Source: Guillardia theta CCMP2712
Taxonomy: Eukaryota > Protista > Cryptophyta
Assembly: GCF_000315625.1 (NCBI RefSeq)
Contig: NW_005434661.1
Span: forward strand, 663,548 to 727,547
Reading direction: 5' to 3'
DNA length: 64,000 bases
The notes under the pieces are model-generated. The model had not been told where the DNA came from, did not search any database, and worked only from the letters and a program-made list of their open reading frames with translations. The stretch's first letter is position 1. Every line of letters begins with the position of its first letter. Positions 1 to 64,000 of this stretch are shown one piece after another. The translations under genes were made by a program, and so were the position numbers.

Positions 1-2281
1 GCAGTCAAACTACATCCATGACGAGGGACTGATTGTCTTGACCAGCGCTCTTGACAGATGTAACAACCTGACGCTCTTGGATCTCGCCGACAACGACCTC
101 GGACCTGTCGGCATGGAGTTTCTTTCGAGCAAGCTGGCGGAGAATTCTTCCCTGACCCATCTGGACCTGTCGAACAATGCGATAGGTGACGAGGGAGCTA
201 CGAGGCTAGCGGCAAATCTCTTCGTGTCCACCAAGTTGAGCATCAAGGCTCTTTCTTTGCGCGGTAACGGTATCACGAGCGAAGGAGCCGCTAGGCTTGC
301 CGCTGCCCTGCCACCTCTGGGCCAGCTGGACTTGGGCAAGAACTCGATAGGGGCAGAGGGGGCAGGGCTGATCGCCTCCTCCATTCGCATGTGGCCTGCG
401 ATCTCCTCCCTCGACGTACGAGAGCTCATGTCAACACTCCTCGCGGCTCGTCACTGACTGCGATACGCTGTTGCAGTTGTCTGCCAACTTGCTCGGAGAA
501 GAAGGTCTGAGCCTCATCGTCAGCGTGCTGCCCCAGTGCAGCCAGGTGCAGCGGGCAGCCGGTGGAAGAAAGGAGAATCCTGACAACTTTCTTGCCTCAG
601 CTGCAGGAACTTGATCTAAGTTGTAACAGCTTTGGGGATCATACTGTACTTCTCCTTGTCTGCTGGAAGGGTGCTTACATTCTTGTAGGCAAGTTTGCTC
701 GCATCGGTCATTCCGCACTGCGCCTGCCTATCTAAGGTCTCGCTCTCCAATACGTTGATTGGCTCGGAGGTGAGCGGGACGAGAGCATATCAGCATGCAG
801 CGAGCATGATCATGTTGAACAGGGGACGGGATTCCTTGCTTCGTCTTTGCCGCACTATTCTGTCTTGAGGGAATTGCGATTGAACGACAACCAGGTCCAA
901 CACTCCGCGGAGCAAGTGATTGGAGAGTTTGCTGAATACATTGCTGGCTCCAGATTGGATGTGAAGGAATCTACCTCCTCGCTTCCACGTTGCCACAGGT
1001 TCAAATCCTGACATGCTTGCACACGTAACTCATCTGGACTGTCAGTGCGGTCGGCTGGTATCGTTGGACCTTTCGAAGAATCAGGTCTGAGCCCCTTTTG
1101 ACCTTGGTACCTGCTGGCCTTGGCTCTGTTGACTTGCCATGGGAAGATCGGAGATGAAGGGATGGCGAGGCTTTCTTCCTCCCTGCCATGGTGCATCTCA
1201 CTAGAAACGGTGAGTGTCTTGAATGGCTGAACAATGAAGGGGGGAGATGGAGGGGGGCGGGGGGGGGGGGGGCCAAGAGGTGGAGGAGAAGGAGTAAAGA
1301 ACCCTCCGTGAGTCCTTCCTGCTGTTCAGATTGCGCTGGGTTGGAACGACATCAGCGATGAAGGCATTGGGTTCCTGTCTGCAGTCCTTGCCAGTTGTCT
1401 CAGGTAATCAAGTAGAGTCTCACTCTCTCCGCCTTCCCACGCAAGTTTCCACAGGCTGAAGAGCTTGTCACTGGAGTGCAATCACATAGAGGAGGAGGGA
1501 TGCAGCCTACTGGCTGTTTCATTGCCGTCCTGCTCCAACCTCAATGTAAGTTGACCCGGCTGTCAGGATCCGTCGGATCCGGAGCATGTTTCATCTACTT
1601 CACTTGAGGACCTTGAACCCGCCGACTCGATCTTACTCATGACTGACAGACTTTGAATCTCTCTTCGAACGATCTTGAAAGCAACGGCGTCATCGTGAGA
1701 AGTATCCCTTCCATGTCCCTGCTCGTTCACTGTCTCCTCAGGTTCTCGCCGACGTTCTCAGCAAGTGTGAGAGCCTTACCCACTTGAGCCTCTCCAACTG
1801 TAAAGTGCGTTCTGTGCATCTCTTTCTCCCCATCTTGACCTGACCGTCTCAGATCGGCTCCAAGGGAGCTACTGGACTCGCCCACACCCTCCCCCGGTAG
1901 CTTGCTGAGCAAGTCCGCACACTACGCTCACCCCCGTGGTCCAGCTGTAAAGTTTCGTTCCTCGACCTGCAAGAGAACAAGATCGGCGTCGCTGGTGCTG
2001 CAACGTTCGCGTCAGTCTTGCCCAGGTACGGCAGGTGGGAGTGATCCGCTGCATCTGAAGGATGGAGATGCAGGTGCTCCCACCTGTCGCATTTCAGGGT
2101 GGGCAGAAACAATCTTGGCGATGAAGGGGAGAGCTTCCTGCTGGGTAACCACCTGGGATGCTGTCGTGGGGTGCTGACCCGTTGAGGGTGTGCAGGAGCT
2201 GTAAAGTACTCCCCCTCCATCTCCTCTCTCTCGCTCAGTGTCGACTTGAACCTCACCAGCGACTTCTTGGAGAGAGCATGA
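1..2281 (+). CDS. RNI/NLRC3-like leucine-rich repeat protein, multi-exon, 5' end outside window
   Basis: Repeated LxxLxLxxNxIGDEGA units (LTHLDLSNNAIGDEGATRLA, LSLRGNGITSEGAARLA) in ORF 38..457 and in successive short exons separated by ~45-55 bp GT-AG introns; likely stop TGA 2279-2281. Confidence 0.85.
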
Positions 2282-2415
2282 GGAGACGAAAGGATGTAAA
2301 TATGCTGCTGCTGCTCCTCGGATGCAGCCATCTCCGTCGGGAGCGGTTACTTGGATGTATTGCGCTAGGGAAAAAATTCTTATAATAATGGCATCTAGCC
2401 GATTGAACTGCAGTT

Positions 2416-4483
2416 TCATTGAAAATAATAGTCGAAGGCCTGGAGCATGTTCTTCATTCTCCTTCTGTACCTCTTGCAGTGAATGTGATCTTGATGGCAC
2501 GTCTCCATCGTACAGCAACATTTCCTGCCAATGACGTCACCAGACCCTCGAGCCCTCGAGCCTTCCTACCTTGTGCATACAGGACATCGCCAATCGAGCC
2601 GGTCAGCGTCATCTTGAGACTTGAAGTGCGTCGGGTTGTGAAGGTGTAGCTTGCAGCACTTGTCGCAGAATTTCTGCGAGAGTCGTCAGCCCCTTGATCC
2701 CCTGCCACTCTCAACATGCACCTGATCACAGTTGGGGCTAAGGCATGTGAAGTTGGAACATCGCTTCGGCGCGTGCTCGCAGTAGTGGCAGTTCTTGTTC
2801 TTCAGTTCGACCGGTGCACTCAGGATCGACTTGGTTCCTTGATGGGTCAAGACTCTCTTGCGCCTCCTTCGGACCGCCCACTCAGGCTGGTTTGCATCCT
2901 CGGCATCGTCCAACAGCTTGCAGCTCGAGTTGTCAGACTCTGACGTCATCGCAGAGTCAGCCCTCAAGCTTGTGGCGAGAGCATTCAAGGGCATCATTCA
3001 CCTAGTGGAGAAAGCCGAGAGCGCACTTCGGCGCTCTTGGAAGTCAAGTCGCAGATCGTGATCAAACTTTTGCAGTCCAAGAACTGGTACAGCACCGGAA
3101 TCCAGTCAGTCTGTGTCCGGGATCAAAGGCAAGACAAGGCACTTACCTCGTTGCAGATGAAACCTTCATCAACAAAGAGATGAGATGCGTCCTTCCAGTG
3201 AATGATCACTTCATCCGGTCCCAATGTTGCCCTCCGGACAGGGATGCCGTTCTTGGCAAGCTCCTGCTGGAACAGTCACCCCCTCCCGACGGCCTCATTC
3301 CATCCTGGGCACAGCTTACCTCGGGGTCGATCAGCAGCTCATCCTTCTCGTTTAGTTTTCCATGCTTGCTCCTCACTTCTGCTCTCATCCGGTCTGAAAG
3401 CTGCGAGAGATCTTCGCGGTGCGCCGGAGGCACCACGTAGGCCGTTCTCGAGCCCCCGACGTGAACGCAACACACCATCGTCTCATGCTCCGTCTGGCTC
3501 CACCCGCTCGCCTGTCAAGACGTCAGATGATGAACGAGAGACTTAGCATGACGAGCAGGCACCGTGATTTCGCTGCCCAATGAAAGCACGCAGGGATAGG
3601 ACTCAGCGTGTTCAGCCACAGGAGCAAAGAGGTTCTCGTGAGAAGGTGCATGGAGCAGGGAGAAAGTATCTGCTGTTGCCTTGATCGTCTTCTCGCCATC
3701 CTCCTTGTGAGTTCTGATCGAACGGAGGGAGTCTTGAAGCTCCAGAAAGCTTCTCAACTCGACGTCGCCGGCCACCACCAGGTCGCAGCCAGGCAGTTGT
3801 TTGTATCGAAGGGTTTTGGACTCGCAGTGGAACTTCAAAGTGTTCAGCCTGGACAGGTCGCTCTTCATGTGCTTGTGCCTCCAGCCTTGTGGAAGTTTGA
3901 CCTTGACAGCTCCGTAGGTTCTGCCCACTGAGTCCAGACACTCAAGGTACGACTTCAAGTCCTCAAGCTGCTCGTTGCAGGGACTGAAGGTTGGCAGCTC
4001 TTCGACGGCTTCAGTCTTCTGAAGGCCTTCTTGCTTCTCATCTATCGATGGCTGAAATGCGGGCTGGGGAGGCGACTGATCTTCCATAGTCGGGGGCCGA
4101 CTCAGCGATGGCAGCTCCCGCGTTAAGTCTTCTTGTTTGCTCTCACCCTCCGCCATAACTTCTTGTACAAAATTCATGCTGTGATCTGACAATGCCATAT
4201 GATCATGGCATTTGAACAGATCGTCCGAAATGGAACAAAATGGCTGAGGATCGATTTGCTTGGAGAAAAGAGGTTCATAATCGAACAAAGGCGCTATTCC
4301 TGGGTCCAAATGTGTGACGGCTTCTCTACAGTGAAAGTGTTGCTCGTCAAAGATGATGCCCAGCTCGTCTCTTCCGTCCATATTTGCTTCACGAGCAGCA
4401 GTTGGGTCTCTCCTTCCGTGGTCTCCTCCCTCTTGTATCTTGTCCTTGCCTGTTCTCCCTACGGCGTCATCCATAGCTCTCAT
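2416..4483 (-). CDS. JmjN + degenerate JmjC (KDM4/5-like) protein with C-terminal Cys-rich zinc finger
   Basis: JmjN-like LPTFSPCNEQLEDLKSYLE..YGAVKVKLPQGW; JmjC-like GGSRTAYVVPPAH, GIPVRRATLGPDEVIIHWKDASH..GFICNE; C-terminal CHYCEHAPKRC..CDKC..WRCPVC..CCC..HIHC; 51-bp intron 3512-3562. Confidence 0.8.
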
Positions 4484-5166
4484 TGCCTTTCACGGTCACT
4501 CAAACACGAAACCAGCTCTTTTCGATAGATGCGAGTCACATGCACTGCTGACAGGTCAAAAATGTATTTCTTCAAGGCCTCATGGGCCCCCCCCCCCCCC
4601 CCCCCCCGTCCCTCCCCTCTCCTTGGGGTCAAACGAATAGAAAATCTGCTGTGAGATACACCCCCACCCCGGTCCATTTTGACCAGTAGTTTTGACTGCA
4701 ATAACCCATGGGCCAGAACGTGGCGATTACTACTGCAGCCATGATCGCCACGGCTCCTCCCTACACATATTTGACCACGGTCAAAATAGAGTCATTCGTG
4801 TGGTGGGGTACATGAAAGTTTCGCTCGGGGGGAGGGTGGGTTCCCGGGAGGTTCCAGGTGAGGGTGGGGTCCAAGGGGTCAAAGAGCAGGTGGTAGGGTG
4901 TGGGGGGGAGGGGATGATAAGACTGGGAGAATCGTCAGGTTCAAGTTGCGGAAGGGATGTTTGCGACCCCCAATTCAATTTGAAGTTTGAATGATTATTT
5001 TTGAAATTATTGGCTGATGATCTTTTTCGATGAGAATATTTGCTGGGTCGTTTTTATCTTTGGTTTTTTGACTTTAAGACCACCCACCCCCTCAGCAAAC
5101 TCAGAACGACCCACCCTCGTCTCCAATGTGAGTAAAACTTGTCGGGAAAAAATGGGAACAGACTGC

Positions 5167-5189
5167 ATTTTAACTTAACTTTGAGTAAA
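5167..5189. repeat. 23-bp inverted repeat, left copy (pairs with 15305-15327)
   Basis: attttaacttaactttgagtaaa is the exact reverse complement of tttactcaaagttaagttaaaat at 15305-15327. Confidence 0.9.
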
Positions 5190-6459
5190 CTAAAACTGCA
5201 ATAGGCTCCAGGTATTGTGGCGAAGAGACCCGATTGAAGAGTAGAAGTGAGAAGGGAACTGTTTACGAGAGGAGGCTGAATGACAAAGACGTGAAAGAGA
5301 TCCATCACGAGACAAAACTCACCGTGAGTGTACTATTCGATCCTGAAGAGTATCCAAGGCACGAATGCACCTTTGTTCTTGAACTAGTAGTCCAATGCAG
5401 CAAACAGATTTGTCACATCCTGAAGCTTTGCGGGTTTCGGACGTCAAAACGAATGCTTAAAGCTGCTCCTCTGGATCACGCTGATAAGAAGCTTTTTGAG
5501 ACGGGCAAGTATCCCTAGTGCGTCCGCTGAGATCTGCTGCCGACTCAGGCTTGACATTCCCTTGCCGACTCCTCGACATTCCCTTGAAAAGATGCCAAAG
5601 AATCGGAGCTGAAGCAGCAAGCATGCCACTGACCACTGAGTGATGTTGGGCAAAAGAGTGCCACCGTGTGCAACTTGGGCGCGCCAGTGGTATCATGAGT
5701 CCCTGTACCGTACTGGTACGATTCGCTGAACCCCCATAAAGATCAGGCACAGCAAGGGAAAGGACAGATCACCTTAGAAGTTGTTGACGATCCTTTTAGA
5801 GTATAGTCGAGGGGAACCACCGCTTAAGTCTGCTGCCTGCTCCTCCTCAAGGTTCATCCGATCGTACCAGTACAGGAGATACGTATGGTCACTTACCGTA
5901 TTCTACTGTAGTCCATATCAAGTATCCTCCACGACCTGCACTAGTCACTGAGTTATCTGTACTACGGAGTCACAGAGTCGGCGTGCCGCAGTGCGTGACT
6001 CAGGCTGAGGAGGCTCCACCCACCACCCCTGGCCCGGCCGGGCGGCATCATGGCCAATACTGACGTATCAGCATCGGCGATTGAGTATCCGATCCCACCT
6101 GCGCCGCGTCACGATCAACCTCGCAACTGACTGTTTGAGCAAAGAATGGAAGCCTGGCAAAAGCTTGTCCGAAGTTCATCATGCCTTATGACGATGTCCT
6201 ACATTCCATATGGAGACAGTCCTGAGGTTTTTCAGAGGACTGTGAGAGCTGCATATGATCAAGTTATTGATCTCTTGAAGGAGAAAGGTATTCACGTCTA
6301 CAGCAATCAAGCAGTCGTCAAGAGATCTGTGGAATATGTACGGTATCGGCGGGATGTCTCTCGGCCTCGCAAGACGTCTAAGGTGATCCAACTTGCTGCA
6401 AGGCGGCGACCAGGTTTGAGGATGATTTTTCAGCCTGTGCAATGATCGTGAAACCACCA

Positions 6460-6930
6460 TGACCTATCAGAGAATTGTGAGGATAGTGATGATTACGATA
6501 ATATGGAGGATGCTGATGATGATGAAGATGATGATGTCCGACGATGAGAATGAGGAAGACGATGATGATGATGATGATGTGATGGAGGGGATGATGAAAG
6601 AGATGAAGATGGAGGAGATGAAGATGATGGAGGAGGAGGAGGAGGAGGATGATGATGATGATGATGAAGGGAATGATGATGGAGAACATTATGATGGAGA
6701 TGACGACGAAGACGACGACGACGATAAACGAGATGACGATGATGGAGAATGATGATTGAGATGATTAGGATTATGGTGATGGAGGTGATGGTGATATAGA
6801 TGATGATGGAGATATTGAAGGTGATCATGATGAAGAAAGGAGATGATGGAGGGGATGATGCTGGAACAAAATGGGAAGATGATGACGATAAAGATAGTGA
6901 TGAAACATAGAGGATGCTGATGACGATGCT

Positions 6931-6965
<35 letters not shown>

Positions 6966-7530
6966 TGTGATGGAGGGATCATGAAGAAGATGAAGGAGGA
7001 GATGAAGATTATGTAGGAGATGACGATGATGATAGTGATGATAATATGGAGGATGATGGAGATGACGATGACGATGACGATGATAAAGAGGACGATAAAA
7101 ATGATCAAAATGAAAGAGGGGATGATGATGATGGTGAAGAAGAACCAGATTATGACGATAAAGATAGTGATGATAATATAAAGGATGCTGACGACGATGG
7201 AGATGGAGATAGTGATTGAGATGGAGATGATGTATGGAGATAATGAGGAGATGATGACGATGATGATGATGATGATAAAGGAAAACAAGAAGAAGATGGA
7301 AATGACGATGTTGGCAATAATGAGCAAGATGATGATGATTGTGATCATTATATACATGAATGGAGTTAACGATTAAGGATATGTTGATATTGATGAAGGA
7401 GATCATGGAAAGGATGATGATGGTGAAGAACGAGATGATGATGTTGATGATGATGAAGGAGATCATGGAGGTAATGAAGAAGAAAAAGAAGATGATGATT
7501 AAGATGGAGATGATGATGATGCAAGTGATG
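6460..7530. repeat. Degenerate (GAT/GAC/GAG)n low-complexity array with higher-order subrepeats
   Basis: ~1.07 kb of gat-rich triplets; recurring blocks such as tgacgataaagatagtgatg (~6882, ~7153) and ataatatggaggatg (~6498, ~7041); no sustained frame. Confidence 0.9.
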
Positions 7531-7887
7531 ATCGACATATCCTGGTCGTGTTTTCGCGGCAGCGCGCCAACTTTCGCTCTGCGTCGCTGTTCAGTATGGA
7601 CGGACGGTTTTGTGAGAGTGTTCATGTACTGGGCATCATCCATTCTCGTAGTCAGCATTTGTGTCGAGGTGTATCGAATGATCTAAATCATTATATTCTC
7701 CATCGAACGATGCAATCTCTGACTCAACAGGAAGCTTCATATATATTTGTTGCCTGAGCTACAATGCTCACTACAAGCCATCCACTCTTTCAGCCCACAT
7801 CAACGTCACAGATTCCATCTATCATCCTCTATGTTGTCGCCTCATCGCCTGCCTCCAGTTGCTCTTCACTCTGAGACCGTGCCTCAT

Positions 7888-9935
7888 CTACGAGCTGAAT
7901 CCTTTCTCCGCTCCCTTTAGCCATGCCACGTCTTCCATGGACAAGAACATCGCGTGCTGGGTAACGTTTTCCACTGGCTGCTTCTCCATCTCACTTGCTG
8001 TCTTGTCGTTGGTGAAAACCTGAGCTCGTCTCCAACTTGCTTTCCTCTCAAGCTCTGCGGGTAGAACAAACACAAGGCATACCCTCTCAAACTTGTTCTT
8101 GGCTCGTAGAGCTGTCAACATCTCACGTAGTGGTCCAAGCTTGATCGGATATTGTTCTGTCCGTGTCATCTGGAACATGTAGAGGACCTCCTGATCTGAC
8201 AATAAAAGCGCACTCATGCAAGGGAAGTTCAATGCCTTGGGCTTGCAATATGTGTTCTCCATGATCTTCCACTCCTTGAGTCCTGTTCTTGAAACCTCAA
8301 AGTATGCCTGTGACTTCTTGACATCCAAACTTATCACTTCCCTTGCCCCTTCATCATCCTCCCCCGACCCTAGACTGCGCAATCTGTATCTCCCTCCTTT
8401 CTTCAGCACCTCATGCGCCAAGCATTCAAAAACTAGACCCGCCCCCCAATCCCACCCAGAATCAGAGCATATGAAAACCATGCGTATAAGGGCATCCCAG
8501 TCTTTTCTGACAAGTCGGGCAAAGATCTTCTCCGCGGCCTTCTGCGAGCATGCTCGAGCGCTGATAGTCGTGTAGTCTGAGCTTGGGACCAGGTGAATCA
8601 GTCTCGATGGCGATCCCAGGTCTTCGTTCCCTGCTGCTATCATCTTTTTGTTTAGCGACGACATTGAGGTTATCGTCTGTATCGCCTGCTCAAGTGTCTC
8701 TAAAGGCCTCATTATGACATTCCTCGGTACGTTCCCCCAATCCTCGACGACATTCTTTGCTTCTTCTTCGTTCACGCGACCCCCTTGCATCTTGATGAAG
8801 ATTGACATCTCCTCATCAGTCCATGTTGGTAGAAAATATCGCCCAGCTCCATTGTTCAGAATGTCCTTGAACCCTCTGAGCTTGGGTGGAGCCAGTATGA
8901 TTGTTCTCAGCGAATCCTCTAACACGTAGTTCCCCTGACCTTCGTACAAGTCGCAGATGTACCACCCGCGGAAAGTGATGAGAAAGGGTGCAAAAACTGT
9001 CACATCCCTAAACCGACTCCATTCTGCCCCATCAAAGTACCAGTACTCGGCTCCTACCTGATAGACTACTTCCTCATCAGAGCCGAGAAGCTGAAGAAGA
9101 AAGAAGTAGGCAAAGCATGACTTCCCTATCCCTGGACTCCCTGTGAGGATGACCTGGCCGTTCTTCGGCTTCTCCGTGTCTAAGCGGAAGTACTCTGCAA
9201 TCAGCTGCTTCATCTCGAAGTAGCAATCTCGTAGGAACAGCTGATTTCCAAAAATCTCATTCCCTCCCAAGAAGGTCGAGAAGCTGACAATCTCTTGAGC
9301 TGAGTAAGTCTTGCCCGCCCTCGCAACCTTGCAAAGCTCGTTCAAGAAGGACAGCAACATGTCGCCTATCAGTCCGTCAGTGCCTTCAGTCGTCAAGGTA
9401 GTGCAATGCGAGCATCACCTTCAGGTTTTGACAGAAAGCCTTGAGGATTCTTTGAACCTTGAGCCCTCTTCACCTCGATGAGTAGATCGCGAAGCTGCTC
9501 CTCTTCCTTTCGAAGCTGCTCCTCTTCCTTTCGAAGCTGCTCCTCTTCCTTTTGAAGCTGCTCCTCCATGTCGCGATTGAGCACTTGTTTCTCTACCTCT
9601 CTGATCTGTCGGTTGACCTGATCTATCTCCTCCTCCACTCTAGCAATCTGCGCCTCTAGAGAGATCATTTCCTCACGATCTCCTCCTCGCCGTATCATGG
9701 ACATCGGCATCCTCCCGGGCACTCCCTTTCTCCTATGCTCTGCATACTCACGCATGTTGAGACTCGAAGTGCGACCTCTGCATGTACCGGCTTCATTGCC
9801 TTTGCGCATGTAGCTCGAGACAGCAGTCCTCCTCGGCGGGATGGATACATCGAGTGCGCAGGGGCAGAAGGCATGGATGGCAGGAAGGAGCATAAGGGCG
9901 ATGAGAGGCAGAGAGGGAACACCGGTTCCTACCAT
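7888..9935 (-). CDS. Crinkler (CRN)/RHS-like P-loop NTPase + restriction-endonuclease-fold protein with N-terminal bipartite presequence and coiled coil (~664 aa, 2 exons)
   Basis: LFLRDCY, Walker A ILTGSPGIGKS, WYICD, LPTWTDEE, WGNVPRNV, GLVFECLAH, YCKPKALNF, FQMT, YPIK, LVFVLP match CRN NTPase-REase motifs; a 53-bp phase-1 intron (9366-9418) joins ORF 9393..10043 (from ATG 9935) to ORF 7888..9396 in frame. Confidence 0.85.
9490..9566 (-). repeat. 21-bp coding tandem repeat (KEEEQLR heptads)
   Basis: cgaagctgctcctcttccttt x~3.5, encoding EEEQLRK coiled-coil heptads. Confidence 0.9.
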
Positions 9936-10057
9936 GGTTGGAGGTGCGCGATTTCGTGAGAAGAGAGTGTACGGAATCCACCACCCACCCTTCCATTCCA
10001 ATTTTCCCGGTAGACGCAGTACCCCAGCCACCCCCATGTTCATTAACAGGTTAAAAA

Positions 10058-10448
10058 TGGAATAAGGAACCTGCCCTGGAATAAGGAACTCAGCGGCGGG
10101 GCAGGTTCTAATAAGGCACTGAGGTTCCTTATTATTCCAGGGCAGGTTCCTTATTCCAAGGGAGGTTCCTTATTCCAAGGCAGGTTCCTTATTCCAAGGG
10201 AGGTCCCTATTCCGGGCCAAGGCAGGTTCCTTATTCCAAGGCAGGTTCCTTATCATGTATCTCCAAGGGAGGTTCCTTATTCCAAGGGAGGTTCCTTATT
10301 CCAAGGCAGGTTCCTTACTAAGTTATTCCAAGGGAGGTTCCTTATTCCAAGGGAGGTTCCTTATTCCAAGGGAGGTTCCTTATTCCAAGGGAGGTTCCTT
10401 ATTCCAAGCCTTGAAGGGAGGCGGGTTCCTTATTCCAAGGCAGGTTCC
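10058..10448. repeat. 19-bp minisatellite (aggttccttattccaagg[g/c]) with inverted copies forming a palindrome at its left end
   Basis: Roughly 15-17 direct copies at 10120-10448; two inverted copies (ggaataaggaac) at 10058-10093. Confidence 0.95.
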
Positions 10449-10459
10449 CGGTTAATCAA

Positions 10460-11010
10460 GTTCCAAGCCTCAGCCTGACAGTGAAGGCAGGCCCGGCCCT
10501 TATTCCAACCGTGACAAGAGCCCTTCGGAACCGTAACTGCCCGGCCCGGCCCTCACACACTTCGCGCCGGGCGCAGAATACCGTCGAAGCCTTGAATGCT
10601 ATGCGACAAGAGGCAGCCGCAATCAAGCAACGGCCGCAGCACTGCCGCAGCCTCCGAGATGCTGTACTCCGGGCCGACTCACTGTGCAAATCAGGCGGCG
10701 GCGGCCGCTCCTCAGGCTCCCGGGCCCTGCCACTGCCAGCCTGAGGCTGTGCACGGTGCCACGGTGCCCCATCATGGCATGACAGTGATCAGACCTCGGA
10801 AGTTCAGAGTCGGAAGTCGGAGGTTGGAAGCCAGTCACGATAGCAGAGGCCCCTAGTTCGGTGGATCGGACTGAGGCGGCCCGCCGGCCGGCGTCACCCG
10901 CCGCGCCGCGCGCCTGCCATGTCAGTGATACAGGCCGGCCCGGGTTGCGGCGTGTCCGATCAGGCGGCCCGGCGGCGGCGCTGGTACCGGCGGGCCCGGC
11001 TGGCGATGTA
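10460..11010. other. GC-rich CCGG-dense non-coding island
   Basis: Dense ccgg/ggccc/cagt words with no convincing ORF; similar islands at ~5985-6125, 33060-33550, 37200-37320 and 52105-52200. Confidence 0.55.
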
Positions 11011-12408
11011 CTACCGGTACCCCATTCAGTCAGCTCTAATAGTACCCTCTAGCACCTCCAGTACCCTCACGCAGCTCTTTTGCTTCGGTTTGAGGCAATC
11101 TTTAAAATACCCCCTGCATTGCACCCCTACCCCCAATATCGGCTCCTTCTTGCGCACATATCAATGTATACCCATATCTCCCACTTGTTATAATTGTAAC
11201 ATCGAGTAATAGTGACATACCCTTTACCCTTGATGTTGGAGGATGTTACAACTGGTTTAGATTTGAATGGACCCCTCCATGATTGACACCCAGCCCTCCA
11301 TCTTTATTCTGGTCCCCTACCCTTCACCTCTACCGCCCTTCCCCAAAAGATACCGATCTCATGGCGTGAAGTGGCTGCGTGATGGGCTGAAGAACAGCGA
11401 GGAAGAGTCAGAGGAGGGAAAGAAGATTTGATGGACTATGTGTGAAGCGAGTGGGTTGAAGAATAGGATGAAACAGGTGCAGGGAAAGCGTGCCCTTGTT
11501 GGAAAGAAGTTGGAGGGAGGCTGTCCGTTCCGCCAATCCAAAAAATGCACTGGGCAGGTGGCAATGAGGCGACGTTCCGAGAAAGGGGCAGTGAAGATTT
11601 CATGCATTATACTGAGAAAGGAGAGGTTTGTCACAAGAAGATAGGCCCTCTCGTTGTACGTGGTTGAGATATTTCCAGGCTCGCATGGCAAGCGAGTTGT
11701 GGAGGGGGAGGGAAGCCAGTCATTTTTGGTAGTCAGTTGGGAGAGGATGATTTTTTCTTCAGCCCAGCTATTCCTCTGTTTTCTTTCTGTTACCCAACAT
11801 TCACTTGCTCGCCTTCACGAGTTCAAGGATTATGTGCACCATCACTTTGTGAAATGATTTGCTGATGATTTGCGACCCATATCTTTGGCACAAGAAATCA
11901 TGCTGCCAACGACGTTTGCTCATGTCGAGAGATAAGCTCTTTACTTGGAGACCATGGATGATTGTGAATGTAGATTTTTTTATGGCTGCAATATCACTGG
12001 CATAAGAGTGGCTTGAACTACATGTGGAGCTTGGCCAACTGCTCATGATAGTTTTCGTCCTGACATGTTTATGGTGCACATATATTTATGATGTGTGAGA
12101 TGCTTGAGAGGGACTCTGGGAAAGACACGTACCTAATGGTGCCTCGAGTGTACAATGATATTTTGAAATCGAACCAGACTTTCAAAAGAGTTGATGGATT
12201 TTGTGAGCGGATGATCTAGAGAAACAAAATATTTGATGCCATTATCTTTTATGAATTTTGCCATGTAAAAAACTTCTGACGGTTATCTGACGCCCTTTTT
12301 ACAGGATTACTTGAAATGAAAACGAGCTAGAAGAAAGTGAACAAAAATACCCATACCAATGTGCTGTGTTTTCTGCCAGTTAATGTTGTTGTAACTTATG
12401 CAAGCAGA

Positions 12409-13813
12409 ATGTGCTCTCCCATCCTTGATTCCGGGAATCCTACGGGAGTTCTCAATGCTTCAGAGCAACCGGGAATTCCCTCTGGTTGGAACGGGGAAGA
12501 TCCGAAAGGAACGGATTCAAAATTGAAGATACAGACATTGAAGGAATTGAGTGAGTCCGGTGGGCAATACGTCATCGGAGAAGGGGTAGATCTGCTGATC
12601 CAAGATTGAATTGAATCTAATGCAATATTAGGTTGAATTGCAAAAATGGCTCGAGCAAGATGGGCCAACTGAAGTCACACAAACTGATTGGCGTTTGCAC
12701 AAATCCAAGATTGACTCCTCCGTTATATGCAAGCATCATTTCAGGTTTTTAGCCCGAAGTTCTTTTGCTGCTAGCGCCATGACTGTAGTATTTGCTCAGT
12801 ATGGACATCAAGAAAACTGAAAGGCGGCACCGACATATTCCTAGCGACTTGCTTGAAGTGGATTTGTCATTTTGCAAACCGGCAGTCAAAGACCGCAGTG
12901 ATCAAAGGGTCATATACGAATTGCTGTATGTTTGCAGAGGCAACAGGAAGGATGGGAGCAAATGCCAACGGAGTAGGAAGGATTTGAATGTGAGATTGCT
13001 CTTACCCTCAAATAACTGTCGTTGATGTCGATATCAGGGGAAAATTGTTGATGGATGGTGCACTGGATTAGGTCATTGCAGCCCTGGATGTGAGTTTGAA
13101 ACATGCACCTTGGCCTGCAAGGATGTTTGATTTACACCTTCTGTCAGGCTCCTGGGATCGGCGCTCAGCTGTACACTTGTGCGGCATGACGTTGAGGATC
13201 ACTGCAACAGCGCAAATGATCCTCGATGGACAAAGATGTGTTACAATCAAAGGTTGGCACGTGCCTTCTGGATCGAATGAGGTGGCCGTTATCCAATCTT
13301 GGACACAAATTCCAGCAGGTTAGAGGCTGTCAGATAACGATTTTGTATGTAACTTGGGGGGCAGGATCAAAAGATCCTGCGTGGAAAGGCAACTCTGCGT
13401 CAAGGCAGTTGGAAAAGAAGAGAAAGTTAGAACTTGCCAAGAGACCTATTGATCAAGTCATTGGGGTACTTTTTTGTTATTTCTATTCGATGTTTTGACG
13501 CTGTGCCAAGCAGTGTCAGGCTCCTGTGCAGAGTCCCAAGAGGCACAAGAGCAGGCATTCTCATTCAACTACTTTGATGCCTGGGAATCGTCGACAGCTG
13601 GCAGAGAGAGAAGTGATGATGTTGCAAGAAGAAAGCAGGAGACAGCACGAGGCAGAACTAAAGATGCAGAACGAGCTCAGGGCAAAGCTTATCAAGTCCG
13701 GAATTCACGTTGACACGGCTTCGGATGAGGCAGCTCGGGTTCAGGAATCTTCTACCACATCGACAGCATGGCATAGGTCTGCCAATTTGTTTGATCTGGT
13801 TTCTCATGGTTGA
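12409..13813 (+). CDS. Multi-exon protein with Cys/His-rich domain resembling WRKY/GCM1-fold N-terminal DNA-binding regions of Mutator-like elements
   Basis: Spliced reading YELLYVCRG..KCQR..GWCTGLGHCSPGC..HLCGMTLRI..CVTIKGWHVP, then a basic/coiled-coil tail; no transposase core seen. Confidence 0.45.
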
Positions 13814-14769
13814 ATTACCTTCCGCAGTTCTGTTGCGTGCTTGAGAGTTTTGGCATGGTTAGAAAGTGCTGAACAGATGAGCAAGGAGGACGAGAGCAAG
13901 GACTCTTCGAAATTCCCCTCCAGTGTTTGAAGAATTCCCCATCAGACCAGGCTCTGTCGCCGTCTGAATGAGACCCAAAATCCCCGATTTCGTCATCTTG
14001 TGTACCATATTTAATTATTTTAGCTGGTCTATGATCGTTCTGTACTGCTTGTAATACTTAGATTGGAATTTCTTTAGACAAAACTAAAGCAAAATGGTTC
14101 TGGGAAAGGCGGGGGTCGGAGAGGGGTCAAAAAGATGTAATAGGGTCTGAAAGCATCTTCAATTATGTCCACTCATTGCTTTCGCCTGCAACACGCGTCT
14201 GAGAAAACCCAGAAATTCGAGCACACCATGCTACCTGAAGAAAGAGACTTCTAGGAATGGAAAAGTTTGCAAAATCTTGTCCAGGCAGTAATCCCTCCTG
14301 ACATTAAAATCAGTACAGGTTCTGCCATCATCTTCAGCTCCGCGGGACCTCGAATCCCAGGATATCGTGAAGGCATATTCAGGATACAAGAGCATGCCAG
14401 TGGGCCCACCTGAACAGCTCATTCAGATCGATACCACATGAAGCTGCGTTCGAACTTTACCAACTATCAGCAGATTCCGGACAAACGCCCTCCCCCGTCT
14501 TGGCGAAAAAAATGCTTGCGACGCTATCAGTGCAAGCATGCCTACGGTGACCTATCCCAGTCCGCGCATGAGAGCAGGTACATGTAATACTCTCCTCACC
14601 TTCGTTCTGTTCTCTTTCCTCCAGTGCGACAGAGAGAACAAAGACTATGCCAATCAAATTTGTCAAGCAATGTGCAGGCAAGTTACATGATGGCAAATGT
14701 CCCTGGCAGTGACGGGATGACTCGAATAAAGACATTGGTCGTCTGCTCTGTTTGCTCCACTGCTTCCTG

Positions 14770-15230
14770 CCTCCATCTTGCTTGCTCGCTGTCTCGCTCA
14801 CTATCTCGCTCGCTGTCTCCCTCCTTCCCTCCCTCCCTCCCTCTTCGATCCTCTCTCTTCCCTCCCTCCCTCCTCCCTCCTTCTCTCCTCTCCCTCCGTC
14901 CCTCCCTCCCTCCCTCCTTCTCTCCACTCCCTCCGTCCCTCCCTCCCTCCATCCTTCTCTCCACTCCCTCAGTCCCTCCCTCCTCGCTCCTCTCCCTCGC
15001 TCTCTCCCTCTAAGCTACACTCTTCTCTCTCCCTCCCTCCCTCATCGCTCCCTCCCTCTTCGCTCTCTTCTCCCTCCCTCCCTATTCGCTCCCTCCCTCT
15101 TCGCTCTCTTCTCCCTCCCTCCCTCTTCGCTCCCTCCCTCTTCTCCCTCCCTCTTCGCTCCCTCTCTCTTCTCCCTCCCTCTTCGCTCTCTCCTCGCTCT
15201 CCCTCGCTCTCTCCCTCGCTCTCTCCTCTC
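14770..15230. repeat. CT-rich (ccct/ctct/ctcg) simple-sequence array
   Basis: Nearly pure pyrimidine tract with repeated ctccctccct and cttcgctc units. Confidence 0.9.
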
Positions 15231-15304
15231 ACCTGCGCGGATCCTTCAGCCTGCTCTCCGGCCATCACCAGACACTTGCCAGCCCCTCATCCCACCTTAA
15301 CATC

Positions 15305-15327
15305 TTTACTCAAAGTTAAGTTAAAAT
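15305..15327. repeat. 23-bp inverted repeat, right copy (pairs with 5167-5189)
   Basis: tttactcaaagttaagttaaaat, exact reverse complement of 5167-5189. Confidence 0.9.
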
Positions 15328-15463
15328 CAGGATCTTGGTGACTACAATGTCGGGAAGCTCAGCAGTATAGAATTCGTCCATCGCCCTTTCAACATGGCGA
15401 ATGGTGAGAAAGCACTTGGCAGTAGGACTTCTGTCATTGGAATCTTCAAGAGATTCATGCTCT

Positions 15464-16260
15464 TCACTCAAGAATGCTTCGGATGACATCACGTCTATCC
15501 TCTAATGGCATTGACTGGAAGTTTTCGTACATTGTATGTGCGAGGAGAGCGAATGCTGTGTTGATATTGCGGTTCTGGTCTTGGCTAATAAGTTCAGGCC
15601 TTACATGCATGGTAACCTGCATGGTGGCATGTCAGCACTCTGGTGCATTCCAGCTCGCTGGTTACCTTGAGCGATAATCGTGTATTTGCTCTTGTAGCTC
15701 ACCAACAGTGTCATAGTGCGAGGTGCCCCAATGTCTGATTTTCTTACACAATGACTTGTGCTTTTGCCGATGATTCGTTACTTGACTTCGAAGCTTTTGC
15801 GCGTCGGTAGTATGTGCAGCTGGAATTCATCATGATGCATTTTAGCATCTGCTCCATGTTGAAACGAGGCGAAGTAATGAAGGAAACCATTGTCGAAGCC
15901 CTCTGCATTCTGTCCAAAGAGGTCACCTAGGAGCGTAAACTTTGCTTGTTTATGAAGTGTTGATGGTATGCTGGCTCAGCTTGAGATAAATAGACGCTAC
16001 TTGTAGCAAGCTATTCATCCGCGTCGCTTATCTTCAAAGTTGCGTGCCTGATGTGTCTGCAGAAAACGTAAACATTTCAGCACCAATGCGTCAGTGAACA
16101 CTGCATAATCCTCCACAGTTTTCAAGTCGATGTCTTTGAAAGCCCATCGACAACGTGAACAAGCTTTGGTGCAGATTTGAGGGATCGTCCGAATGCTGTT
16201 CGTACTGTATCTCGTCTTACAAATTGGGCATTTCCTCTCTGTTCGCTGTCGTCTTGCTCA
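15464..16260 (-). pseudogene. Fragmentary multi-exon hypothetical gene with CxxC..CxxC motif
   Basis: Exon-like stretches RKCPICKTRY..ICTKACSRCRW, GDLFGQNAEGFDNGFLHYF.., VTMHVRPELIS..RSILE*; a stop-free spliced model could not be built. Confidence 0.3.
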
Positions 16261-17137
16261 TGTTAAGGATGCAGAGCAGATTGCCCGCCAAAATTCGGAT
16301 TTGAATGTCTCCCCATGGCGCGTCATAACTCTTGCATCGTTGCCTCATACTCCCTGCATGACCATCGACCGCGATGTGAGGGGTATCAACTGAAATGCAC
16401 AGCGGCAGGTCACCGGAATGCTGCTGGAGTACTGAATGGGGTTGGCTGACTCCCTGTGAGTCGGAGCGATGCAGGGTGGCGGGCAGTTCCAAGTTCAGCG
16501 CGGCAATGCAGCCCGTAGGCCCCCGGCTCAGCGGGCGGCAAGACTGACCGTCTGCTCGCGCTACGGGTGCTAGAGAGAGGGATATATACAAACTTAGTGA
16601 ATTGAAAGTACTACCGGGATCGGCGCGGGCACTGACCAGGAGGTGCTATGACTGACTTTCATCCCCCTCGCATCATCTGAGTCGTCCTGATGACTGAAAG
16701 GATCGCCGGCGGTGCTAAAGTCATCCCGGACTGCCAGCGCCTTCCGAACATGGCTGACAGGCATCGGAACTAGGGGGAGGAACCCAACTAGAAAAGGCGT
16801 TCCACCCTCCTTCGTCAAGCCGAGCTCAGTCAGGGCCTTCCAGGGACGCGCATGAGTATCCGGGATCCAGGATCGAAGAGTGCAAGACAAGGAACAAAAG
16901 CGTCTGCTTGACCTCAAGCTCCTTTCTTTCTCTGATTCACTATAAATAATTGGCATCGCAGGATTCCAGAAGTGCTCAATCAAGGGCCCGATTCTGGTCC
17001 CAGCTGCAAGGCCCAGCCGATCTACAAACGCCTGACATAATCGCACAGCCTATCGCCGGGCAAGACATCAAACTTCGTTCACTCCTCAAGCCTGCATCAC
17101 GTCAAAGCCAGACCGCCTGTCAACGCATGCCAGATAA

Positions 17138-18910
17138 TCAGTAGTTGTAGTGCTTGCAAATGTTCTCCCCATATGAGGCCTCCCCCGCACGCCATGCATC
17201 CTGATCGCTGCTGCCCGTGCTCGCATATGCTGCCTCCCCCGCACGCCATGCATCCTGATCGCTGCCGCCCGTGCTCGCATATGCTCCCCTCCCCGCACGC
17301 CATGCATCCTGATCGCTGCTGCCCGTGCTCGCATACGGCTGGCCTCCCCCGCATTCCTTGCATCCTGATCGCTCCTTGCATCCTGATCGCTGCCGCCCGT
17401 GCTCGCATATGCTCCCTCCCCCGCACGCCATGCATCCTGATCGCTGCCGCCCGTGCTCGCATATGCTGCCCCCCCCGCATTCCTTGCATCCTGATCGCTG
17501 CTGCCCGTGCTCGCATATGCTGCCTCCCCCGCATGCCTTGCATTGTGATCGCTGCTGCCCGTGCTCGCATACGCTGCCCCCCCCGCACGCCATGCATCCT
17601 GATCGCTGCCGCCCGTGCTCGCATACGCTGCCTCCCCCGCATTCCTTGCAACGTGATCGTCTTCTCCCGTGCTCGCATATGCTTCCTCCCCCGCATCTCT
17701 TGCATTCTGATCGCTGCTGCCCGTGATCGCACAGGCTCCCTCCCCCACATTCCTTGCAACGTGATCGCTGCTGCCCGTGCTCGCATATGCTGCCTCCCCC
17801 GCACGCCTTGCATCGTGATCGCAGCCGCCCGTGCTCGCATATGCTGCCTCCCCCGCACGCCATGCATCCTGATCGCTGCCGCCCGTGCTCGCATACGCTG
17901 CCTCCCCCGCACGCCATGCATCCTGATCGCTGCTGCCCGTGCTCGCATACGCTGCCTCCCCCGCATGCCATGCATTGTGATCGCTGCCGCCTGTGCTTGC
18001 ACATGCTGCCTCCCCTGCATTCCTTGCATCCTGATCGCCTTCTCCCGTGGTCGCATATGCTGCCCCCCCCACATTCCTTGCATCCTGATCGTATTCTCCC
18101 GTGCTCGCATATGCTGCCTCCCCCGCATGCCTTGCATTGTGATCGCTGCCGCCCGTGCTCGCATATGCTGCCTCCCCCGCATGCCTTGCATTGTGATCGG
18201 CTTCTCCCGTGCTCGCATATGCTGCTCCGCCCACACGCCATGCATCCTGATCGCTGCTGCCCGTGCTCGCATATGCTGCCTCCCCCGCACGCCATGCATC
18301 CTGATCGCTGCCGCCCGTGCTCACATATGCTGCCTTGCCTGCATTCCTTGCATCCTGATCGCTGCCGCCCGTGCTCGCATATGCTGCCTCCCCCGCATTC
18401 CTTGCATTGTGATCGCCTTCTCCCGTGCTCGCATATGCTGCCTCCCCCGCACGCCATACAATCTGATCGCCTTCTCCCGTGCTCGCATATGCTGCCTCCC
18501 CCGCATGCCATGCATTGTGATCGCCTTCTCCCGTGATCGCATATGCTGCCTCCCCCGCATTCCTTGCATCGTGATCGCCTTCTCCCGTGCTCGCATATGC
18601 TGCCCCCCCCGCATTTTTTGCATTGTGATCGTCTTCTCCCGTGCTCGCATATGCTGCTTCCCCCGCATGCCTTGCAACGTGATCGTCTTCTCCCGTGCTC
18701 GCATATGCTGCCTCCCCCGCATTCCTTGCATCCTGATCGCCTTCTCCCGTGCTCGCATATGCTGCCCCCCCCACATTCTTTGCATTGTGATCGGCTTCTC
18801 CCGTGCTCACACACTCCCTTTTTTCCTTTTGTCTCTCTTTTCGTCTCCTCTCCTTGTCTATCGTCTGCCCTTCCTCCCTCTCGCCCTCTCTCATCTTCCT
18901 CTGAGCCCAT
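17138..18910 (-). CDS. Zinc-binding tandem-repeat protein (18-aa CxxCGGGSICEHGRxRS units, ~30 copies), frameshifted near C-terminus
   Basis: ORF 17138..19075 holds 27 in-frame CEHG units; ~3 more continue in another frame after indels near 17340; 54-bp DNA unit. Confidence 0.85.
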   Translation of the reverse strand: MGSEEDERGREGGRADDRQGEETKRETKGKKGVCEHGRSRSQCKECGGGSICEHGRRRSGCKECGGGSICEHGRRRSRCKACGGSSICEHGRRRSQCKKCGGGSICEHGRRRSRCKECGGGSICDHGRRRSQCMACGGGSICEHGRRRSDCMACGGGSICEHGRRRSQCKECGGGSICEHGRQRSGCKECRQGSICEHGRQRSGCMACGGGSICEHGQQRSGCMACGRSSICEHGRSRSQCKACGGGSICEHGRQRSQCKACGGGSICEHGRIRSGCKECGGGSICDHGRRRSGCKECRGGSMCKHRRQRSQCMACGGGSVCEHGQQRSGCMACGGGSVCEHGRQRSGCMACGGGSICEHGRLRSRCKACGGGSICEHGQQRSRCKECGGGSLCDHGQQRSECKRCGGGSICEHGRRRSRCKECGGGSVCEHGRQRSGCMACGGGSVCEHGQQRSQCKACGGGSICEHGQQRSGCKECGGGSICEHGRQRSGCMACGGGSICEHGRQRSGCKERSGCKECGGGQPYASTGSSDQDAWRAGRGAYASTGGSDQDAWRAGEAAYASTGSSDQDAWRAGEASYGENICKHYNY

Positions 18911-18999
18911 GTTCCTTCTTCTCTTGCGCGCCTGATCGCTGTATCCTACTGTGGCTGACATGGCGGACATGGTTCTCCGCGGTCCTGTACAACTCACCC

Positions 19000-19170
19000 C
19001 CCTGATGACCATTGGGGGTGGGGTACTGAGCAGGGTACTGGGTCGGACACTATGTGAGGATGGGTAGTCAGGCACAAAAAGGATGGGTGGGGACCTTGTG
19101 AAAATTCAAAAAGAGAGTCCACGGGGTGGGTACTTGTTGCAGTGAGTCGAGTATGGGGGGGTAGGGGTAT
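19000..19170. promoter_or_regulatory. Putative bidirectional promoter with GGGTGGGGTAC-type motifs
   Basis: Cluster of ggggtggggtac/gggtac/gggtag words between two divergent genes; the same words recur upstream of other genes. Confidence 0.4.
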
Positions 19171-19209
19171 TCAATCAAAGGGCTGATCATTCCCGCCATT
19201 GCGCTCGTC

Positions 19210-22200
19210 ATGACTGGGGCAGCGCCGAGCGCAGAAGATGTCGAAGATTATGAGGACGAGTTTGAGGAGGAAGAGGAGGAGAATAAGAACGCAATGAATA
19301 AGGAGAAGGAGAAGGAGAAGGAGAAGGAGAAGGAGAAGGAGAAGGAGAAGAAAGAGGTCAAGAAGGATGATGGTAAGTCTTACAAAATCCAGCTGTATGA
19401 AGGACAAGATCTCAAGGCCACAGTATCTGTTACTTCAGAAACGAAATGGAAGTCTTTATCAAGGACGCCAACGACCAGACGCGTGTGGTGTATTTCGAAT
19501 ATGATGACAAGTATGGGGGAGACAAGGAACAAACGTTTGTTTGCCAGAAGCAAGAGGACTGGGAGGATGTTTTGGCGATGCTGGATGAAGATCAGGAGTA
19601 TCTCAAGGGAGAACTGCCGGTCAGGCTGAAGAAGGACTTTTGCTTCAGCCTGTTTGAGGGGGAAAAGCTCCTCAAGGAGGTGTTCGTCCCAGAGAAGTGC
19701 AAGTGGGAGGACTTTCTCAAGATAGCGAAAGATTCCCTCAAGTTTGCGATTGATGGTTTCATCTATGACATCGAGACAGGGAAAGACCCAGAATATGACA
19801 TAGATTGCAAGACCAAGGATGAATGGCTGGATGTCATAGATATGATGAATGATGATTTCCACGAGCTGTACGGATGTTTAGAGGTCGACATTTTGAGGGC
19901 GAAGGCGGGTGCAGAGCAGCACGGTGAGAAGGATGCAAAGAAGGATGCGCAACCCAAGGTCGTGGAGGTTGAAAGCTCAGTCATCCCTGCGGAGGAAACG
20001 AACAGGACTTTGCATGATCTGGTAGGGCAGGCCGCTGCCAAGCTTCCCGCTGCTCGAGACCAAATCCTGACAGACTGTCTCACACACGAAGACGTCAAAA
20101 CAGGAGTTATACCTGCTCTGAAGCTCAACCAGATCTTGCAATCGAATCTTGGGTGTTCCGAAACAGTAGCACAAGAGATTCTGCAAAAATTTCCAAGGTG
20201 TATACATGGGCCTCGGCATGAAAACGTTGATTTCAGAATGTGGGCTCGGAATGCTCGTATCTTTACAGATCATGACAAGGACGTCTTCAAACAGCTACAT
20301 GACAAGAACATGCAGAGAGCAAGATTTTCGCTCCTGCAGAATATGAAGCGTACGAGAGAAATTCTGAAAGAGGATGAACAGGCTTCGCTATCACAACTCG
20401 AAAACTCTTTGAGGCAGCATGGCGGCGACATTGTGAGCTCTGAATTGGTCCGGCCGTTGATCGAGTCCTTCAGCTCACTGCAGAAGATACAAGGTTCTAA
20501 GTTCAGGGAATGCATCACCGGCCTGAAGATCACTGACTGCCACCGACTGGTCATGGAAAGCGTTGACTATCACATGATGCTACACTTTTCGGAATCTGCG
20601 AACACACTCATTGAGGAAAGCAAGAAGTTGGATGAGGATGCTGTCATCTCTGTCGACAAGTTCTGCGAGTTGTTTGGTAATGTACCCCAAGACTATCTTT
20701 CCATCATCTTTGGTCTGGAGCAGAAACCGAAGAGTGCAAAGATGCCTTGCTCTGTCCTGTTCCCGTACATTGCAAAAACACTCTCTGCGGTAACAGATGA
20801 AGGTCAAGTCAACGCCAAGAAAGTAGCGCAAGATCTGGTCATTCTGCACGCTTCAGAGATCGATGCGATACAAAGATGCAGCTCTCTGAAGCTGCAGAAG
20901 GCCAGACGTAGAATTCTGGTCAACCGGGACGAGATCAAAAAGAAGGTTACCTCCAAAGATGACGAGGACCAGTTTTTCGATATTCTGACCGAACAGGATG
21001 CAAAATGGCGCCTAGAAGATGATGAGGCAGACTTGTTGATAGGGGATACACTCAAGTTGGATCAGGATGGCAACAAAACACGCGATGTCTTAGAATATAT
21101 GGAGGGCCTTACGTTTAAAGACTTATGGTCAAAGGATCTCAAACCCTCCTTGATCGAAGTCTTGAATAATTTCGATGAGATCGAAGGCAAGATCATTTCT
21201 GCGAACGGCACCAACTACTACATGGAAATCGGCTCGCTGGAAGACATTTTATCAGAGGCTGGCTTCAACGAAGCGGCCATTGATGACTTGGTTGAAGCTG
21301 TAAATGCCTCCGGGTTCGCCAAGTATTTTCCATGGAGAACATTTCTCTACCTCAAGTTTCAAGTGCTAAAGCCATCGGAACTTGAGATATACTCGTCGTC
21401 GTCTGATGCTGACTCCCAGAAAGGAAGGAGAACCTTGCTAGCGCACCTTGCGCAATTACACCTGAGTATGATGCAGGCAGGTTCGACGGAGAGCGCGAAG
21501 GTCGAGGAAGTCAAGAAGTACCTGACTGGTCATCTGAGCTTATCTAAAGAGCAAACAGCAGATATCATTCGTGGCTGGACTCTGAATCATGTTAAGGGAG
21601 ATATCATCAGGCTTGGCACGTTGGCTGAGTGGCGAATCTGCTCATTATCGACTGTTTGCAACGATTCAGCAATGCAGGATTTTGTGAAGCACAGGATTGA
21701 AATGCGAAAACTTCTCGATGACGAGCCTTCCTCCGATAAGATCTTCTCCTCCGTCCCTGTCAAAAATGTTGCCAAAGAACTCTACCAGCTCGGGATGGAT
21801 CCAAGGATGGTGGAAAACCTCCTTGCTAGGATGGAGACTACCGATGACGGGTCAGCGGTCTTCTTGAATCAGTCGGCCTTGCGGTTCGGAGTACTCACTG
21901 ATAGAGAGGAAGCGTCGCTGCGTGCAGTCTTGGACGATCGTCTGCAGCTGGCTTGCAGGACTCTAATGAGAGTCTCGCCCAAGGGAATCAAAGTTACCGC
22001 GGATGAGGCGTCGACTTTCGCTGAGAGGGTCAGCTCCGCCCTGCACGAGGACGAGGCTGTCAGGAGCGGGGCGGTCAAGAGAGAGTCTCTGGACGAGGGT
22101 GTAGCCCTGCTGGTGTTGTCGTACCTCAAATCTGCCGACCAACCTTTAGATTCGCTTTCTTCAGACGCCCTGCTCTCCTCCTTGCGCAACGACATGATCG

Positions 22201-23390
22201 CAGTTGATGCCGCTGACTTCAGTGAGGTCGGCATCTCGTCCAGACCCTCGGCGAAGCCTCAGGGTCAGCCGGGTGGATCCGACGAGAACTACATGCTCAA
22301 CCTCAGTGAAGCGCAGAGGATATTCCACGAGAAGATCCTGAGGCCGAGGACTCCCAGCATGCAGGACCTGATTGAGATCATGAGAGGGATGCCGGCGAGC
22401 GTGGGCCCGTCCCCTCTGAGAGAGGAGGTGAGGATTGGAAACAACTTGCCGTCCGCTGCTCTCAACATGGCGATGTCCGCCTCGAACGAGGGCACGAGAG
22501 GGAGCGTGTCGCTTCTGTCAGTTCAGATCATGAATGCCGACGGAGTCCCCAATGTCTCGGCAAACAAGTTTCGCATCCTAGGCCGTCGTGCTCGCGTCTG
22601 CCTCGTCGACGTGGCTCAGCGAAAGTTTGTCGGCGGGTCCCACATTGTTCCGATCTCTAACAAGCGAGACAAGGGCGGGATCAAATGGGAGTTCTCCAAG
22701 AAGGAGGAAACAAACCCCTTCGTGCTCCGAGCGCCGTTGAACGCAGGGTAGGTGAACATGTGCGTGCATGTCTCTGACAAGCTCTTGTTGTAGCTTGCAG
22801 CTCTATGTGGAGTTGTCGTCGGTGTGCAAGAAGGTCGGGTCAACAAGAGAAGGGCAGGATGCCCTGCACAAGGGAGAGATCAAGGAGCTTTCCCTTGGCT
22901 TTGCGTGTCTGGAGCTGAACCAAGAGGTCCTTAAGCTCAAAGGAAAAGTTCACCTCAAACTCTTCGGAGGGACTCCGTGGGGATCCAAGGTGAGGAGGGA
23001 GCCTGGTAGCTTCGTTGGATGACACGCTGGATGGCAGGAAGTGACGGCAGCGGAGAAGAAAGGGTTCTTCTCCCGTTTCAGGAAGGCGAAGGCGGAGATC
23101 GTTCTTAGCGTCTCCAGCTTGAAGGGAGCATTCAAGGCTCTTCCTAACTTGTTGGTCTCCCCCACCGCCAGCCTCGAGGCCCTCGAGCAGTTCAGCCTGC
23201 TGACCCTGGAGAGCAACAAGGCCTCTCAAGGCGCAAGCAAGGTGTTGAAATGTGACGTGGCGTCGGCTACGGTAGATGTCAACGCTCTCCCCTCCCCGTC
23301 TCATCATGGCCTGCCTGCAGTTCCCCGCCATCATGGACACGCCAGACCTCATGTTCCAGTTCGTGCGGAAGTGGAAGGTGAGGACGGAGG

Positions 23391-23475
<85 letters not shown>

Positions 23476-23898
23476 GTGCTGCTCCTGAACCCCTCGCGCA
23501 GAACCAGAAGCAGAAGACCAACCAGCAGTTTGTCGACTGCGTGAAGCAGGTGGGGCCATTACGATCGAGCTTGCATCCCGCTCACCTGCGTGTCAGTTCT
23601 ATCCTCTGGTTCACCTCTCCACCCGGCAGCTGCCCAAGTGGCTGGACATCGGACACGTCGGGAGCTTTTCTTTCCTCCTGCCTTCACTCACTTCCTCCCT
23701 TTAGGACGAGAGCGAAGAGAGGAGAAAGGCAACTATCGACAAGTATCTCACATACACGGTAGCGACGCCTCTCTCTGTGTGGATCGGAATGGTAAATCTC
23801 TCAACCCGCAGGAAGGAAAGAAGAACAAGACGGTGGTTGATGCGCTGGTATCCGAGTTCAGCGGAGAGCCTTTCAATATCAGCGAGCTGCTAGCATGA
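19210..23898 (+). CDS. NPHP1: Nephrocystin-1-like ciliary transition-zone protein (NPHP1 C-terminal domain) with ~1000-aa N-terminal extension
   Basis: C-terminal motifs RRARVCLVD, LYVELS, ELSLGFA, LFGGTPW, FPAIMDTPDLM, EPFNISEL parallel recalled NPHP1 motifs (RHVRLCLFD, ELSCGW, GGTPY, FPMLLEQPDVM, EPFDLSE); apparent 1-bp frameshift at ~19447. Confidence 0.75.
23393..23474. repeat. (GGCA)n intronic microsatellite
   Basis: ~20 perfect ggca units inside an intron of the NPHP1-like gene. Confidence 0.95.
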
Positions 23899-24160
23899 TA
23901 CTATCACCCTCAAAGTTAGAACACATGTTATTTCGTAATCCATGTAAAGTTAATCATCCCTTACTCGCGCCTCCTCGCCTCGCCTCACCACTTGATTCCC
24001 ATCCCGAACAGCAACGAGAAGAGCAGGCTGGCAGTCCCGAGCACGCCAGCAGGCATCGCCTTCCTCGTCTTGTAGAATCGGATCCCGAAGACAAGGCAGA
24101 GGGCCGAGGAGGTCGCAAGCGCCAGCTTCATGTTGTCTTGCTGCCAATCATCTCATCACT

Positions 24161-25099
24161 TCAGATGTCAAACTTGGCGAGCGCAAAGAGGACGGCAAAG
24201 GAAATGCTTATGAGCTGCAGGAGGCCAGCGGGGAAGAACTTGTTCGACTTGGCTTGACGTATGCCAAAGACAAGGCTCAAGGTAAGAGCAACGGCCAGGG
24301 AGAGGTACAACTGATCCCTCTGACGAGCAAGCAAGCAGACAAGCATTCCCACGAGGCGATTCATAGCATGCACAGGTTGGTTCAGCGTGATCGATGAGGA
24401 AACAGCGGAACAAACACATCGTGTGAGCAAGTGGCGGAAGAAGAGGAGGAGAGGGGGGTTACCATGTAAGCGAAGATGAGGAGGATGGACGAAATTACTC
24501 CTGATATGATCGAAGGCTTGCTGCCGCTTCTTATGCCTGATCACCCCGGTCAGCCTCCTTGTCCCACATGATGGGTCATTACCTGCCACCAGCCCTCCCG
24601 CGCCGACAATAATGCCGTAGACCAAGCTCCCCATCTTAGCATACTCAGGAAGAGAGAGCGACATGCTGGGCCCTCGGGCTGCTCCTCCTCTCAAGCGGAT
24701 GGAACCCGGACAACCTGGAGCAAGAGCAGGAGGCTTGCTGTAAGGATCGTCAGTGAAAACTGCTGAGGGAGCCCCTGAGCCACTTGCATGGCGACGAAAA
24801 GTGAAATGAAGGAAGCGAAATGAGAGGAAGGTGAAGATGTATGGTAAATGGCGTATGATGTGATGTGTATGATGTGTGAGTTGTGATTTATGGTTTGTGG
24901 AATGGAGTGAGGTCAGACACGGGAGCGAGGGAACTTACTTCAACAGCAGCATATCCTCGTGTCTCCTCGTGAGCGGAGTAGAGTGCATTGCCCCTCTCAT
25001 GCCTCCTCCCAGCCTCATCTCCACCATTGGCGCCTTCGCCATTCTCATCCCTTCGCTTCCCGCCACCATCAGCAGCGCCACCACCATGAACCGTAGCAT
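24161..25099 (-). CDS. TMEM14/FAX (fatty-acid-export-like) membrane protein with signal peptide and IRLRGG motif
   Basis: YGIIVGAGGLVAG, SGSKPSIISG and KFFPAG are TMEM14 hallmarks; N-terminal MLRFMVVALLMVAGSEG signal; multi-exon. Confidence 0.75.
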
Positions 25100-25262
25100 T
25101 TCTTGCTGACCGCCGGACCTCTGTGGTGTCATGACCCATCCCTTTTGTTAGTAGTACCCCATCTTTGAAGCCAATTCACCCCTACTGAAACCATGTACTC
25201 TTTGGTACCCCACCCCCATTTTTTCAAAGTTCGCGTCTCAAAGATCCGCCGGACAGGCAACG

Positions 25263-27213
25263 ATGGCGAAGGCTTTCATGAGTGTGCGGCTTCTGCGCAC
25301 CATGTCGCGCCTCCCGCGTCCTGCCCTGTCTGCAGCAGCCTCCTCGTCTCTCCTCTCCTCTGCCTCTCGCCTCCCTGCTGTCCTGTCCCCTTGCTCTCCT
25401 CTCTCTTCTCGTCACTCGGTCGGGGCGAGAGCCTACGTGCAAGGCAGCTCTTCCTTGCTTTTCCTGCGACGAGGATCCCACGTCATCGCTCCCTCAGCAT
25501 TGCGCAAGCTCGTGTCCTCTTCCTCTTCCTCCTCCAGGAATGGCTCAGGCTGGCATGACGAGAGTGAATGGATCAAGGACAAGCTTCGCGCGTTGCTCCC
25601 TTTGCTTCCTCTGGCAGCTGTTGGTACTTACGCTTCGAGCTTGCATTCTTCATCAAGAGAGAGCTTGTGTGACGCATCCGATTCTCAGCAGCATGCAGTT
25701 GTACAAAAGAGCTCTGAGCTCAAGGAGCGGCTCGATCTCATCGTCGAGGAGGTGCAGCGCCTCGTGGTGTGGTTGTGGAATTTCGCCATGGGCATGACGC
25801 AAGAGGCTTCGGCTTTCCTGAGGATGAAGATGGACGAGCTGAGGCAGAACTTCTTTCCCCAGGTTGAGAGGACTCTCTCTCAGCTCGATGACTTGAGGAA
25901 GTCGGTCATGGCATCAGACGCAGTGGCAACGGCCCAGCACTACTTCGACGCTGGGAGGAAGGCTTTCGCCGACAACATCGGATGCTTCGGGCGGACTGAC
26001 ATGCACAAGTCGATGGCAGCGATCCTCACGAGATATGTTGACGAGCTTGTGGATGGATCGATGAAGGTCGCCGATCAGATCAACGGTCTGGTTCAGAAAG
26101 GCATCAACAATGGATTGAATCTTTCCTTTGTCCCCGTCTTATTCCATTCCCCCAAGGAGGAGGAGCCGAAGAAGGCAGAAGCGCCGCCTCCGAAGCCAGC
26201 AAGCAGCATACCTCCAGGTCTTCTGCCTCCTTGACGCTGCTGGTTGCAAGTGACTGACCCGCATGATCACTGATAGAGATCGCAACCAAGATGGCTCAAG
26301 ATCAGTCGTACCTCTCCAAGTGAGTTGAATCGGAGCGAAATTTCTCCGTCTGTTGTTGGGTGTATTGATGACGAAATGTGCGCCGAGCAGGTACGGTCAC
26401 TGGATCATCATGGCCAGCATCGTAGGAGGAGTCATCGGCTTCTTGGTGAGCAGGAGATTCTTGGAACGCGAGTCAAGCCGCATAGCAGCCAAGGTGAGGA
26501 GACGGGGGAGGAGGATGAGTCGAAGCTGAAGCCGTGGGCGGTAGAATGCTAAGGTAGTCGCTGCTTCCACCATTCCGAGTCATCCGAGGAGGGCGAGCTT
26601 CGGCGGGCCCTTGCAGGTTCGCAGCCGAATCTCTGCTTGGGCACCGGCCTTATTGACATTCCATCAGAGTTCTGAGGAGGCGGCGGACGCGATCCGAGAA
26701 GCACTCTACATCCTCAAGGCGAACTCGGAGGTGAAAGCGTCCCTAGGAGAGTCTCTCAAGGAAGGGCGCATGGTGAGGGCGAGGAGGCTCGTCGGCACTG
26801 AGAACTGAAGGGCGTCCCGCAGAACGTGGTGTCAGGCGGAAAGGTCAGCCTGAACGGGCAGGTGAAGAGCCAACGGTGATCAAGCTCGGGCCTAACGTGG
26901 CATGCAGATCGCTGTCAAGGGAGAGAAGGGGCATGGAACTCTGACTCTTGAGGTGCGAGGAGGGAGGTGTGCGGTTGTTTGGCAGGGTGATGGTGATGCC
27001 TGCAGGCCGCTAAGACTGAGTTCGGATCAAGTATTCACGTGAGAGCTGAGATGCTATCTTGCCATTGGCTGACCTCTGTCGTGCAGTGCACAAAGCTGAC
27101 ATTGAAGCTTGCGAATGGAACTGAAGTGAGAGGAGTCTGAGAAGCTGGGCCGAGTAAGGATTGACGCTTCCTGGCAGATTCCCATCCCATTGGCCAATGA
27201 GGAGAGCAGTTGA
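25263..27213 (+). CDS. Mitochondrial-type membrane protein with C-terminal Coa1/Tim21-like domain
   Basis: R/S/L-rich N-terminal presequence; TM segment WIIMASIVGGVIGFLV; spliced C-terminus ALYILKANSEVKASLG..IAVKGEKGHGTLTLEAAK..KLTLKLANGTEIPI. Confidence 0.6.
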
Positions 27214-28433
27214 AATGTTGAACATGCCGTCACTACGTTCCTTCTCTTGGGTGAAAGTGAGAGTGTAGAGTTCAACAATCAGCTTCTCCTGTAAAAGATA
27301 GCGCTGGAACACACATTTGCTTGCTATTCTTTCAGATGCTGTTCTGCGAACTGCTCTGCCACCGCTTGCATGAGCGCGATATCACTATCGGAACCTTGCA
27401 GCGCCTTTGTGCGTGGTCAGTGCGGACCTCGTTCAGCACAAGAGACCTTTCTTCGCCCGCGAGCAAACTTTGGGATTAGGACCTCAGGCTCTGAACCGCC
27501 TTGATCGACATCCGTGTTCTTCTTGACTGACGCTTGTGGCGCTTTACTTTCCAAGTGAGACTCGGCATGAGAAATATTACCTCCTATTTTCGATCACCTG
27601 CTAGGAAGCTTACAAGTAATGTCCTCAAACCTCCCCCGAGACCTTGAAATATCCGATGACGAAACGATGTTGTGAATGGTACAGGACACTGTTGAAGTGT
27701 TCTTACGGACGATGCGCTTGAAACAAAGTTGTCCCCTGTGAAGGAATGCAACAAACTTCAACAAACACAGGTCAGTCGGATCAAAGTTTGAATGGCGAAC
27801 CCCCCTACATACACATTCGCCCCGCTCCTTTCCTCTCTTGCTCCTGTTCCAGCCACCGCCTCTGCAACTCTTACATCTTTGCTTTTATCCTTCTCCCTGT
27901 CTCCTGCTTTTTTCGATCACCTCGCCTCACCTCTACCGAGCTCTCCGCTATTACTCTTTCCTATTGATTGATCACCTATCACCCTCCTTCTCTCCTTCTG
28001 AATGTGCATACTGGGTATAGGGAGGGAGGGAGGGAGGGAGGGGGAGGGAGAAGAGGTTGAAATGGAGAGAACCTAAGACTAGGGGTGGTTTAGATAGATT
28101 CTGAGTATGCAAGAGGGGGTAGGGTGCTGTAGAAACGGGACTGATAAACCCGGACTGATCCCGACTCACAGCGGCCCACACGTTGCCGCGCAGTGCCCGG
28201 CGTGGGTGCCCGAGCAAATCATCGTCGGAAGCCGCTTAGACACCAGCAAGAGGTACAGTGTACGTGATGGACTGAAAGGTTTAATACAGGACCATCTGCT
28301 CTGCTTCTCAACTTACCCACCCGGAGTCCAGGTGAACAAAAGACGCGGCTTTCCTTCTGCACCGTCTCGTTTCACAGGCTTTCCATTATTCCGCCGCCGC
28401 TCCGGCGCACTCCAAAAATCTTGGCCACTGCGT

Positions 28434-29465
28434 TCACTTCTTGCGCTTGTCTGGAACCACACCGAGCTCGATCATCGACTCAGCCATGTCGAGAATGGTG
28501 CTGCGAATGTCAGTGTACTCCAAATGAAGCATCTCTTTCGATCGTGCGCTCGTCAGCTTGCTTTCCTTGCCGACTTGTTTGAGGATAGATCGCACGCCTT
28601 TGTCGACGAATGACACAAGATAGAGCAAGAAGTACGGAAGATGTCCAGTCGGAACGCGATATCCCTGCGTGTTGTACTTTTCTGCAAGAATCTTGGCGAC
28701 GTCAACCATCCACAAGTTCTGGTTGAAGACAATGAACCTCTTTCCGGATGTAGAGGGATCCTTCATCGCCTTGATATGTGCCTTACACACATCACGAACA
28801 TCCACGATCGGGAAAGACAGCTTTGGACATGCTGGCAGCTGTCGCATCATCAGCCGAGAAATGATCTCAGCAGACGTGCAGGGAGCTTTGCTCTTCATCG
28901 GTCCGAGGACGAGCACTGGGTTGATCGTCGTGAGCTCCAATCCTCTGCCGGCTGGCTGCTTGTCGATACATTCCCATGCAGCCTTCTCTGCCAAGGTTTT
29001 GCTCTTCGGATAGGCATCGCACTTGTCGACGTTGGACCAATCGTCTTCGTTAAAGACCTTGTCCGCAGGGGCGTCTGGGTGGCCCGAGCCAACCGCGACG
29101 AAGCTCGAGGTCAAGATAACTTTCTTGACTGACTCGCACTCGAGTGCAATCTTCAGCACTCGGGTCGTTCCCTCTACCGCCGGCTTGATCAGATCGTCCT
29201 CGTGCTTCGGAGGTCCGAGAGGGAAGGGAGAAGCTACATGGTGCACAAACTCGCAACCGTCGATGGCTTCCTTCCACCCACTGTCAGACAGGAGGTCGGC
29301 TTCGAACAGCTGGATGTCTGGACAGACTTTGCGCAGTGGGGCAATCTTTTGCTCGTCCTTGGTGCTGCGAACAGTGCCCCTCACCTTGTAGCCTTCCGCT
29401 GCCAGCATTGCGACCAGGTTGCAGCCGACGTAGCCTCCCGCTCCAGAAACCAGAACCGTGCTCAT
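28434..29465 (-). CDS. Extended SDR / NAD(P)-dependent epimerase-dehydratase (aldehyde reductase II / DFR-CCR-like), intronless
   Basis: SGAGGYVG Rossmann motif, HVASPF, TSS, catalytic YPKSK, INPVLVLGP, VDVRDV. Confidence 0.95.
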   Translation of the reverse strand: MSTVLVSGAGGYVGCNLVAMLAAEGYKVRGTVRSTKDEQKIAPLRKVCPDIQLFEADLLSDSGWKEAIDGCEFVHHVASPFPLGPPKHEDDLIKPAVEGTTRVLKIALECESVKKVILTSSFVAVGSGHPDAPADKVFNEDDWSNVDKCDAYPKSKTLAEKAAWECIDKQPAGRGLELTTINPVLVLGPMKSKAPCTSAEIISRLMMRQLPACPKLSFPIVDVRDVCKAHIKAMKDPSTSGKRFIVFNQNLWMVDVAKILAEKYNTQGYRVPTGHLPYFLLYLVSFVDKGVRSILKQVGKESKLTSARSKEMLHLEYTDIRSTILDMAESMIELGVVPDKRKK

Positions 29466-29967
29466 GTTGAAGAATCTCTGCCTTGCTCTCTAATGCCTAC
29501 CTTGTCCTCTCTGTCTCTGCTTGTTCTCTCTGTCTCTGCTTGTCCTCTCTGTCTCTGCTTGTCCTCTCTCTCAGGTTTGCGCTCTCTCGCTCTGGTCGGC
29601 AGCAAGCGATTGCTCCGAACCGGCGGCGCACCCCTTGAATGTTGTGCGGAATGGAGGCTGAGGCAGGCTTGTTTCAGAATTATCCCCTTGGAATTGAAAC
29701 TTTATTTATATCATTGAAAAGTGACGAAAACATCTTGAGTTTTTGTGAAATTATTTTGTACTGACACCGAACCCTTGTACGAATGTGAATAAAATTAAAA
29801 TATAAACCATCTGGTAGTATTCATGTAAAACCTTATAAGTTTAAACATTTGTTACAAAACTTTTATAACTTATATATAGTGTGTACTGCATGTTCCGCAA
29901 AAGTAGTACTGGGAGTCCCTTTAACCGTTACATGTCGGTTATATCGAGTAGAAAGGCGGGAACTACC

Positions 29968-32900
29968 ATGCCGCGCTTGTACGTCATGGTGAACCTGCTA
30001 CGCAAACACCTCCACGTGAGCGAGCAGACGCCGGTGGTAGAGCTGATCAAGGAGGGATACACCATCTGCAACTGGAGCTACTCCCCCGATGAAGGGATAG
30101 GCGACCCCGTCACCAAGTTGTACAAAGCGATCGTCCCCTCCAGCGAACGTAGGAAGTACGAAGAATCTGGGGAAGCGTCGGGGGACCCTCAACCACCCGA
30201 TGCTGGGCATGGTCCAGCCACGGCTTCACCGTCGTCGTCGGCAGCGGCAGCGGCAGCGGCAGCGGCGAAGGCATCACCAGCAGCGCAAGCTGCATCATCG
30301 TTGTCCTCGCCATTACCAGCACCTTCATCACTAGCGTCATCTGTGGCACATCCTCCACATCAATCGCCACTCTCAGCTCAACATGTCCCCAGGGAAAGCC
30401 CTGGATCCATCGATGAGGACACAAGCACATCTGCAAGCAAGCGTGCTCGATCCGATCCGAACAGGATCGATTTGACTCGGGTCAGCACTGCTAAGGAAGC
30501 AGAAGAAGTAGCCAACAGTTCCTCGCATACGTTAGACCATTCCTCCTTCTTTGTGGATCGCAGGTGGAAAACAAGACCCGAATGCACCGACTACATAAAG
30601 AAGATCAACATCCTGCATGGCGCCCGGCAGGTTTCGTGCAACTCTGAGAACAAAATGCACGGCAAACGTGGGTACTTCATGAAATGCACTTCTCCCGGCT
30701 GCAGGTGACGAAGGACTATTTCATACTTGTGACTGACATTGTATGGACAGATATGAGCTCCGGGTCAAGAAGAAACAGTCCTCAGACCCTTCGAAATCAT
30801 ACTTCTGGATCTGTGAAGAAGACAGCGTAATGTCGCACGAGCCCATTCTTTGCGCCTCCAAAGCAAAGGCCACGGTCAGCTTCCTTTTGAAGAATGGATC
30901 GTTCCGCTCCTGGATACAGGCTGCTGCTGCAGATGGTGCTAATGGTGCTCGGGTAACAGCCAAGGAGCTGCAAGATAAGCTGCAGCTGGAGCTGGGCGTT
31001 CAGGCGACAATTCCTGTGATCTATGGCGCAAGGAAATGTCTGGAGTCGGGGACATGGATGGAGTACGAGAGTTCTTTCAATCTTCTGCCCGCATGGCTCT
31101 CGGCCTATTGCAAGTGCAATCGCGGCAGTTTCTATATCTGTAATCCTCCACTTGGCGAGGGCGGCGCAGAGGGGCCACCGATGCTCGAGCAGTGCATGTT
31201 GGCGAATGGAACTGTGCTGCAAATCGTCAAGCAATGCGGATTGAGAGTGTTGAGGCAGGTGATTTTTGTCATGGTTGTTTTGCTTCCACCTTTGATCTTG
31301 CATACAGCGTTTCTCTCGCTTCAAGCACAGATGGTTCTCGGGCAAAGCTTTGGTGGTTGACGGATACCTGCCCGACGGATCGATCCTTCCGATTGCTGCT
31401 GCTATCTTTCCTGGTTGGCATGCACGTGAGGAAACAGTAGACGCTGAGACTGCAGCGAATGCAAGCTTTGTGTGGGAGGAGCTAAAGAAGTCTGATATGG
31501 GAGAGTGGCTTTTGCCAAGTGCTGGCTCTTTGACAGTCATGACGGACCTTGATTCTGCGAGCCTTCCTGCAATCAAGCAGAGTCTGCCTCATGCAAACGT
31601 CATATACTGTTGCAGGCTGCTGCTTTCGAATGTGAACGCATTCTGTAGAAGTATGCCATTCGTTGATTGAAATTGAATTGTTGGTGACTGTGACATTTGC
31701 AGAAAAGGCGCGAGCGCAACTGCAAACCATCTCCAATGACGAGAAACAGTCCGCAGAAATCTTATTTTGGAAAGCTCAGGTAAGGTTGGAGAATCGCTTT
31801 GGTTCAAGTTTCCTCATGTATTGCGTGTGCAGGCAGCGGACAACCTGCAAGATTTTTTTTCCAAGATGGACGCGATTGGAGAAGCGAATAGAACTGCAAA
31901 GGATTACCTTGACAAAGTAGATCCTATTTATTGGGTAACCAAGCGCAAAATGATGGAATGGCGAGATACTTACATCGCGATGGCAGGCAAATTTCGCGCA
32001 GGCTAAAAGTCACATTCCCCGGGAGGAGGACGAACAGTGCTCCATCAGAGCTGTCAGGACGTACGGGATCAACTTCCAACACCCTGAACAAAGTGAACCC
32101 CCTCGGCCGAACGAAGTCTTGCCCAAGGACGTCTCCCCTATGAGGTTCTTCCAAGAGCTGGCAGAGCAATGGTTGGAAGCTATGAACAAGCTGCACGCTT
32201 CGTACCTGCAACTGACACAGAAGCTCCCGGACGGCAGCGACCATGTTTTCATTTCAGAGAGCTTGACGCACGAGTACACCAGGCACTACAACCAACATCT
32301 GCGCATGAATGTGCCACAAAGAGCATCCAGTGAGCAGATGGTCTTAGTTCGTGCCATGGGGGAAAATGGGATGTTGGAGTCTTTCTCTGTGAATTTCAGA
32401 GAAAAGTATTGCTCTTGCTCCTTCTGGCAGCTTACCTCTCGGCCGTGCGCGCATGCTATGGCTGCTTCGCGAAAACTTGGGATAGCAGCAGGAGACAATC
32501 GCCTGATGATCACGAGCTTGTATGACAAGGTGTGGCTAGCAAGCAACTTCACAGAAGCCCCGGCGCTGAAAGACTTGTTCTTCGGATATATCCCGGACAC
32601 CAAAGACGTGCTTCCCCTGGCTCAGGGGTACCGTCCCCCACCAGTGGATCATTTTGTACTCGGGGAGTCACATGGAAAGTCGTCGGAACAAGAACGGCGA
32701 CCTCGACCGCCTGCTAAGCAGGCAAGGGAGCAGCTGATGGACGGAGATGAAGTGGACCCGTCGGCGCAGGATTCGTCCCAGGGATCAAAGAAGAAGATTT
32801 GTCGTTCATGCGGACAAGCTGGGCATAACGCGCGAACTTGCGATGGTACGGGGAAGCTAAGGGAGGGAACTAGGAGGAGGAAGCAATCCGTCAAGAAGAA

Positions 32901-33006
32901 TGTCAGCGAGCCTGAGCAGTCGAGGTCTCAAGATGCTGACGGTGAAGATGTGCAAAGAAGCTCTCCGGCCGCTCATGAAGCCGGGCCTGTGACGCAGGAG
33001 CCTTAG
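29968..33006 (+). CDS. Mutator (MULE) transposase-derived protein: MuDR-like domain, MULE core, SWIM zinc finger, CCHC knuckle
   Basis: YFMKCTSPGCRYELRV..H..C; SILPIA, AET, VMTD, AIKQSLPHANVIYCC; DPIYWAKSH..TYG; SWIM YCSCSFWQLTSRPCAH; CRSCGQAGHNARTC; short introns (e.g. 31935-32001) keep the frame. Confidence 0.85.
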
Positions 33007-34244
33007 CGGGAGTCGTGTTGCTAGTGAAGGCGATCATCAGTGCTGCTTCCGATTCAAATAATGTAGACTCGAACGGCCCTGGGCCGTCGGTCTGCTCCGG
33101 CGGGACGAACTGCAACTTAACGTTCGAGCTCAGTGCCACGGACCGTACCCTGCCGTGACTCCAAGTCACAGTTTCTCAGCCGCTTGTAACTTAGTAACAA
33201 AGTTTAATCCGACTGACTTGACTGGTAAATGGTGAGCTCACTCAGCCGAGCGCGACGACCATGGGCCGAGCCTTCGAAGTTAAGTTAAACATCAGTGCTA
33301 GGACAATCAGGAGAGTCGAGGAGGCTGTCCGAGGATTGTCCTCGTCGTTTGACTCGTGAGTAACGACCGTCACCGGGCCCTGGAATAATAACTCCGATAT
33401 CACTGATCCGAGCCATGCCCGGCCATCGTCGCCCTAAGTCCGCCGCGGGCCGCACGCACCCAAGGCCCTGGTGGCCGCTGTGGCCCGGACTCCGCCGAAG
33501 TTGGGGTGGCCTCCTGGCTCTGCCACGAAAGTGCCGTCACCCCGTGATCAAACGGTTCTTGCGATCAAAAGATCGAATGCGGATTGGGCAGTCAGGATTT
33601 AGAATGATAGAGGAGGATTTGAAGAATACTCTTTGAAATGTGCTGGAGTGTCATTTATAGCGGCAGTTTCCCTTTCAGCGATGAGCCTCCTTAGGTGAAA
33701 GAAGTCGCAGGGGTCATCAGCAACCCTCACAGACCGTCTGACCGGCTATAGCAAGATTTATTGCAGATTATTGCAGATCTATAAACTCGTGCCGTGCACA
33801 CTGCGTGGCAGGCTATTCTCTCAATAAATTTTATCGGAAGCAGTATTTGTCGTATGCACAACGTTGTGCCATTTCACGAAAAAGAGTGGTATCGGTGAAT
33901 TTTGCCTGTCAGACCTGGGCAGGGTCAAAACGAAAAAGATAGTTTTCAATCTTTAACGAAAAAGATAGTTTTCAATCTTTACAACACCAAGGGACACAAA
34001 CAGGAGCAAAGCATCTGTTTAAATACGCTTGCCCACATGCCCTGGTTGCCCCCTTGCACACCACCACGAGCTCTTCATCAACGGATTCCGCTCCTCCTAT
34101 CATCTTACTCCCCTGCCCTTGTCCATCCTGCTTCCCCTGGCTCATTGCATACCTTCTTAAATCCTATCTTTTCTTTCCCGCGTTTCATCTTGTTGTTGCC
34201 TTGTGATTTCCCCTTGAAATCGACTCGGACTTGATTCAATAATC

Positions 34245-34619
34245 ATGGCATCGAGCCTGTCCTCGCAGTGTTCTTCTAGCGCTACTTGTCATGACTGGCA
34301 AGACTTAAGCCCTTCCAATATCCTGTCTTTTACCTCGACCTGCCCCTTCTCGGATTCCGCGTATGTACAAGCAATCAGTCATGCAATTGATTACTGCGGG
34401 AATCGTGCTTTCGTGTTGATTCTTTTCCTTCTGATCCGTCTGATATTCGATTCGATCAAATTTCTACTTGAAGATGACGAACAGGAAGAACTGCCTGCAA
34501 GCACAGAGACACAGACCTGCTCTCCATGTCAATACATGACAGGCGATTTTGATCGACGCAAAATGCTCACTGCCCAATTCGGACAAACATTCAAAGCTAA
34601 ACGGGTCGGAGTTCAATAA
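34245..34619 (+). CDS. Hypothetical small single-TM protein
   Basis: 124-aa ATG-initiated ORF with one hydrophobic helix (AFVLILFLLIRLIF); no family recognised. Confidence 0.3.
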   Translation: MASSLSSQCSSSATCHDWQDLSPSNILSFTSTCPFSDSAYVQAISHAIDYCGNRAFVLILFLLIRLIFDSIKFLLEDDEQEELPASTETQTCSPCQYMTGDFDRRKMLTAQFGQTFKAKRVGVQ

Positions 34620-34950
34620 CTTTGCAAGTTGCAAAGAATAGAATAGTTCGTTTATAACTTGTTTTTAATACAAGCTTTCATACTGAATGATTGCGCTGCC
34701 AACAAGCACCATCACATGGTCAGCCTGCTGGTAAAATGAGATCAGCGAAACAATCAGAATCAAGGTTTTGCAGTACTCTTTCGAATCATAGCATCAGACT
34801 GCACTGTCACTGTCTTCATCAGCTTCCTTGACTCCTTTCCTCAAGCAGCAGATTCACGAGTTGCCGTGCAAAGGACAGCATGGTAGAGACCCGGCATTCT
34901 TTCGGATGAGGCGGGCTTGAAACTGACGGTTGGGTGAGGGCCATGGCAGG

Positions 34951-36051
34951 ATGAGGAACAAGTCGGGGGTGTGGGTGGTGGTAGTGGGGATGCTTCCCCT
35001 GTCATGGGGGATGCTGATCAGCGAAGGACTGCAGCTTGACTCCCCGAAGGTGAGCAGGAGCCACTTGGAGAGGGACAGCTACTACAGGAAGGTGAGGTTC
35101 CGACTGCTGGGTCGCGCCATGTTGACGGGGCGCAAGGCGAAAATGTTGGGCTATCGTGCTCGCTCAGCTTTCAAGCTACTTCAGATCGAGGAGGAATTCG
35201 GCTTGCTGGACAGAGCTGAGTGTGTCGTGGACTTGTGTGCAGGTCCGCAAGATCTGGCGCCCATGAGATCGCAGCCGTGACGGATTTTCGTAGCACCGGG
35301 GAGCTGGAGTCAGGTCGTCCAGTCTAGACTTTTGCCGAGAAACGGAACGAGTGAGCGACGATAGGAGAGGGATCTTTCCTCCACATGGGTTGACTCTCGT
35401 TGCAGTTGTAGCTGTTGATGTGCAACGGATGAAGCCGCTGGAGGGAGTGATCCAAGTCCTTGCCCCATGGCGCTCACCATCATTGGACCTGACATGGCTG
35501 TCGACAGATACACGGCGACATCACTAGTCAAGACACCCTCGACAAAGTTCGAGCGCACGTCAAGGGCAAGACATGCGACGTTGTCGTATGCGATGGGGCG
35601 CCAGACGTGACGGGGCTGCACGAACTTGATAGACACGTGAGCCATCTCTTAACCTTCCTGAGCGTCTGGATCTTATCTCGTTGACATCGATCTGATTTCT
35701 TAACCCTGTAGCTGGGAGAGAGCTTAGCCATGTCAGCCTTCGAGGCAGCCTGTCAACTGCTCAGAAGTGGAGGATCGTTTGTGGTCAAGGTGGGGAGGTT
35801 ACGGGCAAGGCAATCAGCTGATCAGCTTGGTCAATAGATCTTTCGTGAGGGATCGCATGCAGATTTCATTTGCTCTCCCATGTACTCCAAGATGAGGTCA
35901 AGATTCTCACAGGTGCTTTTCTAAGCAACTCTCTGCGTGTTCGTGTGTCCAGCAGCGATTCACCTGTGTTATTCAGGTCTTTCTGAGGAAACCTCACAGC
36001 AGCAGAGCCACCAGTCACGAACATTTTGTAGTATGTCTGGAGTTCAACTAG
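34951..36051 (+). CDS. FtsJ/RrmJ-family (Trm7-like) RNA 2'-O-methyltransferase with N-terminal hydrophobic extension
   Basis: RDSYYRK|[20 protein letters not shown]|[55 protein letters not shown]; K-D-K-E tetrad present. Confidence 0.9.
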
Positions 36052-36513
36052 AGAAAAATGGAGATGGGGCTGTTCATTCTTATGAACGATGGACCAGTGC
36101 AATTGCAGCATCGGTCTTTGTGTTTGAGAATAGTCAGAGCAAACACAACTTCGACAGGGTTTCATCGATGGGCCCCATTCGTTCAATGGAAGGATTCAAT
36201 GCAGAGAGCAAATTCTTCAGACAATAGTGTCACTTGGCAGCGGATTGCAAGAAAGCTTTGCGAGGTTCTCCCTTCTTATGCCTTTGCCCAATATCGGATT
36301 CAAGCTGGGTAGGCTCGTTGAGCCCGTTATGTGCGTCGGGCTTCCTTTAATACGCTGTCAGCGTATACAATGACAATGGGTGGAAAAACAAATGATAGTG
36401 GATCAAATGAATCTAGCGATGAAGTTTTATGTTCAAAGGGATTTCATATAGACAAACAGAAACATAGTACAAAACAACAGAAATTCAGTCGTGGCCAATT
36501 ATGTCCCACCCAA

Positions 36514-36843
36514 TCACAGCCGAAGGATGTCTCCTGTAGCTGATGTTATCTCTGGCCTTTCAGACCTGCTCAACAACTCAATGCAGTACTTCAACGCCCT
36601 GAGTTGCTTCTCTTTGCATGGCCCTTGCCAGAATTCCGTTTCGGTTTCGCAATACAAGTCACAAGGCCCAGGGCTTCTCCGGTTCGTTAAGTGATGCTCT
36701 CGCAAATTTACAAAAAGCACGGAGCTGTCTGTGGAGGTGTCGTGTGGAAGATCGCACTCGTCAAGGCTGAGAGATCCGAAATCAAGTTGTTCCTCCGATT
36801 GCATTGTAACAAGCTGTTCCACTTGGTCCTTGTACATTCTCAT
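36514..36843 (-). CDS. Hypothetical protein (first exon or short ORF)
   Basis: ATG ORF downstream of a GGGTAC/ACCCC-rich promoter-like region; no family recognised. Confidence 0.3.
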   Translation of the reverse strand: MRMYKDQVEQLVTMQSEEQLDFGSLSLDECDLPHDTSTDSSVLFVNLREHHLTNRRSPGPCDLYCETETEFWQGPCKEKQLRALKYCIELLSRSERPEITSATGDILRL

Positions 36844-37495
36844 TGGTGCTCTCCTTACAAGAAGCGAGGAAGCAGTGATCTTTCAGAGAAACGGAGAAGG
36901 GAAGCGGGGGGGTTGGCTGAAGGAGGGAGGGTGAGGTGTCAGAAAATGGGTCGAGGAGACGAAGTTCTGACGAGGGATAGGGCGGTGGGGAGGATAGAAG
37001 GAGTGAGTACGGGGGAAACCAAGAAGCTTCTTTCGGGGAACAGCATGAGTGCAAGTACCCGTGGTTCCTAGTACAAGCCAGCTGTATATGGGTGGGGTCA
37101 TGCACATGGTAGTCCCAAGCAAACAGCTGGCTCTGGACTTTCCAGTACCCTCACAAATACTATAAAGGTTGGGGGTGGGGTTACACAAACAAAGCCAAAT
37201 TTGGCCGGGTAACGTGACTATCTGACAGTCGGAGCTTAAAAATAATTATAAAGGTGCTGTCAGTCAAAGTGAGTGACCCGGCGGGCCGAACCCGGTCAGG
37301 CCCGCCGCTGTGGCCGTGGAGGCGATTTTCTTTCTCAAATTTGGTTCAGCTTCAAAGACTCCTTACAATGAAAAGTAGGTTGCAAGATTGAAGAATGTTT
37401 TGATGACCACTAGTTTACACGATCCACAACACACACGATGCTGGGGGGCGGAGCAGGAAGGAGAGGACTGAGGCTTATCTGATGCCCCTGCCTTG

Positions 37496-40400
37496 ATGAG
37501 GAGCATGAAAGCCCTCCTCCTGTTCTTCCTCAGAGCCCTTGCTCTCCATCGAACCGTCTGTTGGAGCTTCGATGCCGAACATGAAGCCGATTTGCACTTG
37601 TGGGCCAGGCGTCATGCGTTCCCAGACAAAGTCACGACGTTGAAGCAGGAGGTTCTGTTGATCGGAGATGGCCAGCAGATGCGGTTCTGGCCTCTGTGGG
37701 GGTTTTATCAATATCTCTCAAGGGCCTCCTCCTCTTTCACCCCTTCGGTGAGATTGATTACTTCCTCCACCCCGGGTTTCCGCTTTGGGATGATGTGGGA
37801 AGAGATGGTTTACACCCTGTCCCGCTCAAGGCACCCGGTCTTGTACTTTCTTGTCAGCCCTGGTGATCGTCCGCTACCAGTGATTGGGCTCCGGCATTAT
37901 CCAGGCATCAAGATCCTGGACGTGGAGGACATGGAGGGTCAGAGGAGGCTGGAGGACTTGATAGTCGGAAATAAGATCGATTTTGTGACATTCAGGTACT
38001 TCAACGACGAGTTGGTCCATCTACAGGCTCTCTGCAAAGAGACGACCTTCCATCACATGCCGTTCTTCCTGAATCCGTCGCACTTCTATCGCGGTGCTGG
38101 GTCGGGAGGAGAATGGATGAGGAACAGGGACATCGATGTGCTGGTGTATGGGAACACATGGTCGCACAGATACCCTCTGAGGCATCGAGCTCTGAGAGCA
38201 TTGACCACGATCAAGCATGGCATGTCGTTCGAGGTGATCGCGCATCCCGGGTATCATCTCGATCGCCGCAAGGCCGATGTCCACCAGCTCTTGTGCAGCG
38301 ATATTGGCCCCGAGTTCTGGAACCTCTCGAGAGTGGATGCGCGTGATCTGAGGTGCTGCAAGGGCAGCAGATGCATGCCCGATGACTGTGCACGAGTCTC
38401 CTGGAGGGTTATGCAAGGCCCGCTATCAAGCTGCGACGATGTGAAGACCTGTCCGTTGCCAGCGGCTGTGGAGGCCATGAACGCGCTGAAGACGTGTCTA
38501 CCTGTCATCCGGGGCAAGCAGCTGGGGGACAAGCTGAGGAGGGCAAAGATTGTGATCACATGCTCAATCCAAGGATCGACAGACCATGGCTTCCACGTCT
38601 CTCACTCATACCTCGTTGCCAAGTATCATGAGATCGGGCTTTGCGGGGCGGTGATAGCAGGCGACATTCCTCTCTCTGGACATGGTTCAGGGCTGCAGGG
38701 CAGGATGATACATCTTGATCCCGAGATGAGCGACCAGGAGATCGTCTTGGCTCTGTCTGAAGCTGTCTCGGATAGCCGTGAGATGGTGCGATTGGCAAAC
38801 TCGTCGTTCGAGTACTTCCAGTGGAACACGTATGCGAGGGGAACGATTTACTGGACGAGTATGATACAGTCCATGCTCTCTCGAAACTTCACTTCTCCTT
38901 CGCTGCTAGGCTCTGGTCTTGCAGAGACTGAGAGGCTGGGATTGAAGGATGGGAAAGAATATTCAAGGTTGAGGTTCAACGAGAGATGGCAGCATGTTAT
39001 CCCAAGTGACCCAACGTACTTCCCTAACGAAGAATGTCTCCGAGCATTCTTTGAAGAGATCATAATCAAGCGCTCCAAGTCTGGGGTTGCCAAGAAGTCG
39101 AAGTTGGTGGATGTTGGAGCAGGAATGGGGACCGAAAGTTTGATCGCTGCAATGCACGGATGGGATGTAATTGCCATCGAGGCTCTGAAGGACAATGTTG
39201 CTGTCTTGCAAGAAGGCGCGAGGTCAAACAATGTCGAGGACAGAATTTGTGTCCTTCATGCAGCAGCGTATGATTGTACAGGTTGACTTGTTACTACATG
39301 TCCTGTCCTTCTGACACTTTCAGTCAGGCAGAGAGAAGCTGTACAAGTCATCCGTTGAACTGCAAGACATGGGGCAAACTTCAGCTTGTCAGATGCACAA
39401 CCTACATCTTCCGCCTTCATCGTTCACGAGTGCAGCCTTCACGTCGTCACGAGATTCACTACAAGGTTTCCTCCTGAACAGGAGTACCAAGGTGAGGAGG
39501 AAGGGGATTCGTCTGGCTGACCAGAAAGGTGATATGTTCGAGGTGCAGGTTGCAAACGAGGATGACATGAGACGATGGAGTAGAGGTGCCGATGGAACCT
39601 TTCGGTTGTGTGGAGATGAGAGTTCAACTATCTGTTCCTCACTGTCCCCTCTCAGTCTGCAGGCTGCTGAAACCATCGCCACCGAGCTTGTCAAAGTTGT
39701 TTGCCTTGACAACTTCCTCAACGTAGAAGAGGCCGTGGACGTGATGCTGATTCAGGATTTCCAGGAGAATGACAAGGTCAGTCAGGAATCTCCGACAAGA
39801 TCTCTCTAATATCAGCGCACAGGTGGTTGTCGGGAGCGCAAAGTTGTTGTCGTCCGGACTTGTCCACCTCGTCATCTTTGACAACAGGAGGAGGGAGCGG
39901 AGGAATTTCATCCATGAGATGCTCATGATGGATTTCTGTGTTGTCTCTCTGATTGATGTATCTGACAAGTGCGATGTCGTCGAGTTGGATGTTTGCCTGG
40001 ACTTGCAAGGAGACTTGAAGACTGAGCAGCACGATTGGATCGTCTTCAAACACGTAGCTGCACCCTTGCAAGGCGAAGCAACACGTTCGCCAGCAGGTGC
40101 TGTTTTCACCATCTCGGAAACCAAGTTGCAGGCCTTCGCTAAGTTGCAGACGAGCATGTTCGATCCGCTGAATCGGCAGGTCGACAGGAAGTTTCTCGTC
40201 CTCAGGTCCGGCCATGGCATCGCAAACACGATGCTCGAAGAGGTCTCTGCCCTCCTCCTCTCCCTCGCCTCCGGCAGAGCTCTTGTAGTATCCTACGACT
40301 CTGACATCTTCGGGCTCCAGAGGCCCAGCGACTGTTTCAACCGCCCTTTCCCCATGAGCCTGGAGGAGATTCAGAGCCTGCAGGAGGTCGCGGGGCTCAG

Positions 40401-41480
40401 TGGAAGGGCAGAGGAGCTGAGTGGCGACACAGCACGAGGGTACGCTAGGTACCACGAGCTCGCAGCCTGTGGCAACTTCAACGTCTCCCTCAAGGGGCCC
40501 TGGGCAGCGCTGCAGCACCTGTACAGCTTCCCCGCGCTGTTTCTCAATCCGAGCGTGACGGGGCTGCTTCACCTGGAGGAGGAGGAGGAGGAGATGGATG
40601 TATTCCAGCGGCTGCATGCTTTCTTGCATCGGCCGGCACAATCGATCCTGAGGGAGGCCGAGCGGCTCTGGCAGACCTCGTTGGGCTCGGCTGCATGCTC
40701 GGTAGGCGTCCAGTTCCGGTGGCACCACCTCTCCGAGCACCACGGGGGAAGGAGCAACAAGACTCACCTGCTCCTCGTCTCTCGGATGTTCCTGGAGGCA
40801 GCGGTAGCCAGCTGCCAGCGCTACTTCTCCTCGCCCTCCCGGCCTCTTAACGAGAGATCCATTGCCATCTGGATCGCCTCCGACTATTCTTTCGTGTACG
40901 ACGTCTTCAGAGACTCTGCCAGGTCCATCAGCCAAAACTCCATCACTGTCCACCACCTAGATAAGGACGACACCCGCATCCATGGAAGGTATGCCCTCCC
41001 CATCCCTCGGGTTCCCTCTTCTTCCTCTCCCTTCCTCCTCCCTAGCCTCCTTTCCTTTACCTCCCTTCTTCTCTCGTTGTTTGTTCATCCCCTGCTTGCC
41101 TGCCTGACTCCAGCTCGCGCAGGCCTGACGACGTCGGGGATCTCAGCGGGGATCATGACGACCATGAGGCCTCGCTCCTCGACCTCGAAATGCTGTCCAG
41201 CTGTCGCTTCCTCGTCTGCACTCGCCTGAGCACCTTCGGGTATGTCGCCTACGCCAGGAGGTCCAACGTCAACGGGAGGAGCCACAGCCAGTACATGCTG
41301 TGCGATGCGGAGGGGAGAGGATGCAGGGAGGTCGTTGGGCGGATGGCTGGGCTCGTTGCCGGAGAGCCTCTGCATCAAGACTGGCCATGGACAGAGCAGA
41401 AGCTGAAGCAGGTCTCATGCTACAACAAGTCTGAGGGAGTCTTCACCTTCCTGAAGCGCAGCATCTTCAAAGCTGTTTAG
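37496..41480 (+). CDS. Secreted/Golgi multidomain glycan-modifying protein: GT-B glycosyltransferase-like + FkbM methyltransferase + GT37/GT23-type fucosyltransferase-like
   Basis: Signal peptide; RDIDVLVYG..RYPLR..HPGY..LRRAKIVITCS..YLVAKYHEI; LVDVGAGMG..VIAIEA; GHGIAN..SALLLSLASGRALVV, VGVQFRW, IWIASD, STFGYVA; introns join the ORFs in frame. Confidence 0.7.
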
Positions 41481-41569
41481 AACAATGTTTCATTATTTCA
41501 CTTTGCTAACACTGTAAATAAGATCGCGAACTCAGATTAACATCGCCGTCAAGTGTATGGATGCATCTC

Positions 41570-43113
41570 GATCTTGGCGGAGCAACGACCAAGGTTGAAC
41601 GCTTCCCGTTGGAAGTAGGCCCTGCCATGTCACGTCACATCGCAACCTCAGCTGCACCTCTCCGCTCTCACGCGACAGTTGGCCAGTTGTCTGCCTTGTC
41701 CTTGTCCCTTGCTGCTGTCCCTCGCTTCACCACATCGTCGATGAAGATCGGCCTCGTCCGCGGCTTTTCCCTCCTCCGCTGCTCCTGCTGCTTCCTGCCA
41801 GCAACGAGTTAGCCTGTGGGTTTGCAAGGGAGGGGACAAACGCACTTGTACTCGATCGGGAGGTCGACGGAGAAGGACGAGGACTGGTAAGGCGAGTACT
41901 CGTCGAACCTCGGGCCCAGGGAGTCTGGGCTGGTTGTCTTGTACTTTCTCCTCTCAAACTTGCTCTTCATCGTCTTCCTTTCCCTTCCGGGCCTCACGAT
42001 CCAGGACCTCGGCATGAGAGTTGCCTGCTGCACAGCTATCATCCTCCGAGACAACAGGGCCCCACACAAACCTCTTCCTCGTCCGAGTTCGCAGGGTTCA
42101 GACGCTCCTTCCACCAGCTGGACAAAAAGTCGGGCAGAGCTGGGTCAGGCAGTCGGCAGGGAGGCTGGACCAGGGCGCGCACCTGGTGTCGTCGAAACAC
42201 TCCCCCTTGTCAACCTTGTCAAAGTTCCAGTTCCTCTTCTGGATCGGGAGGTTGTACTTCCCTGTCACTCGGTAGATCTGCCATGGTCCGCACCGTCAGC
42301 AACGGGAGGAGACGCTCGGAGCAACTGACAGGGACGCCGGCGGTTCGTTCGATGTCCTGCAAGTGCGAAGAAGCGAGAGAGGAGCGTTCTGTGCTGGAAC
42401 TCTCCTGCGTGTCCTGCTGCTCTGACCTGCTCTCTCTCTCCTCCCCTCCTTGCTCCTCCCGCTCTCGATCCTCAGCCTCCAACCGTTTCAAGTCCCCTGC
42501 TCGCCTTGTGAGGGAGTTGTGATGCGGAGCAGGGAGGGAGTCACCTTGCAGTTTCTTGATTCTGATCCAGTCCTCTTCGTGTCCATCGTCGCTAGAGCCG
42601 CTGAGCCTGAAAGGTTTTCACTACGTCATGGAGGCTGCCGATGAGCACTCCCTGCCTTACCTGGGGTTCTCCCACGAAGACAACTCTGAGCACAACCACC
42701 TTCAGCGAGCGAACAAGATCATTCACATCTACCCTTGTGCTGCTCCCTCGCGCCGTCTTGCCCGACGGTCGCTGCATGGCGGCGGGGGGGGTCAGAGCCC
42801 TTGATGCGAGCCCGGTCCTCGAAGTGTCTGATCAACGTCTTGATCGCCTTCGGGCTCGAGGCCGGCGGGTTCCCTTTGGCGTCCCCATGATCTAGACGCT
42901 TCCCTCAGACGATCTAGACTCTCCTCTAGCCTTCTCACCTCTCAGAGATCTGCTGGGGAGCTGCTCGGCAGACTCGTCCCCGCCCCCGTCCTCGTCCTCG
43001 TCTCTAACGGAATCTTCCTCGCTGGACGACTCGAGGGCGATGCGTCTTTCAGGCTTCTTGTAATGGAGAGCCTCCAGGTACTCGATGCGCTTGTTGATGG
43101 TCAAGTCGTCCAT
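41570..43113 (-). CDS. Hypothetical multi-exon protein
   Basis: Exon-like coding stretches (MDDLTINKRIEYLEALHY.., YNLPIQKRNWNFDKVDKG..) with GT-AG introns; no family recognised. Confidence 0.45.
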
Positions 43114-43140
43114 CCTCCTCCTCCTCCTGCACCTCCTCCC

Positions 43141-43171
<31 letters not shown>

Positions 43172-43365
43172 CTACCTAGCAAGCCCTGCCCATGTGCAGA
43201 CACCGGGAGGGGGAGTAGGGCCGATCGCCGGTTAATGTCCTGAGAAACTTAAACAAAAAACGATCGGATGGGCCCACTGACTGTAAAGAGCGGCAGCGGC
43301 AGGTCAAAGGGCCTGAGAGCGCGAGATGTTGGAAGGAGAAACTGACTGATAGCAGACGGTGAGGT

Positions 43366-45381
43366 TTATTCGATCTTGAACTCTTTCGCAAACTCCGTCA
43401 CCACCTCAGTCTCTAAGATGTGACTGCGGTCGTTCTTGACGGGCGGGAGGCAGTAATATCGCAACCTGCCGCTGCTCTACTTGTTAGACGAGGTCACCCA
43501 TCCACGTGGTCCTTGCCTGGTCCAGTCCTTGAGCACTTGACGCGCGGCCGTCTCAACATCAGTCTCTCCTCCCCTGAACAGCTTCCCTCGTTTCTGCCAA
43601 CGTGTCAAGTGGTCGCGTGAAGAGCCGTGCATACTCTTGCGAGCGCCTGAAGGAATTCCTGGTAGTTGCTGAGAAATGTCAGGGAGCGGATGAGCAGTCA
43701 ATGGGCGTACCTGAACTTGTCTATCCCGTACTTCTGCATCAAGACTTCATGTCCGCACCTTGGCAAGGTCTCAGGTGAAAGCGGAGAGAACCTGAGAGCT
43801 ACTTGTCGATGATATCTTGCATGGGAGCAAGGAGGTCCTTTATCTTCGCTCAATGTCAGTGCTAATCTCTCGTAACCCGGAGCTAGCCGACCTTGTCGAT
43901 GGGGATGCAGTTTCTCAGGACCAGCTGAGCTTCCGAGAGGCCTGCCTCTATGACAACCCCCGGGCAATCGATCAGGGTTATTCCTCGCTCTAAGTGCAAG
44001 CTCTTCGAGCGTGTGAGGCCCCACCAGTCGAGGAGTCAAGAGGAACCTGGAGGGTCTTGGTGACCCCCGCTCTGTCTCCCGTCTGAGCCGCTCGAGTGCG
44101 CAGGAGGCTGTTGATGATAGAACTCTTACCCACGTTCGGCATCCCCAGAACTCCCACGTTGACCCTCGCCTAAGGATACCAAGTGAATCCCCACGGTCCG
44201 TCTGGAAAGCGTTCAAACCTTCCCGCCAAAACTTGAATCTTGTCTGGTCAAGGCCTTGATCATATTCACGAGCTCTTCTGCTCCGACGCAGTTCCCAGTC
44301 ATCAACTGCCCGTGCGTTGCGTTGCTGACTTGGATTCTAGAATGGACGTAGGAGTCTCCTCTCCGAACTTGAGTGGCGGCCTTGAAAGCTGCGACGTGAT
44401 TTTCTTCTTTGAGGTAATTCATCCAGTCGTCAAGTACGTTCTGTTTGCTTCAATTAGAGGCACAAACTGATAATGAAAGAAGCTGTACCTTGGGCACTAG
44501 GTCGATTTTGTTCAGAACGAGTATGATCTTCAGCTCAGGGCGTTTCTTGTGGATGAAATCTTCAATCTGCATCAACCAACGGCAGTGAGAAGCTGTAGAA
44601 GAAGCTAGTCAACACCTGCTTTGTACGGCATCCGTTAGGATCTCTGGCGTCAAGCACCTCCAGGATCAGATCTGCTTCATTCAGGATGCGATTCAGCGCC
44701 CCCGTGTACATCCTGCGAGAGCCATCACGGAAGCCTCCTGTCTCTGCCTCTGTCTCGGTCTGATGCACGTATGACTCGTAGTCCACCTCTTGTCGCTGCA
44801 TTCCATTCGCTTCCTTGCCCGATTCCAACCCTTCCTCGGCGATCAACCCTTCCCCCACATCTCCTTCCTCCCTGTCTGCACTCCTTCCAAAGCCCTGGAA
44901 GGAACCGGAGAATTCAAATCCCGACCGATGCTTCTGTCTCAGCACATTCACATCCACTTTCTGCGATGCCTTGTTGGGCCCTTTCTTCTCCTCCTGCTTC
45001 TTCTTCATCAGGATGCGTTTACGCTTCTCAGCTTCTGCCTCGAGCTTGCGCTGATAATGCTTCCCTTTCTTGGTACCGCCTCCTCGCAGTACAGCAACGT
45101 TGAGGAAGACCGCAGCTCTGCCGCAATGGCGGAGGGAAACCTCTTCTACTGTAGCCTGACAGACGCAGAGCACAAGAGCGGCAACGAGGCTCAAGGACCA
45201 GCTCACACCCCGACAGCGGGACACCCGCTGGTGGCCGGGAAGACCCAACGTGATGACGAGGCGACGAGGCTTGAAACAGACGATGCTCGACCTGGACAGG
45301 ATGTGAGGTTCTTAGCAAACGAGTCAACTCAGCTATCACACACGGTACTCTGCTTGAGAGCTTTACACGTGCCCCGACCAT
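43366..45381 (-). CDS. Nug1/GNL3 (nucleostemin-like) circularly permuted GTPase with N-terminal hydrophobic leader and LRGG motif
   Basis: [73 protein letters not shown]; G4-G1-G2-G3 order. Confidence 0.9.
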
Positions 45382-45499
45382 CTCTCCCTCCTTCCCTCCC
45401 CCCCCCCCTTTCGTTGACTCATTTCAACTCCCTCGCACTCTGACCCTCTACCTCTCTCTCCCTCCCACACATGATCTTTCTCCTTCTCTGTCCTTCTTG

Positions 45500-45597
45500 C
45501 TAACCACCTTAGCTCTCCTACTCTCTCTCCCTCTCTTGCTAACTACCTTAGCTCTCCTACTCTCTCTCCCTCTCTCGCTAACTACCTTAGCCCTCCC
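45500..45597. repeat. 39-bp tandem repeat in divergent promoter
   Basis: taac[c/t]accttagctctcctactctctctccctctc[t/c][t/c]gc x~2.5. Confidence 0.85.
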
Positions 45598-45736
45598 TGC
45601 ATTTCTATCGTGAGCAGCCGCAACGAAAAAAACTTTCCTGTAAAACCTCTGATCAAGCACAGTTGCAAGTTGCTGTCGTTGAGATCGTAGCGCGGGAGAG
45701 CTGTCATGGAGGAGCAGGGAGAGTGAGACGACGGGC

Positions 45737-48700
45737 ATGTCGGGCAAGGCTGGAGGAAGAGCGGGGGAGGACGTCGCAACCTTCGGGGCAGTCGAGAGGC
45801 TCGAGGCTGTCGACAGGATGCAGCAGCTGAAGAGGCTCCATCAACCCCGGGAGAGCGACAAGCCTGATGGCAGACATGCGCGGTTCTTGGAGGAGAAGGA
45901 GCCTCTGTCTTGCTCTGCCCCAGAGAGCCCAGACGTCGAGGACATGCACCTGGCGCTCATACAAGCTTACAACAACCAGCTCGTCTTGAAGGCAGACCTC
46001 TTGCCAGCTGAGCTGTTGTGAGAGTTTGCGCAGGTGGTATGGAAGGTGAGGTACGACCTCCGTCCTGTCGTCCGGTTCGCGTGGTGGGACAGCAGCGATG
46101 GGAAGCACGGAGGGTACAAGATAAGAGTGGAGGTGTCTGAGAGTGAGGTGAACAGACTGAGGCATCGGAGAACCTTGTTGAGTTTGCGTTCAGAGAAAGA
46201 CAATCAACGAATACGACTTGTTCCCCGCTGAGAGAAGCTCCATAACGCTTGTGAGCATTTCTGATGTTCTCCTTCCGGCAATTCTCATGTTATGAACAGG
46301 TCACCGCAACTCATCAGAGCATTGAGCTACCGTACACTACATGCTCCTTTTGCAGTGCCGATAGTTTCGGGCCAGCAGGTACAGCAACATTCACAAGCTC
46401 TGTCTTGTCATATGTGGGTCAGGCTTTATCTTTGTTGCACCGAAGGGCATCTCATTTCCCATCAATGCTGTGCTGGTTCTGCCTTCGGTGGAGAAGCAGC
46501 TCCAGAGAGCGAGGCAAGAGTCAGAGAAGCGTTTCGTGGAGGTGACTTGCTGCCTGGTTGTACCCGATCATTCATGTGAGCTTTGCATGTGAATAGAGAG
46601 AATTGGAACGGCAGTACAAGATTCAAGATGATATGAATAAGCTCAGAATCAGACAGAGGCGTTTCGAAAGTAAACTTGAAGTGTTCCTTACAACGATCAT
46701 CTTGACCTGTAACTGTTTACCAGGGAGGCAAGACATCGAATACAGGTTTCACAACATCCTTGAGCGATCAAGAAAAGAAGCAACCACACAGCCAATCGCA
46801 CAAGCTCTCTATGAGTCCCAGGACTTTCCTTACATGCATGCTGTTTGGAAGCAGCTGAAGCCGGCCGGTGTTTATCCTCCTCCCGACAAGCATCCGATAG
46901 TCGTCAAGTATTATGCCGAGATGACTTCAGTGCAGGGGGTGGTGAGCGAGAGAAGGCCATGTTTCATCTGCCTCTGAGGTATCTTACCAGGAAGTGAACG
47001 TGTTGACGTTCGAGGTCTGGAGCAGGAGCTTTGACGTTAGGTACACCATCCACCTTCAGGTGCCACCCTTGCTCGCTATCCTCTCAGCGTGACGAGCCTG
47101 TCAAGGTTCAAGACGCGATCACAGGGAGAGTGATCAACACGTCTGTGCCAGGGATACTGCTGTACACATGGAGCAGGATACACGTACATCCTCTTGGCTC
47201 CTCCCTCCTCCCTTCATCCTCCTCGTCAGGTTTTCAACGCTGAGTCTGCCCCGAGTGCAAGGGACGCACCGTCACTCTGCTACGCCAAGTGAGCTCAACA
47301 TCATCATCCTTGTTGGATCATGCCATGAGCTGCGAGTTAGGAGGAGGCTGTGGCTGTTCGGAGGGAAGACAAGGGGCGGGCAGTACAAGACATTCTACGA
47401 TGACCTGTGGACATACGATTACGACACCGTAAGTTGGTTGATGAGGATTGATCTGACAGATTGATCGATGTTGAAGAACGAGTGGACTCTGTACACAAAG
47501 GCCGAGCAGATAACGAACGCTAAGGGAGAAATCAAGAGGAAGAAGGGCGTTCATGGGAAGCGACCTCCTGGATCCAGCTCAGCCATACTGCTGTAACCTG
47601 CTGCGAGGACGTGTGCTGTCCTGACCGATGGATGGCAGGCACCGCAGAACTGAGAGCGGCGAGTTCTTGTACCTTGCGGGGGGCAACACGCACAGCAGCA
47701 AGAGGAGTGAGAGGAGAGCAGTGTGGGAGGAGCAAGATGTGACAAGTGGGTAGGAGACGTCCGGAAGCTCGACATTTCGAGGAACTCATCGACGTACCTC
47801 AAGTGGAGTGAGCTGATCGCGCACGGGGAGAGCCAAGTGGCGGCCATGGTCTCTACGTTGCAGGAAGGTCCAAGGAGGAAGGAGGAGGAGGGAGGTTGAT
47901 GTTGCTGAGGGGATGTGATCATAGGAGATGAGGAGGTGAAAGGGGATCCGCCACTTAAGGGGTTCAGCCTCAAGACCCTGCACACCAGCCACCAGGTGTA
48001 CTGCTCCTGCATCGAGGACGGAGAGGTCTACGAGCTGTGCCTGTCGAGCAAGAAATGGAGCAAGATCCCAGTGGAGAACGTGCTGCCGTGGAAGACCAGC
48101 AAGGTGCTCCTGGCCGACCTCAAGATCAAGGTCCGCTTCATCCTCGTCGACTTCTTCACCAAGTCTCCGAGCGAGGGGTGAGCCTGCAGTGTCTGAGAGT
48201 GACCGTGAGGCTCGAGGATGCGGCAGGTACCCGGCGGTTGAGACGGGGGAGATCTGGAGGATCTACTCTAAAGTGAACGCCAACGACGATCGTGAAGACG
48301 CCCGCAAGGAGTGGATGCTCTGCCCCAATCAGACCGTCCAGTTCGTGTCGGCTCCTTGCTTCGGAGACGTTCCCGGCATGCAGGAGGGAGAGGTCGGGCC
48401 TGCAGTGACTGCTGCTACCAGGAGCATGGGAGTCTGTTGTGATTTCGCACGGTCATACCTTCTATGACGCTAAAGTGTTCCGGACCATGACGAGGTAGGA
48501 GGGAGGCGAGCTGGGAGGCGAGCTGGAGGAGCCTGAGCCTGCTGACCTCAGGTACCTACTGATGGGGGGGACACGCTCGGGCGGCAAGGAAAGAGCAGCT
48601 CCAGACGTTGTCGGGTGAGGAAGAGGCGATGACGTGGCTGCTGGCTAAGTGGCTGATGCAGCCAAGACTGGGTGGTCGGGAGAGATGCGTACCCTCAAGT

Positions 48701-49509
48701 GGGGCTGCTCGTTCAGAGGCGGAAGGACAAGGGAGTAGGGGGCGGAGCAGGGCTGGTGATCGACGTGTTCACCGTTGAGGATGCGGGGGGCAAGGAGGAG
48801 AAGGTCTGCAGAGTTCGATGGAACGAGACAGGTGAACCAAGGCATGTCTTGTTGAGTTTCACCCCACTGAGAGCACCTCAGGGGATGAAGAGAACTTCTC
48901 TCCCTCACAGCAAGGAGACTACGACTTGAAGATGTGCATCGACAGTGATCTCTACGCAACGAGGTCATCTCAACATCATCTTAGGAGGCAAGAGTTTGAC
49001 AAGGCGTTGCAGGAATGCGTCGAATGAGTTGTGGTCACTTGATATCATCGAGCCCACAGATCATAAAGACACCATGTGAGCAGCACTCGGGTTGTGGTTC
49101 AACGGTCAGTGTTCTGATAGCTGCTCCCTCCAGGTCAGAGCTGGAATCAATCAGGCTTGCTCAAGGCTTCACAGATGCCAATGTCCTCAAGACGGTTTGC
49201 AACAGATACTTCGGTTCCAGCCGCCTCACATTCTTGGTTTCAGGTTCTGGGGAGAACCTTTCGCACAAGTTCTTCATCGTGAACTTGAAATCTCCATGTT
49301 GTTGCAATCTTGTATTATTTCTTTCGTTTTCAACTCGTTTGATTGTTGAGTGTGATATGTACCTAGACTCTCTCTTCTCCTGTATTATTCAGGGGGCAAG
49401 CATGCCGCTGATACCACAGCTCATGATCGAGGAAGTCGAGTGGCAGGGAGCAGTCCGAGGTCTTGCTCCTCCCGAACCTGCCTCAGGGACGATAAGGCTC
49501 AAAGTCTGA
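45737..49509 (+). CDS. Multi-exon Kelch-repeat-like protein
   Basis: LWLFGGK..YDDLWTYD, SHTA, FLYLAGG and YLLMGG Kelch-like blades; many short introns. Confidence 0.6.
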
Positions 49510-50057
49510 TTCATCCCTCTCGCAAACTTGTAGACAAGTTGATCTCAAGCAACATCCACGTCTCCTCCTCCCATTCACGCGCGTCCTCGCTCTCCTCTCC
49601 CTTAAACCCTCTGAAGGCCTCTTTGCAGCATCGCAGCGGAAGGTCGAGCGGTAAGATCGGACGAGTCTGTCAGCGCCCTTAACTAGGGAACGTGCGAGGC
49701 TGGGGGAACGAGGACGTGCTGGGGCCCCTGGACGAGGGGAAACCCTTCAGTCGTCTTCTGTGAGGTCAACTACTTCTTCAGCTGAGGCTGTATGCTTCCA
49801 TGATGGGTCAGGAGGGAGAGACAGTTGCAACTTCCTTCACCTTTCGCTTCGCTGGCGTCATGGAGTCTTCTGGTTCTATCAGATATCAACGAAGGAATGA
49901 CTTTCAAGTGTCAAACTCACTCTCTCCACTGCGCGCTGCTGCTTCCCCCTTCAGCCGGGCTTCTGCCGCTCTGACCATGGGAATCTTGTCAGCTGGCCAG
50001 CCAGCAGAGATCGGAAGAGTGGAGCACCTCAGAGCCAGACGTCTCCTCTCCTCCACG

Positions 50058-50597
50058 TCAGGCTCTGCTGGTGCAGCCGACTGACCCTTGTCGCTGCCCA
50101 CGACCTCCTGCCTGCTGCCTGCCGGGCCCTCCCACCTCATCCTTATCCCTACCCGAGACCGTGATCAGCTGCAGCAAGTCGAGCAGCTGCTTCCTCGTAC
50201 CGAAGTGATCGCTGGGATGGAGGTCTAGCTCCGCGTCCTTCTCAATCCCCACCAACGACGTGCGCACGAGCTGGAGACCCTCCATGCTGCATTCAGGTTC
50301 GTCAGAGGATCGCTTCTGCAGCCCAGCATCTCCCCACCTCTTGCGGAAGAAGCAGCGATCGAACCGGCAGCGGGGCCCTCCTGCTCACCATGATTCCTCC
50401 TCCTGCGCCTCGCGTTCCTCCCTCACCGGATGTTTGCAAGCCCAACATGCGGCGCACGTTGACGTTTCTGATGGCATCCCACGTGGGGACGGGATCATGT
50501 CCGAAGGCATCTATGAGCGTCCGAGTGATCCGAGGCCTGAGGAAAGTCAGCGTCGAATCCCGTATACAATGGGAGGAGGAGGAGGAGGAGGAGGAGG

Positions 50598-50628
<31 letters not shown>

Positions 50629-51678
50629 AATCAGCAGCAGCAGTGGGATTAGCGGCAGTGGAAGCAGTACAAGTATTTCTCGTCCGCCTTTGACAGGTTG
50701 AGGTCTCCCACGAGGAGGCTAAGGCCTGAGCAACGAGCGAAACGTCATTCAGGAACAGTGCAACGCTACATCGCACATGGCTCGCTCCCCTTCACCTGCT
50801 CCAGGTGATTTACAGCATGCTGCAGCTGCACTTCTCTGACCTGCCAGTTTGGCGACTGGGGGCAATCAGATCTTGGGAAAGGATGGGAAGAGAAAGAGAG
50901 GATGAAGGGATGGAAAAGTGCGAAGGAAGAGAGGAAGGGAAGGAAGGGGGGGGGTGATCCGTCAGGAGAGAAGAGGGGGGGGGGAAAGGAGGGAGCAGCT
51001 TGTCCACCTGGCTCTCTAGATGAGTAGTCGCTACTCGCACCATTCCGAGGAAGGGCACATGGATGTCCGCCTGGAGATAGTCTCTTCCCTGATTCTCAGC
51101 TCGTCAACTTCGCATGCACCCTGTTCGTCGCTCAACCTGCATGCTGCTGGGATAATCTTGCCTGAACGAGCTCAGTCGCCTCGTCCTCCCCTCTGCTTGC
51201 CGGAGGTACATCTTGGTGAAGTAACTCCCAGGAATCTCTCGCCCGGCCGGGATTCGAGCCTCCTCAACATCAACATATCCGTTCCTGACAAGCCTGGCAT
51301 GCAGCACTTCGATGGTGCTCGGAGTGACTTCCTGCCCTAAAGTGAGGAGGAGGAGGAAATGATCATGGTGCCTTTCCCACCTGAAAGCAGAGGACGTCAG
51401 GAAGAGCTCTCCCATCTTTGGTGTTGTCGAAGATTTCCTCCATTGCCAAACCAGCACGCTGGGATACAAGTATTGGTAAGGAGCAAAAGGTAATGAGAGC
51501 ACGGGTAAGAGCTGCTCACCTCCCGAGGCCGCATTCCTTCGCCGAGACCATCCAAGTTCCAACTGAGAACATCGACATATGGAGCATTAGGGTCGATGAG
51601 CCCAGACACGTCGCACTTGTTCGTCTCAGGTTTCTGCGTTGTGGTAGACGACTTCTTCTGCTTCGTTCTACTCGCCAT
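50058..51678 (-). CDS. TDP2: Tyrosyl-DNA phosphodiesterase 2-like EEP-fold nuclease
   Basis: SWNLDGL, QEV, SYFT, ATTHLES, GD.N, TWD, RFDRCF, HPSDHFG; 3' end and start uncertain. Confidence 0.85.
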
Positions 51679-52615
51679 TGCCAGAGAACTACGTGCTTGA
51701 GTTGCCAACGGCTGTAGGGTTCGCAGAGCAGCTGTAAGGATGGTGAATGAGCTGATCAAGAGGAGGAGGAGGAGGAAGGAGAGGCTCTTGTTGTATCGTG
51801 TGATGTTTATCTGCAGAAAATTCAGATCCTGCCAACGAGAGTGGACACAGAGCTTTGGGACAGGAAAGCTATGATCATGCATGTCGGTCTACATGATAAG
51901 AAGCGCACACACAGTCTCGTTGATTGCTTCCTACTCCTCCTCTTCCCGTTCAACCCTCCTCTTCTCAGCATCGGCTGCCGCGTGTAGGATGCCAACACGC
52001 CGCCACAGCAAAGTTCATGGATAAATTCCAAACCTTCAAATGAAATATTTAGCAATGTTTCGATTATTCCCTGTAAATTTCAACTTTTCACGTACACTTT
52101 CCGAATGGCCGCCTGTTTCAGCGGCCCGGCCCGGGCCCCGGCCCGGCCCCGATACTAGCCACGATGAAAGGCAACCCGGGCCGTTACGGCGGCTTTTACT
52201 ACGGTAACGGATCTTAATTTCCGTTTCAGTCGCTAATGTAAAACCACAGTTTTAAGTGTCAAAAGTGGTCGAACGGTTACTTGCTCACATACCGAAAATA
52301 ATTTTTGATTTTTTTGCATAAAAATTGATATATCCATATCAAATATTGAAATACCTCTTTCGTTTTCGGCTCGAATCAAGTCCGAGAACATTTTTCCATC
52401 GTGTCCACCCCACCTGTCTTTTCCCAGACGTTTCCTGATGAACTAACGGGTAGTTCATGGAATCTTAGAACCCCCTACCCCATTATCAAGACTCTGCTCG
52501 GATGCGAAGATCCCGTCAAGCTCCGGAATCCGAACGGGGGCAACCTTAAAAGAAAGGGTTCAGGATAAGAGATTCTTTAAGTCAGACCCTATGTAAAAAT
52601 AGGTAAGGTGTATAC

Positions 52616-54525
52616 ATGGAGCGGCAGATGAGGTGCACGTTAGATATCAAAGGCAGGGGGGGGTAGTCGAAGCTCATAGGGCGGAACCAGAGGAGGGTCA
52701 TCGATCCTGGGCCAGTTTACCGCGGTAGAGAGGGGAAGATGGCAAGCTGAGGAGATGAGAGGAGAGAGGAGGAGAGAGGAGGAGAGCAGAGGAGGAGAGA
52801 GGAGGAGAGAGAGGACGAGCCAAGGTAGAGGAGAGGAGAGAAACGAGAGTGCTTTTAGGCGATTCACGGATTTCAGGATGTTGGAGGAAACTTCTTCGTG
52901 GACTGACGACGAGTTGACGCCCGATATCGTGACGCTGTCTGGTGTGCAGTGAATGTCCACAAGCTTGGAACGTCAAGGAATCCTCAAGGTAAGGTAATGG
53001 CTGTTGATGGTTCGGGTACTTACTGGAGCCTGGGTGCAGAACCTGGCCAAAGTTCGAGCTGAAGCTGAAACGTTGTCCTTGGGCCTTAACAGGTGAAGGG
53101 ACACGACTTGTGTTGATATCACGTGTTGACCGATTCGAGCAGATCTAGAATGATTACAGATCCTCTTGCTTCAGTCCCACGCTCGGTCACTCCCACCCTC
53201 GTTCCAGACTACGCCAGGTGCGTCTACGCCTCATCCTCGGCGTCGAGTGGAGGAGGGGGACTTGACTGAGCCAGCAGGAGCGTCGCGGTGTTCCCTGAAG
53301 GCCTCGGCTACCCCTACGTCTCCTACGAGGTCTCCCGTGACCTCGAGGTCCAGCACCTGCGAGCTCGCTGTGAGAGTCTAGAGCGCGAGCTACAAAACGC
53401 CAAGAAGGTTGGAGGAGGAGAAGGACAGGGGACGATCGTTGGGGTCTGACGTCCATGGCAGGAGGCGTATGAAGCAAAGGTGATGGAGGAAGACAGCAAG
53501 AGGAGGGAGATGGATGCCCTGCGCATCATCCGGCCGACCCAGGAGCAGGTGAGGCTGGTGCACGCAACTTGCTCCCAGCCTAACAGGGTGGTGCAGTCTG
53601 CAGTCCTGCAGGGACTTGCGGACGATCTTGCAATGGAGAACGAGAGGTGATGATGACTTGACTATCTCTCCACCATCTGAAGGCACGTGAAGGCTGCGAG
53701 GAGCCGTCAACGACCACGTGACTGTCGAGCTGCAACACGAGGGCATCGAGATGCGCCTGACTCAGGACATTCAAAATCTGGAACAGCAGGTAGGAGGAGG
53801 AGGAGAGGAGTAGGAGGTGCTGAGGAGGATGGAGATGAAGAGGATGGAGGGCATGGGTGTGGAGTTGACTGCATTCCAGATCATGGAGTTGAGGAGAATC
53901 AACGGCGATCTCCAGTTCAAGTGAGTAGGTTGCGAGGCTAGGTATGTGAGTTGACTGATGATTACAGGAATGATGCCCTCGAGCAGAAGGTGCGGGAGAA
54001 GGACAACCTTCTCGTTTCGGTGAGATTGGCCTCTTCCTCCTGCTCCTCCCTCCATCACCTCCCCTTTTGCTCACTGAAGGTTGATGTTAGACCGTGTCGG
54101 AGTTGGAGAGGAAGTGCGATCTGCACGCCCGAGCTCTCCAGGAGTCGCAGGACCGCGAGAAGCACGCGCAAGAGGTTCTAGGAAGAGAAGAAGGATGTTT
54201 CATGATCCTGAGGTTCCAACAGGAAGTCCGTGTGCTCCAAGAACGCCTGAGAAGGTCTCCAACTTTCTTATCTGCTCCTCCTGCTCCTCCTCCTTGCTTC
54301 GCGTCCATCCGCTTGGATCTCGTCCTTGCCACGTCTTACTGTACCGTTAGGTACGAGTGGAGTGTCGCTCAAAACGCAAGTTGGCCGTACGCGGCAACCA
54401 CAGGTACATCCCTGTTGACAGGAGGTAGAGGTTCTGACAGCACGCAGCTGCCCTGCCGGTCGCCCCCTTGTCTCCCAGAGCAGCGGGTAATCTTCCTCCT
54501 TTCTCCGGTCCTTTGTCGGCTGATG
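52616..54525 (+). CDS. Hypothetical coiled-coil protein, many short exons
   Basis: Series of GT-AG-flanked exons with heptad-like E/L/R-rich peptides (NDALEQKVREKDNLLVS, VSELERKCDLHARALQES). Confidence 0.45.
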
Positions 54526-55312
54526 AACTTGCTCTCCTCTCCTCGTCGACTGCCTTGTGTTTCGTCGGTCAGTTGTCACGACATCTCCTCGCCCCTCGCA
54601 AGTTGACTCTGTAGCCTCCCGGTGAGTTCTCGTCATGATCTACCTCCGCTCCCCAACTCTCTGTCCTCCTCCTCCTCCTCCTCCTCCTGTTTTTTTTCGT
54701 CGGTGAACGTTATTGCTAGCTTGGCTCAAGCTGAAATCTCCGTTGCTGCTCGCAACGCAGGTGTTGCTCTTGCCCTCCTGCATTGCTTTACTGACCATCA
54801 TCGCAGAGCTCGCGGTCTTGCGCTCCAGGAGCATCTCTCCTCCTCCAAGAGCCAGCCTGGTGGATGCTCCTATCATTGCATTTTCTCCTCCACCCTTCCC
54901 GTCTCCTGCTCCCTTCACTCCTGCTCCTGCTGCTGCTCCTCCTCCTCTTTATCCTCCTCGCCTTGACTGTTCTTACAGTCTCCCCGGGTTCGCGTGTCTC
55001 CCCCAGCTGGCAGCCTCTCCACAGTTGTCATCTAGTTGGCAACTCCACAAGCTCGTCGCAAGAGCCAAAATTTTGACAGGCCAACAACCGTCGCATCATA
55101 TAAACATAATCATAACTCATCAAACCGATTCTTGCCTTGCTCCTCCTTCGACTACTCCCGACTATCCTCCTTCCTCTCCCTCTCCTCCTTCCTCTCCCTC
55201 CCTCCCTTCCTTCTCCTCCTCTCCTCCCTCACGTGTCTTGTCCATATCCGAGTCTCCTCGCAGCAGTCATTCGACTTCATGTCTCCCAGCTCCTCGTTCT
55301 TCCCCACCTACC

Positions 55313-58300
55313 TCACCGTATTCGTGCCTCCTCCTCTTCCATCCAGCCTTCCATCACCCTTGCCGCCTCAACCTGCCCCCTCGTCCTGGCCAGCGCCATC
55401 GCATCCATCCCGTACACCTTGCGGTGAGGATCTGCTCCTCCTCGCAGCAGCTTCACCATGCATGCAGCCTTTCCTTCCTCCGCCGCGTGCATGAGCGCAG
55501 TCTTGCCGTCCGCGTTGAGAGCGTTGACCGTGACCCCCATGAGCAACTGCCACGAGAATCAGAGGGAGGGAGGGGAGGGAGGGAGGGGAGGGAGGGAGGG
55601 GAAGGGAGGGGAGGGGAAAGGAGGGGAGGAGGAGGGAGGGAGGGGAGGAGGAGGGAGGAGGAGGAGGAGGGGAGGGAGGTGGAGGGGGAGGGAGGGAGGG
55701 AGGGAGGGTAGGGAGGGGAAGGTAGGGGAAGGGAGGGAGGGAGGGAGGGAGGGAGTGGTTATCAGCTGAGATGCATGAGGAGGTAGGGATACCAATTTCT
55801 CGAGGACAGACAGTCTGCCGTATCTCGCTGCGTACATGAGAGGAGTGTTGAGGAGACGATCTCGCGCTTCCATCTTCGCTCCTGCGTCTAGGAGGACAAG
55901 TGCCTGCACGAGAAGTGACGAGAGGGGGAGCAGGAGGGGAGGAGGTAGAGGGTAGAGGAGGAGGAAGACGAGGAGGTAGAGGGTAGAGGAGGAGGAAGAC
56001 GAGGAGGTAGAGGGTAGAGGAGGAGGAAGACGAGGAGGTAGAGGGTAGAGGAGGAGGAAGACGAGGAGGTGGAGAAGGAAAGAAGAAACAGTGGGAAGGG
56101 GAGGAATGAAGGCATGATATAGTGAAGCATGATGATTCTTGGGAGGAAGACGGACAAGAAGGAAGGACGGGACAGGCGGAAGTAGAGAGGAAGAGGGAGG
56201 GGGAGCAACGGAGGTATGTACAGCTTCCGAGCTTCCATTTTTGATGGCCCAATGCAGTGGCGTAGCCTGCTTGCCGTTAACGTCCTTGCCCCTCATCGTC
56301 TCTTGCCCTGTCCTCCTCGTCCTCTCCCCTTTCATTGCCACGACACTCGCACTGTCTTCGCTCTTCCCCTCTCACTCCCACCCACCTTCCTCGGCCCTCT
56401 TCCTGCCTTTGTTCCTTCCTCTCTCTTATCCTCTCCCTCCCTCTCCCCTCGCCTCTCCCTCCCTTCTCCTCTCCTCTCCCTCCCTCTCTCCTCTCCTCTC
56501 CCTCTCCTCTCCTCCCTTCTCCTCTCCTCTCTGCTTTCTCTTGCTCAACAACCTGCGACAGCTTCTCCATCTGGTTCGGATCGGCACAGAGTTTCAACAG
56601 CTCTTGGATCGCACTGACTTGGTTCCTCGTAGCTGCGCAATGCAGCGGCGTGTAGCCGTCACTGCGGGAGGGCGAGGGCGATAGGTGAGAAGAAACAGAG
56701 GGAGGAGGAGGAGGAGGAGGAGGAGGAGGAGGAGGAGGAGACAGTCAGTTGATGGACGCAGGGATATCACCTCCTACCTTGAACGAGCCTTTGGGTCCGC
56801 ACTCATGGAGATGAGTGTAGAGATTGTGTGCGTGTTTCCCTGCCCTGCCCGTCACTCACCTGCATCTCCTGATCGCTGCCTCCTCCCTCCTCACCACACC
56901 TCCTCCCCTTCCACTCCCCCACTCTCCTCTCCTCTTCCACTTCACCCTCCCTCCTATCTCTCCCTTGCTCCCTCAGTCCTCCGCCTTTGTCCTCTGCTCC
57001 TTCTTTGCCTCCTCTTCTATCTCTTCTCCTCCTCACCATTGCCTGCCTCATACCGATCGACCTCGCTACTTCTCCAACTATCGCTATTCTTCTCTAACCC
57101 CCTTCCCTGTTCCCGTCGTCCCACCTCAGTCGCCGCGAAGTGCAGGGCAGTCGCCCCTGAGCTCGTCGGCGCATCTACTGGGATCTTGACTCTGTTGACT
57201 GATGTCCAGTGAGATGGTGGAGGAAGAGGTGAAGCAGAAAGGAGAAGCAGAAGGCAGGAGAAGCAGAAGACAGGAGAAGAGGGGAGGAGGAGGAGGAGGA
57301 GGAGGAGGAGGAGGAGGAGGAGGAGGAGGAGGAGGAGGAGTTTGGCAGCAAAGTGAAGGTCGTTGAAGACATAGTCAGTACATCCAGTCTTGTTGGGCCC
57401 TGCCGATCCCCCAGAGACCTGGAGCACTGAAATGATGTTAGGGAAAGGGTAGAGAAGGACCAGGAGTAGGAGCGGTGGAGGACGAAGAGGAGGAGGAGTA
57501 GGAGCGGAGAAGGAGATAGAGAAGTAGGAGGAGGGGGAGGGGGAGAAGAAAGAAGAGCAGAGGAGGAGAAAGAGGAGGAACAGCGGGTGGAGGAAAAGGA
57601 GGAGATAGAGAAGGAGGTAGAGAAGGAGGAGGAGGAGGAGGAGAGGTTACCCTCGTTGATATCCTTCTGCCCACTGATCTGCAGGCTTGCATTCTTCATC
57701 GCGCTCATGAACTCTGACCTCTCGATCTGCCAGCCTCTCACTCACCCCCCCCTTCCCCTCACCTCACAGCCGACCCCTCACCGTGCCGCTCTCGTCCTCA
57801 TCCATCTCCTTGGTCATCTTGTCGATCTCGCTGGTGGGGACGGGTCAGGAGGCGTCAAGGAGCAGGAGATGAAGTCGCGGCGTCGTGGTGTGCAGCATCA
57901 AAGCAGGGAGCTGCTACTTCCGAGGATGAGCGGGGATCGACGTCATACCTGGTGGAGAAACCAGCCTTAGTCAGTCCGTCATGAAGCTCCTCCTGCCCGC
58001 ATGGACGACGTCAGGGGCAGCAGAACTGATATAACCGACGAAACAACGACGAGTCAGTCGTCTGAATCCTCACCCTTGAAATGATCCCGTCCCCCGACGT
58101 GTCGATTGCATTGAACAAGGACTCTGCCTCTATCCTCCACAGCTCGTTCTTCCACTTCCTGCAACGCTGGCTCACAACCCCTGAAGCATCCTCCTCCTCC
58201 TCCTCCTCCTCCTCCTCCTCCTCCTCCTCCTCCTCCTCCTCACGTCTTCCGAAACTCCACTCTGCCGACATGCCCGAACCAGACGCGCGAGATGCTGACG

Positions 58301-59117
58301 GCAGACTCTGTGGATATTCGAGAAGTGAAGGCCATCTTTGACTTCTTGTACGCCTCAAACCCGCTGTCGGTGAAGCATTTCATTGCCTCCTGAACGACTG
58401 GCGTCAGGTGAACAACGTCCTCATGCAGGAAACCAAGCGCGATGGAGGCACTGCCAGTGGGTGGACAGAGGAGTTGAGAGGAGGGGAAGGAGCAGGAGGG
58501 TGAACCGAGAAGATAAGGGGAGGGGAATAAAGGGGAGCACAGCAGATGAGATCAGATCAGATCAGGAGAAAGGACTGGAAACTTACGTCGAAGAAGACTC
58601 GACCTTGGTAGAACTTCTTGGCGTCGATCGCCTTCACAGACTTTGCAAACAGTGCATCACCCTTGCTCTTGAGGACAAACTGCTTCTCTGCCCTGTAGAC
58701 GATTCTCCTGGCACTATCTATCTCTCCTCTCACCTCCCTCCTCATGCGCATTAGCCGAAGCTCATCCTTCTTTTCCTCCGTGAATGTCACAGCATACCTC
58801 TCCGCGTCTGTCTCTGCCGCGATCTCATGCTGCTCTAGCCTCTTGAGAGTCTCTTTCTCCTCGTCGTCGAACGCCTTCCCCATCCCGTCCGTCTCGAGGC
58901 TCGTCATCGCCTGCTTGAACAGTTCTCTCTGCTGCTGGAATGCGTCGTCAGGAGGGACATCCTCTGCGAGCAAGAGCTGGATGACTCTGACAGCGTCGGC
59001 GATCTGATCTCTCAGCTGCCTCACCACAGTGATCCTCTGGTTCTCCTCTCTCTCCTTCCTCCTCCTCTCCTTCTCCTTCTCCTTGGCTGCCCGGCTCTTG
59101 CCAAATATGCTCAGCAT
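55313..59117 (-). CDS. EF-hand + ankyrin-repeat protein
   Basis: EF loops DTSGDGIIS and DEDESGT.IERSEF; ankyrins GATALHFAA, GYTPLHCAA, TPLHWAI, NTPLMYAA, GKTALMHAA; introns packed with GAG/CTC repeats; 3' end uncertain. Confidence 0.85.
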
Positions 59118-59309
59118 GCCCCGACAACTGACATTGCGTGAAGAAGGGGTAGGGGTGATAACGACCCTGTGGTGGTATACGCCAAATCACTTTCAAAGGG
59201 GTCCAATCGATAGGAAATGTCGTTAGGATTCAATGGGTACAACTACATATTATGGTAATGATAGGGGTGGGGGTACAAAAAGATGGGGTGGGGTGGACTT
59301 TTACTGCTT

Positions 59310-61203
59310 TCAGACATACTCTCCCCGACTGGCCCCAACATCCTCGAAATCGTCAGAGTCCTCCGAACCCTCTCGTGCCTTGATCTTAGAGCTACCTGCT
59401 CGACAAGATGCGTGAGAGGAGGAGGAGGAGGAGGAGGAGGAAGTCGAGGGAGAGGGGGAAGACGAGGGAGAGGAGGAGCGGGGAAGACGAGGGAGAGGAG
59501 GAGCAGAGAGGAGGAGGAGAGGAGGAGGAGGAGGACGAAAGAGAGGAGGAGGAGGAGGAGGAGGAGGAGGAGGACGACGACGATGAAAGAGAGGAGAAGG
59601 AGGAGCAGGAGGAGGAGCAGGAAAGAGAGGAGCAGGAGCAGGAGCAGGAGGGTGATAAGGGAAAGGGACGAGCACAGGACCGAACAGGAAAGGAAGAGAT
59701 GGACAGAAAAAGAACAAGGAGGGGAGAAGAAGAAGAGGATGAAAAGAGAACTGGAGTGCAGGCGGAATGTGAAAAGGAGAGCTCCAAGACATGGGAGAAT
59801 ATAGGAAGGTTGCTGGTGAAGAACAAAACGGAGAACCATGATCGCAACGGAGCACGAGAAGGAGAGGACAAGAAAGAGGCAAGGGAACATGGAGGAGCGG
59901 AGCTGGCGTGATGGCTGACCAGCATGCTGACGTACAATCTCTTCTGAGTCTGCCACGTCATCCTGTAGAACATCGTTGTCGTCAGCACCCCAGGCCGGAG
60001 CAGGTACCGACGGACTGCGAACCTCCTTACGATCTTTCTTCGACGCCTCCCCCGATGAATCCCAGGGCATGCTGATCCCCAGGAAATCTTTTCACCTCCA
60101 GTCAAGAGCAGGAATGAGGGAGGGAGGGAGGGAGGAGACTTGCCTGAACTGATCCGAGGGAATCGCAGGTTGTCGGTTACCACCTGCCAGGGTGCCATCC
60201 AGTTGAACTTGAACCCTGGCGACGAAGGCTCGCTGGAAGCTCGATTCGACTTCACTGCACGCGAGTCACGAAAGCATGCCGTGAACGCATCAAGGCCAAC
60301 CGTCTTCCCACTCGTCCTGCGCCTTGGACGCCACAGGGAAGGTGGGAGGACTCTTGCTCCTCGCTTCAAACTTTGGGCTCGAAACCTCGTCGAACATGTG
60401 GAACTCGTGACTTAGGATGTCCCCGAGCTCGCCGTCCCTGTGCAAGAAGTGGGGGGGAGGGGGGGGATCATCAACGTCCTCATCGCCTCTGCCGCCGCTT
60501 CGCTACCTGCAAGGCCTCATCTCCTCCGGGTGAAACGTCGACTCCAAGATGCAGTCCGAGACCAGGAGCGCAAGGGCGACCTTTGGCAGCCTCCCGCAGC
60601 CGAGATTCAGCGCTGTCTTGAGGCTGTCTGGATGCCTTAGGATGGAAGCTGCGAAGACCTTGCAGAGGTTCGCAGCGCTCATCTTGTTCTCTACCTTGTG
60701 CTTCACCACCTCCCGCAGGAAGCGCAGTACGGTGCGGAGGATCTCGATCCTCGTCTCGGAGAGTGAGCAGATCAGCCTCCGGAAGGTTGACAGCATCTGC
60801 GTGATGCTCGCGGAGTTGGAGATGGCCTCGATCAGGTCGTCGAAGATCTTGGGGGTGATGAGGGGAGGCTCCAGGTCAATCAGAGTTCGCTTCATCGCCC
60901 CTGCTACCGTATGCACGTCCTCATTGTCCAGCTCCACGCGATTCTTGGAGGAGGAGATCTCCTTCTGCATCTTTTCCACGAGCACTTGGATCTTTGCTAC
61001 GGACCCTGGGACAAACATTTTCACAGGAAAATTGAAGGGCAGCGAAGCCCCTTACCGCTGATTCTGAATATTCCCTCTGTTTCTATCCTCTTCTTGTCCT
61101 TGACGATCCATCCAGTGCACTTGTGGATAATCCTGTTCCATGGCACAATGATGTCAGCCGAAAATCCGATCACAACCCCTCGATTTGCTCCAAGTTTGCA
61201 CAT
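59310..61203 (-). CDS. RhoGAP-domain protein
   Basis: EGIFRISG (arginine finger), DVHTVAGAMKR, LEPPLI, ENKMSAANLCKVFAASIL; both ends uncertain. Confidence 0.85.
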
Positions 61204-61837
61204 GAAACCAAAAGGCTAGTCAACAAAAGTATCCTCGTGAGACTTTTCGTCCTGCATCTTCTTGTCCTCTTTTGCTACCACGTTCGCACGATCCTCCCCT
61301 TGCGAGCAGCATGCTGCATATCTGATCCTACAAAGCTTCTATTCTGCTACAAACCCCATCTAAGCTTGACAAGGCTTCGACATCTATCTTGATACTTCAT
61401 GCAACCGATCACAGCTGTCATCAACTGAGATTGTCTTCGACTTCCTAGAGCTCCTGCTGTTTCCCGTTGTCCTCCTCCTCCTCCTCCTCCTTGACTTACT
61501 GCAAGACATGCTCGTCGCTTCTCCCAGCAGCCATAGCAGTGTAGCACCCGTTGAACCACCCCCTACCCATTAAATCAGACTAACAAAAATGTCACTTCAC
61601 ACCCCCCATTTTCTCATCAGAAGTACCCGTGTGACACCCACCCACCCACGCGAATTGTCGATTTTGTACTGTTGACCCACCCCACCCCTGGTGTGGTTTG
61701 TGCTTAGGCTAAGGGGTAGGGTACCCAATTCGAAGTAAAACGGGCCAAGGGGGTAGGTCCCTCCCATGCTGTAGTGGAGGGGTGGTGGATGGAGGAGTTG
61801 GTCAAGTAGTCTGGCAAGAATTTTGAAAACCAAAAAA

Positions 61838-64000
61838 ATGAAAGCAGCGGTGGATTGGAGAGATAGAGGGGAGAGGAAGGGGCCCGGAGGACAGGAGGAC
61901 AAGAGGGACAGGAGGACAAGAGGGACAGGAGGACAGGAGGGACAGGAGGACAAGAGGACAAGAGGACAAGAGGACAGGAGGACAAGAGGACAGGAGGACA
62001 AGAGGACAGGAGGACAGGAGGACAGGAGGACAGGAGGACAGGAGGACAGGACAGAGGACAGGACAAGAGGACAGGAGGAGATGAGGACAGGAGGACAGGT
62101 GGACAGGTGGACAAGAGGACAGGAGGAGCGGAGGACAGGAGGAGCGGAGGACAGGACAGGACAAGAGGACAGGAGGACAGGAGGAGGTGTTTCGAGTCTA
62201 GGAAAGAGGGCCAGGAGAGGAAGATGATCTGATAATCGGTGAGCAGGGTGCTTCGATGAAACGCAGCCCAATCAACCATGATGCCGCAGGGGTAAGGTTT
62301 CCACATGCTCCTGCCTGACTGATCGGTTCATGGCCAGGGATCAGAGGAATCTTGGATCAAGATGGCGCAAAGCTTCGCCTCTGTCGGAGGCTCCACCGTG
62401 CAAACGGCTCCGGCTCCCCAACATCAACAAGCCCCCCCTGCCAAGTCAGCTGATGCTCTCAAATTTGCACTTCCTATACCTCCTCCTCTGAGTCAGGCGG
62501 ATGATGCAGCTGCTGAGGATGCCCTCCATGGCTCTAACTCACCAGCAGCCCAAGAGTCTCCAGGCCAGCTGTCCGTTCCTGCAAATTCATCAGGGCCACC
62601 TGCCCCATCTACACCCCCGACGGCTGAGAATCGAGTTCAGCGGTCAATGAATTCCAAAGAGGACGAAGCTATGGAGGAGGCGAGCTCTTCTCCTCCTCCT
62701 CCTCCTCCTCCTGCTCCTGTGCCAGGGCCAGAAGATGCAGGAGGTCCTCCAACCGGTGAAAAGACGTCAGAAGAAGTGTGGAGCAGTCTTGTGAACTTTG
62801 CCAGTGGCCTCTGGCAAGATCTGAAAATGCCTTCGCAAGGAATAGAAGGAGGCGATGAGTTAGTCGCTGATTCCAAATCGAGCGGGCAGGTGCAGGCTAC
62901 TTACACAAAGGATGTGGAGAGCTATGTAGAGGAACATGTGGTGTGGACAGAAATAAACGATAAGGACCCGGGAGAATCTGCACTGGTTGCCGGGGTCTCA
63001 AAAGGACTGGGAGGTGGTCAAATTCGCCCCATGGAGATCGTGGAGCAGTCGGCGGTGATGGCGAAGCCGGAACAAGAGCCAGAGCAACTTGTTGGGGTGC
63101 GCAGCAAGCTAGGAGCCTCCGCTCCTGCCGAGCAGAAGCTCGAGAGCAGAGAAGACAAGAATCAAACTCTACCAGAGGGAAAAGACGCGAAGAAACAGCA
63201 AGAGAGCCAGGCCAAAGGGAAGAAAGCAGATACCGACAAGGTGGAAGACTCCAGTGACAAGAACGAAGGGGTTCCGTTGGCATTAGAACACGTCGGAGAG
63301 CAAGCCAGCGAACACGATGTGAAGCACAACGGTGGCGATGATCTCAAGTCAAAGAAAGATTCATCGCAGAAGACGACAAAGAAGAAGACTGGATGTTTCC
63401 CCTCCTTCTCCTTGTTCCGCAAGAAGGCCAAGGAGGCGGTGCGGGAGATCGAGGTCGTGGAAGAGGAGCCGGTCAGGGGTTTCCCTTACATTAGAATACT
63501 CATGGAGTTCGGATCGCAAGTGCCCAGGAATTCCTTGACAGCGGACGAGACGTCCGAGCGAGTCGCGCAAGTCATCGGGGCGGGCGCGGGCAACGTGATG
63601 GCATGTCGGCACCTCAAGTCCGGCGTCGTTGCTGAGATCCTGGTGAAGAAGGGAGTTTGTGGGGGTATGACATCCCTGGAAGCTTTGCAGTTGCTGGAGA
63701 AGAAGGTCAAGACTGGGGATAAGACGCTGGGGAACGAGGTCTTCGAGGACCTCCTCTACAACGTCGTCACCTGGCCCGCTATCATCGACGCTTCAGTGAG
63801 GGTGCAGGAGATTCAGGTGGAGAACGGGCAGGAGCTGGACACGCAGTACGCGCGAGCAGACTTTTTCTTCGACATGGATTTCCAGGAAGTCTACGGGGTC
63901 GAGCAGGACATTATGGGCGACCTCCATGATACCATCGTGTTAGCACTGTCGGCCGACGCCAACAAGCTCTGGGTGGCTGGGCTGAGGCCCACCAGCAACT
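61838..64000 (+). CDS. Large hypothetical protein, 3' end beyond window (absent from ORF track because there is no stop)
   Basis: Stop-free frame 62338..64000 (MAQSFASVGG..), disordered P/E-rich region followed by folded units (FDMDFQEV..LWVAGLRP); plausible upstream exons 61838-61849 and 62202-62291. Confidence 0.7.
61888..62186. repeat. (AGGAC/AGGAGGAC)n intronic simple repeat
   Basis: ~300 bp of ggacaggagga/ggacaagagga units. Confidence 0.9.

What the first reader, a model, noticed from the sequence alone, without database searches (positions are those of the whole stretch)
7888..9935. Crinkler-like NTPase-REase effector carrying a complex-plastid import presequence
Seen: a 53-bp intron (9366-9418) fuses the CRN/RHS-type NTPase-nuclease ORF in frame to an exon beginning MVGTGVPSLPLIALMLLPAIHA-FCP. 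An S/R-rich, acid-poor stretch follows, ending ..MSMIRRGG, then a coiled coil. Known: in cryptophytes and other red-complex-plastid algae, a signal peptide cleaved before Phe plus a transit peptide directs proteins to the plastid stroma; CRN proteins normally have cytosolic or secretion header domains and act as toxins/effectors. Inference: a conflict-system nuclease scaffold has been rerouted into the endosymbiont compartment, possibly for host control of plastid or nucleomorph nucleic acids.
Basis: partly seen in the sequence, partly recalled or inferred. Interest (0 to 1): 0.8.

Follow-up and report, generated by a model that had tools for sequence, protein, structure and literature searches.

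The report
Plastid-addressed Crinkler-type protein, dead nuclease
An alga's spliced gene for a toxin-like ATPase-nuclease protein starts with an address predicted to send it into the plastid, but this copy has likely lost its DNA-cutting site, so the real lead is its family of copies, several of which carry predicted signal peptides and keep the cutting residues.

Summary
The gene is real. It is Guillardia theta GUITHDRAFT_103492, whose public model has the same intron but starts 60 codons later. The 53-nt intron is skipped in contigs of four RNA-like runs (three studies) and retained in two DNA runs. The core is a Crinkler-RHS (CR) NTPase-REase: 7 of 49 scanned relatives carry the Crinkler header, and the C-terminal model matches restriction-endonuclease folds at modest Z (up to 6.2). 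The N-terminus scores as a stromal presequence on the ASAFind matrix (7.66; transit score 5.10, cut-off 2); SignalP could not be run. Three corrections follow. (1) This copy lacks the conserved nuclease Asp (Asp in 127 of 131 relatives) and His (120 of 128), so it likely cannot cut nucleic acids. (2) It is not a one-off: two sister loci share the Phe-type header, and six older lineages carry a predicted signal peptide plus an LxxRGG-like motif with weaker plastid scores; others have no signal. (3) Phe at +1 points to the stroma, not the nucleomorph compartment. Translation from the upstream ATG and localisation are unproven. Verdict: a new header variant of a known kind, with an interesting family and a likely decaying copy.

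The parts
9870..9935 (-). Predicted ER signal peptide, aa 1-22; start ATG at 9935
   Evidence: Hydropathy 2.41; start context has A at -3 and G at +4, the best of the four Met codons checked; 20 of 22 and 19 of 22 residues identical in sister ORFs P0190 and P0191. SignalP not run.
9681..9869 (-). Transit-peptide-like stretch, aa 23-85, starting Phe-Cys-Pro and ending in an RRGG motif
   Evidence: ASAFind 7.66 total, 5.10 transit; 13 K/R against 4 D/E; a sister locus's RNA-like contig spans 9587-9874 without an intron.
9419..9680 (-). Coiled-coil-like region and linker, aa 86-172, with a 21-nt repeat (9490-9566); end of exon 1
   Evidence: Only weak coiled-coil-type Pfam hits, all under cut-off; tandem repeat; window-identical RNA-like contigs 9418-9670.
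9366..9418 (-). 53-nt GT-AG intron
   Evidence: Skipped in X1, X2, X7 and X3; retained in X12 and X13; paralog L001 has a GT-AG stretch at the same position.
8461..9365 (-). P-loop NTPase (Walker A 9141-9118, Walker B 8958-8941, conserved Arg motif 8739-8722) and helical region; conserved residues intact
   Evidence: Lys, Asp and Arg match the family consensus in 168 of 169, 157 of 167 and 168 of 171 rows (rows partly redundant); nSTAND3 E 6e-4, under cut-off; Foldseek top hits are STAND and AAA+ ATPases.
7888..8460 (-). Restriction-endonuclease-fold (REase) domain and stop; Glu486 and Gln571 kept, Asp replaced by Ser557 (8214-8212), His replaced by Tyr578 (8151-8149)
   Evidence: Model pLDDT 89.7; VIA-align rows dominated by restriction-fold nucleases, Z up to 6.2; column counts.
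7548..7887 (-). Likely 3' untranslated region
   Evidence: Window-identical contig 7548-7881 in RNA-like run X7; contigs give no strand or end.

Best explanation
This is a spliced member of a multi-copy Guillardia theta family of Crinkler-RHS-type NTPase-nuclease proteins; its N-terminus is predicted to route it through the ER into the plastid stroma, but its nuclease site is likely dead. Shown: the splice, the 664-aa frame, CR-type homology, the two substituted nuclease columns, and sister loci with the same header. [quoted passage not shown] The family likely carried a signal-peptide-plus-RGG header early, and one young subclade changed to the Phe type. This copy most likely is a decaying duplicate that is imported but cannot cut; a role as a non-cutting partner of active sisters is possible but untested.
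For: Splice. CR core; UniRef names two paralogs 'Crinkler (CRN) family protein'. Presequence: ASAFind 7.66/5.10; the high-confidence class had specificity 0.97 and sensitivity 0.70 in G. theta (PMC4329603 passage). The same header is open in P0190 and P0191 (P0190 scores 7.41). A sister's RNA-like contig reaches 9874, past the Phe codon. Dead site: Asp in 127 of 131 and His in 120 of 128 representatives with a residue there; run X3 holds a contig with the window's base in the Tyr codon (depth 53.5 total, 30.1 other). This copy has the longest end branch (0.13) of its 7-row subclade.
Against: ASAFind needs a SignalP-positive call, which could not be run. The n-region has no basic residue and the sisters' hydrophobic core is weaker (1.94-1.99). 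The matrix is diatom-trained, and a chance stretch scored higher by score alone (8.05). The public model starts at Met61. Close paralog P0020 has no signal and diverges exactly after the RGG, and complete transcript ORFs P0008/P0026/P0027 lack a signal, so the header is not essential to the family. The Ser557 codon is not confirmed by any listed independent contig. Fold Z-scores are middling (under 8). The frame is intact and listed paralog differences show only weak purifying selection (omega about 0.5-0.7 on 54 sites), which does not prove decay.
Confidence: 0.45

Rival explanations
1. The header is vestigial here. The mRNA or ribosome starts at Met43 or Met61, giving a cytosolic or nuclear CR protein as in the public 604-aa model.
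For: P0001, P0021 and P0195 are modelled from internal Met codons. P0020 and P0008/26/27 lack any signal and have basic NLS-like clusters. Sister ORF P0194 has the header without a Met at its start.
Against: ATG 9935 has the best start context. The 85-codon header is open in three loci with only a 3-nt in-frame indel. A sister's RNA-like contig reaches 9874.
Confidence: 0.25
2. The protein enters the ER but stops short of the stroma. Like the older family members with a signal peptide and RGG motif, it would be secreted as a conflict effector or held in the ER or periplastid compartment.
For: Six older lineages have a predicted signal plus RGG motif with best ASAFind totals of only 2.1-5.1, including complete transcript ORFs P0182 and P0018. 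CR proteins are proposed conflict effectors (PMC5289972 passages).
Against: This header has Ala-1, Phe+1, Pro+3 and a long basic stretch, unlike those members. RGG is absent from the sisters that share this header.
Confidence: 0.22
3. One reading: this copy is an active nuclease that the host sends in to control plastid or nucleomorph nucleic acids.
For: Stromal presequence score; intact NTPase motifs and two retained nuclease columns, Glu and Gln.
Against: Asp and His both replaced. Phe+1 bypasses the nucleomorph compartment. No substrate or localisation data.
Confidence: 0.05

Closest known systems
CR (Crinkler-RHS-type) proteins with NTPase + HTH + REase (Zhang et al. 2016, seen only through the review PMC5289972)
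   Same: Variable header plus NTPase-REase core; gene-family expansion; header exchange at a sharp boundary; presence in a free-living eukaryote.
   Different: Header is a predicted signal peptide plus transit-like stretch, not a Ubl or helical header; the review passage says true signal peptides were ruled out in CR headers and only one Angomonas header is hydrophobic. This copy lacks two nuclease residues.
Oomycete and fungal CRN effectors (Pfam PF20147 header)
   Same: Homologous C-terminal module; 7 of 49 scanned relatives carry PF20147, with E down to 1.8e-44 to the family profile.
   Different: No PF20147 or LXLFLAK header here; the host is not a pathogen.
Bipartite ASAFAP-type targeting sequences of diatoms and cryptophytes
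   Same: Hydrophobic core, Ala-1, Phe+1, Pro+3, basic and acid-poor stretch; transit score 5.10 against cut-off 2.
   Different: Ile at -3, no basic n-region, a long 63-aa stretch; cargo is a conflict-type protein; not localised.
AACRNL (PMC12957317, passages seen)
   Same: CRN-derived gene repurposed and expanded in free-living eukaryotes with an altered header.
   Different: That family has an ADP-ribosyltransferase domain and a degenerate Ubl header in animals; no signal peptide or NTPase is mentioned (0 occurrences).
Prokaryotic STAND/REase defence proteins (Avs3, Avs4, Lamassu LmuA)
   Same: Restriction-fold nuclease similar in structure (LmuA Z 6.2, rmsd 4.5, 136 aligned; Avs3 Z 5.5, rmsd 4.5, 132 aligned); NTPase resembles STAND/AAA+.
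   Different: Domain order is reversed relative to Avs (nuclease C-terminal here), no sensor repeats, eukaryotic gene with an intron.

Membership tests
CR (Crinkler-RHS-type) NTPase-REase proteins | P-loop NTPase domain with intact Walker motifs | tested here: met
CR (Crinkler-RHS-type) NTPase-REase proteins | C-terminal restriction-endonuclease fold | tested here: met
   Confident model (pLDDT 89.7); most top VIA-align rows are restriction-fold nucleases, though Z is at most 6.2; Foldseek gave no hit at E 0.001.
CR (Crinkler-RHS-type) NTPase-REase proteins | Homology to proteins with Crinkler or RHS annotation | tested here: met
   7 of 49 scanned hits carry PF20147 and 1 of 49 PF07999 RHSP (49 mostly longer hits picked from the 150 listed).
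CR (Crinkler-RHS-type) NTPase-REase proteins | Variable N-terminal header exchanged between copies | tested here: met
   P0020 is 84-85% identical in the core but differs upstream of 9681.
Active CR-REase nuclease | Conserved Glu, Asp, Gln, His columns of the nuclease | tested here: not met
   Glu and Gln kept; Asp column holds Ser and His column holds Tyr. That these columns are catalytic is inferred from conservation and recalled PD-(D/E)xK knowledge.
Canonical CRN effector | Ubl header with LXLFLAK / PF20147 | tested here: not met
   No PF20147 hit on exon 1 or on three paralogs.
Canonical CRN effector | Delivery into a host cell and toxicity | not testable with these tools
   Needs experiment.
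Stroma-targeted protein (bipartite ASAFAP presequence) | SignalP-positive signal peptide | not testable with these tools
   Only hydropathy 2.41 and a small residue at -1.
Stroma-targeted protein (bipartite ASAFAP presequence) | F/W/Y/L at +1 and transit score above 2 | tested here: met
   Phe23; 5.10.
Stroma-targeted protein (bipartite ASAFAP presequence) | Presequence lies at the true translated N-terminus | tested here: inconclusive
   Best start context; sister RNA-like contig reaches 9874; this copy's own 5' end is not shown.
Periplastid/nucleomorph-targeted protein | Non-aromatic residue at +1 | tested here: not met
   Phe at the best-scoring site in this copy; rule from PMC4494062. Several older family members do have non-aromatic residues at plausible sites.

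The most novel reading that the evidence does not exclude
G. theta has turned a Crinkler-type nuclease family into a host-encoded arsenal for its endosymbiont. Older members with a signal peptide, RGG motif and basic NLS-like cluster go to the periplastid compartment and nucleomorph; a young Phe-type subclade goes to the plastid stroma. Sisters with intact Asp and His (P0003, probably exon 2 of P0191; P0195) would cut organelle or invading nucleic acids, and this copy is a dead or regulatory subunit.
Probability: 0.2. Interest if true: 0.85.

Novelty: new variant of a known kind. Interest (0 to 1): 0.55.

Why it matters
CR proteins are described as lacking true signal peptides and acting in nuclei or cytosol. 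A cryptophyte expansion with predicted ER signals, and in one subclade a stromal transit peptide, would be a new delivery route for this toxin class. It would make host policing of plastid or nucleomorph DNA testable with a simple GFP reporter. The single copy in this window matters less, because it likely cannot cut.

Tried and rejected
No whole genome was held, so no genome-wide count; family counts come from protein databases. No run is on record as an RNA holder; X1, X2, X3, X7 are 'RNA?' guesses, taken as mRNA-derived because they hold the spliced joint. No window-identical RNA-like contig was listed 5' of 9670 in X1, X2, X7, and depth there in X3 equals the sister contig alone; tables were cut and contigs show no 5' ends, so this is not used as evidence. 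Raw-read run X17 gave 27 short, mostly paralog-like reads and none at the joint. The X1 loose end at 9681 is not in the window, so it is not an upstream exon; it matches paralog P0020. A search for the header's donor among longer proteins found only P0001 (weak). The Atlas gave nothing usable. PDB sequence search gave only weak McrB hits. The metagenome scan gave 15 loci, of which only L001 is a close family member. Diversifying selection was not supported: 34 non-synonymous and 20 synonymous of 54 listed differences (pooled paralogs, truncated tables). No terminal repeats that would mark a transposon around the gene were seen in 4500-14000, and 5 flanking ORFs had no Pfam hit. My recollection that Huesgen 2013 describes an RGG motif was wrong (0 occurrences). 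Zhang 2016 is not held. Four look-ups of earlier findings returned nothing. No complex prediction was run, as no binding claim is made.

Full report
Identity. The 490-aa exon-2 ORF matches P0001, GUITHDRAFT_103492 of Guillardia theta CCMP2712, at 100%. That public model uses the same intron but starts at Met61 of the 664-aa frame, so the presequence is not annotated. No whole genome was held.

Intron. The GT-AG intron 9418-9366 gives 664 aa with one terminal stop; other GT-AG pairs would also keep the frame. Contigs of X1, X2 and X7 show the joint 'skips 53', as does X3; these four runs come from three studies. The X7 contig across the joint has 0 differences from the window. X12 (9300-9448) and X13 (9292-9519) run through the intron with 0 differences. 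X8 and X17 showed no joint. Paralog L001 has a GT-AG stretch at the same position. The splice is therefore real and this copy is most likely transcribed; the runs' RNA status is a guess supported by the joint.

Presequence. I took the ASAFind matrix from Table S2 of PMC4329603 (supplement file 8) and scored it in a script. A22|F23 gives 7.66 in total and 5.10 for the transit part, against a cut-off of 2. It ranks 2 of 585 ATG-started open stretches in the window by score alone and is the highest of 3 of 585 that pass a hydrophobic-core filter. The paper's passage gives specificity 0.97 and sensitivity 0.70 for high-confidence calls in G. theta, and 755 such proteins among 24,840 genes, but that class needs a SignalP call that I could not run. 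ATG 9935 has A at -3 and G at +4, the best of four Met contexts. Two sister ORFs, P0190 and P0191, have the same header (20 and 19 of 22 signal residues identical) with a weaker hydrophobic core. A third, P0194, has it without a Met at its start. DNA contigs show a sister alike up to 9953, and an X3 contig of that sister spans 9587-9874, past the Phe codon. This copy's own 5' end is not shown. PMC4494062 (passages) states that aromatic +1 means stroma and non-aromatic +1 means periplastid compartment, so the nucleomorph is not the predicted destination.

Core. A profile of 10 family sequences hit 3,366 representatives at E 0.001 and 94 at 1e-30. Of 49 scanned hits, 7 carry the Crinkler header PF20147 and 1 the RHSP domain; named examples are from Diversispora, Phytophthora and Polysphondylium. 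UniRef names two G. theta paralogs Crinkler family proteins. The NTPase model resembles STAND and AAA+ ATPases. The C-terminal model (pLDDT 89.7) aligns best to LmuA (Z 6.2, rmsd 4.5, 136 aligned), N.BspD6I (5.7, 4.5, 128) and the Avs3 N-terminal domain (5.5, 4.5, 132). These Z values are middling and Foldseek found nothing at E 0.001, but the lists are dominated by restriction-fold nucleases. This fits the NTPase + HTH + REase architecture described in PMC5289972 (passages). Zhang 2016 itself was not held, so its subfamily numbering is untested.

Walker A Lys, Walker B Asp and the conserved Arg are intact. In the nuclease, Glu486 and Gln571 are kept, but residue 557 is Ser where 127 of 131 representatives have Asp, and 578 is Tyr where 120 of 128 have His (145 representatives, rows with a gap in the column left out). 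All 9 close homologues have both. X3 holds a contig with the window's base in the Tyr codon; the Ser codon has no independent confirmation. The copy has the longest end branch, 0.13, in its subclade. Calling these columns catalytic is inference from conservation. The copy likely cannot cut.

Family. Database look-ups name 17 distinct JGI loci, several fragmentary. In a tree of 28 rows the 21 rows of the cryptophyte-containing clade (some unnamed) group at 100/100 (rows hand-picked, midpoint root, long outgroup branches). Six lineages spread over the deep branches have a hydrophobic N-terminal stretch followed by an LxxRGG-like motif: P0017/P0018, P0182, L001/P0033, P0015, P0196 and P0014. P0018 is labelled a complete transcript ORF and P0182 is a full-length transcript ORF. 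Their best ASAFind totals are 2.1-5.1; three have a weak Phe option. All but P0014 keep Asp and His. The Phe-type header is seen only in the youngest 7-row subclade (100/100). There P0195 links the header's end to a domain with Asp and His (with a 3-residue insertion), and P0191 and intact P0003 share a longest-contig length of 6578, which suggests but does not prove one gene. RGG is unique to this copy within that subclade. P0020 lacks a signal and diverges right after the RGG; P0008/26/27 also lack one. The signal-plus-RGG header is not specific to this family: a GNL3/Nug1-like GTPase in this window has one too.

Mechanism. Most likely the protein is made from ATG 9935, enters the ER, loses residues 1-22, and is carried by the Phe-led basic stretch into the stroma. 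There the coiled coil and NTPase would assemble but the nuclease would not cut. All of these steps are inferred. I give this 0.45; an internal start 0.25; ER, secretion or periplastid retention 0.22; an active nuclease in this copy 0.05.

Novelty. The review passage says CR headers lack true signal peptides, although PMC6131194 (passages) treats some fungal CRNs as having predicted ones. Ten library searches (listings seen) found no paper joining Crinkler with Guillardia or describing this RGG header. Passages of PMC3774753, PMC2222254, PMC6332867, PMC12136025 and PMC12957317 did not either. The library lacks most subscription papers, and Zhang 2016 and its supplements, which I could not see, may list these proteins. 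Curtis 2012 was seen only as cited. I rate it a new variant of a known kind, interest 0.55: the family-level routing idea is testable and surprising, but rests on predictions, and this copy is likely inactive.

Noticed in passing
window 44562-45311 (-), further exons likely to about 43500: A GNL3/Nug1-like nucleolar GTPase (PDB hit GNL3, E 1.3e-5) has a hydrophobic signal-like stretch, non-aromatic +1 and a VLRGG motif just before the mature part. It is a candidate periplastid/nucleomorph ribosome-biogenesis factor; no in-frame Met lies before it in this exon.
   Followed up: partly
P0014, P0015, P0017, P0033, P0182, P0196 and window 45089: A signal-like stretch followed about 20-35 residues later by an LxxRGG motif that resembles the ubiquitin C-terminus (resemblance recalled); often followed by basic NLS-like clusters. 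Not found described in my searches; may be a cleavage signal.
   Followed up: partly
window 10058-10448: A 19-bp tandem array (about 13 copies) with two inverted units at its left end, 120 nt upstream of the start codon.
   Followed up: no
window 17138-19105 (-): A 655-codon frame made of about 27 copies of a 54-nt unit coding Cys-His-Cys-Cys repeats, likely zinc-binding; no Pfam hit.
   Followed up: partly
window 29869-33006 (+): Frames with a SWIM zinc finger (E 1.4e-7) and a zinc-knuckle-like motif, suggesting a Mutator-like transposase (recalled architecture).
   Followed up: partly
window 6465-7532: About 1 kb of degenerate GAT repeats with scattered stops just downstream of the gene.
   Followed up: no
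window 5189-6445 (+): Broken frames whose motifs recall the C-terminal part of a Penelope-like retroelement (recalled); no Pfam hit in the three pieces scanned.
   Followed up: partly
window 19401-22751 (+): An uninterrupted 1116-codon frame with no Pfam hit at E 0.01.
   Followed up: partly
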